IMG/VR virus record: IMGVR_UViG_3300046457_000175
Span: 55,290 to 119,289 of that record
DNA from: a virus
Length of the DNA stretch: 64,000 bases
Strand: one strand, 5' to 3'
Position 1 is the stretch's first letter, and the number at the start of each line of letters is the position of its first letter. The position numbers and the translations under genes were made by a program. The notes under the pieces were generated by a model, which had not been told where the DNA came from, made no database searches, and saw only the letters and a program-made list of their open reading frames with translations. Shown one piece after another: positions 1 through 64,000 of the stretch.

Positions 1-601
1 TGTCGTCGAAGTCGATGATCTCCGGCTCGGAGTTCGATGCCTTCAACACCTCGATCGACAGGTCGATGAGAGCGTCGGCCTTCTTTGCCAGCTCCTCGCT
101 GTCGAACAGATCGAAGTGCTCGACGATGTCCTCCCAGATGGAGGTGTCGTCGATGTGGCCGTAACCCTGGATACCGACGCCGCTCTGCTTGGCGAGCGAG
201 ACCAGATGGCAGACGACGGAAGCGTGGAACGCCAGGTCGGAGCCGATCTTGCCGGACTCGATCCAGCCCTCGGTGATGTTGGCGACCTTCTCCTTCACCG
301 TGCGGACCTTGGGGAACGCCTTGCGGTAGTTCCGGAAGCCGATGGAGTGTACGGTTGCGGCCTCGGCCTTCTTCCAGTCGATGCCGGCCTGCTGAAGCTT
401 GCCCTTGATCTCCTCGGCAATCTTCTTGTTGAAGGACAGGATGATGGAGGAGCCCCGCATGCGCTCCACCGTCTTGATGATGGTGGTGGTCTTGCCGGCG
501 CCGGCCACGGCGATCAGCACCAGGGAGCTGGTACCGTTCCAGGCTTCGTGCTGGAACGCCGCCTGCTGCGGGGATGGAACCCAAATTGATGGAGCTTGCA
601 T
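1..601 (-). CDS. UvrD/Rep-like superfamily 1 DNA helicase, 5' part (runs off window)
   Basis: Own translation MQAPSIWVPSPQQAAF...LIAVAGAGKTTT...LSFNKKIAEE...ATVHSIG; GAGGA RBS; missing from ORF track because it is truncated. Confidence 0.85.
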   Translation of the reverse strand, partial: MQAPSIWVPSPQQAAFQHEAWNGTSSLVLIAVAGAGKTTTIIKTVERMRGSSIILSFNKKIAEEIKGKLQQAGIDWKKAEAATVHSIGFRNYRKAFPKVRTVKEKVANITEGWIESGKIGSDLAFHASVVCHLVSLAKQSGVGIQGYGHIDDTSIWEDIVEHFDLFDSEELAKKADALIDLSIEVLKASNSEPEIIDFDD

Positions 602-643
602 GGTCCTCGTCTCGGTCTTTGGTGGGGGACGGTTAGCATTGCG

Positions 644-658
644 TTTGCATTCAAGCAA
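644..658 (-). promoter_or_regulatory. TTGCTTGAATGCAAA operator-like motif
   Basis: Exact copy upstream of the helicase gene. Confidence 0.7.
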
Positions 659-666
659 ACAAAAAA

Positions 667-1086
667 TCAAACGTCGACGGTCTCATTGGTCAGGGCGACG
701 TCTAGCTGTGCCGGCGACAGGCTGGCGACCATGCCGGGCATCTCGATCGCCCGGAGAGCCTTCAGAGCCTTGACGATGCGGTTGGCCTTCTCCTCGGAGC
801 GAGGCTTGGCGATCAGCTCGCGGCCCTCGAAGATCAGCCAGCAGTTGTCGTAGATGTCCTGGATCGCGAACACCTCGTCGTTCTCGCCGAAGAAGATGGT
901 CTTGATCTCCGGAGTGAGGTACTGCGACTGGACCATCGACGCATAGCAGTGCTTGTCGAGCAGCCCTTTGTTGATCAGGCTTTTCGCCGAATTGACGTAG
1001 CCCTTGGACAGATACAGCGTGTTCATTGGCTCGGCGATCACACGAGCGATGATGCGCTCTTGCAGCTTAGTGAGGGTCTTGGCCAT
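667..1086 (-). CDS. Hypothetical protein (139 aa)
   Basis: MAKTLTKLQ start with AGGAGG RBS. Confidence 0.75.
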   Translation of the reverse strand: MAKTLTKLQERIIARVIAEPMNTLYLSKGYVNSAKSLINKGLLDKHCYASMVQSQYLTPEIKTIFFGENDEVFAIQDIYDNCWLIFEGRELIAKPRSEEKANRIVKALKALRAIEMPGMVASLSPAQLDVALTNETVDV

Positions 1087-1153
1087 TTCAATCCTCCTTG
1101 TCTTTGCATGCATGCAAGTGGCCGGGCAGCGTGAGCCACCCGGCCAGATGCGA

Positions 1154-1561
1154 TTACAGCTCGGCGGCGAGCTTGCGGAGTTCCTCCAGGGACGACCCGC
1201 CCAGCTTCTCGGCCTCCTTGGCGGCGATCAGCGCCAGGATCTGCTGCTTCTTCTCGCGGTTCGACGCGGTCTCGGCAGCCTTCTCGGCCTCGCCCTGCTT
1301 CGTCTCGACGACGTACTTGACGATGTCGAAGGCGAGCTGCGTCTCGTTGTCGGCTTTGCGGCCGGAGCTGAGGAACGGCAGATCGTCGTCGCTGCTGTCC
1401 TTCAGCCGGCGGTTCAGCTCACGCGCGATGCTGGCAAGATCATTGCCGGCCTTCGCCTTGGTGGTGATGGGCAGATCCCACAGCTGCTCCGCCGTGATGC
1501 CGCCGACCGCCGCCGGGAAACGGATCTTGAGGCGCGCGGCCTTCTCGAACAAGTCTGACAT
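1154..1561 (-). CDS. Conserved phage protein (MSDLFEKAARLKIRF type)
   Basis: Phage-type coiled-coil ORF that I recall next to the large upstream gene in other phages. Confidence 0.75.
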   Translation of the reverse strand: MSDLFEKAARLKIRFPAAVGGITAEQLWDLPITTKAKAGNDLASIARELNRRLKDSSDDDLPFLSSGRKADNETQLAFDIVKYVVETKQGEAEKAAETASNREKKQQILALIAAKEAEKLGGSSLEELRKLAAEL

Positions 1562-1575
1562 TTTAGTCCTTTCGC

Positions 1576-3639
1576 TTAGAAGATGACCTTGACGGTCCGG
1601 TTGAAACTGCCCTTCACTTTGACCAGGAGTTCGTTCCGCTGTGTGCTGGAGAACCCGAGACCGCTGATCTGGTCGGCCGACGACTCGGCCTTCATCTTCG
1701 AGCCGACCAGCTCGATGACCTTCCGATGCTTGTCGAGTTCTGCCCTGAGAAACTCATTGTAGAACCCGCGCGCCTGCCCGTCGTTGAGGCAGCCGTCCAG
1801 CATGAAGAAGTAGTGCTTGTTGCCGACGCCGTGCCCGTTCCAGAAGTTCGGGGACAGCATCATCATGTCGACCTTGTGGAATGCCTGCGTCTGCAGACCC
1901 CAGCTGGTCTTGGTTGTCTGCGAAGTCGGGAGCATCTCCAGGACCTTGAACTGGCCCTTCTTCAGCTCGATCTTCGCGACCGTGACCCACTCCTTTTGCT
2001 TGAGCGCGGCGGGGTACTCGAACTCGTAGAGGTTACCGCCGCACTCGATCTCGGCGCTGAACCCGGAATCCGTGGGAGGGCGCCGCGACCAGTTGTGGAT
2101 CTTGAAGGTGTAGACACCCTCAGGCATTTTGCTCAGGCTCGGGAACGTGATGTTCTCGACCGGGACATAGCCCGCCGGCGCCGCATCGACGTAGTCGACG
2201 TCCTGGATGCCGCCAGAGATATGGTCCTTGCGGTTATTCCATCCCACTCGGCGTCCGGCCGGATAGCGGTCGCTGCATCCGCCGGCATGCTCTGACGAGC
2301 CCGGCATGAACACATGCAGGTCCATCAGGCTGGCGTTGCGGCCGATGTGGTTCCACATGTGGGTGAACCGCAGCACGCCATCGACGCGGCCACCACGCTG
2401 CTGCACCTTCTGCCGCATCGAGTCCGCGATGTCGCCGTTGTAGGACCACGAGAAGTTGTTGTCCCACTTGAACAGCGGAGCTGCTGTCGGATCGACCGGA
2501 GCAACCAGGCTGACCAGGTTGTTGATGTGCTGGTTCTCCAGCATCACCTCGATCGACTCGGCGTTCGGAACGATCTGCGAGATGAACTTCTCGATCGGCA
2601 CTTCCTCGACCTTGTCGAGCTTGCGGGTCGAGGGCTTCTTGGTCGGGATCGTATCGAACACGTCGCCGGTCATGACCTTGCGGACTGCGCCATCGACGAA
2701 CAGGATGTTCTCGACCGAGATGTCCGTCTTCGCTGCGTACCGGCGCTCCAGGGCGGACGTCAGCCCCAGCTCGACGATGGTCTCCTTGGCCTTGGCGACC
2801 ATGGCCGGCGTGACCAGGGCGGTGCTGCGCTTGTAGTTCTCCGGGGCAACGACAGCCTCGAACTTGCCGACAGCCTTCTCGAGTTCCATGCCCTCCGACA
2901 GGTCGACCAGCAGGGTGCCGATCGCGGTGTTGCGGATCTTGGAGACGGCGCCCGGCAGCGTCTTGATCTGAGACCACACGAACGCATCGCGGTCGGCGAC
3001 CGGCAGCTCGTCGAAGGCCGCCTTGACCTTACGGAAGGTGTCGACTGCGAACTTCTGCTCGGTGCCGCGGTACAGCGAGTTCTGAGCGATCAGGTCCAGG
3101 ACCGTATCGACAGCATCCATCGCCAGCTCGTTGCAGCTGCGCAGCAGAACGTCGTGGAGCGCACGGGTGTCGCCATGACGAGGCCCGATCTTGTCGCCAG
3201 CGAGGACACTGGCGGGCGGGATGCGGACGAAGAAGTGGTCCCAGGTCTTGACCTGGCCGAGGACGTCCTCGAAGTTCTTGTCGGTGCCTGCGGTGGCCTC
3301 GGTGTAGAGGAACTCGTTGTCGATCGGCTTCGATTTGACCAGCGCGGCCATGGCATCGGACACGATCTGGTAGTTCGGGTCGCCGACCTTGCCGTCCCAG
3401 ATCGTTACGATCTTGCCCTCGACGATCGACACGACGTTGCCGACCGCGCGGATGAACTGGCGGCAGCAGCTGCAATCATGCTCGGCGCGCTCGCGGTAGG
3501 TCTGGTTGGTGCCTTCGGGAAAGCTGCCGAGGTAGGCGGCATAGAGGTCATCCTTCTCGACGGTGGTGCAGAACAGCGCACCCTTGCTCATCTTGGCGAA
3601 CTGCTTCGCGACGGCGTTCTTGAACAGACAGAAGTCCAT
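1576..3639 (-). CDS. Large conserved phage protein (about 687 aa) with HDCSCC motif and a C-terminal YfaP/DUF2135-like domain
   Basis: True start MDFCLFKNAV at 3639; motifs EHDCSCCRQFI and MDLHV..P..GGIQDVDY..PVENITF..GVYTFKIHNW. Confidence 0.75.
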   Translation of the reverse strand: MDFCLFKNAVAKQFAKMSKGALFCTTVEKDDLYAAYLGSFPEGTNQTYRERAEHDCSCCRQFIRAVGNVVSIVEGKIVTIWDGKVGDPNYQIVSDAMAALVKSKPIDNEFLYTEATAGTDKNFEDVLGQVKTWDHFFVRIPPASVLAGDKIGPRHGDTRALHDVLLRSCNELAMDAVDTVLDLIAQNSLYRGTEQKFAVDTFRKVKAAFDELPVADRDAFVWSQIKTLPGAVSKIRNTAIGTLLVDLSEGMELEKAVGKFEAVVAPENYKRSTALVTPAMVAKAKETIVELGLTSALERRYAAKTDISVENILFVDGAVRKVMTGDVFDTIPTKKPSTRKLDKVEEVPIEKFISQIVPNAESIEVMLENQHINNLVSLVAPVDPTAAPLFKWDNNFSWSYNGDIADSMRQKVQQRGGRVDGVLRFTHMWNHIGRNASLMDLHVFMPGSSEHAGGCSDRYPAGRRVGWNNRKDHISGGIQDVDYVDAAPAGYVPVENITFPSLSKMPEGVYTFKIHNWSRRPPTDSGFSAEIECGGNLYEFEYPAALKQKEWVTVAKIELKKGQFKVLEMLPTSQTTKTSWGLQTQAFHKVDMMMLSPNFWNGHGVGNKHYFFMLDGCLNDGQARGFYNEFLRAELDKHRKVIELVGSKMKAESSADQISGLGFSSTQRNELLVKVKGSFNRTVKVIF

Positions 3640-3646
3640 GGTGGCT

Positions 3647-4111
3647 TTAATCCTTGATGATTTCTTTGATGGAGGTGTTGGCGACGAAGCCGAAGAAGCC
3701 TTCCTCGGACTCGACCATGATCGTCTTGTCGGTATCCTCACGGTCGGAGTCGCCGACCACATAGATGCCGTCCGGAGCGTCCTCGTCTCCCTCGACACGG
3801 ACCTTGTCGCCGGGATTGACGACAAGAACCCGCATCGCATCGGGAGTTGATGCAGCCTTGTCGTGCCAGACCGAAGACAGCTGCTCGCCGTCCAGGAACA
3901 GGCCATCCTCGCTGAGGACGGCCCGCCCATCGGTGGCGTCGTTCACCGCCACGCGAACGTCCGTGAGGCGGACGACCTCATCTTCATCCTCGCACCCAGC
4001 AGCAAGGCGAGTTTTCACCAGGTCGAAAGCCGGGTGATCCACCGCCAAGGTCCAGGGACGGCCCTTGGCGATGAAGAAGATTGACGTGTCGGTGATGACG
4101 CTGGCGATCAT
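3647..4111 (-). CDS. rIIB: Short RIIB-like protein (N-terminal part only)
   Basis: Directly downstream of rIIA; N-terminus (HPAFDLVK...LFLDGEQL) resembles rIIB N-termini. Confidence 0.5.
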   Translation of the reverse strand: MIASVITDTSIFFIAKGRPWTLAVDHPAFDLVKTRLAAGCEDEDEVVRLTDVRVAVNDATDGRAVLSEDGLFLDGEQLSSVWHDKAASTPDAMRVLVVNPGDKVRVEGDEDAPDGIYVVGDSDREDTDKTIMVESEEGFFGFVANTSIKEIIKD

Positions 4112-4128
4112 GTTGAGCTCCGGTTGGA

Positions 4129-6255
4129 TCAGGCGGCGAGGTCGAAGTCTTCGACGAGGTCTTCGACGCAGCCGTCCTCGTCGTTGTCGTTCGCGGCTTC
4201 GGGTCGGGCGAGAAGCGAGAAGTAGTGCTTCAGCTTCGCCGCCTTCTCCTGACCACGGTGGCTGTACTCGTACGCTTCGACGATCGTCTTCAGCAGCAGG
4301 TATTCATTGCAGAGAAGATTGAAGCGCGCTTCGATCGCCTGGATCGGACACGTCACTTCCGGCGTGTCGATCTGAACGCCGATCTTTTTCAGTGCCGAAT
4401 AGGCCTTGTCGCTCTCGGTTGCTGCGGTCGAGTTGTTTTGCAACGAGCGATAGAGGGTCTTGAGATCACGCATGAATGCGAGAACGTCCTCCGGAGCCTG
4501 ACGGATCCGGATCGTCGCCACTTGCTGAAGGTTGGAGTTCAGGTTGTGGATCGTCTTCTTGTGCAGACCCGTGAACTCAGCGACGTTCACTCGCCCCTTC
4601 AGTTCCTCGACCATGTCGTTGGCCAGCATGGTCCAGTCGCCCGGAACGTCCTGGTCGCTCGACTTGACGAGGATGACGGTGCCGACCTCGATCAGCTCGA
4701 ACTCCACCATCGACCTGATGAAGCTCTCGGTTGAGTTGAAGTCCATCGAGCCGGCCTGGGCATCGTGTAGCCGGTACCAGTCACTCCCGCCGCGACGGCG
4801 ACGGTACGTCCCCGGCATGCTCTCGACCATCACGCCGCCCTCGGCCAGGTCAACGTCTTGGGTGAGACGTTGCAGACCGTGGTTGGTGACGACCAAGGTC
4901 TTGCGCTTGCGGATCGTCTTGCTGACCCGTTTGGCGACTGGCACCTTGAAGGTGTCGAGATCGATGACCTCGGGATTGCCGAGCGCATTGAGCACTTCGT
5001 CGCGAAACACACGCTTGCAGCGCACCCAGAGCACCTTCTGACCGACCAGCTCAGCCATGTGGAAGCGGCTGAGCGAGTAGCTCGGATTGTGCTCGATCAC
5101 GATCTTGGCGTCGGCGGCCCACTTCGTGCGGACGCCCTTGTCCTCGAACTTCTCGAACTGTTGCCAGCCTTCCTGGAGCATGTCCGTCTTGAAGTTTGCC
5201 TTGACCAGCATCGCCGGGATGTAGGCGTCGCGCCACCTCACCACGTCGCGAAGCCGGCCTTGCCGGGTGGCGCCCAGCATGTCGGTCTCGTCGTCGAAGA
5301 TTTCGGCGGCTTCGAACAGGGTCTCGGCGGCATCCAGCTTGTCGCGGAGCTGGTCGAGGAAGCTGTCCTCGTACTGCTTGACCAGGTTCTTCAGCGTGGT
5401 CCGGGTCGTGTCATCATAGGCCAGTTCCTCGCGGGACAGCGTGACCTTGAGCGAGCCGATGGGAGCGTCGAACAGAACCTCGTCGCTGACATCGAGGAAG
5501 CCGCTGTTCTCGATCTGGCGCAGGTCGAAGGGATACATGACGCAGCCCATGCGAACGCGCGGACCTTGGAACGGCACGGTGCCGGTCTTGAACTTGGTCC
5601 AGTTATCGCCCTCGCTTTCGACGACCGGCTCCTTCCAGGTGATCGCGTCCCGGGGGAAAATCTTCGGGCGCGGATGGAAGGACCACAGGATGGAGCGAGC
5701 GCCACCGACGAAGTGGTCAATGTCTTCGCGGCGGACGGCGAACGAGACGTCCAGCCCGTTCCGCTCCTCGGTTGGGACGGTGGCCATCAGGCGCATGACC
5801 GGAGCGCCGTCCTGAGCCAGCGAGAGCACATAGGAGCGCATCACGCCGTCATGGTAGGACGTCACGTAGTAGGAGCCGGCGCCGCTGTCCCCGATCAGAT
5901 AGGCGAACGGGCTCTTGGAGCCGAGGCCCCAGCCGCCGACCTGCTCGTTGGTGCCGCGCTTGGTCGAGGCGTAGAGACGAGCATAGACGTTGACCATCTG
6001 GTCGTGGCTCATGCCGGAGCCGTAGTCGCGAACCCGGAACACCGGGTTGAGTCGGGTCGGAAGATGGACCTCGAAGTCGCCGCGGGAAGCGTCCCAGGCG
6101 TTGGTGGACAGCTCCCGGATCGGATACTTGATCTTGTCCTTGGCGAGACCGGAGATCTGGGCGTAGAACGCCACACTGTTCGCCTCGAAGGCGATCTTGA
6201 TCTCGTCCTGCACGCCGGTTGCGACGTCAACGTGGTCCTTCATTCCGAGCTGCAT
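4129..6255 (-). CDS. rIIA: RIIA-like protein with GHKL ATPase domain
   Basis: IRELSTNAWDA, FRVRDYGSGMS, STKRGTNEQVGGWGLGSKSPFAY. Confidence 0.9.
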   Translation of the reverse strand: MQLGMKDHVDVATGVQDEIKIAFEANSVAFYAQISGLAKDKIKYPIRELSTNAWDASRGDFEVHLPTRLNPVFRVRDYGSGMSHDQMVNVYARLYASTKRGTNEQVGGWGLGSKSPFAYLIGDSGAGSYYVTSYHDGVMRSYVLSLAQDGAPVMRLMATVPTEERNGLDVSFAVRREDIDHFVGGARSILWSFHPRPKIFPRDAITWKEPVVESEGDNWTKFKTGTVPFQGPRVRMGCVMYPFDLRQIENSGFLDVSDEVLFDAPIGSLKVTLSREELAYDDTTRTTLKNLVKQYEDSFLDQLRDKLDAAETLFEAAEIFDDETDMLGATRQGRLRDVVRWRDAYIPAMLVKANFKTDMLQEGWQQFEKFEDKGVRTKWAADAKIVIEHNPSYSLSRFHMAELVGQKVLWVRCKRVFRDEVLNALGNPEVIDLDTFKVPVAKRVSKTIRKRKTLVVTNHGLQRLTQDVDLAEGGVMVESMPGTYRRRRGGSDWYRLHDAQAGSMDFNSTESFIRSMVEFELIEVGTVILVKSSDQDVPGDWTMLANDMVEELKGRVNVAEFTGLHKKTIHNLNSNLQQVATIRIRQAPEDVLAFMRDLKTLYRSLQNNSTAATESDKAYSALKKIGVQIDTPEVTCPIQAIEARFNLLCNEYLLLKTIVEAYEYSHRGQEKAAKLKHYFSLLARPEAANDNDEDGCVEDLVEDFDLAA

Positions 6256-6291
6256 TGTCAGTTCCTTCTTGAATGTCTGTGTTGGTTGTGA

Positions 6292-7269
6292 TCAGGAGGC
6301 GGCGCTGAACAGATCGTCGATGTCATCGAAGATGCTGGGCCGGTTGGGTTGCTTCTGCGACTCGGCTTTGCCGTGGACTGCGTCGTGGAGCTGGTCGAAG
6401 GTGACGCCGCTATTCTCCAGGAAGGCGGCAACCTTGTCGGCGTGGTGCCAGACGATGTCACGAAGGGTCTCCTCGCGACGGTAGCGAAGGCCGCCGAACG
6501 AAGCTCCAGAACCCTTCGTCGCCTTGAACTTCGGCTTGGCAAAAGGGTCGCGTTCGATCACCAGCTTTGACTGGTCGATCTTGACCATCCAGTTGCGCAG
6601 CTCGATCAGGTGGCCGACATCGAGCGCCTCCTGGGGGCGATGCTCGTTGTAGTAGCCGACCGAAATGTTGGTGCATTCCGCAACCAGGTTTCGGTACTGT
6701 TTGGTGTCGGTCAGCACCCCGGTGTCGTCCAGCTTGAAGCGTGACGGCAGCTGAGCCACCATTGAGTTGCCGAACGTGTCGGAGCAGGTGCGCTGCCCCT
6801 GGTGGGTGATGACAGAGCCGGTGCCCTTGCGATCGAATGCGATGGCAGCCTGAATGCCGGCGAGCAGCTCGGGCTCCTTCTCGACGATGGCCCGCGATCC
6901 CACGCAACCGATCTCCTCGGCGAAGTGGAACAAGTAGAGGCCAGGCACCTTCGCCTTGATCATTTCCGCCATGATCCAGACGCCTGCAGCGCAGTCCGCG
7001 CCGAGGCAGTTCGACTTCGAATTGACGGGCAGGGAGATGTACTTCCCGTCATAGTCGACCTTCTGGTAGCCCTCCTTGGAGTGGACGCTGTCGGTGTGCG
7101 ACGACCACAGGACAGCAGGAGCTTCCCCGATCTTCAGTCGCCAGTTGCCGTGCTTGTCCATCTTCGCGCCGAGCGGGATGATGAACCTCTTGATGAACTC
7201 CATCTCACTGGCCGAGCCAGCCGGACGGCGATAAGAGAGCATCGAGATGATGGTTTCGAGATCAGACAT
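6292..7269 (-). CDS. M28/M20-family Zn peptidase-like phage protein
   Basis: SHTDSVH, LGADCAAG, AEEIGCVGS, IAFDR, NISVGYYNEH. Confidence 0.8.
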   Translation of the reverse strand: MSDLETIISMLSYRRPAGSASEMEFIKRFIIPLGAKMDKHGNWRLKIGEAPAVLWSSHTDSVHSKEGYQKVDYDGKYISLPVNSKSNCLGADCAAGVWIMAEMIKAKVPGLYLFHFAEEIGCVGSRAIVEKEPELLAGIQAAIAFDRKGTGSVITHQGQRTCSDTFGNSMVAQLPSRFKLDDTGVLTDTKQYRNLVAECTNISVGYYNEHRPQEALDVGHLIELRNWMVKIDQSKLVIERDPFAKPKFKATKGSGASFGGLRYRREETLRDIVWHHADKVAAFLENSGVTFDQLHDAVHGKAESQKQPNRPSIFDDIDDLFSAAS

Positions 7270-7278
7270 GAGGTTTCC

Positions 7279-8742
7279 TTAAGCAACCCGGCGGTGGCGA
7301 GTGAGGATGAGTTCGTTGATGTTGGGGTGACCAGGGCGATCGATGTCATCGACGATGAACATGTCTGCACTCTTGCCGCTGATCTTTGAGAGGACGGTCA
7401 TGTCGTCCGAGCCGACGTCGAAGCCGGTGAAAGCCTTGCGACGACCGCGAGGCTTCTTCTGGGGCTGGATCTCCGTGAACTCGTTGCCGTCCTCGTCGTA
7501 GAGATCGGCGACGCTACGATGCATCCGCTTGTCGCCCTTCTGGACCATCTCGCTCTTGGGCCAGTTCCGTCCCGTGAAGATGCAGTGCTCGCCATGCTCT
7601 GCGAACCACTCCTTGGACCACTGCACTTGGCGGTTCTGAGAGCCGTGACCCAGGAGCACCCTGCAATCGCGGTCCCAAAGCTTTCCGCTGCCAGCGCAGG
7701 TGAAGGCGTACTGGTCGATCGCATGGGTAGACCACAGTTGATCGGCGCCGTGGACGTACCGCATGTTGCTGACCGGATAGGCGGAGCCGATCTTTGGGCA
7801 GCGAGCCTGTAGGACCGAATGGCCGGACGACGAGCTGGTGACGTACTTCGGGCCAGCCTCTGTCGGAGCGGCAGCAGCCGTCACGAAGTGGTCGCCCATG
7901 TCGATGCCGACGCCGATGTCGTCGAAGTAAGGCATGACGAACTCGTGTTCGTCGTCTTCGGTCGGGATCTTCAGGAGTCGAGCACCGACGAACGTGTCCT
8001 GCTTGTTGCCTGTCCCCTTGCGGAGATCGTCGTAGCCTTCGTTGGCGAGGGCAGACCGCATCGCTTCGACCGCGCCATAGCATCGGCCATGAAGCTTCTT
8101 CTCCGGCCAGCAGAGCGCGCGTGACTGGATGCGGCCCTTGCTGTTCTTGGTGTAGGCGACTGCCAGGTCGCCAGCGCCGTAAGGAGCGACCGGCCATTCC
8201 GGGAGATCGTGGAAGTCGTGAGCGCCATCCATGCACGACGACGGGCCGTGCTTGTAGACGTAGACGATCTCCTCCGGCGTCGTCGCATAGAAGACCTCGC
8301 CGCTCGGATCGATGGCAGCGATCAGCTCGCGACGGCGCTTGTCGACCATCTTCCTGTCGTCGGTCTCGTAGAACCGGCTGATGTAGCGGCCCGGAGTGAG
8401 GGCGGTCAGCTTCTGGATGATCCCGTGATCCTCGCTCTCGATGAACGCGATCTTGCTGATGTCGGGAGCCCACAGATGGGCGAAGTGATCTTTGATCGGT
8501 TCCAGGTCCCACTTCTTTGGCAGCAGTGTCAGCTCGCCCGAATCCAGGCGCTTCTGCATCGCAGCTCGCCAGTCGCCTGCCTGAGCAATGCGTCGGCACT
8601 GGACCTTGAGGCCGCTCGAAGCAGCTACTGTTTTGGAAGCCTTTGCTGCATCGGCTCCCTTGTCGAACGTTCCGCAGTCCGGCAGAGGCGTCTCAACGAG
8701 ATTGCCGTCTGCGTCGCGGTCCAACCTGACCAGGTAGAACAT
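7279..8742 (-). CDS. Conserved phage hypothetical protein (487 aa)
   Basis: GGAG RBS before MFYLVRL; GPSSCM and MPYFD motifs; Cys-rich C-terminal part. Confidence 0.75.
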   Translation of the reverse strand: MFYLVRLDRDADGNLVETPLPDCGTFDKGADAAKASKTVAASSGLKVQCRRIAQAGDWRAAMQKRLDSGELTLLPKKWDLEPIKDHFAHLWAPDISKIAFIESEDHGIIQKLTALTPGRYISRFYETDDRKMVDKRRRELIAAIDPSGEVFYATTPEEIVYVYKHGPSSCMDGAHDFHDLPEWPVAPYGAGDLAVAYTKNSKGRIQSRALCWPEKKLHGRCYGAVEAMRSALANEGYDDLRKGTGNKQDTFVGARLLKIPTEDDEHEFVMPYFDDIGVGIDMGDHFVTAAAAPTEAGPKYVTSSSSGHSVLQARCPKIGSAYPVSNMRYVHGADQLWSTHAIDQYAFTCAGSGKLWDRDCRVLLGHGSQNRQVQWSKEWFAEHGEHCIFTGRNWPKSEMVQKGDKRMHRSVADLYDEDGNEFTEIQPQKKPRGRRKAFTGFDVGSDDMTVLSKISGKSADMFIVDDIDRPGHPNINELILTRHRRVA

Positions 8743-8752
8743 ATTTGCTCCG

Positions 8753-8767
8753 TTTGCATTCAAGCAT
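8753..8767 (-). promoter_or_regulatory. Operator-like motif (ATGCTTGAATGCAAA)
   Basis: One mismatch to consensus; abuts RBS. Confidence 0.65.
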
Positions 8768-8839
8768 GCCGGCAGGCATGGCTTTCCCTTGGATGGCCCG
8801 CGGAACCTGAATTGGTCCCGCGAACCGCGACAGCTCTTA

Positions 8840-8854
8840 TTTGCATTCAAGCAA
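8840..8854 (-). promoter_or_regulatory. Operator-like motif TTGCTTGAATGCAAA
   Basis: Exact copy. Confidence 0.7.
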
Positions 8855-9104
8855 GCAGAAGAGCAAGTGAAATTTCAGCCCCCAATTGGGCATTTAGTGC
8901 AGGTCTATCTCGCGAATTAAAAAGGCGAAGCCAGATGACAGCCTCGCCGCATTTGAGAACGATCATTTTTGACGCCCTTACTGTTACTCTTTTGGGGTTC
9001 TGTCCGCCCCGTCATAGCCAAAAGAGGTCTTTGCAATGTGATGCTTTCAGTCAGTCATTTCAGATGCAGTCGCCGGCTCTACCGCGTCGGCCAGCTCTCC
9101 TGGT

Positions 9105-9302
9105 TCAGTCCTCCTTGTCCACGTAGTCGATGATGAAAGATGCAAGGCCATCCTCGTGAGCTGCATCGCAGACCGCGTCGATGTTCTTGTACTGGCCGTG
9201 CCAGCGTTTTCCGGGCCACTTCGCCCGGAGTGTGGTCCCGTTCAGCCTGGCGCAGAGCACAGGCTTGCCGGCTTGTTCGTCAGAGTCATCGGCCATGATC
9301 AC
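9105..9302 (-). CDS. Hypothetical protein
   Basis: GTGA overlap with upstream ORF. Confidence 0.6.
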   Translation of the reverse strand: MIMADDSDEQAGKPVLCARLNGTTLRAKWPGKRWHGQYKNIDAVCDAAHEDGLASFIIDYVDKED

Positions 9303-10027
9303 TCGTCCTTCCAGTCGATGGTGATGGTCCCATCGGGACCGGTTACAAGCTCGGCCTCGAAGAACTCGACGGCCTTGCGAATGGCGGGCATGTAAGGGCC
9401 TGTCCCGCGCCTTGCGCGATGGGCGGCCACGTTGGTGAAGTATGCGGATGTTCCCAGCTCGCAGTCGAGACCGCGGATGGAGAATCCGTCTTCCCTTGCC
9501 CGTGTTCTGATGGCGTCCGCCAGCGGCTCACCGATGATGGCAAGCGGCTTTTCGTGGTATCGAAACAGCTCGATCCCGAGTGCCTTGGCGTGCTGCTTGA
9601 TCTCGTGGCATGTTCGATGCGGTAGGATGTGATGGATGCGGTTCACGCCCATGGTTGGCGCAGCCCGTCTGAGTTCCTCGTCCTCTCCGGCGGTCCATGG
9701 CAGGCGGCGAAAGCCTAGCCCTGGTGTCGTGTCGCGCTTGTTCTGGAGAGAGTTTCTCGATCTGTCAGGCGGCAACAATTGTTGCAGCTGTGCCGTCTTC
9801 AGGTGTCGATTGCGCCGAATGATGTCCAGCTCGCCGGATGTCCAGGCGTTGCCATTCCTGACAAAGAAGGTGCTATCGAACTTCTCGGCACCAGAACTTC
9901 TGGAGGCAGTCCGGACACTCGATGGCCTCGACTGACTTGTCTCCCTCTTCGTCGAAGTGGAAGTTGCAGTAGGGGCAGTCGAAGTGGGTTCGGAGAGAAC
10001 CGATGATGTGTTCTTCATAGTTGTCAC
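9299..10027 (-). CDS. Myb/SANT-like repeat DNA-binding protein (start uncertain)
   Basis: Two W-T-x-G-E repeats (AWTSGELDIIR, PWTAGEDEELR) plus a C-terminal HTH-like segment; 5' part overlaps another gene. Confidence 0.6.
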   Translation of the reverse strand: MTTMKNTSSVLSEPTSTAPTATSTSTKRETSQSRPSSVRTASRSSGAEKFDSTFFVRNGNAWTSGELDIIRRNRHLKTAQLQQLLPPDRSRNSLQNKRDTTPGLGFRRLPWTAGEDEELRRAAPTMGVNRIHHILPHRTCHEIKQHAKALGIELFRYHEKPLAIIGEPLADAIRTRAREDGFSIRGLDCELGTSAYFTNVAAHRARRGTGPYMPAIRKAVEFFEAELVTGPDGTITIDWKDE

Positions 10028-10037
10028 GCTCGCTCAC
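9873..10037 (-). CDS. Small Zn-ribbon protein
   Basis: CPYC...CPDC; GTG start overlapping previous stop. Confidence 0.7.
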   Translation of the reverse strand: MSERDNYEEHIIGSLRTHFDCPYCNFHFDEEGDKSVEAIECPDCLQKFWCREVR

Positions 10038-10237
10038 GCAAATGCTCGCTTGTTGGCGTCGATGAAGCGCCGCTCGCTGCGACGCTCCAGTCCTCGCCAC
10101 GTCTTTGCGAATGGTTCATGGTGGCGCTTCCAGGTGCTGGCTTCCATGAGGAAGCGGAACGCAGCACCCAGCTTGCGCTGTGCCGGCGACCCCTTATCGC
10201 AAGGGTGCCGCCACCTCCGGCGCCGGAGCCGCTTCAT
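10034..10237 (-). CDS. Basic hypothetical protein
   Basis: Coupled ORF in operon. Confidence 0.55.
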   Translation of the reverse strand: MKRLRRRRWRHPCDKGSPAQRKLGAAFRFLMEASTWKRHHEPFAKTWRGLERRSERRFIDANKRAFA

Positions 10238-10503
10238 GCGATAGCCTTCCGCTTCATCGTGTCGACGATGCAGTCGTACTCGATCGGATTGTGATCCTTG
10301 AGGAACTGCAGCGCGCTCTGGTGGTATTCGCTACCGGCTTCGGCGACGTCGACGACGAACCGCCATGCCTCGATGTCGGTCTTGAAGACGTCCTGCTCGT
10401 CGCACTTCTGCAACTGCCACGGACCGTTCTCGCTGCCGTGGCATTCGGAAATACACCAGCCCTCATCGGCAGCCGGGTCGTTGTTGAACGCCGGCCCGGT
10501 CAT
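10234..10503 (-). CDS. Hypothetical protein
   Basis: Coupled ORF in operon. Confidence 0.7.
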   Translation of the reverse strand: MTGPAFNNDPAADEGWCISECHGSENGPWQLQKCDEQDVFKTDIEAWRFVVDVAEAGSEYHQSALQFLKDHNPIEYDCIVDTMKRKAIA

Positions 10504-10889
10504 GCTGCCACCTTGTAGAGGACCTCGTGACGGTAGAACTGAGGTTTCGGAGCCTCGTACCAGAACGCCACCCGGGGCGGCTCCTCGAAGACGGAGATCA
10601 CGATCGGGTTGACCGTGTGATAGAGGCGGGCCGCCTTGCGCAGGGTCCGCCCGCTTTCGCGAGCAGTGTCGATGATCAGAAGCCGGAATTTCGAGGGGCA
10701 GTGCTGACCGTACGGGATGTACGGGATGTGCAGCATGTGCGAGGTGTAGACCGCGGCGACCGAGCCGGACCGGCCTGGGCCTGTGACTGCGCCGATGTCG
10801 TCGAGCTGATGCTGCTGCAGGACGATACGCAGCTGGGAGGCAAACTCTTCTTCGCTGACGATGCGGATGGATTTTCTGGGCTCAGTCAT
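10500..10889 (-). CDS. Type I phosphoribosyltransferase-like protein
   Basis: VTGPGRSG and PRPP-loop-like LLIIDTARESGRT. Confidence 0.65.
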   Translation of the reverse strand: MTEPRKSIRIVSEEEFASQLRIVLQQHQLDDIGAVTGPGRSGSVAAVYTSHMLHIPYIPYGQHCPSKFRLLIIDTARESGRTLRKAARLYHTVNPIVISVFEEPPRVAFWYEAPKPQFYRHEVLYKVAA

Positions 10890-11106
10890 GGTGCTGCTCC
10901 TGGTCTGCGTTGAGTTCGTTGACGAGAACACGTTCCGGAAAGTCGGGAGGCAGGCCGAACGCTTGCAGCGCCAGCTCGACAATCGGTTGAAATTCTGTGG
11001 GCACATCGCCCTGGTGGTCGCAGACGAGATTGACCAACCGTCTCGCAGCCTCGAAGGCGCGGAAGGCTTCCTTGATCTGGGCATCGTCACCCAATCGTCT
11101 CGGCAT
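10882..11106 (-). CDS. Hypothetical protein
   Basis: GGAG RBS, in operon. Confidence 0.65.
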   Translation of the reverse strand: MPRRLGDDAQIKEAFRAFEAARRLVNLVCDHQGDVPTEFQPIVELALQAFGLPPDFPERVLVNELNADQEQHHD

Positions 11107-11164
11107 GTTCGTCTCCCGTGGTAGGGCGACCCGTCCCCCGAAGGAGACGGGCCGCTTTGCTGGC

Positions 11165-12082
11165 TCAGCCGTAACGGACGTTCTTGTTCAGCGCCCAGTA
11201 GGGGCCGTTGCCGTCCCTCGGATCGAGGTACAGCGACTTCTGGCTGTCACGACGCAGCTTCACGATCGTGCAGGCGCGGATGCCGAAGCCCTGACGCGAG
11301 GCGTAGACGGTCTGACCGACGCGGCGGGTCTGGCCGGCGACGTACATCTCGGTCGGAGCGTCGGTGGAGGGCGCAGCGACCGGGGCGACCGAAGCCACCT
11401 CGTCCTCCTGCTCCTCATCACCGTCCTCGTTGTTGCCGTCGAGAGCTTCTGCGAGCTGGCCGATATCTTCCGAAGCGATCGGCTCGGCAACCTTCGGCGC
11501 CTCGATCACCAGCGCGAATACGCCGGCAACTTCGTCGACGTCGGTTTCAGCACGGGCTGCATCCTCGGAGGCGTACAGCTCCTCGTCGATGGTCAGCTTG
11601 CGACCGTCGCGGCCGATGACCACGTAGATGGTCCGCGGATACGGCTGGTCCTGCTCGACCTTGTGATCGCCGGAAGCCGAGTCGCCGTCCGTGTCGAACT
11701 GGTCGATGCACTGCTCGCCGTGCTTCCAGAAGGTGATTACGACCGGATGCAGGCTGCCCTTCAGCACGGTGACGATCTTGGCTTCGTCGAAGGCCTCGTC
11801 GTTGTAGTCCGCGCTGTCGAGCACGACGATCGGCAGGTTGAAGTCGATCAGGCCGATCGGGTACTGCGGGATGGTCGGCGGGGTCTCGGGAGCGGGGAGG
11901 GCCAGCGCCACTTCGGGCGGGAGGATCTCACCGTTCAGCGGAGCCTCGTCATTCACAGCCACGAAGACGACGGGCTCGGGCTGGGGCTCAGGAGTCGGCG
12001 CCGGCTGCTGATCTTCGATCGGTGCCGCGGCGATTGCGGTGGCGGCGTAGAGGTAGGGACGGTCTTGGCTGGGATCGCTCAT
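11165..12082 (-). CDS. Acidic, Pro-rich hypothetical protein (305 aa)
   Basis: AAGGA RBS; consistent codon style. Confidence 0.75.
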   Translation of the reverse strand: MSDPSQDRPYLYAATAIAAAPIEDQQPAPTPEPQPEPVVFVAVNDEAPLNGEILPPEVALALPAPETPPTIPQYPIGLIDFNLPIVVLDSADYNDEAFDEAKIVTVLKGSLHPVVITFWKHGEQCIDQFDTDGDSASGDHKVEQDQPYPRTIYVVIGRDGRKLTIDEELYASEDAARAETDVDEVAGVFALVIEAPKVAEPIASEDIGQLAEALDGNNEDGDEEQEDEVASVAPVAAPSTDAPTEMYVAGQTRRVGQTVYASRQGFGIRACTIVKLRRDSQKSLYLDPRDGNGPYWALNKNVRYG

Positions 12083-12170
12083 CTAGTTTCCTTCGGTGGT
12101 TGCGGGCCGGTTGAAACTCACCCCCGTTCGTGAGGGCGGCGCGCGGGTTCAGAACGGGGGTGTGCAAAGG

Positions 12171-12185
12171 CTTGCATTCAAGCAA
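12171..12185 (-). promoter_or_regulatory. Operator-like motif TTGCTTGAATGCAAG
   Basis: Near-exact copy; followed by an 11-bp perfect hairpin (CACCCCCGTTC/GAACGGGGGTG). Confidence 0.65.
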
Positions 12186-12199
12186 GCGAGAAGGCATGG

Positions 12200-12646
12200 C
12201 TACGCCAGGCGGACTTGGTCCAGGCCGCAGGCGGTGGCCCAGTTGACCTCGCCGGTTGTCAGGAACATGTCGATCGCGGCGAGCGCGGCGCCCGGCGTGA
12301 TGTCGTCGTACGCCATGTCGTCGATCTGTTCGAGATCGGGGTAGTAGAGCGGCTTGAGCGCGTCGGCGTAGCCTTCGTTGACATAGCGACCAGCGCTCGG
12401 GCTCGTCGTCGTGCGGTCCCGGCTCATGACGTGCCAGACCCAGCCGCCGATGCAGCAGGTCGTGCCGCACTTGGACGCCTTCTCGGCGAAATTCATGTTG
12501 AAACCGTCCGGATGCTCGACGTCGCTGTTCGGGTCGTGTTTGAACGTGCCCTTTGCGAACAGCTCACGGACCTCCAGCAGCGCCCGATGCTCGCCGGACG
12601 TGATCTCCAGGGCTGCCGCCGGAAGAAACTCTCTGTCGTTGCTCAT
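12200..12646 (-). CDS. Phage hypothetical protein with CGTTCCIGGW motif
   Basis: GGAG RBS before MSNDREF. Confidence 0.7.
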   Translation of the reverse strand: MSNDREFLPAAALEITSGEHRALLEVRELFAKGTFKHDPNSDVEHPDGFNMNFAEKASKCGTTCCIGGWVWHVMSRDRTTTSPSAGRYVNEGYADALKPLYYPDLEQIDDMAYDDITPGAALAAIDMFLTTGEVNWATACGLDQVRLA

Positions 12647-12746
12647 CTCAAAATCTCCGTGTTGGGCTCGCCTCGAATAGAGGGCGTTTGCAGGAACTGC
12701 AAGCACAAATTTGCAGGAATGCAAATTATCTGCTAGAGCATGTGGC

Positions 12747-13184
12747 ATGCAGCGAACCGAGATTTTTTACGGACTCCCTTGGCTTCAGACGAAGCCGGAA
12801 CTCAAAATCTTCAAGGAACTCGGCTTCGCTTGTGTCTATGCGGTCGGCCCTTCCGGGGGTCGGCCGCTTAAGATCAGCTGGTCACGTCAGTTCCGGGAGA
12901 AGCTGATCGAGCTTCAGGGCGGCAACTGGAATGCACTCCAGGTCCATGACGTTGCCTGGATGTCTGGCGACCTCGTGGCCATGCGGACGGTCAGTGATAT
13001 GACTGCCATCCTCGACAAGGCGAAGCGCAGGCTGATTGGGGACTGGTTCGATGTGACACCAGAACTCGCCAAGCAAACGCTGCGCCTCGCCACGGATAAG
13101 GCCGGCATCCCGACTTTCACCCATGTCGAAATGCTCGACAAGGTGAAGAAGGAACGGAACCGTCGGATCGCCGTATTGCAGTGA
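12747..13184 (+). CDS. GIY-YIG/T5orf172-like protein
   Basis: CVYAVG...LKISWS...LIELQGGNWNAL resembles YVYFI..VKIG.S..RL..LQTGNP. Confidence 0.6.
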   Translation: MQRTEIFYGLPWLQTKPELKIFKELGFACVYAVGPSGGRPLKISWSRQFREKLIELQGGNWNALQVHDVAWMSGDLVAMRTVSDMTAILDKAKRRLIGDWFDVTPELAKQTLRLATDKAGIPTFTHVEMLDKVKKERNRRIAVLQ

Positions 13185-13190
13185 GCACGC

Positions 13191-13436
13191 CTAACGCTGC
13201 CGCTTGACGTAAGGGTGACTGCACTCGCTGCCGTCGAGGAAGCGATAGTGGACGCGACTGCCGCGGATCAGAGTTGCCTCAGCCGGGACGTTGAACGCCG
13301 AGACATTGGCGACCCTCTCCAGGTGGAGCGTGGCCATGGTGCGGCCGGTCTGGTTCGCTTCTCGTTGCAGCATTGTGGCGTGCCAGCCGCGAGCCCAGCC
13401 GTTGGCGTTGATCCGGTCGATCTCTTTCTGCGCCAT
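13191..13436 (-). CDS. Hypothetical protein
   Basis: RBS, ORF track. Confidence 0.6.
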   Translation of the reverse strand: MAQKEIDRINANGWARGWHATMLQREANQTGRTMATLHLERVANVSAFNVPAEATLIRGSRVHYRFLDGSECSHPYVKRQR

Positions 13437-13443
13437 GTCTTCC

Positions 13444-13755
13444 TCAGTTGCCGGTTAAGAAGTCCATGAGACGATCCTTCACGTCGTGATCGTCGCACTG
13501 GATGGTGATCTCGGTGCCGGTACACGAGACGGTGGCAGCGAGCAGGTCGGGATGCGGAAGCTGCAGAACGGCGTCGCGCCTTGCCCTGCACCTACGCGCT
13601 TTGACCTGGTCGATCTGCTTCTGTGCCTCGGTCAGCGACTTCTTGCGACGAAACTCCATCGCCGACTTGAAGTTGATGCCCTTGCCGCTGTAGCTGACCC
13701 AACACGGTGGATCGATCGTGTAGGCCAGCTGCTTTACGTCTTGCTCGTAAGGCAT
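13444..13755 (-). CDS. Hypothetical protein
   Basis: ORF track, in operon. Confidence 0.6.
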   Translation of the reverse strand: MPYEQDVKQLAYTIDPPCWVSYSGKGINFKSAMEFRRKKSLTEAQKQIDQVKARRCRARRDAVLQLPHPDLLAATVSCTGTEITIQCDDHDVKDRLMDFLTGN

Positions 13756-14267
13756 TTCTCGATCTCCTTGATGAAGTCGAGCAGGGCGCCCGTGGTGATC
13801 GCGTAACCGCCTTCGTACGTCGCGGTCTCTCGGTAGAGCTTCTTCATTTGCTCCAGGACGCGACGCAGATCCTTCGACGGATCACGTCCGCAGTCCTCGA
13901 AGGCCACCTCGCGGCAGCGCCGCATCATGAACTCGTAGGCGCCTTCGCCATCGTCGTTCCAGCCCAGAGACCGCGCGACCTTCAGGAGGTATTCTCCTGT
14001 CCGACGCTCTCGCTCTGGCTCGTCCACGAGTTTCATGTCGACGTGCTGAGCAATCTCGTTCGGGTCGACGCGACGCCGCTCGCCGTCCTTCTCGTCGGAC
14101 ATGACGATGAAGTTGCCGTTTCGGGTGTCGATCCGGATGTTGACGTATTTGAACTCCGCCTTCTTGATCCAGGCGAAATGCTTCAATACGCTGATGAAGC
14201 GGCCGAGACCGGTGTACCAGCGGTTGAACTCGACGCCGTTGCTCGGCCACTCTCGTTGCTCAGACAT
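13734..14267 (-). CDS. Hypothetical protein
   Basis: GGAGG RBS. Confidence 0.7.
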   Translation of the reverse strand: MSEQREWPSNGVEFNRWYTGLGRFISVLKHFAWIKKAEFKYVNIRIDTRNGNFIVMSDEKDGERRRVDPNEIAQHVDMKLVDEPERERRTGEYLLKVARSLGWNDDGEGAYEFMMRRCREVAFEDCGRDPSKDLRRVLEQMKKLYRETATYEGGYAITTGALLDFIKEIEKCLTSKT

Positions 14268-14440
14268 CAGTCCTCCAAAATTACCCGAACGCGCTTGACG
14301 GTGTGGCTGCGAAGCTGGTGGTATTCGGTAATGTAGAATTGAGCATCGCGCTTCGTGATGCAGACCGAGTCCACCTGGATCGTCCCGCGTTTGTTGACGA
14401 TGGCGTAGCCGAGCTGGCCCTTCTTCTTACTTCGCGGCAT
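14267..14440 (-). CDS. Small basic protein (57 aa, MPRSKKKGQLGYAIV...)
   Basis: Own translation; fills gap with coupled stop/start. Confidence 0.6.
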   Translation of the reverse strand: MPRSKKKGQLGYAIVNKRGTIQVDSVCITKRDAQFYITEYHQLRSHTVKRVRVILED

Positions 14441-14972
14441 TCATCAGCTCCTGCTCGGCTCTGGCAACGCCTTCCCAGGCCTCCTGCCAGATGCCGAAGC
14501 AGTACTGGCGGACGTTCGTGAGCACCGGCATCAGCAACAGCTTCTCAGGGATGTAGAGCTTGCGCGCAAAGCTGGGGTTGTTCGCGACGATGTCGCGGGT
14601 GTTGCTGATGGTGTCGGCACACTTGACCATTTGACCGCGCCAGGACGCGCCGGCCAGGTATTGCCGATCGAGCCGCTTCCGCCTGCCGCGAAGGCCATGC
14701 TCTGGCCGGCTGACGTCCGTCACCTCCAGCACCATCTCGGCGATGTCGTTCCCGAACTCGCGGGAGACAGCGTTGTAATCGCTATCGGTGTCTTCGAGGA
14801 CGTCGTGCAACCACCCAGCAGCAACCACGTCTGCGGTCGCCGAGTATCGCAGGAGAATGGAAGCGACCTCCTCAAGGTGGTGCCAATAGGGGATGTCGCC
14901 GTAGTCGCGCTTCTGGTCGCCGTGCGCCTTGATTGCGAAGTCCTTAGCGGCGTGGATCAGTCCGAGGTCCAT
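14427..14972 (-). CDS. HD-domain (p)ppGpp hydrolase-like protein (Mesh1/SAH type)
   Basis: AH.DQKR...PY..H..EVA, AAGWLHDVLEDT, VKCADTISN. Confidence 0.85.
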   Translation of the reverse strand: MDLGLIHAAKDFAIKAHGDQKRDYGDIPYWHHLEEVASILLRYSATADVVAAGWLHDVLEDTDSDYNAVSREFGNDIAEMVLEVTDVSRPEHGLRGRRKRLDRQYLAGASWRGQMVKCADTISNTRDIVANNPSFARKLYIPEKLLLMPVLTNVRQYCFGIWQEAWEGVARAEQELMNAAK

Positions 14973-15169
14973 CAGGCGGCTCTCTGGTTGTCGTTGTTGG
15001 CGGCGCGGACTTCATCCAGGCTCATGGAGGGGACGCTGATGCTGAGTTGCATCGGTTCCTTCCAGGAGAAGCCGGCGTAGTCGCGGTGGGTGTGAATGTG
15101 CTTGAACTGGTGGACCACGAAGGTCTCGAACGGGAGCCGGTACTCGGGGCCGGTTACGAATGCGAACAT
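14972..15169 (-). CDS. Hypothetical protein
   Basis: Coupled ORF. Confidence 0.6.
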   Translation of the reverse strand: MFAFVTGPEYRLPFETFVVHQFKHIHTHRDYAGFSWKEPMQLSISVPSMSLDEVRAANNDNQRAA

Positions 15170-15408
15170 CAGATCCTCATCAGTTTGCGGCGCTGCGTGG
15201 TGCTCATGCCGAGCAGCAGGCAGGCTAGTTCGTGGCCCTCGGTGTCACCGCGTTCGAGTGCGCTCTCGATGCAGCCCTTGACGTGGACGTCGCGGACATT
15301 GCCGTCGTCGAGGACGACGTGGAGCGCGCCCCAGGAAGGATTGGCCTCGCGATAGGCGCGGAACCGATCGACGACCTGGGGCACGGAGAGGGAGTTGCTG
15401 GGCTTCAT
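15169..15408 (-). CDS. Phage hypothetical protein (WGALHVVLDDGNV motif)
   Basis: AGGA RBS; motif familiar from phage small proteins. Confidence 0.7.
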   Translation of the reverse strand: MKPSNSLSVPQVVDRFRAYREANPSWGALHVVLDDGNVRDVHVKGCIESALERGDTEGHELACLLLGMSTTQRRKLMRI

Positions 15409-15433
15409 TTGCGTAATCCTTGCACGAAAGTCA

Positions 15434-15448
15434 GTTGCATTCAAGCAA
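15434..15448 (-). promoter_or_regulatory. Operator-like motif TTGCTTGAATGCAAC
   Basis: Near-exact copy. Confidence 0.65.
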
Positions 15449-15574
15449 AGATTATGGCACACCAGACCAGCGCCGAGATCGCCAGAGCGGTCACTACTGT
15501 CTTTGCGCGGATGAACTCGGTCGCTGGAGCCTGGAGCATGTTGCTTTCCTTGTTGATGATGCTGGTGGGGACGA

Positions 15575-15757
15575 TCAGGCGAAACCTGCGACCTCGCCAG
15601 ACTTCATGAGGATTGCGACGAACCCGAAGTCGAAGGTCCGGTCGTCGTTGCGCTGACGCCGCGGCTTGACACGGAAGGCGTCGGCTCGCTTCTCCTCCAC
15701 TGCCTTCTGGGCGGCGGAACGTGCGGATCGCTCGGAGATGTAGAGATTCTTGTCCAT
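15575..15757 (-). CDS. Hypothetical protein (60 aa)
   Basis: MDKNLYISERS start with GAGGA RBS. Confidence 0.6.
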   Translation of the reverse strand: MDKNLYISERSARSAAQKAVEEKRADAFRVKPRRQRNDDRTFDFGFVAILMKSGEVAGFA

Positions 15758-15765
15758 GGGGTTCC

Positions 15766-16167
15766 TCACTTCTTCTTCATGAAGCCGACGTTGATCATCG
15801 TGGTGCCGTACTTCTGACAGAAGAAGCCGTTGCCCTTTTTGAGTTCGTCCAGCAGGACCTCCAAGTTGGTCCGGACCCGCTGTGTCACGGCTGGAATGAG
15901 CTTGGTGCGGTCGTACTCCAGGCCGAACGTCACCTGGATCGCAGCCTGGATGGCCGGGGCCAGAGTATCGAAGTCGGCACCGACCTGATCGGCGGCCTGT
16001 TGGGCTCCGCCGTCGATGAAGTCGTATTTGTCGCACTTCATCGCGACCACGAATGCGATGGATTCGAGATTGACGAAGTCCGAGTCGGTCTTGTTGAAGG
16101 CCTCGGCAGGAGAGGAGAAGGCAAGCGCCAGCGTCACCGCCGACGCCATGATGGCGTGCAGTTTCAT
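15766..16167 (-). CDS. Secreted/periplasmic protein
   Basis: Signal peptide MKLHAIMASAVTLALAFSSPAEA. Confidence 0.75.
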   Translation of the reverse strand: MKLHAIMASAVTLALAFSSPAEAFNKTDSDFVNLESIAFVVAMKCDKYDFIDGGAQQAADQVGADFDTLAPAIQAAIQVTFGLEYDRTKLIPAVTQRVRTNLEVLLDELKKGNGFFCQKYGTTMINVGFMKKK

Positions 16168-16197
16168 AGTCGTAGTCCTTGTGGTGGGGTTCGAAGG

Positions 16198-16359
16198 TTA
16201 GCGGGAGAGGCCGAGCGCCTCGCGGCGATCAGCTTCGTTCAAGACCTTGTTAATCTCGGCCATTTCGATGTGCGCCTCGCGAGGGACCGAGGCCGTCCAG
16301 TGGATGCCGTATCGGGCAACCAGCCGCTTGAAGCGCTCGATTGCTTCGTCTTTGGTCAT
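16198..16359 (-). CDS. Hypothetical protein (53 aa)
   Basis: MTKDEAIERF start. Confidence 0.6.
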   Translation of the reverse strand: MTKDEAIERFKRLVARYGIHWTASVPREAHIEMAEINKVLNEADRREALGLSR

Positions 16360-16556
16360 TGGACATCTCCGCATCCGTTGCAGACGTAGACGCTCTGTTC
16401 GGCGCTCCAGTCCCATTCCGACTCAATGCCGGCCTCGGTGCATTGGCAGCCAATATCCTCAGCCTCGCACACCGGCTCGGCCTCGTCGTCAGGTGGGTTC
16501 AGGAGGTTCTGCCTACGTTGTTGCAGCTTGGCCAGCTCCTTGTCGGTCGGGCTCAT
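16356..16556 (-). CDS. Small Cys-rich (Zn-binding) protein
   Basis: C...CQC...CNGC. Confidence 0.65.
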   Translation of the reverse strand: MSPTDKELAKLQQRRQNLLNPPDDEAEPVCEAEDIGCQCTEAGIESEWDWSAEQSVYVCNGCGDVQ

Positions 16557-16921
16557 AGCTCGTAGCTCCTCTGTCCGGCGACATCGCGGGCGACAGCAAC
16601 GTGCAACTCGCTGATCTCCGGCGCGCTGTATGTTCGGTTCATCCAGGCCACGGACTGGTCGTAGCTTTTGGACTCGAAGACATCCTTCTCGCCCTCGAAG
16701 CCCGCATTTTGCACCACGACGAACATCGGGACGCGAGACCGAGCGTCCGCGAATTTCAGCAACGCCTGGTCGAGATTGTCTCGCAGGTTGCGGGCCTGGA
16801 GGGGGGTGAGCATGGAGTACCTGCCGCCACCCCGCGGACCGATGAGTGCAAGCGCGACCCGTTCCTCGTCGGTGTAGTCAAGGGCTTGCGATGAGACGAA
16901 ACCGGAAACATATTCCCTCAT
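16553..16921 (-). CDS. Hypothetical protein
   Basis: Coupled ORF. Confidence 0.65.
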   Translation of the reverse strand: MREYVSGFVSSQALDYTDEERVALALIGPRGGGRYSMLTPLQARNLRDNLDQALLKFADARSRVPMFVVVQNAGFEGEKDVFESKSYDQSVAWMNRTYSAPEISELHVAVARDVAGQRSYEL

Positions 16922-17175
16922 GACCCGATCACCTTGTGCTCGCTCACTTCGACGCGAGGCATGGAGTTAAAGAGGTCTGCGTATTCGACGACAGCCTCTT
17001 CAAGCCGTCGCTCCCAGTTGTCAGGCGCAATGCCTTCGCATCCGCCCGCGACATCATTCACGATGATGCCCACCAAGTCGGATGCTTCGAGGTCGGCGAG
17101 CGTCTTGGAAGCGCACACCTTGACGATGATGCCGGGCACCGCGTGGTGCTCACCCTCAACTATCCAGACTTTCAT
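16918..17175 (-). CDS. Hypothetical protein
   Basis: GAGGAG RBS. Confidence 0.7.
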   Translation of the reverse strand: MKVWIVEGEHHAVPGIIVKVCASKTLADLEASDLVGIIVNDVAGGCEGIAPDNWERRLEEAVVEYADLFNSMPRVEVSEHKVIGS

Positions 17176-17425
17176 CGCCGTCCTCCTCTTCTTCGTCGTC
17201 AGCCGGCTTGAGCTGATCGAACGTCCACTCGGCGCCGTTCTCGTCGAGGAAGATCATCTTGCCTTCCAGCGTCTCGGTGACCTGGTCGTCGTAGAAGATC
17301 TCGGTGCTTCCCTGGTAGACGGGCTCGCCGTTGTCCTCGATGCCCGTGATCTCGGCGCGGCCGGTCAGCAGCTCCTTGGTGCCGAGGATCGGCGAGCCGG
17401 TGGGGGAAACGTATTCCTTGCTCAT
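17156..17425 (-). CDS. Acidic hypothetical protein (89 aa)
   Basis: MSKEYVSPTGSPILGT start. Confidence 0.7.
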   Translation of the reverse strand: MSKEYVSPTGSPILGTKELLTGRAEITGIEDNGEPVYQGSTEIFYDDQVTETLEGKMIFLDENGAEWTFDQLKPADDEEEEDGDESLDS

Positions 17426-17694
17426 TGGATCACCATCATTGTTGTCGAAAGGCTTTCGTTGTGGGCGCCGAGAACTTCCGCCCAGTCCTCGATTACGCCA
17501 ACCAGTGCATCGACCAGAGGCGTGGGGACGTAGACCGTGGCGGGGTAGGTCTCGACTGCCTCCATGGTCTCCAGGAGGAAGTCGATGGCTTCGAAGCGGA
17601 CTTCGAGCGTAACGTCGTCGGGATGGTCGTGAAGCCACGCCGCCAGATCGCTCAGCTCTTCCTCGCTGGCGGCAACGAGACGACCCGACCTCAT
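17422..17694 (-). CDS. Hypothetical protein
   Basis: Coupled ORF. Confidence 0.6.
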   Translation of the reverse strand: MRSGRLVAASEEELSDLAAWLHDHPDDVTLEVRFEAIDFLLETMEAVETYPATVYVPTPLVDALVGVIEDWAEVLGAHNESLSTTMMVIQ

Positions 17695-18299
17695 TTGGTA
17701 GGTCCGAAGTCGAGTAGCTCAAGTTCCTCGCCAAGCGCCTTGACGAACTCGGCCGGCTTTTCCTTCGCCTCGAAGGCCCGCTGCACCGCTTCCTGGTGGT
17801 CGCTGATCAGATCAGCGTAGCACCACTGCTCCTCGGCTTCGTCGCGGCAGTCCTGGATGAAGCTGTCGCGCTCCCTCGTGGAGGGCGGACACTTGCTGAC
17901 GAACGCTTTGCACCGATCTCGAGACGTTCGGTACAGAGCGCGGAGCTTGTCGGAGCCCTCGACCACCGGCTTGATGTCTTCGTCGGTGAAGTTGAGGCAA
18001 TAGAGCATGAACTGCGGAACGAACTCGAAGTCCCAGCAGACCTCGCCGTCCTTCTCGTCCTCGGTCATGCCGCTCCAGACGTCCTCGATGATCGGCGCCA
18101 TCTGCCACGCCGCACTGCGCATTCCGCGAGCGCCGTAGTCCTCGCCGTATTTGGTCATCTGCCGCTCGGCATCCTTGAAGGGATGATCGTCGGGCAGCGT
18201 GGTGCCGATGATGAGCCGGGTGTCTTCTAGAACCGCGTAGGCAGCCAGCGCGGTCTCGATGATGAGGTAGTTGGTGGTGATGATCTCGGGCGTCTTCAT
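17691..18299 (-). CDS. Hypothetical protein (202 aa)
   Basis: AGGA RBS. Confidence 0.75.
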   Translation of the reverse strand: MKTPEIITTNYLIIETALAAYAVLEDTRLIIGTTLPDDHPFKDAERQMTKYGEDYGARGMRSAAWQMAPIIEDVWSGMTEDEKDGEVCWDFEFVPQFMLYCLNFTDEDIKPVVEGSDKLRALYRTSRDRCKAFVSKCPPSTRERDSFIQDCRDEAEEQWCYADLISDHQEAVQRAFEAKEKPAEFVKALGEELELLDFGPTK

Positions 18300-18302
18300 A
18301 AG

Positions 18303-18518
18303 TCAGTTTCCTTGCGCATTCCGGACGATCTCACGCAGCTCGAAGAAGATTTCGTTGCGAGCTGGGTCGTCCGGGCCGACGTTCTCGATGAACCACCAGG
18401 AGAGGTCTAGCGCTCGCTTTGTTGCGAACGGGTCCGGCGTGATGGACGGCGAGCGGTGCGTCTCGTCGAAGAAAGCCGCGGCTTGGCGGAACTGGGCGTG
18501 TGTCTTCTTGAGCGCCAT
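18303..18518 (-). CDS. Hypothetical protein
   Basis: Coupled ORF. Confidence 0.65.
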   Translation of the reverse strand: MALKKTHAQFRQAAAFFDETHRSPSITPDPFATKRALDLSWWFIENVGPDDPARNEIFFELREIVRNAQGN

Positions 18519-18739
18519 CAGCCCATCCTCGCGTTCAGCTTGTCTTGGATCTCCTTGGCGACGCCAACCCAGGCCTGGCCGCTGATCAGCCCGGTGTCGA
18601 CCTCATTCGGAGCGGCCTTTGAGACCTTCTCCGACCACTTGTCGAGTGCATCGAGCACGAACAGCTGGGCGAGGGCGCCGTACTGGCTGTGGTTCATCAG
18701 GTCGCGGACGAACGCGATGTTGTCCTGTCGCTTAGGCAT
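18518..18739 (-). CDS. Hypothetical protein (73 aa)
   Basis: MPKRQDNIAFV start. Confidence 0.65.
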   Translation of the reverse strand: MPKRQDNIAFVRDLMNHSQYGALAQLFVLDALDKWSEKVSKAAPNEVDTGLISGQAWVGVAKEIQDKLNARMG

Positions 18740-19013
18740 TGACGGTATCCTCAGTGCAGCGGATCGGCATGGCGAATTGCTTGTCCGCACGGGTGAATGC
18801 TCGGGCGCAGTCCCTGCAGTAGTAGAGACGCGCGTCGGTGAAGAACTCGTGGTCCCGCATGTAGAACTGCCTCTGGCCTTCGAGGGGACGCAGGCAGCCG
18901 GACCGGTTGCAGTGACCATCCTTCAGACCCTTGTCCTCGGGATAGCCGTCCTTGTTGTTGCGCATCCGCTTCTGCTGCTCGAACCAGCTCATCTCGGCGA
19001 ACTTCGTGGTCAT
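18732..19013 (-). CDS. Zn-finger-like phage protein
   Basis: KG..DGHCNRSGC...YYCRDCA. Confidence 0.7.
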   Translation of the reverse strand: MTTKFAEMSWFEQQKRMRNNKDGYPEDKGLKDGHCNRSGCLRPLEGQRQFYMRDHEFFTDARLYYCRDCARAFTRADKQFAMPIRCTEDTVNA

Positions 19014-19183
19014 GGTTCGCAGGGCTCCCCATTGCTATCGATCCAACCCAGGTCCAGGCAGACCGGGCATTCGTCGACTGTGTGGTGCTGAGTGCAGCGC
19101 CGACAGCCGGCCTCACGCATCAGGGATGCGGTGATCTCGTCGCTCAGCGCTGCATTGAAGGCGTCGTCCGCGGCATCACCCAT
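19010..19183 (-). CDS. Small Cys-rich protein (57 aa)
   Basis: Own translation MGDAADDAF...CRRC...CPVC. Confidence 0.65.
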   Translation of the reverse strand: MGDAADDAFNAALSDEITASLMREAGCRRCTQHHTVDECPVCLDLGWIDSNGEPCEP

Positions 19184-19427
19184 TGGGGATGTCCTCCAGA
19201 ACGTCGTCGCTCACCCAGATGTAGTGGTAGGTGCTGTCGTGAAGAAACAGCGCCTGCGTGCTGGTCAACAGCTCCACGCTGTGCCGATGCACCGTGTAGC
19301 GGGGACCGTATCCTGTGGTGCGCTTCTCCACGCGGGTGCCGGCCTTAACTGCCAGGCGATGAATGTCCTGGAAGTTGATGATGATGTCGCGGCTGAGCCG
19401 CTTCCACTGCGGTGGGACCTTGCTCAT
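19176..19427 (-). CDS. Hypothetical protein (83 aa)
   Basis: MSKVPPQW start. Confidence 0.6.
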   Translation of the reverse strand: MSKVPPQWKRLSRDIIINFQDIHRLAVKAGTRVEKRTTGYGPRYTVHRHSVELLTSTQALFLHDSTYHYIWVSDDVLEDIPNG

Positions 19428-19627
19428 TTGGCGTCCGAGCAGATCATGTGGGCGGCCTTTTCGAGCGTCTTGGCGTCGGCATCCCATGCCTTGGCGGTGA
19501 TGCCGTCCTGCCAGCTGTGCCGGATGTGCTCGGCCTTCTCGGAGCAGATCAGCGACAGGCCGGTGACGAGATGCGTCAGGCCGTGCCGGTCGATCATGCC
19601 TTCGAGGATCTCGGTGACGTTTTCCAT
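19424..19627 (-). CDS. Hypothetical protein (67 aa)
   Basis: MENVTEILE start. Confidence 0.65.
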   Translation of the reverse strand: MENVTEILEGMIDRHGLTHLVTGLSLICSEKAEHIRHSWQDGITAKAWDADAKTLEKAAHMICSDAK

Positions 19628-19629
19628 GA

Positions 19630-19806
19630 TCAGTCCTGCGGAAAAAGGAGGGCGATTGCTTCGAGTTGTGAGCAGAGGGTGTGGTGGCCGACCGTTTGGC
19701 CGAACTGCCACCACACCCACTGGAAGGTGAAGGGGAGATGCGGGCATGCATCGTCACCCTCCAGGCCAGCTGCATAACCAGCGTCGTAGAACTCGAACGG
19801 GTTCAT
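19630..19806 (-). CDS. Rmf-like motif microprotein (58 aa)
   Basis: Own translation MNPFEFYDAGYAAGLEGDDACPHLPFTFQWVWWQFG. Confidence 0.55.
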   Translation of the reverse strand: MNPFEFYDAGYAAGLEGDDACPHLPFTFQWVWWQFGQTVGHHTLCSQLEAIALLFPQD

Positions 19807-19809
19807 CCC

Positions 19810-19962
19810 TCACGCCTTGCTGTTGAAGTAGATGAGGGTCTCAACCTTGTTGCAGGCCTCGACCTGACGATTGTGCTCGTCGATGTCATCGTGCTCGCTG
19901 ATGACGTTCTGCCGTCCGAGATCGAGGACGATCCTCAGGGCTTCGAGCGTTTCGCTGTCCAT
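19810..19962 (-). CDS. Hypothetical protein (50 aa)
   Basis: Own translation MDSETLEALRIVLDLG. Confidence 0.6.
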   Translation of the reverse strand: MDSETLEALRIVLDLGRQNVISEHDDIDEHNRQVEACNKVETLIYFNSKA

Positions 19963-20018
19963 TTGCATTTGCCTTCAAGCAAGGCCCAAGGCACACCTCG
20001 GGCATGGGGTTGATCGGT

Positions 20019-20258
20019 TCAGTTGTTCAGGCCGGCGTACTTGCTCTGGTCGTCCCAGGACTCATCCCACACGGCCCGCAGCTGGTTGCCGTTCTCCAAC
20101 ACCGTGACGCGCTGCACTCGTCCGCCGCTGTAGCTGATGCCGTTGCGGTAGAAGTCCTGCGCGTCCACGAAGGATCGGAAGTCGTGGATGCCCCATGATC
20201 CGTTGGCGAAGAGGATGGCCACATTGTAGCGGTTCGTCACTATCGTCTCCTGAAACAT
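20019..20258 (-). CDS. Hypothetical protein (79 aa)
   Basis: MFQETIVTNRY start. Confidence 0.6.
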   Translation of the reverse strand: MFQETIVTNRYNVAILFANGSWGIHDFRSFVDAQDFYRNGISYSGGRVQRVTVLENGNQLRAVWDESWDDQSKYAGLNN

Positions 20259-20447
20259 CCCCCACCGTGTCCGCATGTGCGGCGTGCCGTATCACGCAAG
20301 GCAGGCGCTACACGGCGGGGGACGAAAAGCTCCAGCGGATTTGTTGGCACGCCGCTGGTCGTGCAGTGCGTCCGGTCGCTCGCGGCTTCACCGGTCCAAA
20401 AAGAAAAGTCCTCGGTCGTTGATCACAGGGGTTAAAGCCGTCTCGGG

Positions 20448-20591
20448 TTACTTCATTGGGGCATCTCCATCGTTGAAGCTCGGGACCTTCGCCTTGTGCT
20501 TCTTGTTCGGCACAATGCGAGGCTTGTACTTCGGCGTCCGCAGATCACGGGCGATCGGCGAGCGCCTGCTCAGCTTCTTTCGCTTCTTCAT
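20448..20591 (-). CDS. Small basic protein (47 aa)
   Basis: AAGGAG RBS; MKKRKKLSRRSPIARDLRTPKYKPRIVP. Confidence 0.7.
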   Translation of the reverse strand: MKKRKKLSRRSPIARDLRTPKYKPRIVPNKKHKAKVPSFNDGDAPMK

Positions 20592-20829
20592 GTCTGAGAC
20601 TCCTTGAAATGAGTTGGCCGGATAGCGCCGGCCTCGCCACTGCGTTCGGGTCGCAGCAACCAAATATGATTCCCGATTTCTCCCGGGACGCAAACGCACC
20701 AGTCCTGTCATGGGTGGCTATCCTGGCCAGGCGCGGACCATGGGCGCCTATAGCTAAGCCGTTTGATGAGTGGCCCTGCGGATTTTCCCTGCCTTCAGGT
20801 GCAGACCGCTTTACTGCACCACCGGGACC

Positions 20830-21102
20830 TCAAAGCGTCGTGTATTTGCTGTCGAGCAGCTTCCGCCGGATATCCTGGGCGACCCGCTGATTGAAGGCTT
20901 CGATGACCGTGCTGCGCCCGACATTCTCCCGGCCGACGACGATGGCGAAGTCCGCCATCTTCACCGCCGCGAAGGAGTCGGAGGCATCCTGAGAGCGGCC
21001 ATCCTCCACCCAGCGATTGGTCCGATAGTAGAGATCGGACTCGCACCACTGGCGGTCGCTGACCCGGACCCGGGCCAGCATCTCTTCGTGCTCTCGGCTC
21101 AT
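20830..21102 (-). CDS. Hypothetical protein (90 aa)
   Basis: ATGA overlap. Confidence 0.6.
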   Translation of the reverse strand: MSREHEEMLARVRVSDRQWCESDLYYRTNRWVEDGRSQDASDSFAAVKMADFAIVVGRENVGRSTVIEAFNQRVAQDIRRKLLDSKYTTL

Positions 21103-21281
21103 CCCAAGTGCCTCCAGTGCGTCGGCGTGTAGTAGACGTAGGTGGACTCGTCTTCGTGCCACCAGAGCCGACCCTTGCGGATCAGCACCTGAGTATTGCG
21201 GACGCCGTTCTCGTCATCGATCTTGGTCATGACGGGCACATTGGGAGGCGCTGACTCGATCGTGAACCACGGAGGCATCAC
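21099..21281 (-). CDS. Hypothetical protein
   Basis: Coupled ORF. Confidence 0.6.
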   Translation of the reverse strand: MMPPWFTIESAPPNVPVMTKIDDENGVRNTQVLIRKGRLWWHEDESTYVYYTPTHWRHLG

Positions 21282-21475
21282 AGCCGCCAGTGGTTGATGC
21301 GAGCACGCTCCGCCTCGCGGTTGTCGTTGCTGGCCGACGTCTCGACGTAGTCCTCCTTGTCGATCAGGCCAATGAAGTCCGGATCGATATCGACCTTCAG
21401 GCCGCCCATGGGGAGCGAGCAGGGCAGTCTGGCGGCGCAGCGGTAGGCCTCGTCTGTCTTTGCGGTGAGGATCAT
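21278..21475 (-). CDS. Hypothetical protein
   Basis: Coupled ORF. Confidence 0.55.
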   Translation of the reverse strand: MILTAKTDEAYRCAARLPCSLPMGGLKVDIDPDFIGLIDKEDYVETSASNDNREAERARINHWRL

Positions 21476-21723
21476 GTAATCAGACCTTGTTCCTTGGCGA
21501 GATTGTAGAGACGGGCGAACTCCTGGACCTTGTCGAAGTCATCGAGTTCAGCCTGCGCCTCGTTGGCGATGAGGATGTCGTCGTCGCGCTTGGCCTGCTC
21601 CCAACCTTCGGTCCAGGCCCGGCGATCGTATGAGTCCGGAGCATACGGATTGATGAGTTCGGGATCGCCGCCACGGAAGAACGCTTCACGACCTCGTCGA
21701 CGGATGCGGGATGGCGAGGTCAT
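21472..21723 (-). CDS. Rmf-like motif protein (83 aa)
   Basis: RGREAFFRGG...NPY...DRRAWTEGWEQA. Confidence 0.6.
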   Translation of the reverse strand: MTSPSRIRRRGREAFFRGGDPELINPYAPDSYDRRAWTEGWEQAKRDDDILIANEAQAELDDFDKVQEFARLYNLAKEQGLIT

Positions 21724-21896
21724 GCGGCTTCCTTCGCTTCGACGAGTGTCAGCTGGTCCTCGGTGCGGAGCCACTTCACGCGGTCACCATCGCGGACAAT
21801 GTATTCGCCCTTGCTGGTGCCGACGATCTGCCCGACGAAGGAGCCCTTCTCCTTGTAACGGGCAGACCGCACCCACTGCTTGACCTTGAACTTCAT
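21720..21896 (-). CDS. Small SH3/KOW-like protein (58 aa)
   Basis: MKFKVKQWVR...GQIVG...YIVR pattern. Confidence 0.6.
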   Translation of the reverse strand: MKFKVKQWVRSARYKEKGSFVGQIVGTSKGEYIVRDGDRVKWLRTEDQLTLVEAKEAA

Positions 21897-21994
21897 CGGC
21901 GCCGCCTCTTGAGTTCGCTCCATGCGATGCCGGTCAGGACCGCGAGCATATTGATGATCAGCACGATCACGATGATCTGGGCGACGCTAGGCAC
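21893..21994 (-). CDS. Membrane microprotein (33 aa)
   Basis: GTG start; hydrophobic helix then KRRRR. Confidence 0.55.
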   Translation of the reverse strand: MPSVAQIIVIVLIINMLAVLTGIAWSELKRRRR

Positions 21995-22259
21995 GACCCA
22001 CCTCGCACCAGTGCAGATCGAGCGCGCGAACCATGTGCGCCGACGTGAAGGCGACGAAGGTGTCGAACAGCATGCAACGGGCGGCAGTTGCCCGGTTGAC
22101 CACGTAGTGCCGGCCACCGTCGTCCTTGAACTCGAACGCATCCATGCCGCTCTCGCAGAACGTCCGCGTCATCTTCGCAGCCCGGTGCTGGCTTTCGATG
22201 ATGGTCGGGTCGGTCTGGAACGGGTCTGCGGGATGGAATGGAAGAGATGTCAGCATCAA
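21987..22259 (-). CDS. Hypothetical protein
   Basis: GGGAGG RBS. Confidence 0.6.
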   Translation of the reverse strand: MMLTSLPFHPADPFQTDPTIIESQHRAAKMTRTFCESGMDAFEFKDDGGRHYVVNRATAARCMLFDTFVAFTSAHMVRALDLHWCEVGRA

Positions 22260-22465
22260 CGCCTCCCGACGTGCAGGGTGGTGGTTTCAGGGGTGAGGAT
22301 GGCGCGAATGCCATTCACCAGCTCGATGTCGTCCGCGCCGTTCTCGATCAACTTCTCGGCGTGGGCGTAGACCCTCGTGATCGAGGTCATGGGGATCAGG
22401 ATGCCGGTCACCGCCCGCTGGATGCGGGTAGCGTCGATGTCCTTCTGCTTCTTGGTGCGCTTCAC
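22256..22465 (-). CDS. Hypothetical protein (69 aa)
   Basis: GTGA overlap. Confidence 0.55.
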   Translation of the reverse strand: MKRTKKQKDIDATRIQRAVTGILIPMTSITRVYAHAEKLIENGADDIELVNGIRAILTPETTTLHVGRR

Positions 22466-22962
22466 GACACGCCGCCTTCCACCGACTGCCAGCCGGACGG
22501 CACATGACGTGCCTTGACCTGCTCGACAGCCCACGGGTTGAGTTCGAGAGAAGTGGCGATGCGAGACAGCATGTCCGCCACGGCACCGTAGTTCCAGCCT
22601 TGGTGGTCCATGGTCCAGTTGTGGGTGCCGTCGTGGATCGCTTGCAGCGACTTGAGCAAAGCCAGGTGCTGGCCGAACCAAGCCGGCAGCTTGTCGCTGA
22701 AGTAGACGAGCAGGTTTTGGATGCCGGAGCCGCCGCCCTTGTAATGGTGGAGCAGGCTCAGCTGATCCATCGCGGGATCGTAGCTATCGTCCGGGATGAA
22801 GTGCCCGGCGATGCACTCGCGGCCGGTCTGCTTCTGGCGATACTGACAGGCGTCGCCATAGGACTTCTTCTGGGCGGAGGGGCCTTCGGTGGTGGCGAAG
22901 TAGACGCAGGCGACGTCGAAGATTTCCTGCTTGGTCGGAGTGTGGTCGAAAACGTGTGGCAT
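22462..22962 (-). CDS. Conserved phage hypothetical protein (166 aa)
   Basis: CQYR...GRECIAG.FIPD..YDP.M motif. Confidence 0.7.
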   Translation of the reverse strand: MPHVFDHTPTKQEIFDVACVYFATTEGPSAQKKSYGDACQYRQKQTGRECIAGHFIPDDSYDPAMDQLSLLHHYKGGGSGIQNLLVYFSDKLPAWFGQHLALLKSLQAIHDGTHNWTMDHQGWNYGAVADMLSRIATSLELNPWAVEQVKARHVPSGWQSVEGGVS

Positions 22963-23102
22963 TAGGATTTGGCCTTCCATTCGTGCTTCGGGCAGTACTG
23001 CCAGCACTTCGGTTCGAGCGTGTCCTCGGCGCGGATGGCTTCCGCCTTCTCGTCGGAGACGCGGATCACCTCGTCGGTGAGGAGATGTTTCAGGCACTTC
23101 AT
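22962..23102 (-). CDS. Hypothetical protein (46 aa)
   Basis: Coupled ORF. Confidence 0.55.
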   Translation of the reverse strand: MKCLKHLLTDEVIRVSDEKAEAIRAEDTLEPKCWQYCPKHEWKAKS

Positions 23103-23110
23103 GGGGTCAC

Positions 23111-23308
23111 CTACTCGGTTGCGGCGAAACGGAGCAGGAGCCCCGCGAACTGGGCGCACTCGTCCCTGCTGAGGGCGAATTGGATGTCGTTCTCGGGACG
23201 CTGGACCTTGATGCTCAGCGTGTAGGGGTTGGGGATGGCGACGATCCGAACGAAGCCGGTGCTAAATGCTTCCGGCTCGGTCAGTGGCTTCGGCGGCTGC
23301 AGGCCCAT
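23111..23308 (-). CDS. Hypothetical protein
   Basis: GGAGGTGA RBS. Confidence 0.6.
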   Translation of the reverse strand: MGLQPPKPLTEPEAFSTGFVRIVAIPNPYTLSIKVQRPENDIQFALSRDECAQFAGLLLRFAATE

Positions 23309-23311
23309 GGC

Positions 23312-23479
23312 TCACCTCCACATTGCGAAGACGGCGCGGTAGTTGCCGCCGTCCGCGACTTGGTTGAGGGAGAAGGCTGCTTCCCGGGCGATCCGCAGCG
23401 AGCGCATGCGGACCTTGTTGACCGTCCCGTCACGCAGGACGATGAACAGGGTGGGGATCGGGCGAGGGACTCGTCTCAC
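23312..23479 (-). CDS. Hypothetical protein (55 aa)
   Basis: GTG start overlapping previous stop. Confidence 0.45.
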   Translation of the reverse strand: MRRVPRPIPTLFIVLRDGTVNKVRMRSLRIAREAAFSLNQVADGGNYRAVFAMWR

Positions 23480-23640
23480 GACTGCACCTCGCGGACCGGC
23501 CGGACCAGGAACAGGACGCGGCACATCATGCGGTAGAAGCGACGCTGGGCGTGCTGGTCGGTGCAGGCGCGCCAACGGCGAGCGAGGCGCTGATGCAGTT
23601 CGGAGATCTGCTCGGCGGACAGGAAGGACAGCGTCCTCAT
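23476..23640 (-). CDS. Hypothetical protein (54 aa)
   Basis: ATGA overlap. Confidence 0.5.
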   Translation of the reverse strand: MRTLSFLSAEQISELHQRLARRWRACTDQHAQRRFYRMMCRVLFLVRPVREVQS

Positions 23641-23819
23641 TGCCGCACCTCGGCGCTCTTGTCGGCCATGTCGTGGGCGACCAGCAGCAGGTCCGCGATC
23701 AGGTCGTGCAGCTCGGCGCGGGTCATGCTCGGTGCCGGCTTGAACGTGATGCCGACCGTCGACTTCCCGTGGTCCGGTCTGTGGTAGATCGTGTGGTCGA
23801 AGAACTTGGAGACCGTCAT
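23637..23819 (-). CDS. Hypothetical protein (60 aa)
   Basis: CGGAG RBS before MTVSKFF. Confidence 0.6.
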   Translation of the reverse strand: MTVSKFFDHTIYHRPDHGKSTVGITFKPAPSMTRAELHDLIADLLLVAHDMADKSAEVRQ

Positions 23820-23845
23820 GGTCGACTCCGTTTGCGTTTGCGCTG

Positions 23846-23860
23846 TTTGCATTCAAGCAA
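23846..23860 (-). promoter_or_regulatory. Operator-like motif TTGCTTGAATGCAAA
   Basis: Exact copy at head of leftward operon. Confidence 0.7.
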
Positions 23861-23911
23861 GGACAAAGGCAAGCGCAAATTGCCATGTCCGTAGAACTGC
23901 GGATGATGAGA

Positions 23912-24007
23912 TGGCTGCACGAGTGGGCCTCGAACCCACCCCTTTAGTGAAATAATTTCACGTCCACCGGGTCTGCCGGTGCGCTCTACCAGCTGAGCTA
24001 CCGTGCA
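23912..24007 (-). tRNA. Atypical tRNA or tRNA-like RNA, nominal anticodon AGA (Ser), long variable arm
   Basis: TGCACGG TA GCTC AGCTGGTA GAGC G CACCG GCAGACC CGGTG [25-nt extra arm] GTGGG TTCGAGG CCCAC TCGTGCA G CCA. Confidence 0.75.
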
Positions 24008-24036
24008 GCCATCACGCCATCCAAGGGGGCAACCCC

Positions 24037-24065
24037 TTGATTTCCATTTGCATTTGTGCTATAGA
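24037..24065 (+). promoter_or_regulatory. Sigma70-like promoter TTGATT-N17-TATAGA
   Basis: Canonical spacing; divergent from the tRNA-like gene. Confidence 0.5.
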
Positions 24066-24072
24066 AAAGCCA

Positions 24073-24192
24073 ATGGATATCCCGTCTCCGGCCCAGATCG
24101 CGGGCCTTCTTGCCGCCCTCAGCGCCGCCATTTTCGCAGCGCATCTGGTACAGGCATACCGCGACATCAGGGTCGGGGAAATTCCAGAATAA
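24073..24192 (+). CDS. Membrane microprotein (39 aa)
   Basis: Own translation MDIPSPAQIAGLLAALSAAIFAAHLVQAYRDIRVGEIPE. Confidence 0.45.
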   Translation: MDIPSPAQIAGLLAALSAAIFAAHLVQAYRDIRVGEIPE

Positions 24193-24496
24193 TTCCCGGA
24201 ATATTGGCCGCCGGGGGATTTATCGGTCCCGGTTTTCGAATTTCGAAGGCCGCCTCCAGCTCGACGATCGTGGCTTCGATCACGTCGACCGAGACACGGG
24301 GGGAGAAGAGGACCGAGAACGACTCGGCCAGGATCGCCGCCTGCTTCACGGTCAGGCCGGTACGCCCCTGATGGGCGGCATAGAGGACCCTTAGCCGGTC
24401 CCGAGCGTTCCCGGGCCGCATGGCCAGAGTGACGCCAAACCCTACAAATCCAGACATCAGACGCGCTCCTCCATTCGTGGGCCGCCGGTTAGGCAC
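24167..24496 (-). CDS. Hypothetical protein (start uncertain)
   Basis: ORF track. Confidence 0.4.
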   Translation of the reverse strand: MPNRRPTNGGARLMSGFVGFGVTLAMRPGNARDRLRVLYAAHQGRTGLTVKQAAILAESFSVLFSPRVSVDVIEATIVELEAAFEIRKPGPINPPAANIPGIILEFPRP

Positions 24497-24855
24497 ACCC
24501 TCAAGATTGAACTACGCTAGGGGGTACAGAGAGAGGGGGAGAGAGGACGAGCCAGTGCTTGAGCCTGATCTCGTATCCTCTCCAGACGATCGCCTGAGGC
24601 ACACAGAGGGCGCCTACAGCCGGTCAAAACCACCAGATCGAGGCCAGAACCATGAAAGTTCGTCGTTTCGACCTTTCGCTTCCCATAAAAGCAAATTTCC
24701 AATTTCGGACTGAAATCGACCAAACGGGCCTCTCAGAACACCATATGTAGTGCCCAAGAGGCCCAAAATGACCCCAAAAGGGGGGTCTAGACACCTGAAA
24801 TGAGGTGGGACCTACTAGATATTGATTTTGTCCTTGGTCCGAGGACGACGGACAC

Positions 24856-25005
24856 CTATCTGGTGAGGGCTTCGAGCCGGGAGATTTGCATCTCCAGACC
24901 GGATGCCGAGGCTTTGCCGGCGAGATGCCAGCCAGCCCATGCAAACGCACAAAGAAAAACAAACGCGACGGGGAGGGGGATGATGATGCTCGACAGTCTT
25001 CTCAT
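24856..25005 (-). CDS. Membrane microprotein (49 aa)
   Basis: CAGGAG RBS; MRRLSSIIIPLPVAFVFLCAFAWAGW. Confidence 0.6.
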   Translation of the reverse strand: MRRLSSIIIPLPVAFVFLCAFAWAGWHLAGKASASGLEMQISRLEALTR

Positions 25006-25106
25006 GACGTACTCCTGTTTACTGTTTGGTCCCTGGGGTTGATCGCCATCCGGACGCTCAGGCGGGGGTCCGGCTCCCCATGCCCCGGGTTGATCCCGGG
25101 TTGCAT

Positions 25107-25334
25107 TCATGCAAAGCCAAAGGCACGACGAACGGTGACGTCGAGCGGCATGGTTGCCCTCATACGGGAGCCGGTGATGACGGCGTCCTCGAGGTCGTCG
25201 GTGTAGTAGGCACTCGGCTCGGCTGCGGCGTAGCCAAGCTCGGCGTATGAGACGCGGAACTCGCGGTCTTTGCGGCTGATCCGCATTGCGGACATGGCCA
25301 GGCGCTGACGAGCCTCGGTGAGGGTGATCGACAT
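25107..25334 (-). CDS. Conserved phage hypothetical protein
   Basis: EFRVSY...AYYTDDLEDAVITG motif. Confidence 0.7.
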   Translation of the reverse strand: MSITLTEARQRLAMSAMRISRKDREFRVSYAELGYAAAEPSAYYTDDLEDAVITGSRMRATMPLDVTVRRAFGFA

Positions 25335-25361
25335 GGTGGTTCTCGCGATGTGGGGTGTGGG

Positions 25362-25907
25362 TTACTTGGGCAGATGGCGGAGGCGATCGGGGCGATCGAT
25401 CAGGCCGGACCCGCCGACGCGGATGCGCTTACTGAACTGATTGACCTCGATGGCGCCCACGGCTCGGCCATGGGCATCCTCGATCGTGTAGGTCTTGGTG
25501 GTGCGGTACTCGGGCAGCTCGCAGTCGTCGCTGACTGCGTAGGGGTCGCGTCCCTTGCGCTTCTTCGGCGCCTCACGGCGGATGCGGGAGGGTGGCGCGG
25601 GGTCGTAGATCGACTTCGGCTCATAGTGGCCGGTCTTGCCCAGCGGGTCCGGGGTCTCGTTGTGGTCGTCCATGGCCTCGAAGCGCTTGAACTGGGCGTA
25701 CTCGGCTTTGTCGCGGAGGTCAGAGACAGACAGGCGCTCATGCATGGCCGGCACCTTGGGCACTGGGGCGAAGTTGCCAGCCAGCCAGCTGTCGGCGCTC
25801 TCACGCTTGGCGTCGTAGTCGTTCTGCCGGATCTCGCGGAGGACCCGGCGCTCGGCCTCGGTCATGATTTGGCGCGCAGTTGGGCGTTCGATGAAGCGCT
25901 TGGCCAT
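25362..25907 (-). CDS. Hypothetical protein (181 aa)
   Basis: MAKRFIERP start. Confidence 0.7.
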   Translation of the reverse strand: MAKRFIERPTARQIMTEAERRVLREIRQNDYDAKRESADSWLAGNFAPVPKVPAMHERLSVSDLRDKAEYAQFKRFEAMDDHNETPDPLGKTGHYEPKSIYDPAPPSRIRREAPKKRKGRDPYAVSDDCELPEYRTTKTYTIEDAHGRAVGAIEVNQFSKRIRVGGSGLIDRPDRLRHLPK

Positions 25908-26090
25908 CGCAAAATCTCTCAAGATAGGGGTGGGGGTGTTTTGCCCTGAGGGCGAAGGTCGGATTTTGTCGAGGCGCGCTCACGTCCGGGCGCCCGGAGA
26001 AAAGCCGAAAAAAAGCCAGCCGAAAGGCCCCCCGGGGATTACCCGGGAGGTCTCAGGCCGTTGGGTGGTTGAGGGGTAGGCGAGAGGGGC

Positions 26091-26885
26091 TTACGCCGCC
26101 TCCGCCATTTCCTCCAGTTCCGCCGGGATCAGGGTGGCAGCTTCCGCCGTGGTTTCGCCGAATGCTTCATCGACGTCCGCCGCGACGCTTGCCCGCTCGA
26201 GTCGCACGCCTTCCAGCTTGGCGATCAAGAGAGTGAGTTCCGCATCGGTCAAGTCCATGGCCTTTTTGACCATGCCGTCAACCACGTCCGCCTTTTCCTT
26301 TTCGGTCGCGGGCTTGGAAAGCCGCTGTGTCAGCTTGGCGAACGAGTCGCCATAGGTGGCCTTCACAAATTCGCGGAAGTGTTCCGCTTGTGCCTGCCCG
26401 TCCGCGCCGCTGGCCTTCAATGCCAGAATGTCGCGGATTGCACCGGCATGATTGGTGCAGACGTCCGACATGAGGCGGAAGGACCATGTCCGGAGCTTGG
26501 CCAGCCCGTCGACGAGTCGCGCCTTGTCGGGCTTGGCAAAGTCCGCGTTGGCAGTTTTGCCGCCGTCGACATAGTCCGAAATGGCCTTTTCGCGGTCCTT
26601 GCCCTTTTGCGCCATGCAGCGTCCAAGGATATCATCCGAGTCGCGCCACACAGTGTTGCCCTTGACGGCATACTTTTTCAGGAAGTGGCGGAAGGTGGCC
26701 TTATTCGCCTTTTCCGTAATTTCCTTGTCGGTTTCGGCGCGCTCGACTTGGCGGTTTGCCATGACGAGTCCAAGGGCAACGGTCGCGGTGAAAGCCGCGC
26801 TATCGTCCTCTTTAACCGCCTTGATCGCGGCGGAAAGGGCAATTTCGCCCAGTGTCTTTGCCGTGGTTGCAGTTGCGGTAGTCAT
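26091..26885 (-). CDS. Ala/Lys-rich hypothetical protein (264 aa), first gene of the leftward arm
   Basis: AAGGA RBS; many GAA/AAA/GCA codons unlike neighbours. Confidence 0.8.
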   Translation of the reverse strand: MTTATATTAKTLGEIALSAAIKAVKEDDSAAFTATVALGLVMANRQVERAETDKEITEKANKATFRHFLKKYAVKGNTVWRDSDDILGRCMAQKGKDREKAISDYVDGGKTANADFAKPDKARLVDGLAKLRTWSFRLMSDVCTNHAGAIRDILALKASGADGQAQAEHFREFVKATYGDSFAKLTQRLSKPATEKEKADVVDGMVKKAMDLTDAELTLLIAKLEGVRLERASVAADVDEAFGETTAEAATLIPAELEEMAEAA

Positions 26886-26917
26886 TTGGTCGGTTCCTTT
26901 TCAGTTTTCCGGAGGCC

Positions 26918-27032
26918 CGGAGGTTTTTGGAGATTTGAACACGGCTCTCCCGTGCTCTGGGAACACTTGGTTCCAGAGACTTCACGAGTCAGAAGACTCG
27001 CGCGTGAGAAGAGAGCAGTTCCAAAACCTCCG
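26918..27032 (-). ncRNA. Candidate structured leader RNA (nested stems, multibranch junction)
   Basis: P1 26918-31/27020-32, P2 26944-51/27009-16, hairpins 26955-78 and 26982-27007. Confidence 0.5.
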
Positions 27033-27101
27033 TTTGCATTTCCAGTACCCACAACATACTCAATACAAACATCGTTGGGTGAGAAATAAATTCATCAATG
27101 A

Positions 27102-27190
27102 TTTCAATAACTTACATACATCGAAAATCCGAAATCAAAATCGAGGCCTTGGAAATCGAGCACGAAAAACGCTGTGTTTTCAATGGCTTA
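27102..27190. promoter_or_regulatory. Two IHF-like sites (TTTCAATAACTTA, TTTCAATGGCTTA)
   Basis: One mismatch each to WATCAANNNNTTR, in an AT-rich non-coding stretch. Confidence 0.4.
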
Positions 27191-27778
27191 GCAGGAATGC
27201 AAACGAGTCTGTCTTCGGCCTTCCCGAAATGATGCAGGAAAATCCGAAGTCTCCTAGCGAATCACCTTGTCAAGCCCTTGTTTCACTCTCTGTTCTCATC
27301 CTTTAGTCTAAGACAATCATTCATCAAGCGGAGAATTTTCTTCCTTTGTTTCCAAAAAAAGAGAATAATTTTTTATTGCATAGGCCCCCCATGTCGGCTG
27401 ACCCCTCAAAACTTCGAACCGCTAAAAGGGCCTTTTCCCAACGAGGGCAGGGACATGGGGCGAAACCCCTCGGCATCAGGGAGGCACAGGGGCTGTGTGC
27501 GTTAAAACGGGCGGCCCGTGCATCGGGAGCCTGGACTGGCAGGCCGCTCCTGGGGCTTCCCTGGCCGTTTGCATCGGGGAGGGCTGTCCGCAAAACGTAT
27601 ACAAACTCGGGACAGGCCTGGCGTAAGAGATCCGGCGCAGATTTCTTACAGGGGGTGGCCTCGGAAATCGGGCGGCCCTGTTTTGGGGCCCCACCTGCGC
27701 GCCGCATAATGCAAAAGGGTAATTGCAGCGAGCGCTCCGCGCTGGTAGTGCAAACGCCAACCGTGCCGGGAGGGACAA

Positions 27779-28003
27779 TTGGACAAACGCTACATCGTGC
27801 TGGCCGCCGTGCTGGCGGCATTCGGGGCCACCTATCTGCTCTTCACGACGATGAACCCGCCCGACCTCGCCACACGAGCTGAGCAGGCCTGCCGCAAGGA
27901 GTACGGCAACAGCCCAGGCGTTGGATCATGCACGGTCGACCTCATCATGCGCGGGTCGAACGATCGAGAGCGGACCAACAACGCCTATCGGAACATGCGC
28001 TGA
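27779..28003 (+). CDS. Membrane-anchored small protein
   Basis: GGGAGG RBS, TTG start, N-terminal TM helix, two Cys. Confidence 0.7.
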   Translation: MDKRYIVLAAVLAAFGATYLLFTTMNPPDLATRAEQACRKEYGNSPGVGSCTVDLIMRGSNDRERTNNAYRNMR

Positions 28004-28166
28004 CGGCGCCCGTGGGTAGCGAGGGCTCCGCCCTGATCTACAGACAGACCATGTGGCCCCTGGCGGCCCGCCCATGGATCAACCGGTCGCATACGACCAC
28101 TTCAACGGAGCAGCAGGTCACATATGACCAGATGCCCGGGTCAGATGCAGGCGTGGGTAGCGAGCG

Positions 28167-28418
28167 CTACGCGCTGACCGGCACGACTATCCGGATCGGC
28201 ATCGTCGCCGCGGCGATCGTCGCGAGCTGGCGGATGATGTGGCGGACCTCGTCGTGCATCGGGCGGACCGCCACGTTGAAGTCGCGCCAGATCCGGGCCG
28301 CCTCGTCCTGGTCACGGGACCGGTCCATGGCTCGGCGCATCTTGATCTCCTCGGCCGCGATCCGGGTGCGGAGGAGGTGGAGCAGCTCACGAGCTGCCGG
28401 TGGGGTCTCGAAAGTCAT
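28167..28418 (-). CDS. Hypothetical protein (83 aa)
   Basis: MTFETPPAA start. Confidence 0.6.
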   Translation of the reverse strand: MTFETPPAARELLHLLRTRIAAEEIKMRRAMDRSRDQDEAARIWRDFNVAVRPMHDEVRHIIRQLATIAAATMPIRIVVPVSA

Positions 28419-28443
28419 GGCCGGCGAGCGCTCCGCGCTAGAC

Positions 28444-28746
28444 TCATAGATTGCCACCGCAGTGTCGGCACTGGCGGTGCTCGACCGGCATGAAGGCGTC
28501 CTTGATCGGATGATCCGGGTCCTCGTACAGACCGCCGCTGACGACGCTGATGTTGGTGTCGACGTCTGGGTGCCGCCAGTCCTTGCGGGCCGTGTGCGCG
28601 TAGCGGGCGCCCGGGAAGATGGGCTCTCCCTTCGGGGCCGGCTGCTCCGCGGTGCAGACCGGCTTCTTCGCTTCGATGTCGCGGAGGATCTGCTCGGCCG
28701 TGCTGCCGGCGACGCCTCTGTTGCATAGCAGGACGTGTCGCTTCAT
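28444..28746 (-). CDS. Cys-containing hypothetical protein
   Basis: CRHC at C-terminus; GAAGG RBS. Confidence 0.6.
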   Translation of the reverse strand: MKRHVLLCNRGVAGSTAEQILRDIEAKKPVCTAEQPAPKGEPIFPGARYAHTARKDWRHPDVDTNISVVSGGLYEDPDHPIKDAFMPVEHRQCRHCGGNL

Positions 28747-28991
28747 TGGCCTTCTCCTCGGCTCGGGCGGCGCAGGCGGCCGGGCTCGTTGAGCCGCAGC
28801 TTCAGCACCAGCTCGCGCACGCGGTCTTCCTTCGCCACCCGTTCCTTGGCCGCCTGATGGCGCTCAGCCTGGCGCTCGCGGATCTTCCGCAGGGTTTCCT
28901 GCAGCTGGGCCGCCTCGGCCTCACTGACCTGGCGCGGGCCGCGGCTTTCCCACAGTGGTCCCTCGAAGGGGATATAGTCGTCATCGTCCAT
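28743..28991 (-). CDS. Hypothetical protein (82 aa)
   Basis: MDDDDYIPF start. Confidence 0.6.
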   Translation of the reverse strand: MDDDDYIPFEGPLWESRGPRQVSEAEAAQLQETLRKIRERQAERHQAAKERVAKEDRVRELVLKLRLNEPGRLRRPSRGEGQ

Positions 28992-29010
28992 GGGTAGCGA
29001 GCGCTCCGCG

Positions 29011-29112
29011 CTAGAGAAGAACACACAGGACCGCGGCCACGATCCAGATCAAGCCGATCGGGTACACTGTCACCCGGATGGTGCGCGGGCCTACGCGCTT
29101 GACACTGATCAC
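29011..29112 (-). CDS. Membrane microprotein (33 aa)
   Basis: GTGA overlap; hydrophobic C-terminus. Confidence 0.5.
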   Translation of the reverse strand: MISVKRVGPRTIRVTVYPIGLIWIVAAVLCVLL

Positions 29113-29381
29113 AGCCGCACCACGATCAGGTCGTCGACCGAGAAGCCGTCCGTCCAGCCGTGCCGATTGACGATCTCGTCGTCGCTGGCGATGCCGACGT
29201 TGATCTCGTGGCCGCTGCCGTCCTGGTATTCCCAGACCATGGACACGACGACGTACTCGGCGGGCCACTCCGCGGCATACTGGGCGGCCGGCGACACGGT
29301 CACGCGGCTGCCGACACGGATCGGGGCGACCTCGATCATCTGGCGCATCAGGATTTCGTGGCGGGGCAGGGCGGCGTTCAT
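29109..29381 (-). CDS. Hypothetical protein
   Basis: ORF track, coupled. Confidence 0.65.
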   Translation of the reverse strand: MNAALPRHEILMRQMIEVAPIRVGSRVTVSPAAQYAAEWPAEYVVVSMVWEYQDGSGHEINVGIASDDEIVNRHGWTDGFSVDDLIVVRL

Positions 29382-29385
29382 CAGG

Positions 29386-29511
29386 TCACTCTCCGGAGAA
29401 ATACCAGTCGGCCGCCTTGCGGAGGAGGCCAGTGTTGTTGGCGATGACGAGGCTGCCGATCAGCGCCAGCGCCACGACGATGCCGGTGAAGGCAGCGGTC
29501 CTGATCGCCAT
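29386..29511 (-). CDS. Membrane microprotein (41 aa)
   Basis: MAIRTAAFTGIVVALALIGSLVIA. Confidence 0.6.
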   Translation of the reverse strand: MAIRTAAFTGIVVALALIGSLVIANNTGLLRKAADWYFSGE

Positions 29512-29831
29512 CACGGCAGCTCCGTGGGCCGCTTGGTCAGCAGGCCTTGTCGGATCCGCCACCACAGGCCGGCCCCGCTCTCGCATTCCGAGACTGGCGG
29601 CACTGCATCGAGGCCGTGCTTGCGCTGAAGCAGCTTGCCGGTGTCGTGATCGCCGTCCCGCCAGGTGGCTCCCTGGCTCAGCCGGTGAAGCACGAAGGGC
29701 CGCGCCAGCTCGGGAGCATCCCTGAGGGCCGCCATGAGTCCGAACTGGAACTCGAGAGCGTCGACCAGCTCGCGGCGCAGCTCCGCGATCGAGAGCCGGT
29801 TGATGTAGGACTCGTCGACGAGGTCGCTCAC
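29511..29831 (-). CDS. Hypothetical protein
   Basis: GGGAG RBS. Confidence 0.6.
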   Translation of the reverse strand: MSDLVDESYINRLSIAELRRELVDALEFQFGLMAALRDAPELARPFVLHRLSQGATWRDGDHDTGKLLQRKHGLDAVPPVSECESGAGLWWRIRQGLLTKRPTELP

Positions 29832-30178
29832 ATGTGGTCTCCCAGGTTACGCTTGAACTCGCGCAGGAAGGCGTTCGCCTCGTTGAGATCGGCCGGCAGG
29901 TCGGTCGCCCACGACACCGAGACTCGAGCGATCGGCGTCGGGATCATGCGGAAGAGCCAGAGGAACTGGCGGCGGCTCTGGAACGGACGGAAGGTCCGGC
30001 CACGGATCTTGCGCTGCTCACCGGGGAGGGGATGTCGCCACTGGCGGCTGCTGAGTTGGGCGCCGAAGCCACCGATCCAGGTGTAGAGCCGGCCGCTCAG
30101 CCAGTAGAACCGGTCGTCGAAGTAGGGCGACGCGAGTCCGTGGCCGTTGCCGAAGATCAGATGGTCGAGGAAAAGCAT
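29828..30178 (-). CDS. Trp/Arg-rich hypothetical protein
   Basis: ORF track, coupled. Confidence 0.55.
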   Translation of the reverse strand: MLFLDHLIFGNGHGLASPYFDDRFYWLSGRLYTWIGGFGAQLSSRQWRHPLPGEQRKIRGRTFRPFQSRRQFLWLFRMIPTPIARVSVSWATDLPADLNEANAFLREFKRNLGDHM

Positions 30179-30271
30179 CCGGCTTGACTAGCACGAATGC
30201 AAATGCGATGCAAATATTCGCGGGGCCGGCGGGCGCTTCGCGCCAGAGTCATAACCAAACCGCCCGCGGCG

Positions 30272-30544
30272 TCACCCGTCGCGGAGGTTCATCGCTTTGT
30301 AGGCCTTGAGCAGCTGGTCCGGAGGCGTCCTGGCTTTCAGGGCTTCCCAGGCCGTCTTGAAGTCGACCTTCGCCTGGTCGAGGCTGCCGGCCGTGCCGAT
30401 GGGGAGACCTCCGGTGAGGTGGACGATGACGTTCCAGATCCAGATCCCGGGCGTGCGCTCGCTAGCGTATCTGATCCGGCCGACCATCTGCTTGTCGTCG
30501 AGCACGGAATAGTCGCGGCGTCCGATCGGTCGCAGGCTGAGCAC
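30272..30544 (-). CDS. Hypothetical protein of a type common in Bradyrhizobium genomes
   Basis: DY.VLDD...GRI...W.W...G.A.SLDQAK..FK.AW pattern recalled from Bradyrhizobium proteins. Confidence 0.65.
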   Translation of the reverse strand: MLSLRPIGRRDYSVLDDKQMVGRIRYASERTPGIWIWNVIVHLTGGLPIGTAGSLDQAKVDFKTAWEALKARTPPDQLLKAYKAMNLRDG

Positions 30545-30564
30545 GAAATCGGCCTCGTGAGGGG

Positions 30565-30651
30565 GGTGTCAACCAGGATGACAGGGGGGGTGTAATCCTG
30601 GTTGACAGGGGTGTCATCCGAGTTGACAGGGGTGTCATCCGAGTTGACACC
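30565..30651. repeat. Four tandem ~21-24 bp palindromic units TGT(C/A)A-N7-TGACA
   Basis: Two perfect 21-mers GTTGACAGGGGTGTCATCCGA at 30601-21 and 30622-42 plus degenerate flanks. Confidence 0.9.
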
Positions 30652-30687
30652 TTAAACCACCACTATAACCACCACTTGAACCACCAA
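30652..30687. repeat. Three tandem 12-mers T(W)NAACCACCA(C/A)
   Basis: TTAAACCACCAC, TATAACCACCAC, TTGAACCACCAA. Confidence 0.85.
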
Positions 30688-30856
30688 CTCTTAGACTCTC
30701 GTCCCTTTTCGGGCCGAGGCGCTGGCTTTTGGCTTCGGCCGCAGGTTCCGGTCAGGAACTCCAGCCGGCAAGTTTCCACAGTTCGGGCGGAAAAGGTGCC
30801 CAGGTGTTGAAACCGGGAACCCATTTGCATTTTTGCAGGGAACAACCAGAGAGGGG

Positions 30857-30885
30857 TTGACAGAACGGGGGTACCTACTGTAGGA
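30857..30885 (+). promoter_or_regulatory. Sigma70-like rightward promoter (TTGACA-N17-GTAGGA)
   Basis: Shares AGAGAGGGGTTGACAGAA.GGGGGTACCT with the promoter at 49941. Confidence 0.6.
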
Positions 30886-31053
30886 CTTGCTGTAGCGTTA
30901 GCATTCGTGCAAACGTAACCAAGCCCCCAGGATGCGGCCCGGACAATCAGCCGGGACATTGGGCGGTGCCCGGACCCACTAACCCCATGCTGCGACCCCC
31001 GCCTCAGGCGGCGGCGCCCGGCCAGGCGATAGGAGTTCGGCGTGTCCAGGGGC

Positions 31054-31068
31054 TTGCTTGAATGCAAA
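31054..31068 (+). promoter_or_regulatory. Operator-like motif TTGCTTGAATGCAAA
   Basis: Exact copy, directly before a GGAGG RBS. Confidence 0.7.
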
Positions 31069-31081
31069 CGGAGGAACGCGC

Positions 31082-31207
31082 GTGAGCCATGAGCTGATCC
31101 AGTATCTCGCCTATGTGGCCGCGATCGTCCTGACCCCTGCAGTCGGCTTTGCCGTCCTCGGCCTGTTCTGGTGCGTCCGATCCCTGAAGGAGATCGTCTG
31201 GCCATGA
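31082..31207 (+). CDS. Membrane microprotein (41 aa)
   Basis: Own translation MSHELIQYLAYVAAIVLTPAVGFAVLGLFWCVRSLKEIVWP; GGAGG RBS. Confidence 0.65.
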   Translation: MSHELIQYLAYVAAIVLTPAVGFAVLGLFWCVRSLKEIVWP

Positions 31208-31338
31208 CTGCTGACATCGAATTTCTCGCCGTGCTCAGCAGAGCCATCCTCGCATTGATGATCCTGAGCGGCGGCGCCATCGCAACGATCCTGGTCGTGA
31301 TCCTCATCCTGAAGCTCTTTGGGTGCCTCGATGACTGA
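31204..31338 (+). CDS. Membrane microprotein (44 aa)
   Basis: ATGA overlap; MTADIEFLAVLSRAILALMILSGGAIATILVVILILKLFGCLDD. Confidence 0.65.
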   Translation: MTADIEFLAVLSRAILALMILSGGAIATILVVILILKLFGCLDD

Positions 31339-31615
31339 CCGCGCAGACGAAATCATCGCTGCCGCCGAGCAGGCGCTGCGTGAGCGACGCGGGCGCTCCG
31401 CGCCAGAGACAAACCAAACAGCTCCCGACTGGGGCCCGCTGTACCGCTACCTGCAAGGTGTGGTGCTCGGCTGCGTCGCCGGCCTGATCATCGGCTACAT
31501 CTGCGGCGCCTTCATCGGACCGGGTCGTGACACCTGCAAGGTGCGCGCCTCCACGGCTCGCATGGCGGTCTGTCTCGATGACTCGATCGCAAAAGCCAAG
31601 GGGCTGATGCGGTGA
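31331..31615 (+). CDS. Single-TM protein (94 aa)
   Basis: MTDRADE start; TM VVLGCVAGLIIGYICGAFIG. Confidence 0.7.
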   Translation: MTDRADEIIAAAEQALRERRGRSAPETNQTAPDWGPLYRYLQGVVLGCVAGLIIGYICGAFIGPGRDTCKVRASTARMAVCLDDSIAKAKGLMR

Positions 31616-31950
31616 GCGAGAACCCTGGGAAGTGGCGAGACATCGAACAGCACGCTGACAGCATGACGCTCTTCGGCCGCGACTTCACGCTGCTGGTCGA
31701 CGGCAAGCCGCTCGACAGCATCCCGACGAAGCTCTTCGTCAACGAGATCGACGTCGTGACCGGCGCGATCACTGAGGTCACCTACACGACCCAGCTCGCG
31801 ATCGACGAGCCGATCGAGCCGCTCAGCGAGACAGAGCAGAAGCTCTGCGATTGGTGGGCCAAGCGGATCGAGGAAGATCTGCTCCGCCAGCTCTGCGGCG
31901 CGTCCAGTGAATACGAACAAAGCCTGCGTGCGGCAGGCGCCAAAGTTTAA
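31612..31950 (+). CDS. Hypothetical protein
   Basis: GTGA overlap. Confidence 0.65.
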   Translation: MSENPGKWRDIEQHADSMTLFGRDFTLLVDGKPLDSIPTKLFVNEIDVVTGAITEVTYTTQLAIDEPIEPLSETEQKLCDWWAKRIEEDLLRQLCGASSEYEQSLRAAGAKV

Positions 31951-32002
31951 CCAGAGCCCGTGGTCTGCCCCAGGCAGCACGGCTCACCCTTTCGAGGCCG
32001 GA

Positions 32003-32314
32003 ATGTCCAAGATCGTGCCCGACCAGCTCGTTGACCTCGCGCTCGAACATCTCGACGACGAAGTCAAGCGCTGGCGGCGCGTGCCTTGGGCTCCGGGATA
32101 CATCCGCCTGATGCGGTGCCCCGACATGCCGGGCCCGGCAGAGATCACCGCTCAAGCGATGGAACAGGAGATCGTCTGCCACGACGTGCCGGCCGCTCTC
32201 GCCGACGACATGATCGTCCGCTTCGCGATGGAGAAGGCCATTGAGGCCGTCATCGGTGCCATCTCGCTCGCAGTGCCGGCGCCGAAGCCGCGCAAGCGAA
32301 AGGCCAAGTCGTGA
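32003..32314 (+). CDS. Hypothetical protein (103 aa)
   Basis: MSKIVPDQ start. Confidence 0.6.
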   Translation: MSKIVPDQLVDLALEHLDDEVKRWRRVPWAPGYIRLMRCPDMPGPAEITAQAMEQEIVCHDVPAALADDMIVRFAMEKAIEAVIGAISLAVPAPKPRKRKAKS

Positions 32315-32556
32315 TCGAGTTCATCGGGCTCGCCTGCTTCTCGCTCGGCGTCGCCACGCTCTACGCCACATGGCGGCTGTGGCTCGACGAGCCTCGCCAG
32401 ATCCGTTTCACGGACAAGCTGGCAGAGGCTCTGGAAATGCCACGCTACGTCCAGCGGGCGCAGATGTACTGCCGGCTCTACGGCTATCCCGAGAGCGAGT
32501 GGGAACGGTTTCAACACCGCGCCATCGCCGACATCATCATGGAGGCGTACCGCTAA
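32311..32556 (+). CDS. Membrane-anchored hypothetical protein
   Basis: N-terminal TM helix. Confidence 0.65.
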   Translation: MIEFIGLACFSLGVATLYATWRLWLDEPRQIRFTDKLAEALEMPRYVQRAQMYCRLYGYPESEWERFQHRAIADIIMEAYR

Positions 32557-32750
32557 TGGAGCAGCTCTTCAGCGCGGCCCACGCCGCATCGCGGATGTAC
32601 GCCAGTAGCTGGCGCCGTGGAAACATCGTCCGCGCCCAGAACCAGCTTCGCAAGAACCTGCAGAGCAAGCGCCTCGTGGACTTCTACCTCGACGAAATCG
32701 AGCGCGAAGTCGACTTCATCATCTTCGAGAAAGACTTCGATGCCGCCTGA
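32556..32750 (+). CDS. Hypothetical protein (64 aa)
   Basis: TAATG overlap, GGAGG RBS. Confidence 0.6.
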   Translation: MEQLFSAAHAASRMYASSWRRGNIVRAQNQLRKNLQSKRLVDFYLDEIEREVDFIIFEKDFDAA

Positions 32751-32820
32751 GATCGCCCAAATCCTGATCAGTATCGCGATCTCGATCGCTTTCATGGTCA
32801 TCGTTGCCGGGGAGGCCTGA
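32740..32820 (+). CDS. Membrane microprotein (26 aa)
   Basis: MPPEIAQILISIAISIAFMVIVAGEA. Confidence 0.45.
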   Translation: MPPEIAQILISIAISIAFMVIVAGEA

Positions 32821-32823
32821 GAC

Positions 32824-33003
32824 ATGCCCAAGAAAATTGCTGAGAAGTCCGCCGCCATCATTACGATCAAGGATGCGCCGGAGATGACCAAGCGCGGCCG
32901 GCGCCAGATCGCCGAGTGGATGCGCAAGCAGGCGGACTTCCTGGAGTTCGAGGGTAAGGCGCTCTCGAAGCGCTTCACCGCCCGGTACCTGTACCGCGAC
33001 TGA
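32824..33003 (+). CDS. Basic hypothetical protein (59 aa)
   Basis: Own translation MPKKIAEKSAAIITIKDAPEMTKRGRRQIAEW; GGGAGG RBS. Confidence 0.7.
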   Translation: MPKKIAEKSAAIITIKDAPEMTKRGRRQIAEWMRKQADFLEFEGKALSKRFTARYLYRD

Positions 33004-33257
33004 TGGTTACTGACCCGATCTCAACCAGCCCGAAGGCCATGATCGCCTTCGAGCTGATGAAAATTCTGGACCCGCTCGTCGGTGTTGCTGAGGCCGCATT
33101 CTTCATGCAGCGCAGCAACGACCTCCTCGGCGGCACGACCCCTGTCACGGCAATCAAGGATGGCCGGATCGACGAGGTGCGCCGTGCCGTCCAGGCGGTC
33201 GCGATGGAGAAGGGCGTTTTCGGCGAGCCATGGCTGCCGCCGAAGACCCGACGCTGA
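33003..33257 (+). CDS. Xre/MbcA/ParS antitoxin C-terminal (DUF2384)-like protein
   Basis: EAAFFMQRSNDLLGGTTPVTAIKDGRIDEVRRAV matches A..W/F...N..LGG..P+..+..G...V. Confidence 0.6.
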   Translation: MVTDPISTSPKAMIAFELMKILDPLVGVAEAAFFMQRSNDLLGGTTPVTAIKDGRIDEVRRAVQAVAMEKGVFGEPWLPPKTRR

Positions 33258-33261
33258 AATT

Positions 33262-33337
33262 GCTGGGGTAGCTCAGATGGTAGAGCGCCGGATTTCCAAT
33301 CCGTTGGTCGTGGGTTCGAACCCCACCCCTCGCTCCA
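33262..33337 (+). tRNA. tRNA-Gly(TCC)
   Basis: 76-nt cloverleaf, loop TTTCCAA, U73, encoded CCA; mismatches at 3:70 and 27:43. Confidence 0.88.
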
Positions 33338-33349
33338 AAGGAACCGAAC

Positions 33350-33631
33350 ATGGGTGAATACGACTACGTCCGCCTTGAGCGGGCAAAGCCGAACGTCATC
33401 GTCGCCTACAGCCGCGACGTCGCGATCCAGTACCGCGAGGCGTTCAACCTCGACGCCAGCCAGTGGGCCTGTCTTGGATATGGCGAGCGTCTTCCAGGCA
33501 AGTGGTGGCAGCGCATCGTGATGATGCGACCGCACTGGGCGCAGTCTGTGTCTGAAGCAATCGACTTCGAGATGCGTGTGGATGACTGGCGATGCGCCAC
33601 GGTCACCGACAGCGTCTTCAAGCTCATCTGA
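33350..33631 (+). CDS. Hypothetical protein
   Basis: AAGGA RBS. Confidence 0.65.
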   Translation: MGEYDYVRLERAKPNVIVAYSRDVAIQYREAFNLDASQWACLGYGERLPGKWWQRIVMMRPHWAQSVSEAIDFEMRVDDWRCATVTDSVFKLI

Positions 33632-33753
33632 TGCTGCGCCTGGCCTGCATCTACATCACGGTCGCACTCGCAGCTGCGACCATCTTCTTCGTCGTCGCCA
33701 CCGCTTGGTGGGAACTGACCACATCGCCTCACGGCCTGCCGCCGGGTTGGTAA
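33631..33753 (+). CDS. Membrane microprotein (40 aa)
   Basis: TGATG overlap; MLRLACIYITVALAAATIFFVVATAWW. Confidence 0.6.
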   Translation: MLRLACIYITVALAAATIFFVVATAWWELTTSPHGLPPGW

Positions 33754-33763
33754 AGGACATCCA

Positions 33764-33949
33764 ATGCCGTTTCGCGCTCGCGTTCTTCTCTTTCAGTTCA
33801 GCTGCATGATGGTCGCGTTCTGCGCCTGGCTGACCCACGTCGTCACCTGCATCCAGTCAGGTCGCTTCCTGCTGCTCATCGCGGGTGCCATCGCCTTTCC
33901 GATCGGCGTGATCCACGGCTGGGGCATCTGGCTCGGCTTTTGGCCGTGA
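33764..33949 (+). CDS. Two-TM membrane protein
   Basis: Hydrophobic; AAGGA RBS. Confidence 0.7.
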   Translation: MPFRARVLLFQFSCMMVAFCAWLTHVVTCIQSGRFLLLIAGAIAFPIGVIHGWGIWLGFWP

Positions 33950-34086
33950 TTAGCTGGGACGCAATACTCATCGTTGCCGCCATCATCGCCGCGTCGGCGA
34001 TCATCTCCAACACCATCGAGAACGTCGTGTGCGACTTCGCCGAAGACCTCTTCGAGCGATGGGACGCCATGGATGACGAGGACTGA
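33946..34086 (+). CDS. Membrane microprotein (46 aa)
   Basis: GTGA overlap; MISWDAILIVAAIIAASAIIS, acidic tail. Confidence 0.55.
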   Translation: MISWDAILIVAAIIAASAIISNTIENVVCDFAEDLFERWDAMDDED

Positions 34087-34180
34087 ATGCCGTTTCCCTT
34101 CTGCTTCCTGATGTTCAGCTATGCCATCTGGCAGGCGTCCATCGAGCGGGCTTTCGATTTGAACCCGTTCGAGGTGCGCT

Positions 34181-34264
34181 ATGAGGACAAGAACCTTTGA
34201 TCTAGTCCTGGTGCCCGTGCTGTTCGTCATCTTCCTCGTTGCGATGGCGCACCTCTTTACCTGA
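34181..34264 (+). CDS. Membrane microprotein (27 aa)
   Basis: GAGGTG RBS; MRTRTFDLVLVPVLFVIFLVAMAHLFT. Confidence 0.5.
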   Translation: MRTRTFDLVLVPVLFVIFLVAMAHLFT

Positions 34265-34299
34265 CGACCAGCCGGCTCCCAAAAAACCCGAGCACGAAA

Positions 34300-34782
34300 A
34301 TGAAGGCTCTCAAAGCACTGGCCCTTGCGGGCCTGGTGATGATCTCTGCTGTGTCGCCATCACACGCACTGGTCATCACAGACGATCCCGGCGGTGTCAT
34401 CGTCAACTTCGTCAAGAAGTATGCAGACATCCGAGACAGCGGAGAGAAGGTTGTTGTCGACGGCGAGTGCGACTCGTCCTGCACGCTCTTCCTCGGCCTC
34501 GTTCCGCCGAAGAATTATTGCATCACGCTGAATGCGAAGCTTGGCTTCCACACGGCGTCGCTCAAGGTGCCTCAGTCGGATGGCACCGCCAAATACACTC
34601 ACGCCGCCGAGTTCTCGGAGCTGATGTGGAACATCTACCCCGGCAACATCCGCGCGCTCATCAAGCGCATCGGCTGGAACGGTGACGATCCCAACCTCGC
34701 GCACCCGCAGATCGTCTACGTCGGCCCTCGCCAGTTGCACAAGGCCGGCGTGCGTTACTGCGAACCGGGAGACTTATCGTGA
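34300..34782 (+). CDS. Secreted protein, ClpP/crotonase-like, resembling Rhizobiales periplasmic proteins
   Basis: Signal peptide; DPGG...VVVDG.C.SSCTL.LG...LGFH.A. Confidence 0.65.
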   Translation: MKALKALALAGLVMISAVSPSHALVITDDPGGVIVNFVKKYADIRDSGEKVVVDGECDSSCTLFLGLVPPKNYCITLNAKLGFHTASLKVPQSDGTAKYTHAAEFSELMWNIYPGNIRALIKRIGWNGDDPNLAHPQIVYVGPRQLHKAGVRYCEPGDLS

Positions 34783-35129
34783 GCCGGAAGCTGCGTGATC
34801 GAACCAAGCTTCCGAAGATCATCAAGATCGGGGTCCACGAGTACGAACTGATCCACCTTGATCCAGTCGTGGCGGAAGAGAAGGAGGTCTTCGGCCTCTG
34901 CAACCGCATGACGCTGAAAATCTCAGTCCGGTCAGATCTGCCGGACTCTTCGTTCGCCGAGACCCTTGAACACGAGATCAACCATGGCTGCTGGCATGCA
35001 GCCTCTCTCGGTGACGAAGAGACGGAAGAAGAAGTCGTCCTCCGTCTGACGCCCATCATGATCATGGCGCGCCGCGACAACCCGGAAATCTACGCCTGGA
35101 TCGACCGGGCTATCGCCCAGAAAGACTGA
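34779..35129 (+). CDS. HExxH putative metalloprotease-like phage protein
   Basis: TLEHEINHGCW. Confidence 0.6.
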   Translation: MSRKLRDRTKLPKIIKIGVHEYELIHLDPVVAEEKEVFGLCNRMTLKISVRSDLPDSSFAETLEHEINHGCWHAASLGDEETEEEVVLRLTPIMIMARRDNPEIYAWIDRAIAQKD

Positions 35130-35131
35130 CC

Positions 35132-35395
35132 ATGCTCAACGCAATGGTTGCCGCCACCAAGCGGCAAGCAGAGGCGATGATTGCCCTGCTCAAACTCAAC
35201 CCGCACGAATGGCAGGCCGTCACGTACGGCCAGCCGATCAAGCAACTCTTCGGCCACGCCAAACTCATCCGCCCAAGCGAGGGCGTCGAGAAGTCGCACT
35301 GCGACTGGGTGTTGGGGAGTCTCGTCCCAAACCTGTGCCTGACGGTGACCACGGTGCCCCCGCACTGGAAGATCCCGCAAGAGCACGTCGACTAA
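35132..35395 (+). CDS. Hypothetical protein
   Basis: ORF track, in operon. Confidence 0.6.
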   Translation: MLNAMVAATKRQAEAMIALLKLNPHEWQAVTYGQPIKQLFGHAKLIRPSEGVEKSHCDWVLGSLVPNLCLTVTTVPPHWKIPQEHVD

Positions 35396-35417
35396 TCAAA
35401 AAAAAGAAAGAACAGAC

Positions 35418-36710
35418 GTGACCAGCAAAGCTCGCGACCTCGTCAAGCGGCTCGGCCGCCTTGGCGTTCCTACCAACTTGCGCCGTCATCCGAACACTGT
35501 CGTCGCCCTCGGCGATAGCCGCGCCGCCCAGATCCATGCGGATGGCATCTTCAAGAACAAGTCCGGCTACAACCACTTCAGTGTGGGCAACGCGCTGGCC
35601 GGCAACCGCGCCATTCTTCTGAAGAATTTCGGCGTCAGCGGCGATCGCTCCGACCAGATCCTCACCCGGCTCAAGCCGGCGATCGATACTGGCGCCTACG
35701 TCCTCTACATCATCGCTGGCGTCAACGACATCGCCCAGAACTATCCGACCGCGACCACGTCCGGTGTCACCGCCTTCGCGAACATCAAGACGATGATCGA
35801 CGCTGGCGTCTCGAACGGCATGCTGCCGCTCGTCGTCCTGGATCCCGGCGCCAACAACATGACGCCGGCCCAGATCGCCCAGCTCTACATCTTGCAGGAG
35901 TTGCTGCGAGAGTACGCTGAGATCTGCCCGCACATGGTCCTCTTCGACCTGCCGTCTGCGATCTACAACATGGCCGCCACGTCGACGACTGCGCTGGCCC
36001 TGATTGGCACGATCGACGGCGTCCATGAGGGCAGCCTTGGCGGCTATCTCGGCGGGAAGTTGTTCGCCCAGATCTTGATGGCGATCATGCCCCCGCGACC
36101 GCACGGCTTCCGCAGTGCTGTCGAGAACCCGACCACCTCGCTCATCAACCTGACCGCCAATCCGATGTTCACGGGCGGAGAGACCGGCACGGTCGGCACT
36201 GGGTTCACCGGCAAGATCGCGACAAGCTTCGTCGGCGCTCGATCTGGCGCGGCGACTGCTGTCGGATCTGTGGCGCTGTCCAATGACGGCTCCGGTCTCT
36301 GGGAGCAAGTGCTGCAGTGTACGTTCGCGGCGGCCGGCGACGAGGTCAACCTCCACCAGGATATCCCGACCACTCTTTGGAACGCGGGCGATGTCCTTCA
36401 GTCTCACGCGGAAGTCGTCGTCGACGCCGGCAGTGTGAACCTCTGTGGTGCCTACCTCTACCTGCAGGCTAACGGCACGATTGGCGGTTCGAGCGTCGCT
36501 ACCACCGCGATGGACGGTTACGTCAACGGCACGCAGCATGGTGTCACGACCACCGAGGGCTTCAAGCTCAACTACTCGACCGAGAAGCTCTTGGTTCCGA
36601 ACTACGACGTGAAGAGCTGGGTCACCGCCCATGTCAAGGTCGTCGGCGCTGGCATTGGGTCGGCAACCGTCCGTGTTCGACGCTTCGGTGTCCGCAAGCG
36701 GTTCGCCTAA
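35418..36710 (+). CDS. SGNH/GDSL hydrolase (polysaccharide deacetylase-like) with C-terminal beta-sandwich
   Basis: ALGDSR, GVSGD, AGVND, DGVH blocks. Confidence 0.85.
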   Translation: MTSKARDLVKRLGRLGVPTNLRRHPNTVVALGDSRAAQIHADGIFKNKSGYNHFSVGNALAGNRAILLKNFGVSGDRSDQILTRLKPAIDTGAYVLYIIAGVNDIAQNYPTATTSGVTAFANIKTMIDAGVSNGMLPLVVLDPGANNMTPAQIAQLYILQELLREYAEICPHMVLFDLPSAIYNMAATSTTALALIGTIDGVHEGSLGGYLGGKLFAQILMAIMPPRPHGFRSAVENPTTSLINLTANPMFTGGETGTVGTGFTGKIATSFVGARSGAATAVGSVALSNDGSGLWEQVLQCTFAAAGDEVNLHQDIPTTLWNAGDVLQSHAEVVVDAGSVNLCGAYLYLQANGTIGGSSVATTAMDGYVNGTQHGVTTTEGFKLNYSTEKLLVPNYDVKSWVTAHVKVVGAGIGSATVRVRRFGVRKRFA

Positions 36711-36713
36711 GCC

Positions 36714-36911
36714 ATGGCGAAGAAGTGGACCCGTCGCATGTGGACCGCGATGCGGATCCACGAACATAACCAAAAGCGCCGTGCGGCCATCGCGCCAACG
36801 CCACCGGTTGGGCACTTCTCACTGTACGTGAGCCCCAGCGAGGGGACGAAAGTAATCCTGCGCGGAAAGGCCACTGACGGCACCTACTTCACCCTGGTCG
36901 GGCACCAATGA
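36714..36911 (+). CDS. Small hypothetical protein
   Basis: C-terminus ILRGKATDGTYFTL similar to next gene. Confidence 0.6.
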   Translation: MAKKWTRRMWTAMRIHEHNQKRRAAIAPTPPVGHFSLYVSPSEGTKVILRGKATDGTYFTLVGHQ

Positions 36912-37183
36912 GCTCTCGATCTCGGGTGAAGCTGTCGACGCAGCTCGATCCGACGCACGCGACATATCGCAAGAAGTCGCTTGACGTCGCCTTTCGCAGT
37001 CCGGGCAGGCCGATGCAGCTGCAGTTCTACCAGCTGAAATACCCATTCCCCATCCCCGACCAGAACCCAGTCGCCCCAGTCGGGCGCGTGTTCCTGGTCG
37101 GGAGGAATGCGGACGGCTCCGCAACAATCTTCAGGGGCAAGACCTCTGACAACACCTACACGAAGATTTCAGGAAAAAAATGA
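36908..37183 (+). CDS. Small hypothetical protein
   Basis: C-terminus IFRGKTSDNTYTKI similar to previous gene. Confidence 0.6.
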   Translation: MSSRSRVKLSTQLDPTHATYRKKSLDVAFRSPGRPMQLQFYQLKYPFPIPDQNPVAPVGRVFLVGRNADGSATIFRGKTSDNTYTKISGKK

Positions 37184-40100
37184 CAGGTGAAATCGAACTG
37201 CTTCCGGTTCGCTCGCTCGACTATGTGGTCGGGCATGATGCGACCGGGCTCGCCGGTCGTCAGTGGCGCACCGACTTCCAGACCATCTACAACGCAAAGC
37301 GATATGGCGCCATCGGCGACGGCGCGGCACATCCGCTCAGCGAGCGATATGCGACGCTTTCCCTCGCGCAGGTAGACTATCCGAGGGCTACCGCTCTGAC
37401 GGAGTCGATCGATTGGCACGCTCACCAGAAGGCGATCGACGCTGCCACCTCTGATACGGGCGGTAATCTGTATACGCCTCGCGGCAAGTACATCATGTCG
37501 CCCTGTCCCGGGCCGCTGAAGTTCCCCCTTTCGAGGGACGAAGCGCTCACGGCGTACGGTTCGAACAACGCCCAGGTCAACTGGATGGGCGACGGAGATC
37601 TGGTCTCTGTCCTCCAGTGGACGCAGGACATGGGCTCGACGCCGAACTCTGCTTACGCCGTCATGTGCGGTCAGCAGGCGGGTGATCCCAGCAATTTGCA
37701 GGCTGATAGCCGGTACGGTACCACCAACGCGAACGTCAGCTCTGGTTGGTTCAGCGGTATCTCGCTGGTCGGCCCGGCTTACACGCTCCTCGGCGGTGTT
37801 CATCGAGTCGGTCAGACCGGATGCAACATGAGCGCCATCTGCTGGGCGTCTCACCGCATGCTGATCGATGTGAAGATCTCTTGGTTCTATGCCGGCCTCG
37901 ATATCGTTGGCGATCACACTGCGCTGAACCACGTTCAGCTCAATCGCAACTATTACGGCATCTATATGAACCACAACTCGCCGTACCTCTACGGCGACTT
38001 GACCATCGGCAACAAGTTCTCGAATGCCAACAATCGGTTCGCTTGTGTTGGTTTTGCCTACGGCGGCGCGATGGGTACCTGGCACATCCAGGGCCGGCCG
38101 TTCTTCGGCACCTCGCCGTTCGTCTTCTTCAAGGAGGCGACGCCGTCCAACTGGGCGTCCGGCATGCCGGTACCCCAGTCGAGCTTCCTGTCCGGACTTC
38201 AGGCCGACAGCCTGTTCACCGAGAACGTCGGCAATGCCTTCATCTGGGACGACAATATCCGCGCCTACGGATCGACCAACACCTCGACCATCGACAAGTG
38301 CAGCTTCAAGCACCTGACGCTGCCGGGCTGGAGCGATTCTCTGCGTCTGCCCGGCTACGATCGCTGCTTCATTCTCGTTTGCAACCTCAATGGCACGGTC
38401 TTTGAGAACGTGACGAAGTGGGAAGCGACGGGTTGCACCAGGCCGCTGATCGACGTCACCGGCACGATGTATGGTGAGAGCAAGATCACGGGCGATGTCG
38501 AAGCCCTGATCACGAGCGCGACCAACTCCGGCCAGGCAGTTCTTTACGCCACTGTCGCAAACGGAGGTTCAGGCCACGCCGTTGGAGACGTGCTGCCCAT
38601 CGCGGGCGGTACGCCTTATTCGGCGGCCACGGTTGCGACCCTGAAGGTGACCAGCGTCACCGCGGGCGTCATCACCGGCATCTCCGTGCTCAGCAACGGA
38701 AACTACTCCGCTTCGCCGGCAGCAACGTCGGGCCAGGGCACCAGCTCTGGAGCGGGAACCGGTGCGACCTTCAATCTGACCATGGCTGCGCAGCAGATCT
38801 TCCGCGCTTCGACCGACTCGAACCTGAAGCGCATGGTGGTCGAGCACACCCATGGTGACGGCAGCGTCGGCTGCTGGAAGGGCCGCTTCTACAGCGTCTA
38901 CAACGGCAACCCTGTTGTGGCCGGTCACGCCCTGACCGAGGTCTTCAACGGCGCCAAGCCGGCGCGCGAGAGCGACACCACCCCATTCTTGGGAATGTGC
39001 CGCATCACCGCGACCAGCCCGACCAGCGCGATCAACATCTCGACGATCGCGGCGGAGGAGGGCGAGGATCTGCCGTACTTCCCGGGTGGTCCGTCGTCAC
39101 TTCAGACGCTCCACAAGCTGACCGAGGTCGGCGGCTGTCTCGCCAACGCCCAGAACATGGGCGACGGTCGTGTGGTCGCGTATCGAACCGGCGGACAGCT
39201 GTCTGTCGGAAAGGGCTACCGCGGAACGTCGTCCATCAACGGCAGGCCGCGAACGGTCGAAATCCAGGGCGGCGTTTCCTATACGCTCGTCAGCAATGAC
39301 CGCGGCAAGATCAAGCGCCTGAACAGCGCATCGGTGCAGGTCGCAGGTGGCGGCTTGGGATCTGGTGGAACCGGTCATTCGGCCGGAGACATTCTGACTG
39401 TTGTCGGAGGCACGCTTGCTTCTGGCGGTACGGCTGCGACCCTCGTGGTCAAGACGGTTTCTGCTGGAGTCGTGACCGAGACGGCTGTCCTCAGCCCCGG
39501 AAACTACACTGCGTTGCCTGCCAACCCGGCTGCAACGACCAGCTCCGGTGCAGGAACCGGCGCAACCATCTTCCTGGTGTCGGAATCTGCTCCGATTGTC
39601 GTCACGCTGCCGTCAACCTTCCTGGCCGGTTTCGAAGCCGAGCTGTGGCAGGGCTATCTTGGCTCGGTGAGCTGGGTCGGGGCGGCCGGAGCGACAGTTA
39701 CGGCTGCGGCTGGCGTCACCTCGACCGATGGTACGAACACGTCAGTGATCGCGACCGTGGTGAACTACGGTGTCGCAGGCATCACGATCGTCAACGGCGG
39801 CAGCGGTCACGCTGTCAACGATATCGTGACGATCGGCGGCGGCCTTCTGGCTCTGAACGGCGTGGCCGCACAGGGCAAGGTGACGAGCGTCAGTGGCGGT
39901 GTGATCACCGGCATCGTTCCCTACACGATGGGCAATTACTGGACTGGACCGACCGGAACCGTCGCGCAGTCCGCGACGACTGGTTCGGGCACGGGCTTCA
40001 CCTGCACGGTGACGCTGGGCAACGAGTGGTTCATCCGCCCGTCAGCTCCGCGTCGACGGACGGTTAACAACCAGACCGCGCCCTACACGCTGCAGCTGGC

Positions 40101-40359
40101 TGACGATGCCAACACGGTCAACGTGACCGTGGCAGCCGCGGCCAAGGTCTACGTTCGTCAGGACGCTCCGGTCGGGTTCAAGGTAACGATCATCCAGGGC
40201 GGCACAGGACAGATTACGCCTGCGCTGGTCAACGGTGGCTCGATCGTGAGCTACTCGGGTCTGACGAAGACTGCCGGCCAGTACGCCAAGATCGAACTGG
40301 AAGTCTTGAGCAACCCCGGCTCCGCGCCGGTTGTCCAGATTTCCGGGCAGCTCGCCTAA
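37180..40359 (+). CDS. Tailspike/fibre-like depolymerase (beta-helix) with three inserted GGSGH repeats
   Basis: YNAKRYGAIGDG, GGNLYTPRGKY pectate-lyase-like start; G/T/S-rich repeats. Confidence 0.8.
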   Translation: MTGEIELLPVRSLDYVVGHDATGLAGRQWRTDFQTIYNAKRYGAIGDGAAHPLSERYATLSLAQVDYPRATALTESIDWHAHQKAIDAATSDTGGNLYTPRGKYIMSPCPGPLKFPLSRDEALTAYGSNNAQVNWMGDGDLVSVLQWTQDMGSTPNSAYAVMCGQQAGDPSNLQADSRYGTTNANVSSGWFSGISLVGPAYTLLGGVHRVGQTGCNMSAICWASHRMLIDVKISWFYAGLDIVGDHTALNHVQLNRNYYGIYMNHNSPYLYGDLTIGNKFSNANNRFACVGFAYGGAMGTWHIQGRPFFGTSPFVFFKEATPSNWASGMPVPQSSFLSGLQADSLFTENVGNAFIWDDNIRAYGSTNTSTIDKCSFKHLTLPGWSDSLRLPGYDRCFILVCNLNGTVFENVTKWEATGCTRPLIDVTGTMYGESKITGDVEALITSATNSGQAVLYATVANGGSGHAVGDVLPIAGGTPYSAATVATLKVTSVTAGVITGISVLSNGNYSASPAATSGQGTSSGAGTGATFNLTMAAQQIFRASTDSNLKRMVVEHTHGDGSVGCWKGRFYSVYNGNPVVAGHALTEVFNGAKPARESDTTPFLGMCRITATSPTSAINISTIAAEEGEDLPYFPGGPSSLQTLHKLTEVGGCLANAQNMGDGRVVAYRTGGQLSVGKGYRGTSSINGRPRTVEIQGGVSYTLVSNDRGKIKRLNSASVQVAGGGLGSGGTGHSAGDILTVVGGTLASGGTAATLVVKTVSAGVVTETAVLSPGNYTALPANPAATTSSGAGTGATIFLVSESAPIVVTLPSTFLAGFEAELWQGYLGSVSWVGAAGATVTAAAGVTSTDGTNTSVIATVVNYGVAGITIVNGGSGHAVNDIVTIGGGLLALNGVAAQGKVTSVSGGVITGIVPYTMGNYWTGPTGTVAQSATTGSGTGFTCTVTLGNEWFIRPSAPRRRTVNNQTAPYTLQLADDANTVNVTVAAAAKVYVRQDAPVGFKVTIIQGGTGQITPALVNGGSIVSYSGLTKTAGQYAKIELEVLSNPGSAPVVQISGQLA

Positions 40360-40364
40360 CGGCA

Positions 40365-40472
40365 ATGGCCAAGAAGCAGAAGCACGTCAAGCAGGTGTCT
40401 AAGAACACCAAGCTGACCGAGCTGCGGCTTGAGCGCAAGCGGCGACGCAAGCGCAAAGCCGCGGCCGGCTAA
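40365..40472 (+). CDS. Very basic microprotein (35 aa)
   Basis: Own translation MAKKQKHVKQVSKNTKLTELRLERKRRRKRKAAAG. Confidence 0.5.
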   Translation: MAKKQKHVKQVSKNTKLTELRLERKRRRKRKAAAG

Positions 40473-40651
40473 CCACACCATCCCGGAGTACAGAACAGGG
40501 AGCAGGGTAATGAAGCCCTGACCGTCTGCTAGGCCCGGTTGCCAGCGGGGAGTTTCCCTCCTTTCCTTCCCGCTGGCGCCCGACGACAAATCAGCAAGCT
40601 GCAAAACGTCGGGCCACTTTTCATTTCACATGCACGAAAGGCCCAGGGCCA

Positions 40652-41218
40652 ATGAAACTCCAATACCTCATCACTCCTGTTGCAGGTCCATCCATTGCCA
40701 ATCGCTGGATCTTCTCGATCCTGAAGGACGCCGAGGGGAAGCGCCGCATCAGCTTGCTGCCAGAAGTGGCGCAGGATTACGTCGATCGTGGCTGGCTTGT
40801 TCTCGATGACGCTTCTCCGCCCGTTGTCATCCCCCCGGCAGAGCAGGCTCCGGAATACGACTTCAAGGGATCGACCGTCCGGAACGCGCGACCGCCGATC
40901 AATCGCTACTCCGCAAACCACACCTTGGCGAGTCCGACTGTCGGATCGGACAAGGGCGCCATACTCATCTTCAACAGCGCCTCGGCTGTTGTCGCCACTC
41001 TCCCGAAGGATTGGAAAGAGGGCGACGGGTGCGTCATCCGCCGCGCCGGGGCCGGCGATGTTTCCTTCGCGCTTGAGAGCGGAGCCACCAAGGTTCTTCC
41101 AGCGTCCCGGAGCGCACACACCAAGGTCGCCGAGCAGCATGGCGAGGTGATGGTTCGCGTCCTCGGCAACGCGGACGGCGCCTCTGCAGTTTGGTCCATC
41201 GAAGGGGCGACGGCATGA
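40652..41218 (+). CDS. Virion accessory protein sharing a domain with the tailspike C-terminus
   Basis: HTL....SDKGAILIFNSASAVVATLP...VIRRAGAGDVSF resembles YTL..DDANTV..T...VTIIQGGTGQIT. Confidence 0.7.
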   Translation: MKLQYLITPVAGPSIANRWIFSILKDAEGKRRISLLPEVAQDYVDRGWLVLDDASPPVVIPPAEQAPEYDFKGSTVRNARPPINRYSANHTLASPTVGSDKGAILIFNSASAVVATLPKDWKEGDGCVIRRAGAGDVSFALESGATKVLPASRSAHTKVAEQHGEVMVRVLGNADGASAVWSIEGATA

Positions 41219-42345
41219 TCATCTTGCCGAACTTTGGGATATCCCGGAGCGCAGGCAATCTGGCACCGGCTGTCGCACTCACCTACATGACGCGCCTACA
41301 GGACAGCCCGGCTGCGCCGTCCGTCAACCTGGATATCGTGGGGAACTATCTCTACACGATCAACCAGAACAAGAAGCTGCTGATCTATGATCTCTCGACG
41401 CCGGCAAACCCGACGCTCGTGGGATCAGTGACCGACACCACTAACCTGAATGGAGCAGGCGGCGTCCGCGTCTCGCCGGACGGCACTCGTGCCTACGTGA
41501 GCAACGAAGCCGGCGCCTCGATGACTGTCTGGAACGTCAGCAACAAGGCTGCGCCAACGTTCGTTGCCACCCAGCGCGGCCCGACTCCCGGCACCTCGCT
41601 CGCTGGTGCATCAAACCTTCGCCTGAACGCCGCCGGCACGCTGTGCCTTGTGACTACGATCACCCGCAACTCGCTCGCTCTGATCAACGTCTCAAACCCG
41701 GCAGTTCCAACCTGGCTCGCTGAAGTGACCGGCCTCAACGGCGCCCGTGACGTCTACCTCTCGAAGGATGAGAAGACGGCGTACGTGACCTGCGACTCGT
41801 CCGGCGTCATGGGCGTGGTCGACATCACGAACCCGGCTGCTCCGGTGCTGGTCCGAACCGTCACTGACGCGGCTTACGGCACGTTTGCACGCGGCATCAC
41901 CATGAACGCGGCCGGGACCAGGCTCTACACCATGGGTCCGAGCACCGCAGGCCTTGGTTGGAAGGGTTCGATCGGCATCTGGGATATCTCGGGCGCCAAG
42001 CAGAACAGTCCAACACAAATCTCGGCGTACGTCGGCACTGCCAGCGGCACGCCCGGATATCTTGCAGGCGGTCGCGGAATGGTGCTCTCGCCTGACGAGA
42101 AGTATCTGTATGCGGCCTCCGAAGCCGGTGACAGCTTCTCGCTGTTCAACATCAGCAATGAGGCCGCAATTCAGCTCATCGAGATCAATAGGGGCGCTGT
42201 GCCTGGAACTGACCTGGACGCGGCGATGGGTCTGAAGGTCAAGGCCGGATACGCCTACATCTCGTGCTACGGGCAGGCGGCTTCTCCGGCTGGCCGCGGC
42301 ATCGCAATCGTCAAGGTGGACCCGTACTACGGGACGCCAAACTAA
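41215..42345 (+). CDS. LVIVD-repeat beta-propeller protein
   Basis: Repeated IYDLSTPANPTLVG / VWNVSNKAAPTFV / VVDITNPAAPVLV. Confidence 0.85.
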   Translation: MIILPNFGISRSAGNLAPAVALTYMTRLQDSPAAPSVNLDIVGNYLYTINQNKKLLIYDLSTPANPTLVGSVTDTTNLNGAGGVRVSPDGTRAYVSNEAGASMTVWNVSNKAAPTFVATQRGPTPGTSLAGASNLRLNAAGTLCLVTTITRNSLALINVSNPAVPTWLAEVTGLNGARDVYLSKDEKTAYVTCDSSGVMGVVDITNPAAPVLVRTVTDAAYGTFARGITMNAAGTRLYTMGPSTAGLGWKGSIGIWDISGAKQNSPTQISAYVGTASGTPGYLAGGRGMVLSPDEKYLYAASEAGDSFSLFNISNEAAIQLIEINRGAVPGTDLDAAMGLKVKAGYAYISCYGQAASPAGRGIAIVKVDPYYGTPN

Positions 42346-42351
42346 TAGGTG

Positions 42352-42639
42352 GCATACGGCTCCGGTAACGGATGTCCGCTCTAACGGGTAAGCCAGCAGT
42401 CCCGTAGTCCTCGTAATTCCGCACCCGCGCAAACCCGACTGATCCTCGGAACGCATGCGGTCGAGGCATAGGATGATCGACTTCTGGATTGGATCATCCC
42501 CACCTCAGCGCCGTCCGTAGCAGGCATCCCCAGCGACCGTAAGGGCAGGGGACCAAAGCGCGGACGGCGCGCTACTTTCCTCGGTCCAGCCAAACGTCAC
42601 CTGATGACATAGGGGTGGCTGGTTAAACAGGAGCCATGC
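42352..42639 (+). ncRNA. Candidate large structured ncRNA (about 290 nt)
   Basis: Closing helix GCAT..GGCTCC/GGAGCC-ATGC and at least four internal helices; no credible ORF. Confidence 0.55.
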
Positions 42640-42717
42640 GTCCAACCGAGCGCTCGCGCGAGCGAGCATCGCCCGTCATCGTATTCCGGTGACGGGCACC
42701 AATTCAGGAGACATCTC

Positions 42718-42897
42718 ATGGGGCGCAGAGCCCGCGGACGCTATCGATGCAAGTGCGCTCACTGCCTCGGCATCGATCGCACGAAGCTCATAAAGCGCTT
42801 CGAAGCAAAACTCGTCGAAGAGGCTCTCCTCCCCGACGAAGAGAACATCTTCGACTCCTGGTACGACTGGGAGAAACACTACGATCTGCCTGGGTAG
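42718..42897 (+). CDS. Small CxCxxC protein (59 aa), stop codon inside tRNA-Met
   Basis: CAGGAG RBS; MGRRARGRYRCKCAHCLGIDR... Confidence 0.6.
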   Translation: MGRRARGRYRCKCAHCLGIDRTKLIKRFEAKLVEEALLPDEENIFDSWYDWEKHYDLPG

Positions 42898-42962
42898 CTC
42901 AGTGGTAGAGCAGCGGGGTCATAATCCGCATGTCGCAAGTTCAACTCTTGCCCCCGGCACCA
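42888..42962 (+). tRNA. tRNA-Met(CAT) (could be Ile2-type)
   Basis: Cloverleaf; loop GTCATAA; A73 and CCA; T4:C69 mismatch. Confidence 0.88.
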
Positions 42963-43117
42963 TCTACGGCTCCCCGATAGGCTCTGCCTGGGGGATGGAA
43001 AAAGGCGCACCGTATGGGCGCCGGCCGCATCTAAGCCGCAAGGCGCACGCTCCCCGCGTCCCGACGACTGGTCAGTCCGTCGCTTGAAGAAATCGGGTGG
43101 GGACAAATTCAACTTGC

Positions 43118-43190
43118 GTCGGTGAGCCCGCGGGGGTGGCCTGGTCTCCAAAACCAAGGTCCGAGGGTTCAACTCCCTACACCGGCGCCA
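43118..43190 (+). tRNA. tRNA-Trp(CCA) with atypical D arm
   Basis: Acceptor GTCGGTG/CACCGGC, loop CTCCAAA, G73, CCA. Confidence 0.78.
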
Positions 43191-43205
43191 ACATTCAGGA
43201 CCGTC

Positions 43206-43622
43206 ATGTTTTTCTCTATCCTGCTGGGCCTCGTGCCCAAGCTCGGGTCGTGGTTTGTCGACTATCTGGGTAAGCGGTCCGACAACGAACTCGAGAAAAT
43301 CAAGGCCACGATCGGCGGCGACGTCCAGCTGAACGTTGCCGAGCTGCGCTACAAAGTCGAGATCGCCCGGATGGCGGCCGACATGCGCAAGGACGATCGC
43401 GAGCACTGGTTCACCGCGTGGATGGTGCCGTGCGCCTTCTCGATCTTCATCATCCACATCGCCGCTGTCGTGTTCGATAGCATCCCTCTGTTCGGTCACG
43501 AGGTCGGAAGCTGGCAGGTCGCCAAGCTGCCGGGCCTGTATGCCGACATGCAGTACAACATCGTGATGACGATCTGCGGCGTCGCCGGGGTCGCGTCAAT
43601 CAAGAAGATTTTCTCCCGATGA
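43206..43622 (+). CDS. Holin-like membrane protein (3-TM/GTA-holin type)
   Basis: Amphipathic N-terminus, coiled segment, two TM helices, basic C-terminus. Confidence 0.55.
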   Translation: MFFSILLGLVPKLGSWFVDYLGKRSDNELEKIKATIGGDVQLNVAELRYKVEIARMAADMRKDDREHWFTAWMVPCAFSIFIIHIAAVVFDSIPLFGHEVGSWQVAKLPGLYADMQYNIVMTICGVAGVASIKKIFSR

Positions 43623-43954
43623 AAGCCATCACCGACTCCACCGCGGTCTCCGACGTATTCGAGGCCGGAAGGCCTGTGGTCATCAAGTTCGAAGCAAAGT
43701 GGTGTGCGCCATGCAAGGCAATGACTCCCGTCCTCCTCGACATCGAGAAGGAATACGGCCAGCGCGTTCCATTCTTCACGGCCAACGTGGAGCATTGCCA
43801 GAGCGTGGCACAGCTGCTGCAGGTCTCCCAAATCCCGGCTCTTTTGGTGGTCGCAAACAGAACAGTCCTGGCCAAGCGCGTCGGCTCCGCTTCCAAGCAG
43901 GAAATCGTGCAGTGGCTACGTCAGGCAATTCCAGGCCTAAGAGATGACCGCTGA
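43619..43954 (+). CDS. trxA: Thioredoxin
   Basis: FEAKWCAPCK active site, VSQIPALL. Confidence 0.9.
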   Translation: MKAITDSTAVSDVFEAGRPVVIKFEAKWCAPCKAMTPVLLDIEKEYGQRVPFFTANVEHCQSVAQLLQVSQIPALLVVANRTVLAKRVGSASKQEIVQWLRQAIPGLRDDR

Positions 43955-44174
43955 GCACAGGGAGAGGTTCGTCGTCGACTTCGAGTCGATGTCGATCGTC
44001 TACGAGGGCGGCTTCTCGGTTCCGATCGTCGGCATGATCGACCGGTTCGACATGGAAACCGACGACCCCGATGAAGCTGAGGAAATCCTCATCAAGATGC
44101 CGCCCGATGGGTTGGTCTTCGTCATGCTGATGGACGACATCAACGCGGTGATCGACCGCACCGGAACGGCCTAA
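43944..44174 (+). CDS. Acidic hypothetical protein
   Basis: ORF track, in operon. Confidence 0.65.
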   Translation: MTAEHRERFVVDFESMSIVYEGGFSVPIVGMIDRFDMETDDPDEAEEILIKMPPDGLVFVMLMDDINAVIDRTGTA

Positions 44175-44192
44175 CAAACAAGAAGAAGAACA

Positions 44193-44750
44193 ATGACCGA
44201 TTTACCGCCGCGTCGCCGAGGACGGCCGACGAATGAGGAGAAGGCTGCCCGCGAGGCTGCAGTCAAGGCGAAGTCCGAAAAGGACGCTCAGGAAACTGAG
44301 TTCCTGGACGATGTTCTCGCCCAACCAATCAAGCGCCGCGCCCCGCAGGCGAGGATCCAGCCGGACGACGAAACGCTCCGCACCATCGGCGAGCTTGGCA
44401 AGTTGTTCTGTACCCAAGAGGAAGTTGCCGCGGTGCTCGGCGTGTCCCGGCGGACATTCCAGACGTTCATCTCGGAGTGCCAAGAGGCTCGTGACGTTTG
44501 GGATGACGGCCTGATGCACGCCAAGGTCTCGCTGCGCCGCAAGCAGCTCGCGCTCGCCGACAAGAACGCGCCGGCCGCGATCTTCCTCGGCAAGAACTAC
44601 CTCGGCCAGAAGGACGAGAGCACCACCAACATGAACATCTCCAAGCCCGTCGCGGAAATGAGCGAAGCGGAGCTGATGGAAATCGCCATGCGCAAGTCTG
44701 GCTCGGCGCCGCCGTCCAAGCCTGAGACCAAGACGGAGCGCGTCCACTGA
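44193..44750 (+). CDS. terS: Terminase small subunit-like HTH protein
   Basis: CTQEEVAAVLGVSRRTF HTH; AAIFLGKNYLGQKD. Confidence 0.75.
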   Translation: MTDLPPRRRGRPTNEEKAAREAAVKAKSEKDAQETEFLDDVLAQPIKRRAPQARIQPDDETLRTIGELGKLFCTQEEVAAVLGVSRRTFQTFISECQEARDVWDDGLMHAKVSLRRKQLALADKNAPAAIFLGKNYLGQKDESTTNMNISKPVAEMSEAELMEIAMRKSGSAPPSKPETKTERVH

Positions 44751-44769
44751 CAATGCAAGGGACTGACCG

Positions 44770-45681
44770 ATGATCAAAGACCAGAAGCGGTCCCGCGCAA
44801 TGATCGAGGATATCCGAAGACAACGCCAGGGGGTGATTGAGCAACGCCTTTGGCAGTCGAAAAACTTCTCTGAGGGCAAGCGTGAGGTTCCGGTTGATCC
44901 GGCGCCCGCGCCTGCACCGGAGTCGGAGCTACCCGAACCAGACCTCGTCGAGGTCGAACCACCGAAAGAGGAAAAATTCACCATGGGTCTCCCCCATCTC
45001 GTTATCGTCGGCGCTGACAAAGGCGGCGTTGGCAAGACCACCGTTTCTGACACCGTTCTCGGCTACTTCGCCGCACAGGGCGTGGACGCTCGCGCGATCG
45101 ACACCCAGATGCCCGCTGGCAATCTGATCCGCCGCTACCCCGCCGTCACCGAGGTTATCGACCTGGCCAGCTCAGACGGCCAGATCAAGGTCTTCGACTC
45201 TCTTGGCAAACATGCCGTCACCGTGATCGACATCCAGGCGGGCTTGCTCTCGCCGACGCTGACCCTGCTCAGCGAGATCGGTCTGCTGTCCATGGTCCAG
45301 GACGGCAAGATGAATGTGACCGTGATGCACGTCATCGGCAGCACGGTGCAGTCGCTCAGCGAGATCGAAGGCGCCGCCAAGATCATCGCCGGCTCGCGCC
45401 ACTTCATCGTCAAGAACCACTCGAACGACGCCGCGTTCTTCGACGGCCTCAACGTGTCGACCGAAGCTCTGAAGATCGGCACAGCTCTGATCGACATCCC
45501 GAAGCTCGACCCCCGCGCCACCGAGTACGTGGACGCCGCAGTCGAGAAGGGCCTGACCGACGCGACCTCATTCGCCGGCTACGCCAAGAGCGGAGACTCC
45601 TTCGTGATGAAGGGCAAGGTCGGTCACTGGCTGAAGGGCGTGTTCGCCCAATACGATACGGCCAAGCTGAACATCGCTTAA
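44770..45681 (+). CDS. ParA/MinD-like P-loop ATPase (second in-frame start at 44983)
   Basis: VGADKGGVGKTT deviant Walker A; resembles a conserved Bradyrhizobiaceae protein. Confidence 0.8.
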   Translation: MIKDQKRSRAMIEDIRRQRQGVIEQRLWQSKNFSEGKREVPVDPAPAPAPESELPEPDLVEVEPPKEEKFTMGLPHLVIVGADKGGVGKTTVSDTVLGYFAAQGVDARAIDTQMPAGNLIRRYPAVTEVIDLASSDGQIKVFDSLGKHAVTVIDIQAGLLSPTLTLLSEIGLLSMVQDGKMNVTVMHVIGSTVQSLSEIEGAAKIIAGSRHFIVKNHSNDAAFFDGLNVSTEALKIGTALIDIPKLDPRATEYVDAAVEKGLTDATSFAGYAKSGDSFVMKGKVGHWLKGVFAQYDTAKLNIA

Positions 45682-45711
45682 GCCTTAACGAGAACAAGCC
45701 CCCTGACGGGA

Positions 45712-45877
45712 TCGACCGCGGCAGCCGGAAGCGCAAGTTACCCGGTGGCGGTCGACCGCAACACCAAGTCCTGAATTAACAGGACGATCCGCTAGGCCAG
45801 CGGGCGTGGGGTCCTCCTTTTCGCGCTTCGGCGCACGCACGGGTGAAAGCCCGTGGGCTGCTCCTGTGGGACAGCCC
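45712..45877 (+). ncRNA. Candidate structured ncRNA/hairpin array upstream of tRNA-Cys
   Basis: Six adjacent hairpins including GCGC-TTCG-GCGC and CACGGG-TGAAAG-CCCGTG. Confidence 0.5.
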
Positions 45878-45884
45878 TCAAACT

Positions 45885-45958
45885 GACGCGGTGGCCGAGC
45901 GGCCAGGCAGCGGATTGCAACCCCGCGGAGGCTGGTTCGACTCCGGCCCGCGTCTCCA
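45885..45958 (+). tRNA. tRNA-Cys(GCA)
   Basis: 74-nt cloverleaf, U73, CCA. Confidence 0.93.
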
Positions 45959-45989
45959 GTCACACCCAACAACAAGAAGAACAAAGAGC

Positions 45990-46211
45990 ATGTCAACGCT
46001 GACGACGCAGTACCAAAAGATGCAGATCGACGACGCCCGACTGATCACCGTGTCTGACCTGGTTCAGGGCACGGATGGCGTCTGGGTTCGCACCATCCGC
46101 TTCTATGGCGATCCCATCACCAACGGCGCGCCCACTGCGTTCGCCGAGATCGTGATGCGCTCTGACAACCAGGTGGACCTGGAGATCCAGGCCCCGGGCT
46201 TCAAGTACTGA
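45990..46211 (+). CDS. Hypothetical protein (73 aa)
   Basis: MSTLTTQYQ start. Confidence 0.7.
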   Translation: MSTLTTQYQKMQIDDARLITVSDLVQGTDGVWVRTIRFYGDPITNGAPTAFAEIVMRSDNQVDLEIQAPGFKY

Positions 46212-46294
46212 TCCTTTTTCACTCTGGTCGAGTTGCCGCTTCGGGGGCATTAGCGCGCAGCGCCTCGACCGGAGTCTAAACTCCGGAAATCATT

Positions 46295-47758
46295 GTGAAC
46301 GACCTAATCGACGTGTCCCCTGAGGATGCGGCGGCCGAAATCCTGCGTCGTAGGAGGGGCCGCGAACGCCTCATCCCCTTCACAGAATACACGCTACCCA
46401 AATACAAGGCTGACCCCTTCCACAATCTCGTTGCCGACAAGCTTGAGGCCGTCGAGCGCGGCGAGATCAAGCGGCTGATGCTGTTCGCTCCGCCGCGGCA
46501 CGGCAAGTCGGAACTGTCGACCAGGCGTTTCCCGGCCTACTTCATGGCCAGGAACCCAGACAAGAACGTGATCTCGGCGTCGTACAACGGCGACTTCGCG
46601 ACCACGTTCGGACGCGACGTCCGCAACATCGTCAAGGGCAAGGAGTTCGCGACACTCTTTCCGGACACCAAGATCCGCAGCGACAACCGCGCTGCTGACG
46701 AGTGGGAGCTGGAGCAGGGCGGCAAATACTTCGCGGTCGGCGTCGGCACCGGCACCACTGGTAAGGGCGCCCATCTCTTCCTGATCGACGATCCGATCAA
46801 GGACCGCAAAGAGGTCAACTCCGCCAACTTCCGTCAGGACCAGTGGGACTGGTACCGCGACGTCGTCTACACCCGTCTGGAAGAGGACGCCGCAATCGTC
46901 CTCACGCTGACGCGGTGGCACTACGACGACATCGCCGGTCGCCTCATCGAGCTGATGAACGACAAGAAGGGTCTCCCATGGGAAATCCTGTATCTGCCGG
47001 CGCTGCCCTACACCACGAAGATCAAACGCGAAGATGGCACTGAAGATCTGATCCTCAACGAGGACGGTACGGTCCCCGGTGATCCTCTCGGCCGAAAGCC
47101 GAAGGAGCCGCTCGCGCCGCGACGCTTCTCCTACAACGCGCTGATGGACCGCCAGGACGTTCTTGGCGAGAGGTCATTCGCTGCGCTGTATCAGCAGAAG
47201 CCGATGGCTGACGACGGCGGCATGTTCAACGCCGCGTGGTTCGAGAACCCGGCTGAGCTGCCCGCCAAGCGTGTCCGCGTGCGTGCGTGGGATTTGGCGG
47301 CATCAGCTGATGGCGACTACACGGTCGGCGTCCTGATGTCGAAGGACTCCAACGGCATCTTCTACATCGAGAACGTGGTCCGCATGCGCGGCACCCCACT
47401 CGAAGTCGAGAAACTGATCTTCGACACCGCCAAGAACGACGGCCGGTCTGTCCAGATCATCCTCCCGCAAGACCCTGGCCAGGCTGGCAAAGCCCAGGTG
47501 CAGAGCTTCATTCGCCGGCTCGCCGGCTACATCGTCAAGGCCGTCCGCCCTACCGGACCGAAGGAAACCCGTGCTGCCGCATTCGCTGCGCAGTGCGAGG
47601 CAAAGAACGTGAAGATGGTGAAGGCTCGTTGGAACGACTGTTTCACCGATGAGCTGGAGACGTTTCCGCTTGGTGTCAATGACGACCAAGTGGATGCAGC
47701 CGCCGACGCATTCAACGCACTCCTCGGTCCGCGCAAGGCCGCGGTCCTTGACTGGTAA
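46295..47758 (+). CDS. terL: Terminase large subunit
   Basis: APPRHGKSEL Walker A, LFLIDDP Walker B, RAWDLA, DDQVDA nuclease motif. Confidence 0.97.
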   Translation: MNDLIDVSPEDAAAEILRRRRGRERLIPFTEYTLPKYKADPFHNLVADKLEAVERGEIKRLMLFAPPRHGKSELSTRRFPAYFMARNPDKNVISASYNGDFATTFGRDVRNIVKGKEFATLFPDTKIRSDNRAADEWELEQGGKYFAVGVGTGTTGKGAHLFLIDDPIKDRKEVNSANFRQDQWDWYRDVVYTRLEEDAAIVLTLTRWHYDDIAGRLIELMNDKKGLPWEILYLPALPYTTKIKREDGTEDLILNEDGTVPGDPLGRKPKEPLAPRRFSYNALMDRQDVLGERSFAALYQQKPMADDGGMFNAAWFENPAELPAKRVRVRAWDLAASADGDYTVGVLMSKDSNGIFYIENVVRMRGTPLEVEKLIFDTAKNDGRSVQIILPQDPGQAGKAQVQSFIRRLAGYIVKAVRPTGPKETRAAAFAAQCEAKNVKMVKARWNDCFTDELETFPLGVNDDQVDAAADAFNALLGPRKAAVLDW

Positions 47759-47778
47759 CGTCAGGACCACCCCGCCAA

Positions 47779-49392
47779 ATGGCTGCTACCCAACAGATCA
47801 AATACACCCCGTCCCCCAAGACGGGTAACCCCGGCATTTTGTCTTCGGCTGCCGACACGATGCAGACGCGGACCGCCATGCTGCGTGCCGTCTATGGCGG
47901 CACCGAGACCATGCGTGCAAAGGGCGCAGAGTTCCTTCCGCAGTACGAGAAGGAGTCGGACACCCGATACGCTGCGCGCCTGGCTTCGACCTTCGCGTTG
48001 AACAAGCTGCGTGAGGCCGTCGACGCGGCGTCGGCGAAGCCGTTCCGCACGCTGCTCAAGCTGGTCGACAACACCGACCAGAACCTCGACGCCTGGGTGC
48101 AGGACATCGACTTGCAGGGCAATCACCTGCACGTCTTTGCCCACCAATTCTTCAACAACGCTCTGCTCGACGGCATGTGCCACATCATGGTGGACCATCC
48201 GGATACCTACAACATGAAGAGCCTCGCCGATCAGAAGGCGTCCGGCGCTCGCCCGTTCATGAAGATGTACAAGGTCGACGATGTGGCCGCTGCCTATGAC
48301 ATGTATGTCGGCGGCGACACCAAGACCGTCCACGTCCGCATCCGCAGCCAGCGCGCTGACCGCGAGGGCTTCAAGGAGGTCCTCTACAATCAGATCCGAG
48401 TGATCGAGATTGACCCCGGAAAGACGTCCGGCATCGTGCAGCTCTGGGAGCAGAAGGCTACCTCGGGTGGTTCGAACTGGGACTTCGTCGAAGAGACCCC
48501 TCTGCCGAACATGGCGGAAGTGCCGTTCGTGACCATGTTTGCCGGTGAAAAGGAAGCCGACTATCAGGTCCGGCCGACCTTCATCGATCTCGCCTACAAG
48601 CAGATCGAGCACTGGATCTCTTCCTCGGACCAACGTTCGATCCTCTCGGCTGCGCGCTTCCCGATGCTCGCTTGCTCGGGCGTGCAGATCGACCCCGATG
48701 AAGAGTCGCAGTTCGCGATCGGACCGTACAAGGTGCTCTACTCGCCGGAGGCCAATGGTCGCTGGTATTACGTCGAGCCCCGCGGCACGGCGATCGAGAG
48801 CGGCTTCAAGGATCTCGACCGGCTCGAAATGCAGATGGACATGATGGCGCTCAACCCGGTCACGGGCACGCACCGTCAGTACGTTCCGCAGAACGAGCGA
48901 GACATCCAGGAGACCCGCGTTCACTCGGTCGTCCACGACTTGGCGATCGGCTGCCAGGACGCGCTCGAACGCTGCATCCAGTTCATGGGGCAGTGGACTG
49001 GCTCCGACTACAGCCAGGTCAAGGCCATCCTGAACACCGAGTTCTCGAACACAAAGGACCGCCTGCTCGAAGTCGCTCAGCTGGTCAAAATGTGGGAGGA
49101 GCGCGGTCTGTCCCGTGAAGTGCTGCTCACCGAGGTTCGCAATCGCAACCTCTTGGGCGACGACTTCAATCTGCAGGACGAGCTGGCATTCTGGAAGGTC
49201 GTCGACGAGGCGAATATGTCCGCGGCGGACGGCATGCTGCCCGGCCGGTGGACCCAGGCCGACCCGACGAAGGAGCCGGCTGGCGGATCGACACCCGCGA
49301 CCCCTGCAAATGCAAAGGGCACCGGAACTCCGGCCGCTCCCAAGACGTTCGACTTCCCGAACGGCCAGACCCGGCCCACGAAGCAGATCTAG
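47779..49392 (+). CDS. Portal protein (DUF4055-like)
   Basis: Follows terL; YGGTETMR..G.EFLPQY.KES...Y..RL. Confidence 0.9.
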   Translation: MAATQQIKYTPSPKTGNPGILSSAADTMQTRTAMLRAVYGGTETMRAKGAEFLPQYEKESDTRYAARLASTFALNKLREAVDAASAKPFRTLLKLVDNTDQNLDAWVQDIDLQGNHLHVFAHQFFNNALLDGMCHIMVDHPDTYNMKSLADQKASGARPFMKMYKVDDVAAAYDMYVGGDTKTVHVRIRSQRADREGFKEVLYNQIRVIEIDPGKTSGIVQLWEQKATSGGSNWDFVEETPLPNMAEVPFVTMFAGEKEADYQVRPTFIDLAYKQIEHWISSSDQRSILSAARFPMLACSGVQIDPDEESQFAIGPYKVLYSPEANGRWYYVEPRGTAIESGFKDLDRLEMQMDMMALNPVTGTHRQYVPQNERDIQETRVHSVVHDLAIGCQDALERCIQFMGQWTGSDYSQVKAILNTEFSNTKDRLLEVAQLVKMWEERGLSREVLLTEVRNRNLLGDDFNLQDELAFWKVVDEANMSAADGMLPGRWTQADPTKEPAGGSTPATPANAKGTGTPAAPKTFDFPNGQTRPTKQI

Positions 49393-49471
49393 CTTCGTTT
49401 CCACCAAGTTTGCACTGCGAAAGCAAATATCGTTGACTCAGTGCAAACGATCATGCTACCAGCCCCGTCCC

Positions 49472-49747
49472 ATGGCCGACCTGACCCTGAAGCTCGAAGC
49501 GACCGAATACCGGTGCGAACCCTGCACGTTGCAGCAGGGCACGCCCGTGCGGGAACTCGTGCGGATGATCCCCAAGTCGGTTGTGGTTTTCGGGAAGCTG
49601 GTAGGGCCGGAGTATTTCTGTTGCCCGATCTGCTTCGAGCCCAAGTTCGACGTGAAGACGAGGAAGCCGGTCAGTGCAAAAGCCAAGGTGGCAGAGGATT
49701 CTGGAGCTGGAGGACGCGGCAAGGAACGGATCCATGTCGTCAAGTGA
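49472..49747 (+). CDS. Small Zn-ribbon protein (91 aa)
   Basis: CEPC...CPIC. Confidence 0.6.
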   Translation: MADLTLKLEATEYRCEPCTLQQGTPVRELVRMIPKSVVVFGKLVGPEYFCCPICFEPKFDVKTRKPVSAKAKVAEDSGAGGRGKERIHVVK

Positions 49748-49760
49748 CATCCCCCCGCCG

Positions 49761-49898
49761 ATGCCGGCTCAGTCGCTTGCGCCGCAGACCGATCCCGTCG
49801 TTCGTCTGGCGGCTAAGGTCTACCTGGCCCAAGCTCTGGCTCCTGTCATAACGCTGGTCCTGGTCGCGGGCTTAGTGATCTGGTTCCTCCGCTCCTGA
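49761..49898 (+). CDS. Membrane microprotein
   Basis: C-terminal TM VITLVLVAGLVIWFL. Confidence 0.45.
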   Translation: MPAQSLAPQTDPVVRLAAKVYLAQALAPVITLVLVAGLVIWFLRS

Positions 49899-49940
49899 AG
49901 GGGCCGAACCGGCCCATTTGCATTTTCTTGAAGAGAGGGG

Positions 49941-49969
49941 TTGACAGAAGGGGGGTACCTGTGCTTAAT
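49941..49969 (+). promoter_or_regulatory. Sigma70-like promoter TTGACA-N17-CTTAAT
   Basis: Near-duplicate of the 30857 promoter. Confidence 0.65.
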
Positions 49970-49972
49970 CAT

Positions 49973-49987
49973 TTGCTTGAATGCAAA
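49973..49987 (+). promoter_or_regulatory. Operator-like motif TTGCTTGAATGCAAA
   Basis: Exact copy over predicted transcription start. Confidence 0.7.
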
Positions 49988-49997
49988 TGGAGTGACC

Positions 49998-50291
49998 GTG
50001 AAGCTCTTCACCCGCCGCAGCGCCCTCGCCGAAGCATTTCACCTGCCTCTTTGGGGTCAGGCGGCTGAGGAGGTTCCGCCACATTGGCTGATCTCGCGAC
50101 TGCAAACGGGTGATCTGGCGATCAATCGCCTGGGCGGCATGACCATGCACACGCAGTGGGGTGTGCAAGAGAGCGCCGCAGGAGACTACGTGCTCCTGTT
50201 TGCCGACAATTCCATCGGGTTCGAAAAGCCCGAGACGTTCGAACGAGACTTCGAACCCTTCACGTCCGAGCAGCTCAAAGCCGCCGCGTGA
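49998..50291 (+). CDS. Hypothetical protein (97 aa)
   Basis: GGAG RBS, GTG start; GDYVLL....IGFEKPETFERDFE. Confidence 0.7.
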   Translation: MKLFTRRSALAEAFHLPLWGQAAEEVPPHWLISRLQTGDLAINRLGGMTMHTQWGVQESAAGDYVLLFADNSIGFEKPETFERDFEPFTSEQLKAAA

Positions 50292-50336
50292 CCACACACT
50301 GACAGCACCGTCGCAAGGCGCTGCTTCCCCTACAGA

Positions 50337-50371
50337 GCCCGCTCAGGACCGTCCTGGGCGGGTTTTTCTTT
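50337..50371 (+). terminator. Rho-independent terminator
   Basis: GCCCGCTCAGG-ACCGT-CCTGGGCGGGT followed by T-tract. Confidence 0.85.
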
Positions 50372-50529
50372 GGGCCTGCGCCTTCGTGGCTGCGGCCGAG
50401 AACCCTATCCAATCGCGCTCCCACTTCGGTAGAGCGCGGTTTCAGCGGTCTCAGTTCGCATCCCGCACAAGACGAACAGAGATACCGAAGAGCGCGCCGC
50501 ACGCCCGCGCCACCGCTGAACAATTCCTT

Positions 50530-50605
50530 TGGAGAGTAGCCAAGTAGGTAAGGCAGCGCACTGTTACTGCGCCTACCGCAGGTTCGAATCCTGCCTCTTC
50601 AGCCA
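50530..50605 (+). tRNA. tRNA-Asn(GTT)
   Basis: 76-nt cloverleaf, loop CTGTTAC, G73, CCA. Confidence 0.92.
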
Positions 50606-50638
50606 CCAACACCAATTCGCCAGCAATGACCAACCGAC

Positions 50639-50776
50639 GCCGGGACGGCTTCGGACGGTCGCTGCCGGCAACTCTGATTCCCCGAGTCCTCGGGGATATC
50701 ACCGGCCCACCAGGCGGGACGCTTGGACGGGCCTTTTATCACGAGGGGCGGGATGCCCCGCATTTCCCGGGATGGG
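50639..50776 (+). promoter_or_regulatory. Four GGGAY-loop hairpins in the scaffold mRNA leader
   Basis: GCC-GGGAC-GGC, GGC-GGGAC-GCT, GGGGC-GGGAT-GCCCC, CCC-GGGAT-GGG. Confidence 0.6.
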
Positions 50777-50777
50777 T

Positions 50778-51665
50778 ATGCTCAAAGCAGTCGTTAAAGA
50801 TCTCAATGAACTCGATGAGGGCCTCCGCGGCTATTACGTGCAGAAGGACAACCAGTTCTTCCTGAACGTGACGGCGGTCGACGGTTTCCAACTCGACAAC
50901 ACCACCGGCCTGAAAACCGCCTTGGGCAACGAGCGTAACAACGTCTCGATCCTCAAGGAGCAGCTCAAGCCGTATGAAGGCCTGGACGCTACCGCGGCTC
51001 GCACCGCGATCGAGCGTATCGGCGCTTTCGGTGAAATCACGCCCGAGGCCGCCAAGACGGCGCTCGAAACGGCACAACGACTGTCAGCTCTCGATCCCAC
51101 GAAAGAGGCTGAGACGATCGCTGCCACCAAGGTCGAGACCCTGAAGGGTCAGCTCACCGCGCAGTTCAATCTGCGTGAGACCGAGCTGGTCGGACAGGTC
51201 AACGGCCAGAAGGCGACGATCGAAAGCCTGACGGGGCAGCTTCAGACGGTGATGGCCGATGGCCAGATCAAGTCCGAAGTCGCCAAATCCAACCCACTGG
51301 ACGACGCGCGGGATGCCGTCGAGCTTCTGGTGAGCAAGTACGTCCGTACGTCCATGAAGGACGGGAAGGTCGTCGTCGAGGTCATTGACCAGAACGGCGT
51401 CCCCCGCATCAAGGACCACACGGGCGCCGCGTTCGAAGTCGCCGATCTCGTCGCTGAGATCCGCGAGAGCCGCGCAGGTCTCTTCAAGCCTGACGAGAAG
51501 CGCGGTCTGGGGACCAACCCCGGTTCGGGGACCAATCCGCCGGCAGGTGGGGTCGTGAACCCCTGGGCCGCGGAGACCCGAAACATGACCCAGCAAATGT
51601 TGCTGGAAAACACCAAACCCGAATTGGCCAAGCAGCTCAAAGCAGCGGCCGGCGTGAAGGACTAA
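50778..51665 (+). CDS. Capsid scaffolding protein
   Basis: MLKAVVKDLNELDEGLRGYY...FFLNV; coiled coil; NPW near C-terminus; precedes capsid gene. Confidence 0.85.
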   Translation: MLKAVVKDLNELDEGLRGYYVQKDNQFFLNVTAVDGFQLDNTTGLKTALGNERNNVSILKEQLKPYEGLDATAARTAIERIGAFGEITPEAAKTALETAQRLSALDPTKEAETIAATKVETLKGQLTAQFNLRETELVGQVNGQKATIESLTGQLQTVMADGQIKSEVAKSNPLDDARDAVELLVSKYVRTSMKDGKVVVEVIDQNGVPRIKDHTGAAFEVADLVAEIRESRAGLFKPDEKRGLGTNPGSGTNPPAGGVVNPWAAETRNMTQQMLLENTKPELAKQLKAAAGVKD

Positions 51666-51713
51666 GTCCTCCCGCCTTCCCAACATGCAGGCGCCCGGAT
51701 TCTGTCCGGGCGT

Positions 51714-51728
51714 TTGCTTGAATGCAAA
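51714..51728 (+). promoter_or_regulatory. Operator-like motif TTGCTTGAATGCAAA
   Basis: Exact copy 35 nt upstream of capsid gene. Confidence 0.7.
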
Positions 51729-51762
51729 AGCTGCAGCCAGTCCACAACAACAAGAGTGAGAA

Positions 51763-52743
51763 ATGACTGCAACTGCTCTCGCGGACATGATCGTCCCGAC
51801 CAAGTTCAACAAGTACGTCCAGGTTCTTTCGACGCAGAAGTCGGAACTGTTCACGTCGGGGATCATCACCGACCTGTCCAGCGTCATCGACGCCGAGATC
51901 GAAGGCAAGACGGTCAACATGCCGTTCTTCAACGACCTCGACGCCTCCGACGCCGAGCAGGTGCTCGACGACACCACCGACCTGACCGTTGGTCACATGA
52001 CGACCGGCCAGGACGTGGCCGTGAAGCTGCTGCGCGGTAAGGCCTTCGGCTCGACCGACCTGGCGGCCGACCTGTCCGGCGCCGACCCGATCGATGCCAT
52101 CGCGAACCGTTTCGCCGACTGGTGGAACAAGCGCATGCAGACCGCTCTGCTCTCGACCCTCACGGGCGCGATGGGCTCGGCCGGCATGGCTGCGAACGTC
52201 AACGACATCTCCGCGCTGACCGGTGGTGCCCAGTACTTCGACGCCGACTCCTTCATCGACGCGGCCTTCTTGCTCGGTGACGAGCAGGGCGGTCTGAACG
52301 CCGTCGCGGTCCACTCCCTGACCCTCAAGGCGATGGTGAAGGCCGACCTGATCGACTTCGTGCCCGACAGCCAGGGCAAGCTGACGGTCCCGACCTACCT
52401 CGGCAAGACTGTCATCGTCGACGACGGCATGCCCGTCTCGGGTTCGGGCGCGACCCGCGTGTTCACCTCCTACATCTTCGGCCCCGGCGCGATCGGCTAC
52501 GGCGAGCGCTCCCCGAAGGTTCCGGTGGAGGTCGAGCGCCAGGCTCTGAAGGGCATGGGCCAGGAGTACATCGTGAACCGCCGTCAGTGGGTCATGCATC
52601 CCCGCGGCGTGAAGTGGCTGGGCGGCACCCAGGCCGGCGTGACGCCGTCCAACGCCGAGCTGGCGACCACGACCAACTGGCAGCGCGTCTACGATCCGAA
52701 GATCGTCCGCATCGTCGCCTTCAAGCACATGCTGGCGTCGTAA
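51763..52743 (+). CDS. Major capsid protein
   Basis: D+IVP..F..YV, TVNMPFF.DL, RGKAFGSTDLAA.LSG.DP, HPRG..W; strong codon bias. Confidence 0.93.
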   Translation: MTATALADMIVPTKFNKYVQVLSTQKSELFTSGIITDLSSVIDAEIEGKTVNMPFFNDLDASDAEQVLDDTTDLTVGHMTTGQDVAVKLLRGKAFGSTDLAADLSGADPIDAIANRFADWWNKRMQTALLSTLTGAMGSAGMAANVNDISALTGGAQYFDADSFIDAAFLLGDEQGGLNAVAVHSLTLKAMVKADLIDFVPDSQGKLTVPTYLGKTVIVDDGMPVSGSGATRVFTSYIFGPGAIGYGERSPKVPVEVERQALKGMGQEYIVNRRQWVMHPRGVKWLGGTQAGVTPSNAELATTTNWQRVYDPKIVRIVAFKHMLAS

Positions 52744-52773
52744 TCGTCTCTGACGGTTAGCTGAAACACAAGA

Positions 52774-52803
52774 CCCTCCTCGGGAGACCGGGGAGGGCTC
52801 TTT
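52774..52803 (+). terminator. Terminator-like hairpin after capsid gene
   Basis: CCCTCCTCGG-GAGA-CCGGGGAGGG then CTCTTT. Confidence 0.6.
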
Positions 52804-52821
52804 GTGACTCTGGAGACATTC

Positions 52822-53223
52822 ATGATTGGAACGAAGGGTTTTCGCACCCGCGAGGCAGCTGCGTATCGCAAGAACCGAACGCATCGGCTGACTTCGGAAG
52901 AGGTCAGAGAGGCCCGCTTCGCCAACCTGCACGGCAATGTCGAGCAGTCTGAAGCGACGGCAGCGCCCGCCGCTGAGCCGGTCGAACCCAAAACGGCCGA
53001 GGTCGTGGAAGCGACCGATCAGCCCGAGCAGACCGACACCACTGACGAAGTGGCCGGCGACGAGAACGCCGACGAAGCTGGTGACGAAGCTGGTGACGAA
53101 ACCGGTGACGAGGCTGGCGACGAAGACGGGGACGAAGACGAAGGCGAGGCTGATGCCGGCGCCGACAAGTCCAAGACGACCGCTTCGAAGAAGAAGAAGG
53201 CCAAAGGCAAGGCCAAGAAGTAA
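52822..53223 (+). CDS. Acidic low-complexity protein with Lys-rich tail
   Basis: GGAG RBS; (GDEA)n repeats. Confidence 0.75.
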   Translation: MIGTKGFRTREAAAYRKNRTHRLTSEEVREARFANLHGNVEQSEATAAPAAEPVEPKTAEVVEATDQPEQTDTTDEVAGDENADEAGDEAGDETGDEAGDEDGDEDEGEADAGADKSKTTASKKKKAKGKAKK

Positions 53224-53229
53224 GGACCT

Positions 53230-53661
53230 GTGATGGGCTACGCGACCAAAGAGGACATCGACGAGCTTTACGGCACCGACCTCCTAGTGCGCGTAGCCGA
53301 TTACGACCGAGACGGAACGCCGGACCCTGCCGTTGTGGCGAAGGGGCTGGAGGGCGCCGACGAGATTTGCGACGCCTATCTGTCCGCTCAGTATACGATC
53401 CCAGTCGTCCCCACGCCCGGCGTGGTGAGGAACTGTGCGATCGACATCGCCATCTACAAGATGGCGCTGGGCCGCACCAGCCGCACCGACGAGATGCGGG
53501 TGCGATATGAGGACGCTCTGGCTCTGCTGGAGAAGATTTCAACCGGCAAGGTTGGCCTCGGCCTGCCGCCGACGACCGTCGACAATGGCGACGGCACGAC
53601 CACAACGACCGATCCGAACGTCAAGCGCTCGGGAGGCTCGTTCGACTGCGGGAGGGCCTGA
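53230..53661 (+). CDS. Head-tail adaptor (Mu gp36/DUF1320 family)
   Basis: YATKEDI...YG, A..ICDAYL..QY.IP, CAIDIAIYKM, RYEDAL.LLEKI. Confidence 0.9.
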   Translation: MMGYATKEDIDELYGTDLLVRVADYDRDGTPDPAVVAKGLEGADEICDAYLSAQYTIPVVPTPGVVRNCAIDIAIYKMALGRTSRTDEMRVRYEDALALLEKISTGKVGLGLPPTTVDNGDGTTTTTDPNVKRSGGSFDCGRA

Positions 53662-54149
53662 TGGCCGACCTGCAAGTCAAGATCGACTCCGGCGACCTCC
53701 GCAAGCTCAACAAGCGGATCGCCGGCCTGCTGCATGACACGCTCCACCTGGAGGAAGTCTACGCAGCAGCTGCCGAGTACATGAAGCGATCAACGGTCAA
53801 CCGCATCGTGCGGAGCAAGACCGGGCCTGACGGCGAACGTTGGGCGGCGCTCCGCGACGTCACCATCAAGCTCCGGAACGGAAGCGACAGCGTCCTGTTC
53901 GACAGCGGTGAGTTGTCCAGGGGCATTCAGATCCAAGACATCAGCCACGACGGCTTCGTGCTCAGCTCCACGGCCCTGAACAAGCAAGGCGAGTCCTACT
54001 CGTCCTACCTGCAGGACGGTGTGAAGCGGACGCGAGGCATGATCAAGGGCAAGCGGATCCCGCCGCGCCCGTTCATGGGCTTCTCGGACGAGAACAAGCG
54101 ACGGATCTCCAAGATGATCCGCGATTATCTGGCGCATGGAGGCGACTGA
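53661..54149 (+). CDS. Phage virion morphogenesis protein (Mu gpG/P2 S-like)
   Basis: GPDGERWAAL, L.DSG.L, IPPRPFMGFS. Confidence 0.88.
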   Translation: MADLQVKIDSGDLRKLNKRIAGLLHDTLHLEEVYAAAAEYMKRSTVNRIVRSKTGPDGERWAALRDVTIKLRNGSDSVLFDSGELSRGIQIQDISHDGFVLSSTALNKQGESYSSYLQDGVKRTRGMIKGKRIPPRPFMGFSDENKRRISKMIRDYLAHGGD

Positions 54150-54733
54150 TGAGCAAGATCGTCGACTTCCGCAACCGGATCATCGACTTTGTCAAGGCCC
54201 TGTACCCCGACATGGATGTCGACTGGTACGACGGCCAATTCGACGAGCACGACATCGCAGAGTGGACGGTAAAGACGCCGTCCGCCCGTGTCGCTGTGAT
54301 GAACTCGACCGGAGACCACGAGGTTACCGGAGAGTTGAACGCGCGGCTCCGTGTCGTGATCGTCATCATCGACGAGAACAGGTTTGTCGCCCTTGATGGC
54401 GACGCCCGTGCCTGGGAATACGTCGAGACCATCGCCATCGAGGCGAACCTCAATAAATTCGGCGACCCGAATGCGGCGCCGGCAACCATGGTCAAGTTCC
54501 GCAGGCTCAGCCAGCCAGTCCTCCGCCGCGAAGGCGTGTCGATCGGCGTCGTGGAATGGGAGAGCGATCTCACCATCGGCCATAACCGAGTCCTCGCCCG
54601 CGACTTTTTCTACGACCCTGCCACCGGACAGCGCATCAACCAGCTGCCGCGGTCCAATCACACGCGCGGCCACGTCCACATGGCGGACGGCAAGCAGAAC
54701 GACGAGCAGACGGACTTCACTGTCGAGGAGTAA
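54149..54733 (+). CDS. Tail terminator/neck protein (Mu gp37-like)
   Basis: Position; Y.GQFD...I, TPSARVA. Confidence 0.65.
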   Translation: MSKIVDFRNRIIDFVKALYPDMDVDWYDGQFDEHDIAEWTVKTPSARVAVMNSTGDHEVTGELNARLRVVIVIIDENRFVALDGDARAWEYVETIAIEANLNKFGDPNAAPATMVKFRRLSQPVLRREGVSIGVVEWESDLTIGHNRVLARDFFYDPATGQRINQLPRSNHTRGHVHMADGKQNDEQTDFTVEE

Positions 54734-54735
54734 CA

Positions 54736-56163
54736 ATGAGGGCACTTCTGTCGATCGAGCGACGCATGCAGGATCTCGAACGCAAGTTCGAGAACAAGGA
54801 GCGCCTCGGTAAGGTCGTCCAAGTCAAGTACGAGAAGGACCGCTGGTACGTCAAAATGAATGACGGCCAGGACCAGACCCCGAGCGGGTCTCAGTCCAAC
54901 GCTGACCCCATGGGCGGCGAGGGCACTGTCCGCAGCGACTGGCAGCCGTGGCAGAGCTTCTCTCACGGCACCATGAAGTTCTCCGTGCCCCCGAAGGTTG
55001 GTCAGGAAGTCCTGATGCGGTCTGTCGGCGGACAGGCTGAGCTATCGACCGTCGAGCCCTTCCACTACGGTCCGAAGACCCCGTCCCCGCACGGCAAGCA
55101 GGACGAGACTGTCGGCCTGATCCACGAGAAAGAGGATCAGCAGCACTGGCAGCACCAGACCAAAGACACGCACCACCTCATCATCAAGTCCAAGAAGAAG
55201 TCCGGCGGCATTGGCGGCCTGGGCGACATCGGCGGGCTCGGTGACCTGGCCGGCATGGGTCAGCTGGCAGGCCTGAGCGGCATGGACTTCTCCAGCATGC
55301 TCAGCGGCCTCGGCGGCCTGGACCTCAGTGCGCTTGGCAACATCGCCTCGCTTTCCAGCCTGGGCAACCTCGCGAACCTCGATATCTCGAGCCTGGCGAA
55401 CCTCTCTCAGCTGGCGAGTGTTGTGCCGCAGCTCGGCAATCTGTCGCAGCTCACCAACATCGCCAGCATCGGCAACATCGCGAAAATGTCGGGCCTCCCC
55501 GACCTCGCCCAGCTCGGCAACATCCAGGGCATCGCAAGCCAAGTCACTTCCGGCAACCTTCTAGGTTCGGTCGGGAGCATGATTGGCGGCGGCGCTGGTG
55601 GCGGTGCCGGCGTCCCGGCGGCGATGGGCGGCCAGCAGAAAGAAGACGCACCCAAGCTTCCCGAAGTGCCGGAAGAGGGCGACGACGGCGTCACGCAGAT
55701 CAAGTCGACAAAGGAGTTCATCCTCAAGACGGTCGGCAAGAGCAAGTCGTACTACCGGCAGGACGAGAAGCTGGTCCACATTCGGTTCGGTGAGGACAAG
55801 GCCAAGGCCGACATTCTCATGGACGAGAACCAGGTCAAGATCCAGTTCAAGGACAAGAAGGCCGTCGTCACCTGGAAAGAGGACCAGCTGAACGTCACCT
55901 ACGGCGAAGACCAGTCGAACATCAAACTGTCCGACGAGGAGATCGTCATCACCCAGGGCAAGGACGCCTCACGGGTCACGATCCAGCAGGAATACGTCGA
56001 AGTGAAGGGCGCCAATGAGTGCGCTGTCGGCGTGGACGGTCGCTGGGTCAACATCAGTCAAACGCGAGTCAATCTCGGAGTGAGCGGCCCGAAAGAGCAG
56101 GCTCAATTCAAGGTCATGACGGAGGGTGGTCCATCCGAAAGGGTCTGGGCCAACATCTCCTAA
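54736..56163 (+). CDS. gpV: Baseplate spike protein V with long low-complexity insertion
   Basis: RLGKVVQV, SDWQPW, PPKVGQEVL OB-fold; C-terminal beta-repeats. Confidence 0.8.
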   Translation: MRALLSIERRMQDLERKFENKERLGKVVQVKYEKDRWYVKMNDGQDQTPSGSQSNADPMGGEGTVRSDWQPWQSFSHGTMKFSVPPKVGQEVLMRSVGGQAELSTVEPFHYGPKTPSPHGKQDETVGLIHEKEDQQHWQHQTKDTHHLIIKSKKKSGGIGGLGDIGGLGDLAGMGQLAGLSGMDFSSMLSGLGGLDLSALGNIASLSSLGNLANLDISSLANLSQLASVVPQLGNLSQLTNIASIGNIAKMSGLPDLAQLGNIQGIASQVTSGNLLGSVGSMIGGGAGGGAGVPAAMGGQQKEDAPKLPEVPEEGDDGVTQIKSTKEFILKTVGKSKSYYRQDEKLVHIRFGEDKAKADILMDENQVKIQFKDKKAVVTWKEDQLNVTYGEDQSNIKLSDEEIVITQGKDASRVTIQQEYVEVKGANECAVGVDGRWVNISQTRVNLGVSGPKEQAQFKVMTEGGPSERVWANIS

Positions 56164-56175
56164 CGAAAGAGACCA

Positions 56176-56430
56176 ATGATCAAGAAAAAGAAAAAGTACG
56201 TGGTCGCTGCGCCGTTTTGGCACGACGGCATCCTTCTCGCGAAGGACTCCGTTATCTGGCTCTTCCCCAAGGAAGCCAAGTACCGGGCGCACGCGCTAAC
56301 CGAGGAGCAGACGACCGCATCCTCGGAGCCTGCCGCTCCCGCTGCCGAGGCCAAGCCAGTCAAGCGCAAGCCCTCCACGGCTGTTGTTGTGGAGGAGGCG
56401 CCGGCCAATGGCGACGACAACGTCAACTGA
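56176..56430 (+). CDS. Small hypothetical protein
   Basis: P2-like small gene between V and W. Confidence 0.7.
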   Translation: MIKKKKKYVVAAPFWHDGILLAKDSVIWLFPKEAKYRAHALTEEQTTASSEPAAPAAEAKPVKRKPSTAVVVEEAPANGDDNVN

Positions 56431-56770
56431 GCACCTCATCGACGTCGACCGCTTCACAGGGGCGTTGATCCAAGGCTGGGATCGTATCAGCCAAAGCATT
56501 TACGTCATCCTCACCACCAGGCTGCGCACCAGGTTGATGCGCCAGTGGTGGGGATCGAAGTTCATCGACATGCAGGACAAGCCTGGCAACCAGGAAGTCC
56601 TCATGGCCGGCATGATGGCGGCGATTGCCGCGATCAACAGCTATGAGCCCGAGTTCAAGGTGACGCGGGTCTCGATCGATGAGTTCGATGCTTCAGGGGA
56701 GATCACGATCACCATCGAGGGTGTCGACCTCGTTGATGCCGCACTCAAGCGGGTCAAAGTAAACATCTAG
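56408..56770 (+). CDS. gpW: Baseplate wedge protein W/gp25
   Basis: +DRFTG, I.QSI.VILTT...TR+MR...GS, AI..YEP. Confidence 0.9.
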   Translation: MATTTSTEHLIDVDRFTGALIQGWDRISQSIYVILTTRLRTRLMRQWWGSKFIDMQDKPGNQEVLMAGMMAAIAAINSYEPEFKVTRVSIDEFDASGEITITIEGVDLVDAALKRVKVNI

Positions 56771-56780
56771 CGAGGGTCCA

Positions 56781-57659
56781 ATGCCCAACTACACGTCGCC
56801 CGCGCTGTACATCGACTTCGCGCGACTGCCGCCCCCGGACGTCATTGAGACGATCGAATACGAGAGCCTGGTCCAAACCTATAAGGACCAGGTCCTCGCC
56901 AAGAACAGCAAGCTCGCGGCGGCTCTGAACCTGGAGCAGTCACCCACCAACATCATCCTGGAGGCTGAGGCCTACGGCGAAATGCTGGTGCGGGCCCGCG
57001 TCAACGCGGCGGCTCGCGCCGTCATGCTGGCCTTCTCCAAGGGGGCAGACCTCGACAATCTTTCCGCATTCTTCGGCGTCGAGCGCGCCGCGGGCGAGAC
57101 TGACGACAGCCTCCGCCGCCGCGCGCAGATGGCCCCTGAGGCCTTCACGACCGCCGGCTCGGAAGGTGCCTACATCTTTCAGGGCCTGACCGCCGATCCC
57201 GTCAATGTTCGGGACATCACCGCGGTCAAGATGAACGACAAGGGCGGCGTCAGGATCTGCGTAATGGCCTCCGGAAGCAATCCGGTGCCGGCCACCGACG
57301 TCATCCTGAAGGTCCGCGACCGCCTCAATTCGAAGGGCATCAAGCCGCTCACCGACGTGATCAGCGTCGTGCCGGTCAAGGTGATCCGTACAAAGATCGT
57401 CGCGAACATCTCGCTCTATCCCGGCCCGGACGCAGCATTGGTCATGGCAGACATCGGCACCGCCCTGAGCAAGGTGCGCGCCAACGTCTCGCTGATCGGC
57501 CGCGATCTCACCCGGTCCGCAGTCATTTCAGCCCTCAACCAGGAGGGCGTTCAGTCCGTCGATCTGATCTCGCCGGCCGAAAACGTCGTGATCGACACTG
57601 ACCAGTGCACCCTCATCGAGAGCGCCGCGATTACGCCGCTTCAGCTCAGGGTGGAGTAA
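56781..57659 (+). CDS. gpJ: Baseplate assembly protein J
   Basis: IDF.RLP.PDVIET, GADLDNL.A.FGV.R, TAGSEGAY, PLTD. Confidence 0.95.
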   Translation: MPNYTSPALYIDFARLPPPDVIETIEYESLVQTYKDQVLAKNSKLAAALNLEQSPTNIILEAEAYGEMLVRARVNAAARAVMLAFSKGADLDNLSAFFGVERAAGETDDSLRRRAQMAPEAFTTAGSEGAYIFQGLTADPVNVRDITAVKMNDKGGVRICVMASGSNPVPATDVILKVRDRLNSKGIKPLTDVISVVPVKVIRTKIVANISLYPGPDAALVMADIGTALSKVRANVSLIGRDLTRSAVISALNQEGVQSVDLISPAENVVIDTDQCTLIESAAITPLQLRVE

Positions 57660-57662
57660 GTC

Positions 57663-58880
57663 ATGGCGACGTTTCCGACGCGCCGGATGGATCACATCCT
57701 GGCGCCGAACGCTACCGAGTACGAGCGCACGCTGGCTTCTCAGGTCGATCGTCTGCTCGATCTGAACATTCCGATCCGGCTCCTTTGGAACCCTTGGGAA
57801 TGTCCGGAGCACCTGCTGCCTTATCTGGCATGGGCTCTCTCGGTCGATCTCTGGGACTCTTCTTGGCCGATCACCAAACGTCGAAGCGTCGTCGCGAACG
57901 CCATCAAGCATCATCGCCTGAAGGGCACGCTGCAGGGCATTGAGACCTATCTCGATCTCGTGGACAGCAAGCTGCTGAAAGCAACCACGCCGCCGGCCAC
58001 GCTGTTCTCCGGCCCGTCGCTGACGAAAGATCAGCGCGAAGCCTGGCTCGCCAAGCTGCCGCAGGTGAGGGTGTGGAATGAGTACGAAAATTCGACTGAC
58101 GGTTATCGGTTGTTCATGGGCGGTCAACGCGCCCATCGCTTCCTGAACGGCAAGTTCCCATATCCGAATGGAGCTGAAAGCCGCGCCGCTCGCCGAGCGC
58201 GTTGGGTCGTTAACGGCACAGAGACAGACACCAAGGTCGACAATTTCGGGGCCTACTTCCGGCTCTTCATCAAGACCCGGTTGCCTTACTCTCTCTTCTG
58301 CAACACTCCAATGCGGCAGAAGAAGAAGTTCCCGATCCCGTCCACCGCTTTCAAGCGGGTGGTGACGATCGAGCCGATCCAAACGGCACCATGGCGCAGC
58401 ACGGTCGGCCCTCAATTGGAGCCGGTCCAGGCGCAAGCCGAAATGGTCACGCAGCCCGGTCACGACACCGGGGTCGCAGTTTACTCCAACAGGGTGAACT
58501 ACAAGAAGCATTTTGTCCCGTCTCGCGCCGGCACCCGCGTTTTCCTGCGCTACCCGGTGTACGACGCTTCGGTCGAATACCCGGCAAAACGACCCTCGAT
58601 CCAGTTCATGGGCGTTGGCCGATACGGCATCAAGCCGAAGACGGCCGAGTTGAAGGTCGCGATGTCAACGAAGTGGAGCCGGTACAAGGCTCGCCTCAAC
58701 GACACCTTCGTGCCCAGGTCCCGCTTCTGGACTCCGCATGATGGAACGCTGATGGCGAAGAACAGGCAGGCGATCATCGCCGCCAAGCGCCTCTCCGACC
58801 AGATCGTGCTCGACACCAACACCAAGCCTGGGTTTATCGCCGGCCTGCCTCGCTGGGCGGGCGATCCCATCGTCATCTGA
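57663..58880 (+). CDS. gpI: Phage tail protein I (P2-like), extended
   Basis: LAPNAT.YE, LWNPWECP..LLPYLAWALSVD.W, HR.KGT. Confidence 0.93.
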   Translation: MATFPTRRMDHILAPNATEYERTLASQVDRLLDLNIPIRLLWNPWECPEHLLPYLAWALSVDLWDSSWPITKRRSVVANAIKHHRLKGTLQGIETYLDLVDSKLLKATTPPATLFSGPSLTKDQREAWLAKLPQVRVWNEYENSTDGYRLFMGGQRAHRFLNGKFPYPNGAESRAARRARWVVNGTETDTKVDNFGAYFRLFIKTRLPYSLFCNTPMRQKKKFPIPSTAFKRVVTIEPIQTAPWRSTVGPQLEPVQAQAEMVTQPGHDTGVAVYSNRVNYKKHFVPSRAGTRVFLRYPVYDASVEYPAKRPSIQFMGVGRYGIKPKTAELKVAMSTKWSRYKARLNDTFVPRSRFWTPHDGTLMAKNRQAIIAAKRLSDQIVLDTNTKPGFIAGLPRWAGDPIVI

Positions 58881-58955
58881 TCATAAACCGATGCACATAG
58901 GCCCATCCTTCCGCGGGGGAGGGTGGGCGTCTTCGTGCGCAACGAGAGACCTTCA

Positions 58956-61223
58956 ATGGACCGCAAAGTAATCTTCCGCGACTATCAGGAGCAGGTCGCG
59001 ACCGACCACAATAACCTGCAGGACTACGTGCAGGCGGCGATGGACAACATCGTTTCCGACGCGGTGAGCGCCAGCCGGAAGTATTCCGGCCTGATGGTCT
59101 CCAAGACCGGCCAGGTCGAAGTCACCATCGGTGCAGGTCGCATTTACGACATGGGCGCAGTCTACGGACGCCGCTCTGTCCTGACGCAGTCGCTCGCCAC
59201 CTACGTGGCCGCCGCTGCCCGCCGCATCGTCACCGTCTCGGCCTTTGGCCAGGAAACGGAGACGGACATCGAGACGCGCGACTACCTGACCGACGTCGAC
59301 ACCGGCACGGTTGAGCCGCGCGCTGTGTCCATGACGGACTCCCGCGACGTCCAGTTGGTCTTCACGGCCGGCGCAGAGGCTGCTGACCCGGTCCCCCCGG
59401 CAATTCCCGCGACCCACGTCGTGATCGCCAATGTGATGCTGGACACCACGCAGGTCATCTCGATTGACATGCAGGACCAGAACGCGGTCGTTTCGACCGA
59501 CGCTCTCGACCTCCGCACCGATCTGCTGGAGGCCTTCCGCTCCATCATCGAGCCGCGCGTTACCTCGCTTGCGTCCGATCTTGCGGACCTCGCCAACCGC
59601 GTCACCGGCCTGAGCAGCCAATCCGATCTGTCCCGCGTGTATCTCGATCTGGCGCGCGTGAAGGAGAGCCTGCGCTATCCGGACGACGCTTCCGGCTTCG
59701 ACGCTGACTTCTTCCTGCTGCCGAACAAGTCGGACTACAACAACACCAAGCTGCTCGGATACGACGCGAAGGTCCAGGAGGGCATTCGCTTCAACGATGC
59801 CAACGCCAACCAGTTCGAAATTTCGCTGTTCTCGGCGAACGACCCGAACGCGGCGGCGGCCGGCGGCTATCTGATGCCGAAGTACAGCAACGTGCTGAAG
59901 ATCCAGACCGGTTCCTACACCGAGTCGCTCGGCATCGCGCAGTACGGCTACCAGGTGCATTCGATGAAGGTGGGCTACATGGCCCGCTCGCGCATCCGCT
60001 ACGGCGGCAGCTACACGGTCTGCACCAACGGCAACAGCTACGGCACGCCCGGTGAAGCTGTCCCGGCGACCAATTTGTACGACTTCTCCTCGGTGGAGTT
60101 CTCGACGGTTCAGAACAACGGCGCGACCTGGGATCATCCCTACGCCTGGTCTCGCACCGACTACTACTGGCTCGACACCTGGCAAGAGCCGTTCATGTAC
60201 GAGGTCACCACGAACCTCAACATCACGGGCGCCCAGGTTGCTCAGACCTTCCTGGTCTCGAACGACATCATCGCGACCCAGATCGGCTTCTACATCTCGG
60301 CCAAGGCCGCGAACGAAGACATCCACATCGCGCTGTGCGAAGTGACTGCCGGTCAGCCTGACCTCGAAAAGGTCTGTCTGAAGACGACCTACGCTCAGGC
60401 AAACATCGTCACGGGTTGGAACCTGTGCCCGATCCAGCCGACCTTCCTCGCGAAGGGCAAGCGGTACGCCTTCGTGTTCATTTCGAACGCGAACCACCAG
60501 ATCGGCATGACCTCGGGTCAGTCCTATCTGGACGGCACGTTCTTCTACTCGACCGATGGCATCTACTACATGGGCGACCTGACCAAGGACATGATGCTCC
60601 AGGTCTACGGCGCTCAGTTCGCTTCGTCTCAGGTCGCGATCGAGTTCGCTCCGATCAACCTCGATGGCGGCTTCCGGGATATCGACATCCTGGCTGAACA
60701 GTGGGTGCCCGGATCGTGCGAGCTGATCTACGAAATGCGGCCGAACGGTACCGGTCAGTGGCAGCCTCTGATCTCCGACAATGCCGGAGTTCTCGCAGTC
60801 GCTCCGCCGCTCGCTCAGTTCAGGGCTCGCTTCGTCGGCACCACCGACATGATGCCGATCCTGCATCTGACCGGATCGCGCGTCAGCGTGTCGCGGCCGA
60901 AGACGGCGTTCAAGCACGTCTCGACCACGATGACCGTGCCGGCGATGTCTGCCGTCGCGAACAACCTGACCTTCGTCAACTTGCTCGAAATGTTCGATCC
61001 GACGCCGCACACCTACGGCATCACGGTTCGAGTCGGATCGACGGATTACAGCCCCGTCACGACCGTTTCGAAGGTCAAGGACACGACGGCGAAGCGCTAC
61101 GAGAAGACCTACACGTTCAGTCTTCCCGGCGGCACCACGCAGTTCACGGTCTCGCAGACGGGAACCACCAACTCTCCGCAGGTGACGTACCACGTCGCCG
61201 AGCGGACCTTCTACACCAAGTAA
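58956..61223 (+). CDS. Large baseplate/tail structural protein (DUF4815-like)
   Basis: MDRKVIFRDYQEQ start; position after gpI; beta-rich. Confidence 0.7.
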   Translation: MDRKVIFRDYQEQVATDHNNLQDYVQAAMDNIVSDAVSASRKYSGLMVSKTGQVEVTIGAGRIYDMGAVYGRRSVLTQSLATYVAAAARRIVTVSAFGQETETDIETRDYLTDVDTGTVEPRAVSMTDSRDVQLVFTAGAEAADPVPPAIPATHVVIANVMLDTTQVISIDMQDQNAVVSTDALDLRTDLLEAFRSIIEPRVTSLASDLADLANRVTGLSSQSDLSRVYLDLARVKESLRYPDDASGFDADFFLLPNKSDYNNTKLLGYDAKVQEGIRFNDANANQFEISLFSANDPNAAAAGGYLMPKYSNVLKIQTGSYTESLGIAQYGYQVHSMKVGYMARSRIRYGGSYTVCTNGNSYGTPGEAVPATNLYDFSSVEFSTVQNNGATWDHPYAWSRTDYYWLDTWQEPFMYEVTTNLNITGAQVAQTFLVSNDIIATQIGFYISAKAANEDIHIALCEVTAGQPDLEKVCLKTTYAQANIVTGWNLCPIQPTFLAKGKRYAFVFISNANHQIGMTSGQSYLDGTFFYSTDGIYYMGDLTKDMMLQVYGAQFASSQVAIEFAPINLDGGFRDIDILAEQWVPGSCELIYEMRPNGTGQWQPLISDNAGVLAVAPPLAQFRARFVGTTDMMPILHLTGSRVSVSRPKTAFKHVSTTMTVPAMSAVANNLTFVNLLEMFDPTPHTYGITVRVGSTDYSPVTTVSKVKDTTAKRYEKTYTFSLPGGTTQFTVSQTGTTNSPQVTYHVAERTFYTK

Positions 61224-61232
61224 GAGGCCACC

Positions 61233-61409
61233 ATGGCAGACACCCAAACGACCCCGCAGATCGATCCGGACAAGCAGTATCGCATCAAGCTGGCTCGCGC
61301 GGTCGAGGTCGCTCCCAAGATTTGGGCGCGCCCCGGCAACGAGGTCACCCTCAAGGGCTCCGAGATCGCCCAGCACGGGGACGCAATCACCAGCTTCGAA
61401 GAGGTCTAA
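61233..61409 (+). CDS. Small tail-associated protein (58 aa)
   Basis: Own translation MADTQTTPQIDPDKQYRIKL; GAGG RBS. Confidence 0.7.
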   Translation: MADTQTTPQIDPDKQYRIKLARAVEVAPKIWARPGNEVTLKGSEIAQHGDAITSFEEV

Positions 61410-61412
61410 GCC

Positions 61413-62738
61413 ATGGCGCGCCGGTACGATCAGTACTACCGGGTAAAGCCGAGGGATAACCTCGGCGACCCCGACTATTGGAACCGGCGTTTCGAGGATA
61501 TCGATCGTCGAGTTTCTTTCAACGAAGATGGGCTCGACGCCATCGACGGATTGACGGCGTACATTGAGGGTCTCGCCCTTAACCGCCTCGATCTCGTCCT
61601 GGCGCCGGCCCTCGACAAGATCACGTTGGTGTCCGAGCAGGGATTCCTGCTCGCTCACTCCAGCTCCACGGTAACGCTCGACCTTGCCACGTCGCAGACG
61701 TTTGCAATCAGCAACGCCGCCGAGCGCGAGCTGTTTGCGCCGTCGCCGTATCTGACGATCTGCCGGGAAGGAAGCATGACGGACTATGCGTTCGCCAAGC
61801 TTCTGTCATGGGACAGGAACAGTGGCCAGCTCGTCGTTCAGCCGCTGCAGATCTATGGCGCCGCAGGCCCGTTCTCGGACTGGATCATCTATGTCGGAAC
61901 GGCAGTCTCTCAGGCTGTTGCTGACGCTCTGACCCAGGCTAAAGCCGCGCGTGACGCAGCGCTCGGTTATCGCGATCAGGCCAGTACGAACGCCGGTCTC
62001 ACTTCGGCTGATAAGACTGACATCGCCCAAATGAAGGCTGACACCCTCGCGGCTCGCGATGCGGCGCAGCTGGCGGCCGACAATGCCGGGACGTTCGATC
62101 CGACCAACTACGCGAACAAGACGTATGTCGACGGCAAGATCGCCAACCTGATCAATGCGGCCCCTGCCGCACTCGACACGCTCAAAGAGCTGTCTGACGC
62201 ACTCGGCGGGGACGCAAGCTTCTCTGCAACCATCACGGCATCGCTTGGCAATCGGCTTCGCGTCGACGTCAACACGCAGGGCCTGACCACGACCCAACAG
62301 GGGAATGGCCGGACCAACCTTGGGCTCGGCACGATCTCGACGAAGAACGTCGCTACCACCGCTGAAATCCGCAACAACACAAACGCTGGTGCTGTGACTG
62401 TCGATGGAGCATGGGCTGCGGCTGGCTTCGTCGAACTTGGAAACAGTGGTTCGGGCAACCTGAACATCGACTGTAGCCAGGGTAGTCGTTTCAGGGTCTT
62501 CCTGACTGGCAACGTGACGGTGAATTTCATCAACGCGAAGGACGGTCAGACCGTCGATGTCCACTTCATCCAAGACCCCACTGGCTCTCGCACGTTGAGT
62601 TGGAACGGGAGCATTCAGTTTCCGAACGGGGTGGTCCCTACCGTGTACACGGCGGCTAGTGCCTACGCGCTCATCTTCACGGCCATCTACACGGCGATCA
62701 ATACGCGGTGGCTCGCCGCGGGGTGGAAGGTCAACTGA
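61413..62738 (+). CDS. Tail fibre protein
   Basis: APAALDTLKEL..ALG.D..F..TI motif; C-terminal FIQD.TG.RTL.W domain. Confidence 0.88.
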   Translation: MARRYDQYYRVKPRDNLGDPDYWNRRFEDIDRRVSFNEDGLDAIDGLTAYIEGLALNRLDLVLAPALDKITLVSEQGFLLAHSSSTVTLDLATSQTFAISNAAERELFAPSPYLTICREGSMTDYAFAKLLSWDRNSGQLVVQPLQIYGAAGPFSDWIIYVGTAVSQAVADALTQAKAARDAALGYRDQASTNAGLTSADKTDIAQMKADTLAARDAAQLAADNAGTFDPTNYANKTYVDGKIANLINAAPAALDTLKELSDALGGDASFSATITASLGNRLRVDVNTQGLTTTQQGNGRTNLGLGTISTKNVATTAEIRNNTNAGAVTVDGAWAAAGFVELGNSGSGNLNIDCSQGSRFRVFLTGNVTVNFINAKDGQTVDVHFIQDPTGSRTLSWNGSIQFPNGVVPTVYTAASAYALIFTAIYTAINTRWLAAGWKVN

Positions 62739-63310
62739 TGCTGCTTCCATTCCTCAACCGTCTTCGGGTCGGGTCACTGAAGCCGCAGGTTTTCCCTGGC
62801 AGTCAGAGCTTCGGCTATGGCTCCTATGCTCCTGTCATCCAGGAATACAACACTCTGGTGTTGGAGATCTGGGGTGCAGGCGGAGGCGGCGGCAGAGCCT
62901 CCTTTGGGCCCGGAAGCGTCGCAACGGCTGGCGGAACAAGTTATTTCGCCGGACCATCGGGGACGATCTACGCTTTTGGCGGACAGGGCGGCGGCGACGG
63001 CGCTGGTAGCGATGAGCATGGTATTCCGGGCGCTCCTGGTGGTGCAAGCGGCGGCGACATCAACACCGCTGGCGCCGGCAATCCTGGTGGCGCCGGAGCT
63101 ATTTATAACGACTCCTTCTTCGGAGGAGCGGGCGGTTACGGCGGCTACGTCAGAAAGACGTGGACCTGGGGCCAGCCAGGTGCGCCGGTCGTCGCAGCTG
63201 CCTACAGCCTTGTCTGTCAGGCGGGCGGCGCTGGCGGAATCTACGATGTTAACGGGCAGCTGAACGGCCCCGGCGGTTCAAATGCTTCCGCCAGACTCAC
63301 ATGGAGCTAA
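62738..63310 (+). CDS. Glycine-rich tail fibre-associated protein (190 aa)
   Basis: EIWGAGGGGG, GGAGGYGGY. Confidence 0.75.
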   Translation: MLLPFLNRLRVGSLKPQVFPGSQSFGYGSYAPVIQEYNTLVLEIWGAGGGGGRASFGPGSVATAGGTSYFAGPSGTIYAFGGQGGGDGAGSDEHGIPGAPGGASGGDINTAGAGNPGGAGAIYNDSFFGGAGGYGGYVRKTWTWGQPGAPVVAAAYSLVCQAGGAGGIYDVNGQLNGPGGSNASARLTWS

Positions 63311-63311
63311 C

Positions 63312-63791
63312 GTGGAAATCATAGTTGTCCGCGAGACCTCACCCAATGTCTTTGAGGAGCTGCCGTGGGGCGCAACCATCGTCAATGGCGATGTTTTGCA
63401 CCCGTGGCAGATCACTGAACTCTGGAGTGATGACGATCTCGCGGTAGAGAGCATCTACCGAGTCGAGCGCGCCCCGGTCCCGTCAGACAAACGGCTGGTC
63501 AGCGAAACCTTCGCCCGCAATGCGCAAGGCAAGGTCGAGCACGTTCTGACCCTTGAAGACCTTCCGCCTCCGTCCGTCACCCCTTGGCAGATCCGGAAGG
63601 CGCTGACAGCGACTGGTCTCAGGCAGGCCGTCGAAGACTTCGTCAGCAGCCAGGATCAAGACGTCCAGGACGCTTGGCAGTACGCCTCTTCGTTCGAGTT
63701 CGACAACCCGTTCTGGGAAGCAGGAATGACGGCGCTCGGAAAGTCTCACGACGACCTCGTGGCTCTCTTCCGCTTGGCCGCATCGCTCTGA
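63312..63791 (+). CDS. Tail fibre assembly/chaperone-like protein
   Basis: SVTPWQIRKAL...GL...V, AWQYAS.F..DNPF...LG...D.LF..A. Confidence 0.7.
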   Translation: MEIIVVRETSPNVFEELPWGATIVNGDVLHPWQITELWSDDDLAVESIYRVERAPVPSDKRLVSETFARNAQGKVEHVLTLEDLPPPSVTPWQIRKALTATGLRQAVEDFVSSQDQDVQDAWQYASSFEFDNPFWEAGMTALGKSHDDLVALFRLAASL

Positions 63792-63830
63792 CCTGATCCT
63801 CCGCCCGTAACCATCAACATCCACCCCTTC

Positions 63831-63857
63831 GGCCGCCCCTAACCGGGCGGCTTTTTT
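63831..63857 (+). terminator. Rho-independent terminator
   Basis: GGCCGCCC-CTAACC-GGGCGGCT followed by T-tract. Confidence 0.85.
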
Positions 63858-63875
63858 CGTTTGGGAGAACCCTAC

Positions 63876-64000
63876 GTGACTGTTCAATATCTCCACGGCA
63901 TCGAGACGATCGAGCTCGATAGCCCCTCCGGCCCGGTCGAGACCGTCAAGTCCAACGTGATCGGCCTCGTCGGCACGGCGCCGGACGCTGACCCCGATCT
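63876..64000 (+). CDS. Tail sheath protein (P2 FI-like), 5' part
   Basis: MTVQYLHGIETIEL..PV.TV.SNVIGLVGTAPDAD. Confidence 0.9.
   Translation, partial: MTVQYLHGIETIELDSPSGPVETVKSNVIGLVGTAPDADPD

Follow-up and report, generated by a model that had tools for sequence, protein, structure and literature searches.

A tRNA-shaped element, here called W, lies on the minus strand at positions 23912..24007 of the 64,000-nt stretch that we analysed (the window), which comprises bases 55290-119289 of a 119,289-bp IMG/VR phage record with a completeness rating of 98%. We put the chance at about one in two that W is the gene for a non-decoding, tRNA-shaped small RNA that acts in trans through its upper half. 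Sequence comparison further suggests that W is a member of a small family whose elements occupy a single, fixed slot in phages and prophages of Bradyrhizobium. The part that does the work is probably the upper half of the tRNA shape, in which a 7-bp acceptor stem would be stacked on a 5-bp T stem with its UUCGA loop, and a D-type loop containing GG could form the elbow.

ARAGORN, a scan that a preliminary description of this DNA had proposed, called a tRNA-Ser(aga) of 96 nt on the minus strand at 23912..24007. Its cloverleaf agrees arm by arm with that description, which had reported a tRNA-like gene with an AGA anticodon, intact acceptor, D and T arms and an encoded CCA. The acceptor stem UGCACGG/UCGUGCA has 7 bp with one G.U pair and is followed by U8 and A9. 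The D arm has a 4-bp stem (GCUC/GAGC) and an 8-nt loop (AGCUGGUA), and the T stem GUGGG/CCCAC carries the loop UUCGAGG; G73 and CCA complete the 3' end. The variable region is 25 nt long and consists of 3 nt, a hairpin of 6 bp with a 3-nt loop and 7 unpaired nt, again as first described. W shares with canonical tRNAs the 7-bp acceptor stem, the 5-bp T stem, the UUCRA loop, the G53-C61 pair, G18 G19 and U8. All five stems are perfect, with 27 stem pairs and no mismatch, and the same five helices were returned by RNAfold without constraints. Together with its flanks, W folds with a z score of -4.4, and none of 200 shuffles folded equally well. When the 64-kb window was dinucleotide-shuffled 60 times, ARAGORN called a tRNA once (about 0.02 per window), so the call of W is not a chance event.

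The anticodon arm is sealed. On the stem CACCG/CGGUG, the loop GCAGACC carries C33 and C37, in line with the earlier remark that it lacks U33 and purine 37, and in the unconstrained fold G32 pairs with C38 to give an arm of 6 bp and a CAGAC pentaloop. W also gave no match to the Rfam tRNA model (RF00005) at its gathering threshold of 29 bits. On these grounds W is very probably a non-decoding tRNA mimic, as had been suggested.

The flanks ATGGC/GCCAT had been described as extending the acceptor helix to 12 bp. The extension is confirmed, but the helix is longer than that, with about 21 pairs from pair 7:66 to 24021/23902, interrupted by two mismatches and including two G.U pairs. Its 5' leader strand (24008..24021, minus strand) is conserved in the relatives L014 and L016, the leader region aligning with W by blastn at 83% over 71 nt. 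Its 3' trailer strand (23902..23911, minus strand) is continued by A76 at 23912 and by C75, C74 and G73; the trailer sequence AUCUCAYCAUCC is conserved in L014. In this helix G73 and the CCA end are paired with the leader strand.

Closest to W is the phage's own tRNA-Gly(UCC) (window 33262-33337), with 59 of 76 positions identical, an almost identical D arm and an identical T stem. This closeness and the shared arms indicate that the body of W is that of a class I tRNA. The two have in common U8, an encoded CCA, the T loop with its stem (GUGGG/CCCAC) and a D arm in which a 4-bp stem carries the loop AGCUGGUA. W differs from tRNA-Gly(UCC) in its acceptor sequence, in an anticodon loop (GCAGACC, without U33 or R37) that can close to a pentaloop, and in a 15-nt AT-rich perfect palindrome (7-1-7, at 23947..23961) that appears as an insertion in the variable loop when the two are aligned and forms the extra arm of W. 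The palindrome occurs once in the window, against 0.07 copies expected by chance. Compared with a canonical class I tRNA, W has in addition a leader and a trailer that lengthen the acceptor helix, and it falls below the Rfam tRNA threshold.

A motif census placed a promoter-like motif, P1 (TTGGCU, 14 nt, AAUGCAAA), at 24047..24073 on the minus strand, about 40 nt upstream of position 1 of W. P1 is conserved at 83-90% in the element-bearing relatives L010 and L014. It is a degenerate (variant) copy of a motif that recurs in this phage, and its promoter function is putative. Between P1 and W lies a 7-bp GC-rich hairpin (24022..24039, minus strand) that is likewise conserved in both relatives. 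A canonical copy of the recurrent motif, P2 (TTGCTTGAATGCAAA, 23845..23878, minus strand), is found between W and a gene for a 60-aa protein, so that W sits just upstream of a promoter-like motif heading the next gene. P2 is orthologous to the single motif of those relatives that have no element. Genome-wide there are 44 ATGCAAA sites of this motif class, compared with about 6 expected from a composition estimate, and at least 12 of these sites are near-identical TTGCTTGAATGCAAA-type copies. The copies run in the same direction as the gene blocks, and several precede a start codon by 13-40 nt. The motif has the palindromic core TTGC-N6-GCAA (window copies are found, for example, at 650, 8759, 8846, 23852, 31062, 49981 and 51722) and may represent a phage promoter class or a site for a CRP/FNR-type regulator.

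To compare the slot among phages, relatives were gathered via a 186-aa neighbouring protein, for which a protein homology search listed 40 relatives, and the slot could be read in nine distinct lineages. An element is present in three of the nine: the phage carrying W; L010, an IMG/VR contig from Bradyrhizobium sp. th.b2 (element at 7824-7934 of L010); and L014, which is the same as L016 from Bradyrhizobium sp. SZCCHNR1093 (element at 7214-7302 of L014). All three lineages carry P1, the hairpin and the element in the same slot. The remaining six (BDU-MI-1, L017, L019, L020, L021 and L023) have the single motif orthologous to P2 and no element; the element is therefore dispensable.

In the L010 and L014 elements, a 7-bp acceptor stem abuts a 5-bp T stem closed by a G-C pair over a UUCGA loop (T loops UUCGAGC and UUCGAUC, respectively), and GG lies within the first hairpin loop. 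All 12 acceptor and T pairs are intact in each, with most positions differing from W. Both sides of the pair have changed relative to W at acceptor pairs 1, 2, 4 and 5 and at T pairs 50, 51 and 52, while pair 3:70 is C-G in all three elements. Pairs were counted by script and not with a covariance model, as MAFFT could not register the three acceptor strands. Position 73 is an A in the L010 and L014 elements, neither of which encodes CCA, and the middles of the three elements differ in length and fold and are not alignable. What W, L010 and L014/L016 have in common is thus the slot, the stems, the UUCGA loop, G53-C61, the GG loop and a non-canonical middle. The three distinct sequences are compatible both with compensatory evolution and with repeated replacement of the slot by tRNA-derived pieces, which they do not separate; in either case it is the upper half that persists.

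A scan for this upper half across the whole phage genome returned only W and the real tRNAs. At the element-bearing loci it returned only the syntenic elements, plus one isolated short-range match elsewhere in L017, against a background of 4 matches per 100 shuffles of 64 kb. Neither ARAGORN at default settings nor Rfam gave a match at the elements of L010 and L014. ARAGORN runs with lowered thresholds or allowing introns made mutually inconsistent calls there (Asn-att, Cys-gca, and Gln/Gly with an 'intron'), which we rejected as evidence for real tRNAs.

Across lineages, identity is 83-90% in the block formed by P1, the hairpin and the leader, compared with 65-76% in the neighbouring coding DNA. 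The slot is also a mosaic, recombination junction, since L014 and L017 are 82% identical over 3.2 kb and this similarity ends about 70 nt before P1. The loci compared were L014:7080-7635 and L017:7044-7361, from two prophage-type relatives; the first gene downstream of W is similar to its counterpart in L017 and not to the one in L014. Exact-pattern scans of IMG/VR with the anticodon arm, the P1/hairpin block and the upstream motif gave chance matches or the contig of L010 only. Searches with the neighbouring protein yielded few or no new relatives in IMG/VR, metagenomes and GTDB genomes, nothing in PLSDB and BDU-MI-1 only in INPHARED, and a P1-block BLAST over 401 Bradyrhizobium genomes found G001 only. 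The family itself is listed in none of the databases searched. Among deposited phages, Bradyrhizobium phage BDU-MI-1 is the sole relative of the window phage.

From these features we infer transcription, processing, stability and a trans-acting role for W as follows. The RNA would be transcribed from P1 with a short 5' hairpin leader, and would fold into an L shape that host tRNA-maturation enzymes could handle, RNase P cutting 12 bp from the T loop and 3' trimming halting, in W, at the encoded CCA. A stable RNA would then accumulate, barred from decoding by the sealed anticodon arm, and would act in trans, tying up a protein of the host or of a defence system that reads the acceptor end, the T arm or the elbow but not the anticodon. 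Early expression is plausible from the gene layout. Several features speak against this reading: pairing of the leader with G73 and CCA could interfere with RNase P and leave the 3' end inaccessible, L010 and L014 encode no CCA, and six relatives do without the element. We found no pointer to a partner in the form of an antisense target, a tRNA-related phage enzyme or an annotated neighbour. The phage has no TROVE, CCA-adding or RtcB gene, and complementarity of W to its own genome was limited to chance-level 10-12-mers.

The alternative that survives best, though we consider it unlikely, is that the three elements are decaying tRNA pseudogenes, left after an ancestral phage tRNA gene at the slot lost its function. 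W would then be the least decayed copy, or one refreshed by gene conversion from tRNA-Gly; L010 and L014 would be further gone, and the six remaining lineages would have deleted theirs. Phage tRNA genes turn over quickly, which suits this view, as do the absence of a canonical anticodon loop from all three elements, their unalignable middles, the six relatives without an element and the near identity of the D and T arms of W to those of the phage tRNA-Gly. However, decay should strike stems as often as loops, and the 27 stem pairs of W contain no mismatch around a loop that is unusable. In L010 and L014, each of which keeps 12 of 12 upper-half pairs and the UUCGA loop, everything else has changed. 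Random decay does not account for either pattern. The promoter-like block in front of the element, moreover, is more conserved than the adjoining coding DNA, which a pseudogene does not lead one to expect.

Doubtful in our view is a second possibility, that the fold is a cis-acting cutting signal. The fold, together with the leader/trailer helix of about 20 bp in W and L014, would be a site for RNase P or RNase III, and cleavage there would free the downstream early mRNA from the RNA ahead of it or define the 5' end of that mRNA, the excised piece having no function. RNase P processes the CI RNA of phage P4 and the C4 RNA of phages P1 and P7, tRNAs punctuate mitochondrial transcripts in the punctuation model, and RNase III sites occur in T7 early RNA; such precedents favour a cutting signal. 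So do the position of W between two genes in a long co-oriented block, the finding that the conserved parts are only those that RNase P recognises, and the conserved flanks of W and L014, which form a long, nearly perfect helix. That helix is absent from L010, however, and a bare cutting signal would not need the perfect D, anticodon-type and extra stems of W. The canonical P2 lies between W and the next gene, so that the downstream mRNA needs no cut, and P1 directly upstream gives W the look of a transcription unit of its own. As W is preceded by a promoter-like motif of its own and the next gene is served by P2, we rank a trans-acting stable RNA above a cutting signal.

A more specific version of a trans-acting RNA is speculative. 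The slot could hold a fast-evolving family of sealed-anticodon tRNA decoys that soak up a host abortive-infection toxin directed at the acceptor end or elbow of tRNAs and not at the anticodon. Each lineage would offer an acceptor end, a T arm and an elbow, to which W would add a long variable arm and a CCA end. Nucleotidyltransferases of the AbiEii/MenT type are a candidate toxin class. MenT3, of the AbiEii family, is an acceptor-end toxin that lengthens the CCA end of tRNAs; a long variable arm is the feature by which it selects its substrates, whatever the tRNA body, and a class I tRNA given such an arm is accepted (Liu et al. 2024, PMC11162799). With its class I body, long variable arm and CCA end, W is by nature what was constructed in that work (PMC11162799). 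The parallel with the MenT3 substrate is structural only, and the pairing of a toxin with the element is hypothetical. AbiEii-family genes were found in 57 of 101 sampled Bradyrhizobium genomes (56 of 100 without G018, which is flagged as unpublished). If the decoy reading were true, the turnover of the element middles would reflect an arms race.

The preliminary description had favoured a seryl-chargeable tRNA mimic, serving as a seryl donor or a charged decoy, and this we regard as improbable. In the ARAGORN register W does have G73, G2:C71, C11:G24, a 6-bp extra arm and an encoded CCA, and the anticodon would be no obstacle, as SerRS does not read it. The three Ser elements named earlier, G73, G2:C71 and C11:G24, are thus present, but each is common among tRNAs, and the label "Ser" is only ARAGORN's reading of the loop triplet. 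Class II tRNAs have a short D stem, an enlarged D loop and a variable arm with 1-2 unpaired nt before the T stem. W departs from this tRNA-Ser architecture, with a class I D arm (4-bp stem, 8-nt loop) on a body closest to tRNA-Gly(UCC) (59/76), and with 7 unpaired nt 3' of an extra stem that is itself a unique inserted AT-rich palindrome. Neither syntenic relative encodes CCA or has a comparable arm, and both carry A73; in W itself G73 and CCA are paired with the leader. Seryl identity is accordingly a part of the earlier account that finds no support.

Very improbable, in turn, is an element that works at the level of DNA (an attachment site, a cruciform or a protein-binding palindrome) or an RNA made from the plus strand. 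W does contain a long inverted repeat and the perfect 15-nt palindrome. A generic scan for sigma-70 promoters and terminators near W found consensus sites on the plus strand only, bracketing W; a plus-strand RNA would use the promoter-like site at 23880-23907 (+) and the terminator-like hairpin at 24022-24039 (+), the plus-strand form of the hairpin between P1 and W, followed there by a T-rich run. Against both variants, the UUCGA T loop, the GG D loop and the G.U pairs read correctly on the minus strand only, in all three lineages. Against an attachment site, Bradyrhizobium genomes match only the generic D arm of W, over 18-24 nt and in three genomes, whereas the same kind of search readily found a positive control. 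W was therefore rejected as an attachment site or att fragment. The control is a phage stretch of about 50 nt outside the window (G000:C1:25155-25206; L028:256-307) that matches the 3' end of tRNA-Pro(GGG) from the Bradyrhizobium host with 98-100% identity. This stretch is probably the attP core of the phage, which for that reason is probably temperate. It is preceded by a motif, CAAATGCAAAT, that resembles P1. Also on the plus strand (24022-24066 and 24075-24194), the terminator-like hairpin with its T-rich run overlaps a TTGATT-17-TATAGA site and a hydrophobic ORF of 39 aa; this ORF (24075-24194), which follows a sigma-70-like site, lacks conservation in L014.

A working tRNA-Ser(AGA) that decodes UCU can practically be dismissed: ARAGORN does call one, and UCU is rare in the phage (7% of Ser codons, which says little either way), rare codons being of the kind often supplied by phage tRNAs, but C33, C37 and the possible G32-C38 pair, the failure of the Rfam tRNA model and the lack of any anticodon loop in the relatives all stand against it, and we know of no bacterial precedent for A34 in a Ser tRNA.

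We compared W with known tRNA-like RNAs. The best match within the Rfam clan, in a local search allowing E values up to 10, was tRNA-Sec (RF01852), at 22 bits against the 47 required and E = 0.069, and it was rejected; tRNA-Sec has an 8/5 acceptor/T geometry and a 6-bp D stem. A tmRNA, including the two-piece form, was rejected as well, as ARAGORN made no tmRNA call even at 80% thresholds and pair 3:70 is C-G and not G3:U70. Y RNAs of the YrlA type, from bacteria and phages, are said to mimic tRNA. They have a T arm, a D arm and an acceptor-like stem and tRNA enzymes act on them; a Ro-binding stem joins their 5' and 3' ends, and they travel with a Ro (TROVE) gene. Like W they are non-coding with those three parts, but the phage carrying W has no match to TROVE, and no Y-RNA family was among the matches of an Rfam 15 scan, so a Y RNA/YrlA assignment was rejected too. 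The P4 CI and P1/P7 C4 RNAs function by pairing with sites of their own operon. They resemble W as small RNAs that are encoded in the leader of an early or immunity operon of a phage and released by host tRNA enzymes (for W, a predicted release), but the complementarity of W to its own genome is not above chance.

The nearest analogues of a non-decoding RNA such as we propose are the stable RNAs C and D (species 1 and 2) of phage T4, which have tRNA-like ends, are matured with tRNAs, do not decode and have no known function. W would likewise be a phage-encoded small RNA with tRNA-like ends that does not decode. The two T4 RNAs lie within a tRNA gene cluster, whereas W stands alone among early-type genes, 9 kb from the nearest tRNA and on the other strand, and there is no sequence relation between them. 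Phage RNAs that keep a tRNA body but do not decode form a class barely described in print, and if its RNA is made and kept, W would be a clean case of decoding given up. An automatic annotation pipeline would list W as a phage tRNA-Ser and so bias both tRNA counts in phages and arguments on codon supply. The slot offers a built-in comparison of three lineages with and six without the element, and the hosts are cultivable, Bradyrhizobium strains th.b2 and SZCCHNR1093 carrying relatives. W thus makes the role of such RNAs, T4 RNAs C and D among them, directly testable.

The preliminary description had placed W alone at the head of an early operon. Its isolation from other tRNAs is borne out: ARAGORN found five ordinary tRNA genes (Gly, Met, Trp, Cys and Asn), all on the plus strand at 33-51 kb, the nearest 9 kb from W and on the opposite strand. 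W does not head the whole block, however, as minus-strand genes with the GC3 mark lie upstream of it at 24167-24496, 25107-25334, 25362-25922 and 26091-26885. The marked genes on both sides of W are all on the minus strand and continue downstream with 23637-23819 and more leftward. The small gene upstream (24167..24496, minus strand) has an uncertain start codon, and its 3' end is conserved in BDU-MI-1, L010, L014, L017 and L019-L021. The first gene 3' of W (23637..23819, minus strand) codes for 60 aa with a GC3 of 0.89; it belongs to no known family and had no match in Pfam or PHROG. The ten proteins neighbouring W gave no Pfam family and only unnamed PHROGs. Among the tRNA calls, the tRNA-Trp(cca) at 43118-43190 (+) scores below the threshold of the Rfam tRNA model with a normal anticodon loop and an unusual-looking D arm. 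Finally, about 600 bp at 24500-25100 of the window contain no ORF with the GC3 pattern of the neighbouring genes and may be non-coding.

What the first reader, a model, noticed from the sequence alone, without database searches (positions are those of the whole stretch)
42352..42716. Large closed RNA fold (about 290 nt) heading a tRNA cluster
Seen: 370 nt with no credible ORF in an otherwise gene-dense genome. The ends pair (GCAT-AC-GGCTCC 42352-63 with GGAGCC-ATGC 42630-39). Inside are TCCG-GTAA-CGGA, GGATGATC/GATCATCC (42471-99), a 10-bp helix GCGCCGTCCG/CGGACGGCGC (42508-17/42561-70) enclosing a subdomain, and CCAGCCA/TGGCTGG (42586-92/42616-22). A separate GCCCGTCA/TGACGGGC hairpin follows. 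It lacks the signatures I know for RNase P, tmRNA, SRP and group I introns. Established: large ornate ncRNAs such as GOLLD and ROOL occur next to phage tRNA genes, and phi29 uses a structured RNA in packaging. Inference: an undescribed phage ncRNA. With the elements at 40473, 42963, 45712 and 46221 it may form an RNA-rich late module; this is the best candidate here for a new system.
Basis: partly seen in the sequence, partly recalled or inferred. Interest (0 to 1): 0.78.

Follow-up and report, generated by a model that had tools for sequence, protein, structure and literature searches.

The report
Modular structured RNAs heading phage tRNA island
The gene-free 355 bases in front of this Bradyrhizobium-type phage's tRNA genes hold three separate, evolutionarily conserved folded RNA modules that match no catalogued RNA family, not one large closed RNA, and their function is still unknown.

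Summary
The relatives include Bradyrhizobium phage BDU-MI-1.

The proposed long-range "closing" helix (42352-63 with 42630-39) is not conserved. It also competes with a helix that is supported by covariation.

The region is a tandem of independent plus-strand RNA modules:
- **Module A (42346-42506):** a 5-way junction closed by AGGUGG/CCACCU, with a GNRA hairpin and three invariant loops.
- **A variable hairpin (42508-42570).**
- **Module C (42580-42650):** a 3-way junction, followed by two hairpins that run to 42697.

In relatives, A and C each occur without the other. The space between them ranges from about 5 to about 1170 nt. It can hold a third closed module, a small ORF, or an HNH endonuclease gene.

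The modules always sit on the tRNA strand, after an ORF stop and in front of tRNA-Met, tRNA-Trp or tRNA-Asn. G·U pairs outnumber A·C by 54 to 3, which points to plus-strand RNA. No Rfam 15 family matches. The model of A found it in only 1 of about 300 Rhizobiales genomes searched.

Best reading: these are accessory stable ncRNAs co-transcribed with the phage tRNA island, the same kind of thing as GOLLD, ROOL and skipping-rope. No expression data could be obtained.

The parts
42346..42506 (+). Module A, a closed multi-stem junction RNA of about 160 nt. P1 is 42347-52 with 42500-05. P2 is 42357-78, with a GNRA loop GUAA at 42365-68. P3 is 42385-42404, with loop UAAGCCAGCAGU. P4 is 42409-13 with 42462-66. 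Inside P4 are P4a (42419-23 with 42456-60), P4b (42427-29 with 42452-54) and P4c (42435-38 with 42446-49, 7-nt loop CUGAUCC at 42439-45). P5 is 42471-78 with 42492-99, with an invariant 13-nt loop GACUUCUGGAUUG at 42479-91.
   Evidence: Alignment A3 of 18 distinct homologues: 96.4% of cells paired, 9 pairs with double changes, 0 of 500 shuffles reach the observed covariation score, and slid controls give 32-54% paired. The P4c stem takes four fully complementary versions. Model R1 scores the window copy at 184.7 bits and finds a single copy in the genome.
42508..42570 (+). Variable hairpin directly after module A. In the window it is a 10-bp outer helix (42508-17 with 42561-70) with an inner bulged stem.
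   Evidence: It is present in L004 and, with 6 compensatory pairs, in the distant phage L077. Every lineage has some strong hairpin 1-6 nt after P1, but its length and sequence differ. In other relatives this position holds about 165-1170 nt of other material.
42580..42650 (+). Module C core, a 3-way junction of about 71 nt. The closing stem is CUCGGU (42580-85) with ACCGAG (42645-50). P2' is 42586-92 with 42616-22 and encloses a GUCA/UGAC hairpin. A small hairpin lies at 42630-43.
   Evidence: Alignment A4 of 15 homologues: 94.8% of cells paired, 10 pairs with double changes, 0 of 500 shuffles. C occurs without A in L138, L140, L144 and L145.
42652..42697 (+). Two conserved hairpins that trail module C: GCUCG/CGAGC at 42652-67 and GCCCGUCA.../...UGACGGGC at 42671-97. 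Neither has a canonical U-tract.
   Evidence: Both covary (helices 5 and 6). In L004, L039 and L089 the last hairpin ends a few nt before the 5' end of tRNA-Met. The terminator scan reports no site here.
42718..42897 (+). Small ORF of 59 aa with an Arg-rich N-terminus and a CxC...HC motif, preceded by an AGGAG ribosome-binding site. Its last 10 nt overlap tRNA-Met. Its position relative to the RNA modules differs between phages.
   Evidence: Conserved at protein level in 10 clusters, with no Pfam or PHROG family. It lies after C in the window and L145, between A and C in BDU-MI-1, directly after A in L011, and is absent from most loci.
42888..43190 (+). tRNA-Met(CAT) at 42888-42962, a conserved 155-nt spacer, and tRNA-Trp(CCA) at 43118-43190. 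This is the tRNA island that the modules head.
   Evidence: ARAGORN and Rfam. The same order is seen in relatives.

Best explanation
The stretch 42346-42697 encodes a tandem of independently folding plus-strand RNA modules: A, a variable hairpin, C, and two trailing hairpins. They belong to the accessory tRNA island of a clade of Bradyrhizobium phages of about 110-125 kb.

Shown:
- Each module is closed by its own terminal helix.
- Stems covary while several loops are invariant (AGCCAG in the P3 loop, CUGAUCC, and GACUUCUGGAUUG).
- Modules are gained and lost independently between relatives.
- They always lie on the tRNA strand, directly after an upstream ORF's stop codon with no consensus promoter, and in front of a tRNA.

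Inferred:
- They are transcribed as part of the long late or tRNA-island transcript.
- Their 3' ends are set by RNase P cutting at the 5' end of the next tRNA and by the protective hairpins.
- They accumulate as stable small RNAs.
- Their invariant loops are a recognition surface, either for tertiary loop-loop contacts (CCAG with CUGG, GAUCC with GGAUU) or for an unknown protein or RNA partner.
- Because close relatives lack A or C, the role is accessory (host takeover or counter-defence type), not essential for virion production.
For: Covariation supports A, C and the middle hairpin. G·U cells outnumber A·C cells 13 to 1 in A and 41 to 2 in C, and the GNRA loops GUAA/GCAA read as GNRA only on the plus strand. 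There is no conserved ORF. No Rfam family matches at E<=10. The order A...C...tRNA on one strand is conserved in about 25 contigs. Module independence is shown. The upstream ORF's stop codon abuts or overlaps P1 in most lineages, and no sigma-70-like promoter is found. Model R1 finds one copy per phage and only 1 of about 300 sampled Rhizobiales genomes, itself a phage-like contig. More distant relatives by TerL lack A. Relatives carry a bona fide skipping-rope RNA (RF02924, 50-52 bits) in the same tRNA island. GOLLD and ROOL are documented as phage RNAs near tRNA islands (PMC5737381, PMC12286853).
Against: No partner has been identified. The loop-loop pairings involve invariant bases, so covariation cannot test them. 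No canonical terminator or promoter delimits a discrete gene. In the window, ORF59 separates C from tRNA-Met, so RNase P would not set C's 3' end here. The family is narrow, about 20 distinct sequences from one phage clade, so part of the covariation signal reflects a few lineage splits.
Confidence: 0.6

Rival explanations
1. The modules are cis-acting parts of the tRNA-island precursor with no function of their own once released. They would serve as structured 5' leaders and spacers that protect the transcript from RNase E or exonucleases, insulate tRNA folding, or guide ordered processing.
For: The modules always lie immediately upstream of a tRNA on the same strand. In several loci they end a few nt (C's last hairpin in L004, L039, L089), about 10 nt (C core in L077) or about 40 nt (A in L014, L022, L097) before the tRNA's 5' end. 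No promoter or terminator of their own is found. They are dispensable in relatives.
Against: A protective leader would not need a 5-way junction with a 13-nt invariant loop and two more invariant loops, kept while stems turn over. A is separated from the tRNA by up to about 1.7 kb of inserted material in some relatives (for example L054: A ends at 10572 and the next tRNA starts at 12249), and by ORF59 in the window. tRNAs elsewhere in the same genome lack such modules.
Confidence: 0.25
2. This is the first reader's model: one closed RNA of about 290 nt whose 5' and 3' ends pair, with A, the middle hairpin and C as domains of a single obligate fold.
For: The order A, hairpin, C recurs in the window, in L004 and in the distant phage L077. 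In the window the 10-bp end pairing is possible.
Against: The end pairing is not maintained in most homologues, and it overlaps the covariation-supported P2. Some loci have A without C (L011, L014, L022, L097) and others C without A (L138, L140, L144, L145). The A-to-C spacing runs from about 5 to about 1170 nt.
Confidence: 0.05
3. Module A is a riboswitch-like or attenuator-like sensor that controls read-through into the tRNA island, with the hairpin that always follows it acting as the expression platform.
For: A has a multi-stem junction with invariant junction and loop bases. A strong hairpin always follows P1 within 1-6 nt. In L011 that hairpin is followed by UAUUUU.
Against: Most of the following hairpins lack a U-tract. 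No alternative pairing between A and the hairpin was seen. What lies downstream varies (tRNA, ORF59, module M2, HNH gene). A sits in a 3' UTR position abutting an ORF stop. No known riboswitch family matches.
Confidence: 0.05
4. The element acts as DNA (a pac, ori or recombination site), or it is decaying, functionless sequence such as tRNA or intron remnants.
For: It lies 1.5-3.5 kb upstream of terS-like and terL genes. The locus is a hotspot for insertions, including an HNH endonuclease gene in L054.
Against: The 54 to 3 excess of G·U over A·C in paired columns and the strand-specific GNRA loops argue for a plus-strand RNA, not duplex or either-strand DNA. Invariant loops together with compensatory stems indicate purifying selection on a fold. 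The tRNA model gives no hit on these modules at E<=10.
Confidence: 0.05

Closest known systems
GOLLD and ROOL large ornate RNAs
   Same: They are phage or prophage encoded, of unknown function, and typically next to tRNA islands. GOLLD has a conserved part plus a variable part and can carry tRNAs in its linker (PMC5737381, PMC12286853). The locus here is likewise a run of covarying structure in front of tRNA-Met, 355 nt in the window and well over 600 nt in relatives.
   Different: There is no sequence or structure match to either Rfam model at E<=10. The RNA here is much smaller per unit (about 160 and about 70-120 nt). The units are separable and each occurs alone, whereas GOLLD and ROOL are single multi-domain folds. 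Oligomerisation has not been tested.
skipping-rope RNA (RF02924)
   Same: It is a small, highly conserved phage-associated RNA of unknown but presumably sophisticated function. Relatives of this phage carry a genuine copy in the same tRNA island, between tRNA-Met or tRNA-Phe and tRNA-Trp.
   Different: The window itself has no skipping-rope hit. Modules A and C have different architectures and are not matched by that model.
Phage T4 stable RNAs species 1 and 2 (rnaC, rnaD) in the T4 tRNA cluster (from my own knowledge, not checked here)
   Same: They are non-tRNA stable RNAs of about 120-140 nt, encoded among phage tRNA genes, co-transcribed with them and released by tRNA-processing enzymes. 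Their function is still unknown.
   Different: No sequence relationship was tested or is expected. Processing of A and C is inferred, not shown.
tRNA and tRNA-like RNAs (Y RNA/YrlA tRNA-like modules, tmRNA tRNA-like domain)
   Same: The 99-nt short form of A (L073, L077) is a cloverleaf-like 4-way junction with a closing stem of 6-7 bp. Its last arm abuts the 3' strand of that stem, as a T arm does. In the long form an extra arm sits at the variable-arm position.
   Different: Arm and loop sizes are not tRNA-like (an 8-bp arm with a 13-nt loop, a 12-nt loop on P3). There is no T-loop or D-loop consensus and no 3' CCA. ARAGORN and the Rfam tRNA, tmRNA and Y RNA models do not report it.
Unnamed candidate structured RNAs from IMG/VR (PMC10690425)
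   Same: That catalogue drew on the same data source and lists thousands of unnamed covarying motifs of 29-151 nt. It may already contain pieces of A or C.
   Different: This could not be checked because no supplementary files are held. The catalogue assigns no function or name.

Membership tests
Any Rfam 15 family (including RNase P RNA, tmRNA, SRP RNA, 6S, group I/II introns, GOLLD, ROOL, riboswitches, self-cleaving ribozymes) | A covariance-model match at or near the family's gathering score | tested here: not met
   Within 42346-42716 the only hit at E<=10 is a chance 24-nt CRISPR-DR28 match (20 bits against a gathering score of 35). Nothing reaches gathering thresholds.
tRNA | A cloverleaf with canonical arm and loop sizes, detected by ARAGORN or RF00005 | tested here: not met
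   ARAGORN and RF00005 report only the true tRNAs in the window. ARAGORN calls nothing at module A in the relatives, including the short forms L073 and L077.
skipping-rope RNA (RF02924) | A match to the RF02924 model at 36.7 bits or more | tested here: not met
   Relatives L009, L039 and L075 score 50-52 bits, but at a different place, between the tRNAs. The window has no hit.
Structured ncRNA in general (conserved RNA secondary structure) | Compensatory base changes that maintain helices, beyond shuffled and slid controls | tested here: met
   A: 9 pairs with double changes, 96.4% of cells paired, 0 of 500 shuffles reach the covariation score. C: 10 pairs, 94.8% paired, 0 of 500. Slid controls give 29-54% paired.
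Structured ncRNA in general | Strand-specific signal, with G·U tolerated on the transcribed strand | tested here: met
   54 G·U/U·G cells against 3 A·C/C·A cells in paired columns. The GNRA loops GUAA and GCAA read as GNRA only on the plus strand.
Structured ncRNA in general | Transcribed and accumulating as a discrete species | not testable with these tools
No RNA data were available.
Intrinsic terminator | A GC-rich hairpin followed by a U-tract | tested here: not met
   The scan reports no plus-strand terminator-like site between 42346 and 42717. The tails after the hairpins are mostly not U-rich.
Protein-coding gene | An open frame conserved across homologues | tested here: not met
   All plus frames carry stops in nearly every homologue. 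Minus frames are open only sporadically. Lengths differ by non-multiples of 3.

The most novel reading that the evidence does not exclude
Modules A and C, together with module M2 in relatives, may be founding members of a new class of small, mobile, tRNA-island-borne phage RNAs with a biochemical role of their own. One possibility is a tRNA-shaped decoy or sponge for host tRNA-targeting defence nucleases or tRNA-processing and tRNA-modifying enzymes. Another is a self-assembling RNA, using the self-complementary GAUC in the invariant CUGAUCC loop. In either case the invariant loops would be the active surface.
Probability: 0.12. Interest if true: 0.85.

Novelty: new member of a known kind. Interest (0 to 1): 0.55.

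Why it matters
Phage tRNA islands repeatedly harbour elaborate RNAs whose functions remain unsolved after more than a decade; GOLLD, ROOL, skipping-rope and the T4 species 1 and 2 RNAs are examples. This locus adds covariation-backed families: modules A and C in the window, and a third closed module (M2) seen only in relatives.

They come from an alphaproteobacterial phage clade that has a cultured, genetically tractable pair, BDU-MI-1 on B. diazoefficiens USDA110. Natural variants lacking each module already exist. That offers a compact system (RNAs of 99-160 nt, with ready-made presence/absence comparisons) for asking what tRNA-island RNAs do.

The family is narrow and no function is shown, so the immediate impact is moderate.

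Tried and rejected
- **Known families.** Rfam at gathering and at E<=10 gave nothing on the window region. Relatives yielded only tRNAs and skipping-rope, elsewhere in the island.
- **The end-closing helix.** It is not conserved.
- **Unpaired covarying columns.** A scan of A3 for pseudoknot candidates returned only lineage-split signals plus the P4a pair.
- **boxA/boxB-like antitermination.** I considered reading P2 plus GCUCUAAC this way. I dropped it because the junction sequence is not kept in the short forms.
- **Other copies.** There are no further copies of A, C or M2 in the window or genome. There is no match in the plasmid collection, and only BDU-MI-1 matches in the GenBank phage collection.
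- **Host chromosomal origin.** Model R1 hit 1 of 151 Bradyrhizobium genomes and 1 of 151 genomes of the order. Both hits are the same genome, on its phage-like contig.
- **Prior catalogue.** No supplementary files are held for the IMG/VR candidate-RNA paper (PMC10690425), so prior listing could not be checked.
- **Earlier scan notes.** A look-up by sequence found nothing.
- **Promoters and terminators.** The scan found no promoter and no plus-strand terminator in the region.

Full report
**Setting.** The window is bases 55290-119289 of a 119-kb IMG/VR phage record that is 98% complete. Its only relative in the GenBank phage collection is Bradyrhizobium phage BDU-MI-1.

The finding lies between tail-type genes and an accessory and packaging block. 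The tail-type genes are a 1059-aa tail protein at 37180-40359 and an LVIVD beta-propeller protein at 41191-42345. The downstream block holds a thioredoxin, a weak terS-like ORF, a ParA-like ORF, tRNA-Cys, and terL at 46295-47758. All of these genes, and the tRNAs Met (42888-42962) and Trp (43118-43190), are on the plus strand.

**Checking the observation.** The stretch 42346-42717 has no credible ORF. It folds better than dinucleotide shuffles on both strands, with z of -4.2 on plus and -3.8 on minus. No Rfam 15 family matches, even at E<=10.

**Relatives show the region is modular.** Pattern scans of viral, metagenome and genome collections, plus loci retrieved through terL, gave about 25 related contigs. 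One of them is a contig of Bradyrhizobium hipponense. BLAST against these loci showed two conserved blocks, 42344-42505 and 42576-42705.

The spacing between the two blocks varies widely:
- about 5 nt in L073
- 70 nt in the window
- 165-440 nt in L039, L009, L020 and L075
- about 640-1170 nt in L023, L093, L087 and L054

Each block also occurs without the other. L011, L014, L022 and L097 have the first block followed within about 40-60 nt by ORF59 or a tRNA, with no second block. L138, L140, L144 and L145 have the second block without the first. In L145, whose module C is 90% identical to the window's, C starts about 15-20 nt after the stop of a different upstream gene.

**Module A (42346-42506).** In 18 distinct homologues the consensus fold has these parts:
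- a closing stem AGGUGG/CCACCU, plus a covarying seventh pair (a U·C mismatch in the window itself)
- P2, a bulged hairpin capped by GUAA or GCAA
- P3, with the conserved loop UAAGCCAGYAN
- P4
- P5, an 8-bp stem with an invariant 13-nt loop

Overall, 96.4% of cells are paired and 9 pairs show changes on both sides. No shuffle out of 500 reaches the observed covariation score, and slid controls pair only 32-54%.

Inside P4, the P4c stem occurs as CCGA/UCGG, CCGG/CCGG, ACGG/CCGU and AACA/UGUU around a nearly invariant 7-nt loop CUGAUCC. P4a also covaries.

Two lineages (L073/L099 and L077) carry a 99-nt form that lacks P4. This is a cloverleaf-like 4-way junction. Despite that shape, ARAGORN and the Rfam tRNA model do not recognise it, and the arm and loop sizes are not tRNA-like.

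**Middle hairpin (42508-42570).** It is shared with L004 and, with 6 compensatory pairs, with the distant 108-kb phage L077. L077 also keeps the order A, hairpin, C, tRNA. Every lineage has some strong hairpin 1-6 nt after P1, but its sequence and length differ.

In many relatives this position also holds a third, nearly invariant closed module of about 165 nt (M2), with closing stem GGCUCGUGA/UCACGAGCC, followed by further hairpins. L054 additionally has an ORF with HNH-endonuclease-like motifs there, identified by my reading of its sequence rather than by a family search. BDU-MI-1 has the 59-aa ORF there.

**Module C (42580-42650, with hairpins to 42697).** The core is a 3-way junction. Its closing stem is CUCGGU with ACCGAG. 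P2' is CCAGCCA with UGGCUGG and encloses a GUCA/UGAC hairpin. A small hairpin follows. Two covarying hairpins trail the core.

In 15 homologues, 94.8% of cells are paired and 10 pairs show double changes, with 0 of 500 shuffles reaching the observed score. In L004, L039 and L089 the last hairpin ends a few nt before tRNA-Met.

**The closing helix fails.** The proposed pairing of 42352-63 with 42630-39 holds only in the window's nearest relatives and is broken in most other homologues. Its 5' arm belongs to P2, which covaries. Together with the independent occurrence of A and C, this rules out a single closed fold of about 290 nt.

**Strand and molecule.** In paired columns, G·U/U·G cells outnumber A·C/C·A cells 13 to 1 in A and 41 to 2 in C. 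The tetraloops read as GNRA only on the plus strand. Both observations point to a plus-strand RNA rather than a DNA element or a minus-strand transcript.

There is no conserved ORF. All plus frames carry stops, and homologue lengths differ by non-multiples of 3.

**Distribution.** Covariance model R1, built from A, finds one copy per phage genome. It hits only 1 of 151 Bradyrhizobium genomes and 1 of 151 genomes of the order. Both hits are the same genome, on its phage-like contig.

Phages more distant by terL lack A: the record with 66% terL identity and the one with 78% give no hit, and the one with 81% gives only a weak hit at E about 0.009. There is no plasmid match. The modules are therefore phage-borne, clade-restricted and dispensable.

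**How it probably works.** P1 of module A abuts or overlaps the stop codon of whatever ORF lies upstream, and that ORF differs between lineages. No consensus promoter or terminator is present. The next feature downstream on the same strand is a tRNA, often within a few to about 40 nt.

I therefore infer the following:
- The modules are co-transcribed with the upstream gene and the tRNAs.
- They are released by tRNA processing.
- Their terminal helices and trailing hairpins stabilise them.

Stems have turned over while three loops stay invariant. That points to selection on a recognition surface. Candidate intramolecular contacts are CCAG (P3 loop) with CUGG (P5 loop), and GAUCC (P4c loop) with GGAUU (P5 loop). 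These bases never vary, so covariation cannot test the contacts.

The partner and the biological role are unknown. The loss of A or C in close relatives suggests an accessory role. I put this reading at about 0.6 and a purely cis-acting leader or processing role at about 0.25. The other rivals are each at or below 0.05.

**Comparison with known RNAs.** The closest known kind is the phage tRNA-island RNAs of unknown function. GOLLD and ROOL are documented near tRNA islands and in prophages, and GOLLD has a variable half and sometimes embedded tRNAs (PMC5737381, PMC12286853).

Relatives of this phage also carry a genuine skipping-rope RNA (RF02924, 50-52 bits) between their tRNAs. The T4 species 1 and 2 RNAs are a further analogue, cited from my own knowledge.

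Membership in any of these families was tested by covariance model and not met. This is a new family, or set of families, of a known kind. Parts of it may already be listed among the unnamed IMG/VR candidate RNAs of PMC10690425, which I could not check.

**Limits.** No expression data could be obtained. The family is small and from one clade, so some covariation counts reflect a few lineage splits. No function has been demonstrated.

Noticed in passing
L009:2214-2327(-), L039:2694-2800(-), L075:2184-2302(+): Relatives carry a genuine skipping-rope RNA (RF02924, 50-52 bits). L009 also has a tRNA-Phe. Both lie in the spacer between tRNA-Met and tRNA-Trp. The window's 155-nt spacer (42963-43117) looks like the flanks of that insertion joined together and has no skipping-rope hit.
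   Followed up: partly
L039:3204-3368(-); also L009, L068, L020, L075, L054, L087: A third closed module of about 165 nt (M2) lies between A and C in many relatives. Its closing stem is GGCUCGUGA/UCACGAGCC and it is nearly invariant, so covariation support is minimal. It is absent from the window and has no Rfam match.
   Followed up: partly
window 42718-42897: The 59-aa ORF has an Arg-rich N-terminus and a CxC...HC motif. Its last 10 nt, including the stop codon, lie inside tRNA-Met, so RNase P cleavage at the tRNA's 5' end would remove its stop. The ORF sits at different places relative to the RNA modules in different phages. It has 10 homologue clusters and no known domain.
   Followed up: partly
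L054:10573-11743: An ORF with HNH-endonuclease-like motifs, identified by eye, is inserted between the RNA modules in this provirus record. The locus therefore behaves as an insertion hotspot.
   Followed up: no
L092:6973-7036(-): An isolated copy of only the P4 domain of module A (model positions 71-134, 38.9 bits) lies between the small ORF and module C. No P1, P2, P3 or P5 was found by model R1. It looks like a recombination remnant.
   Followed up: no
L145:7300-7720: This close relative (module C 90% identical, small ORF 97% identical) has a different upstream gene and lacks module A and the middle hairpin entirely. It is a natural A-minus variant. Its P2' stem carries a compensatory change, CCGGCC with GGCCGG.
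   Followed up: partly
window 44193-45681: A weak terS-like ORF (PHROG E=4e-4) and an ORF with a weak CbiA/ParA-type match (below the Pfam cut-off) sit between the tRNA island and tRNA-Cys and terL. Several IMG/VR relatives are classed as proviruses of about 120 kb.
   Followed up: no
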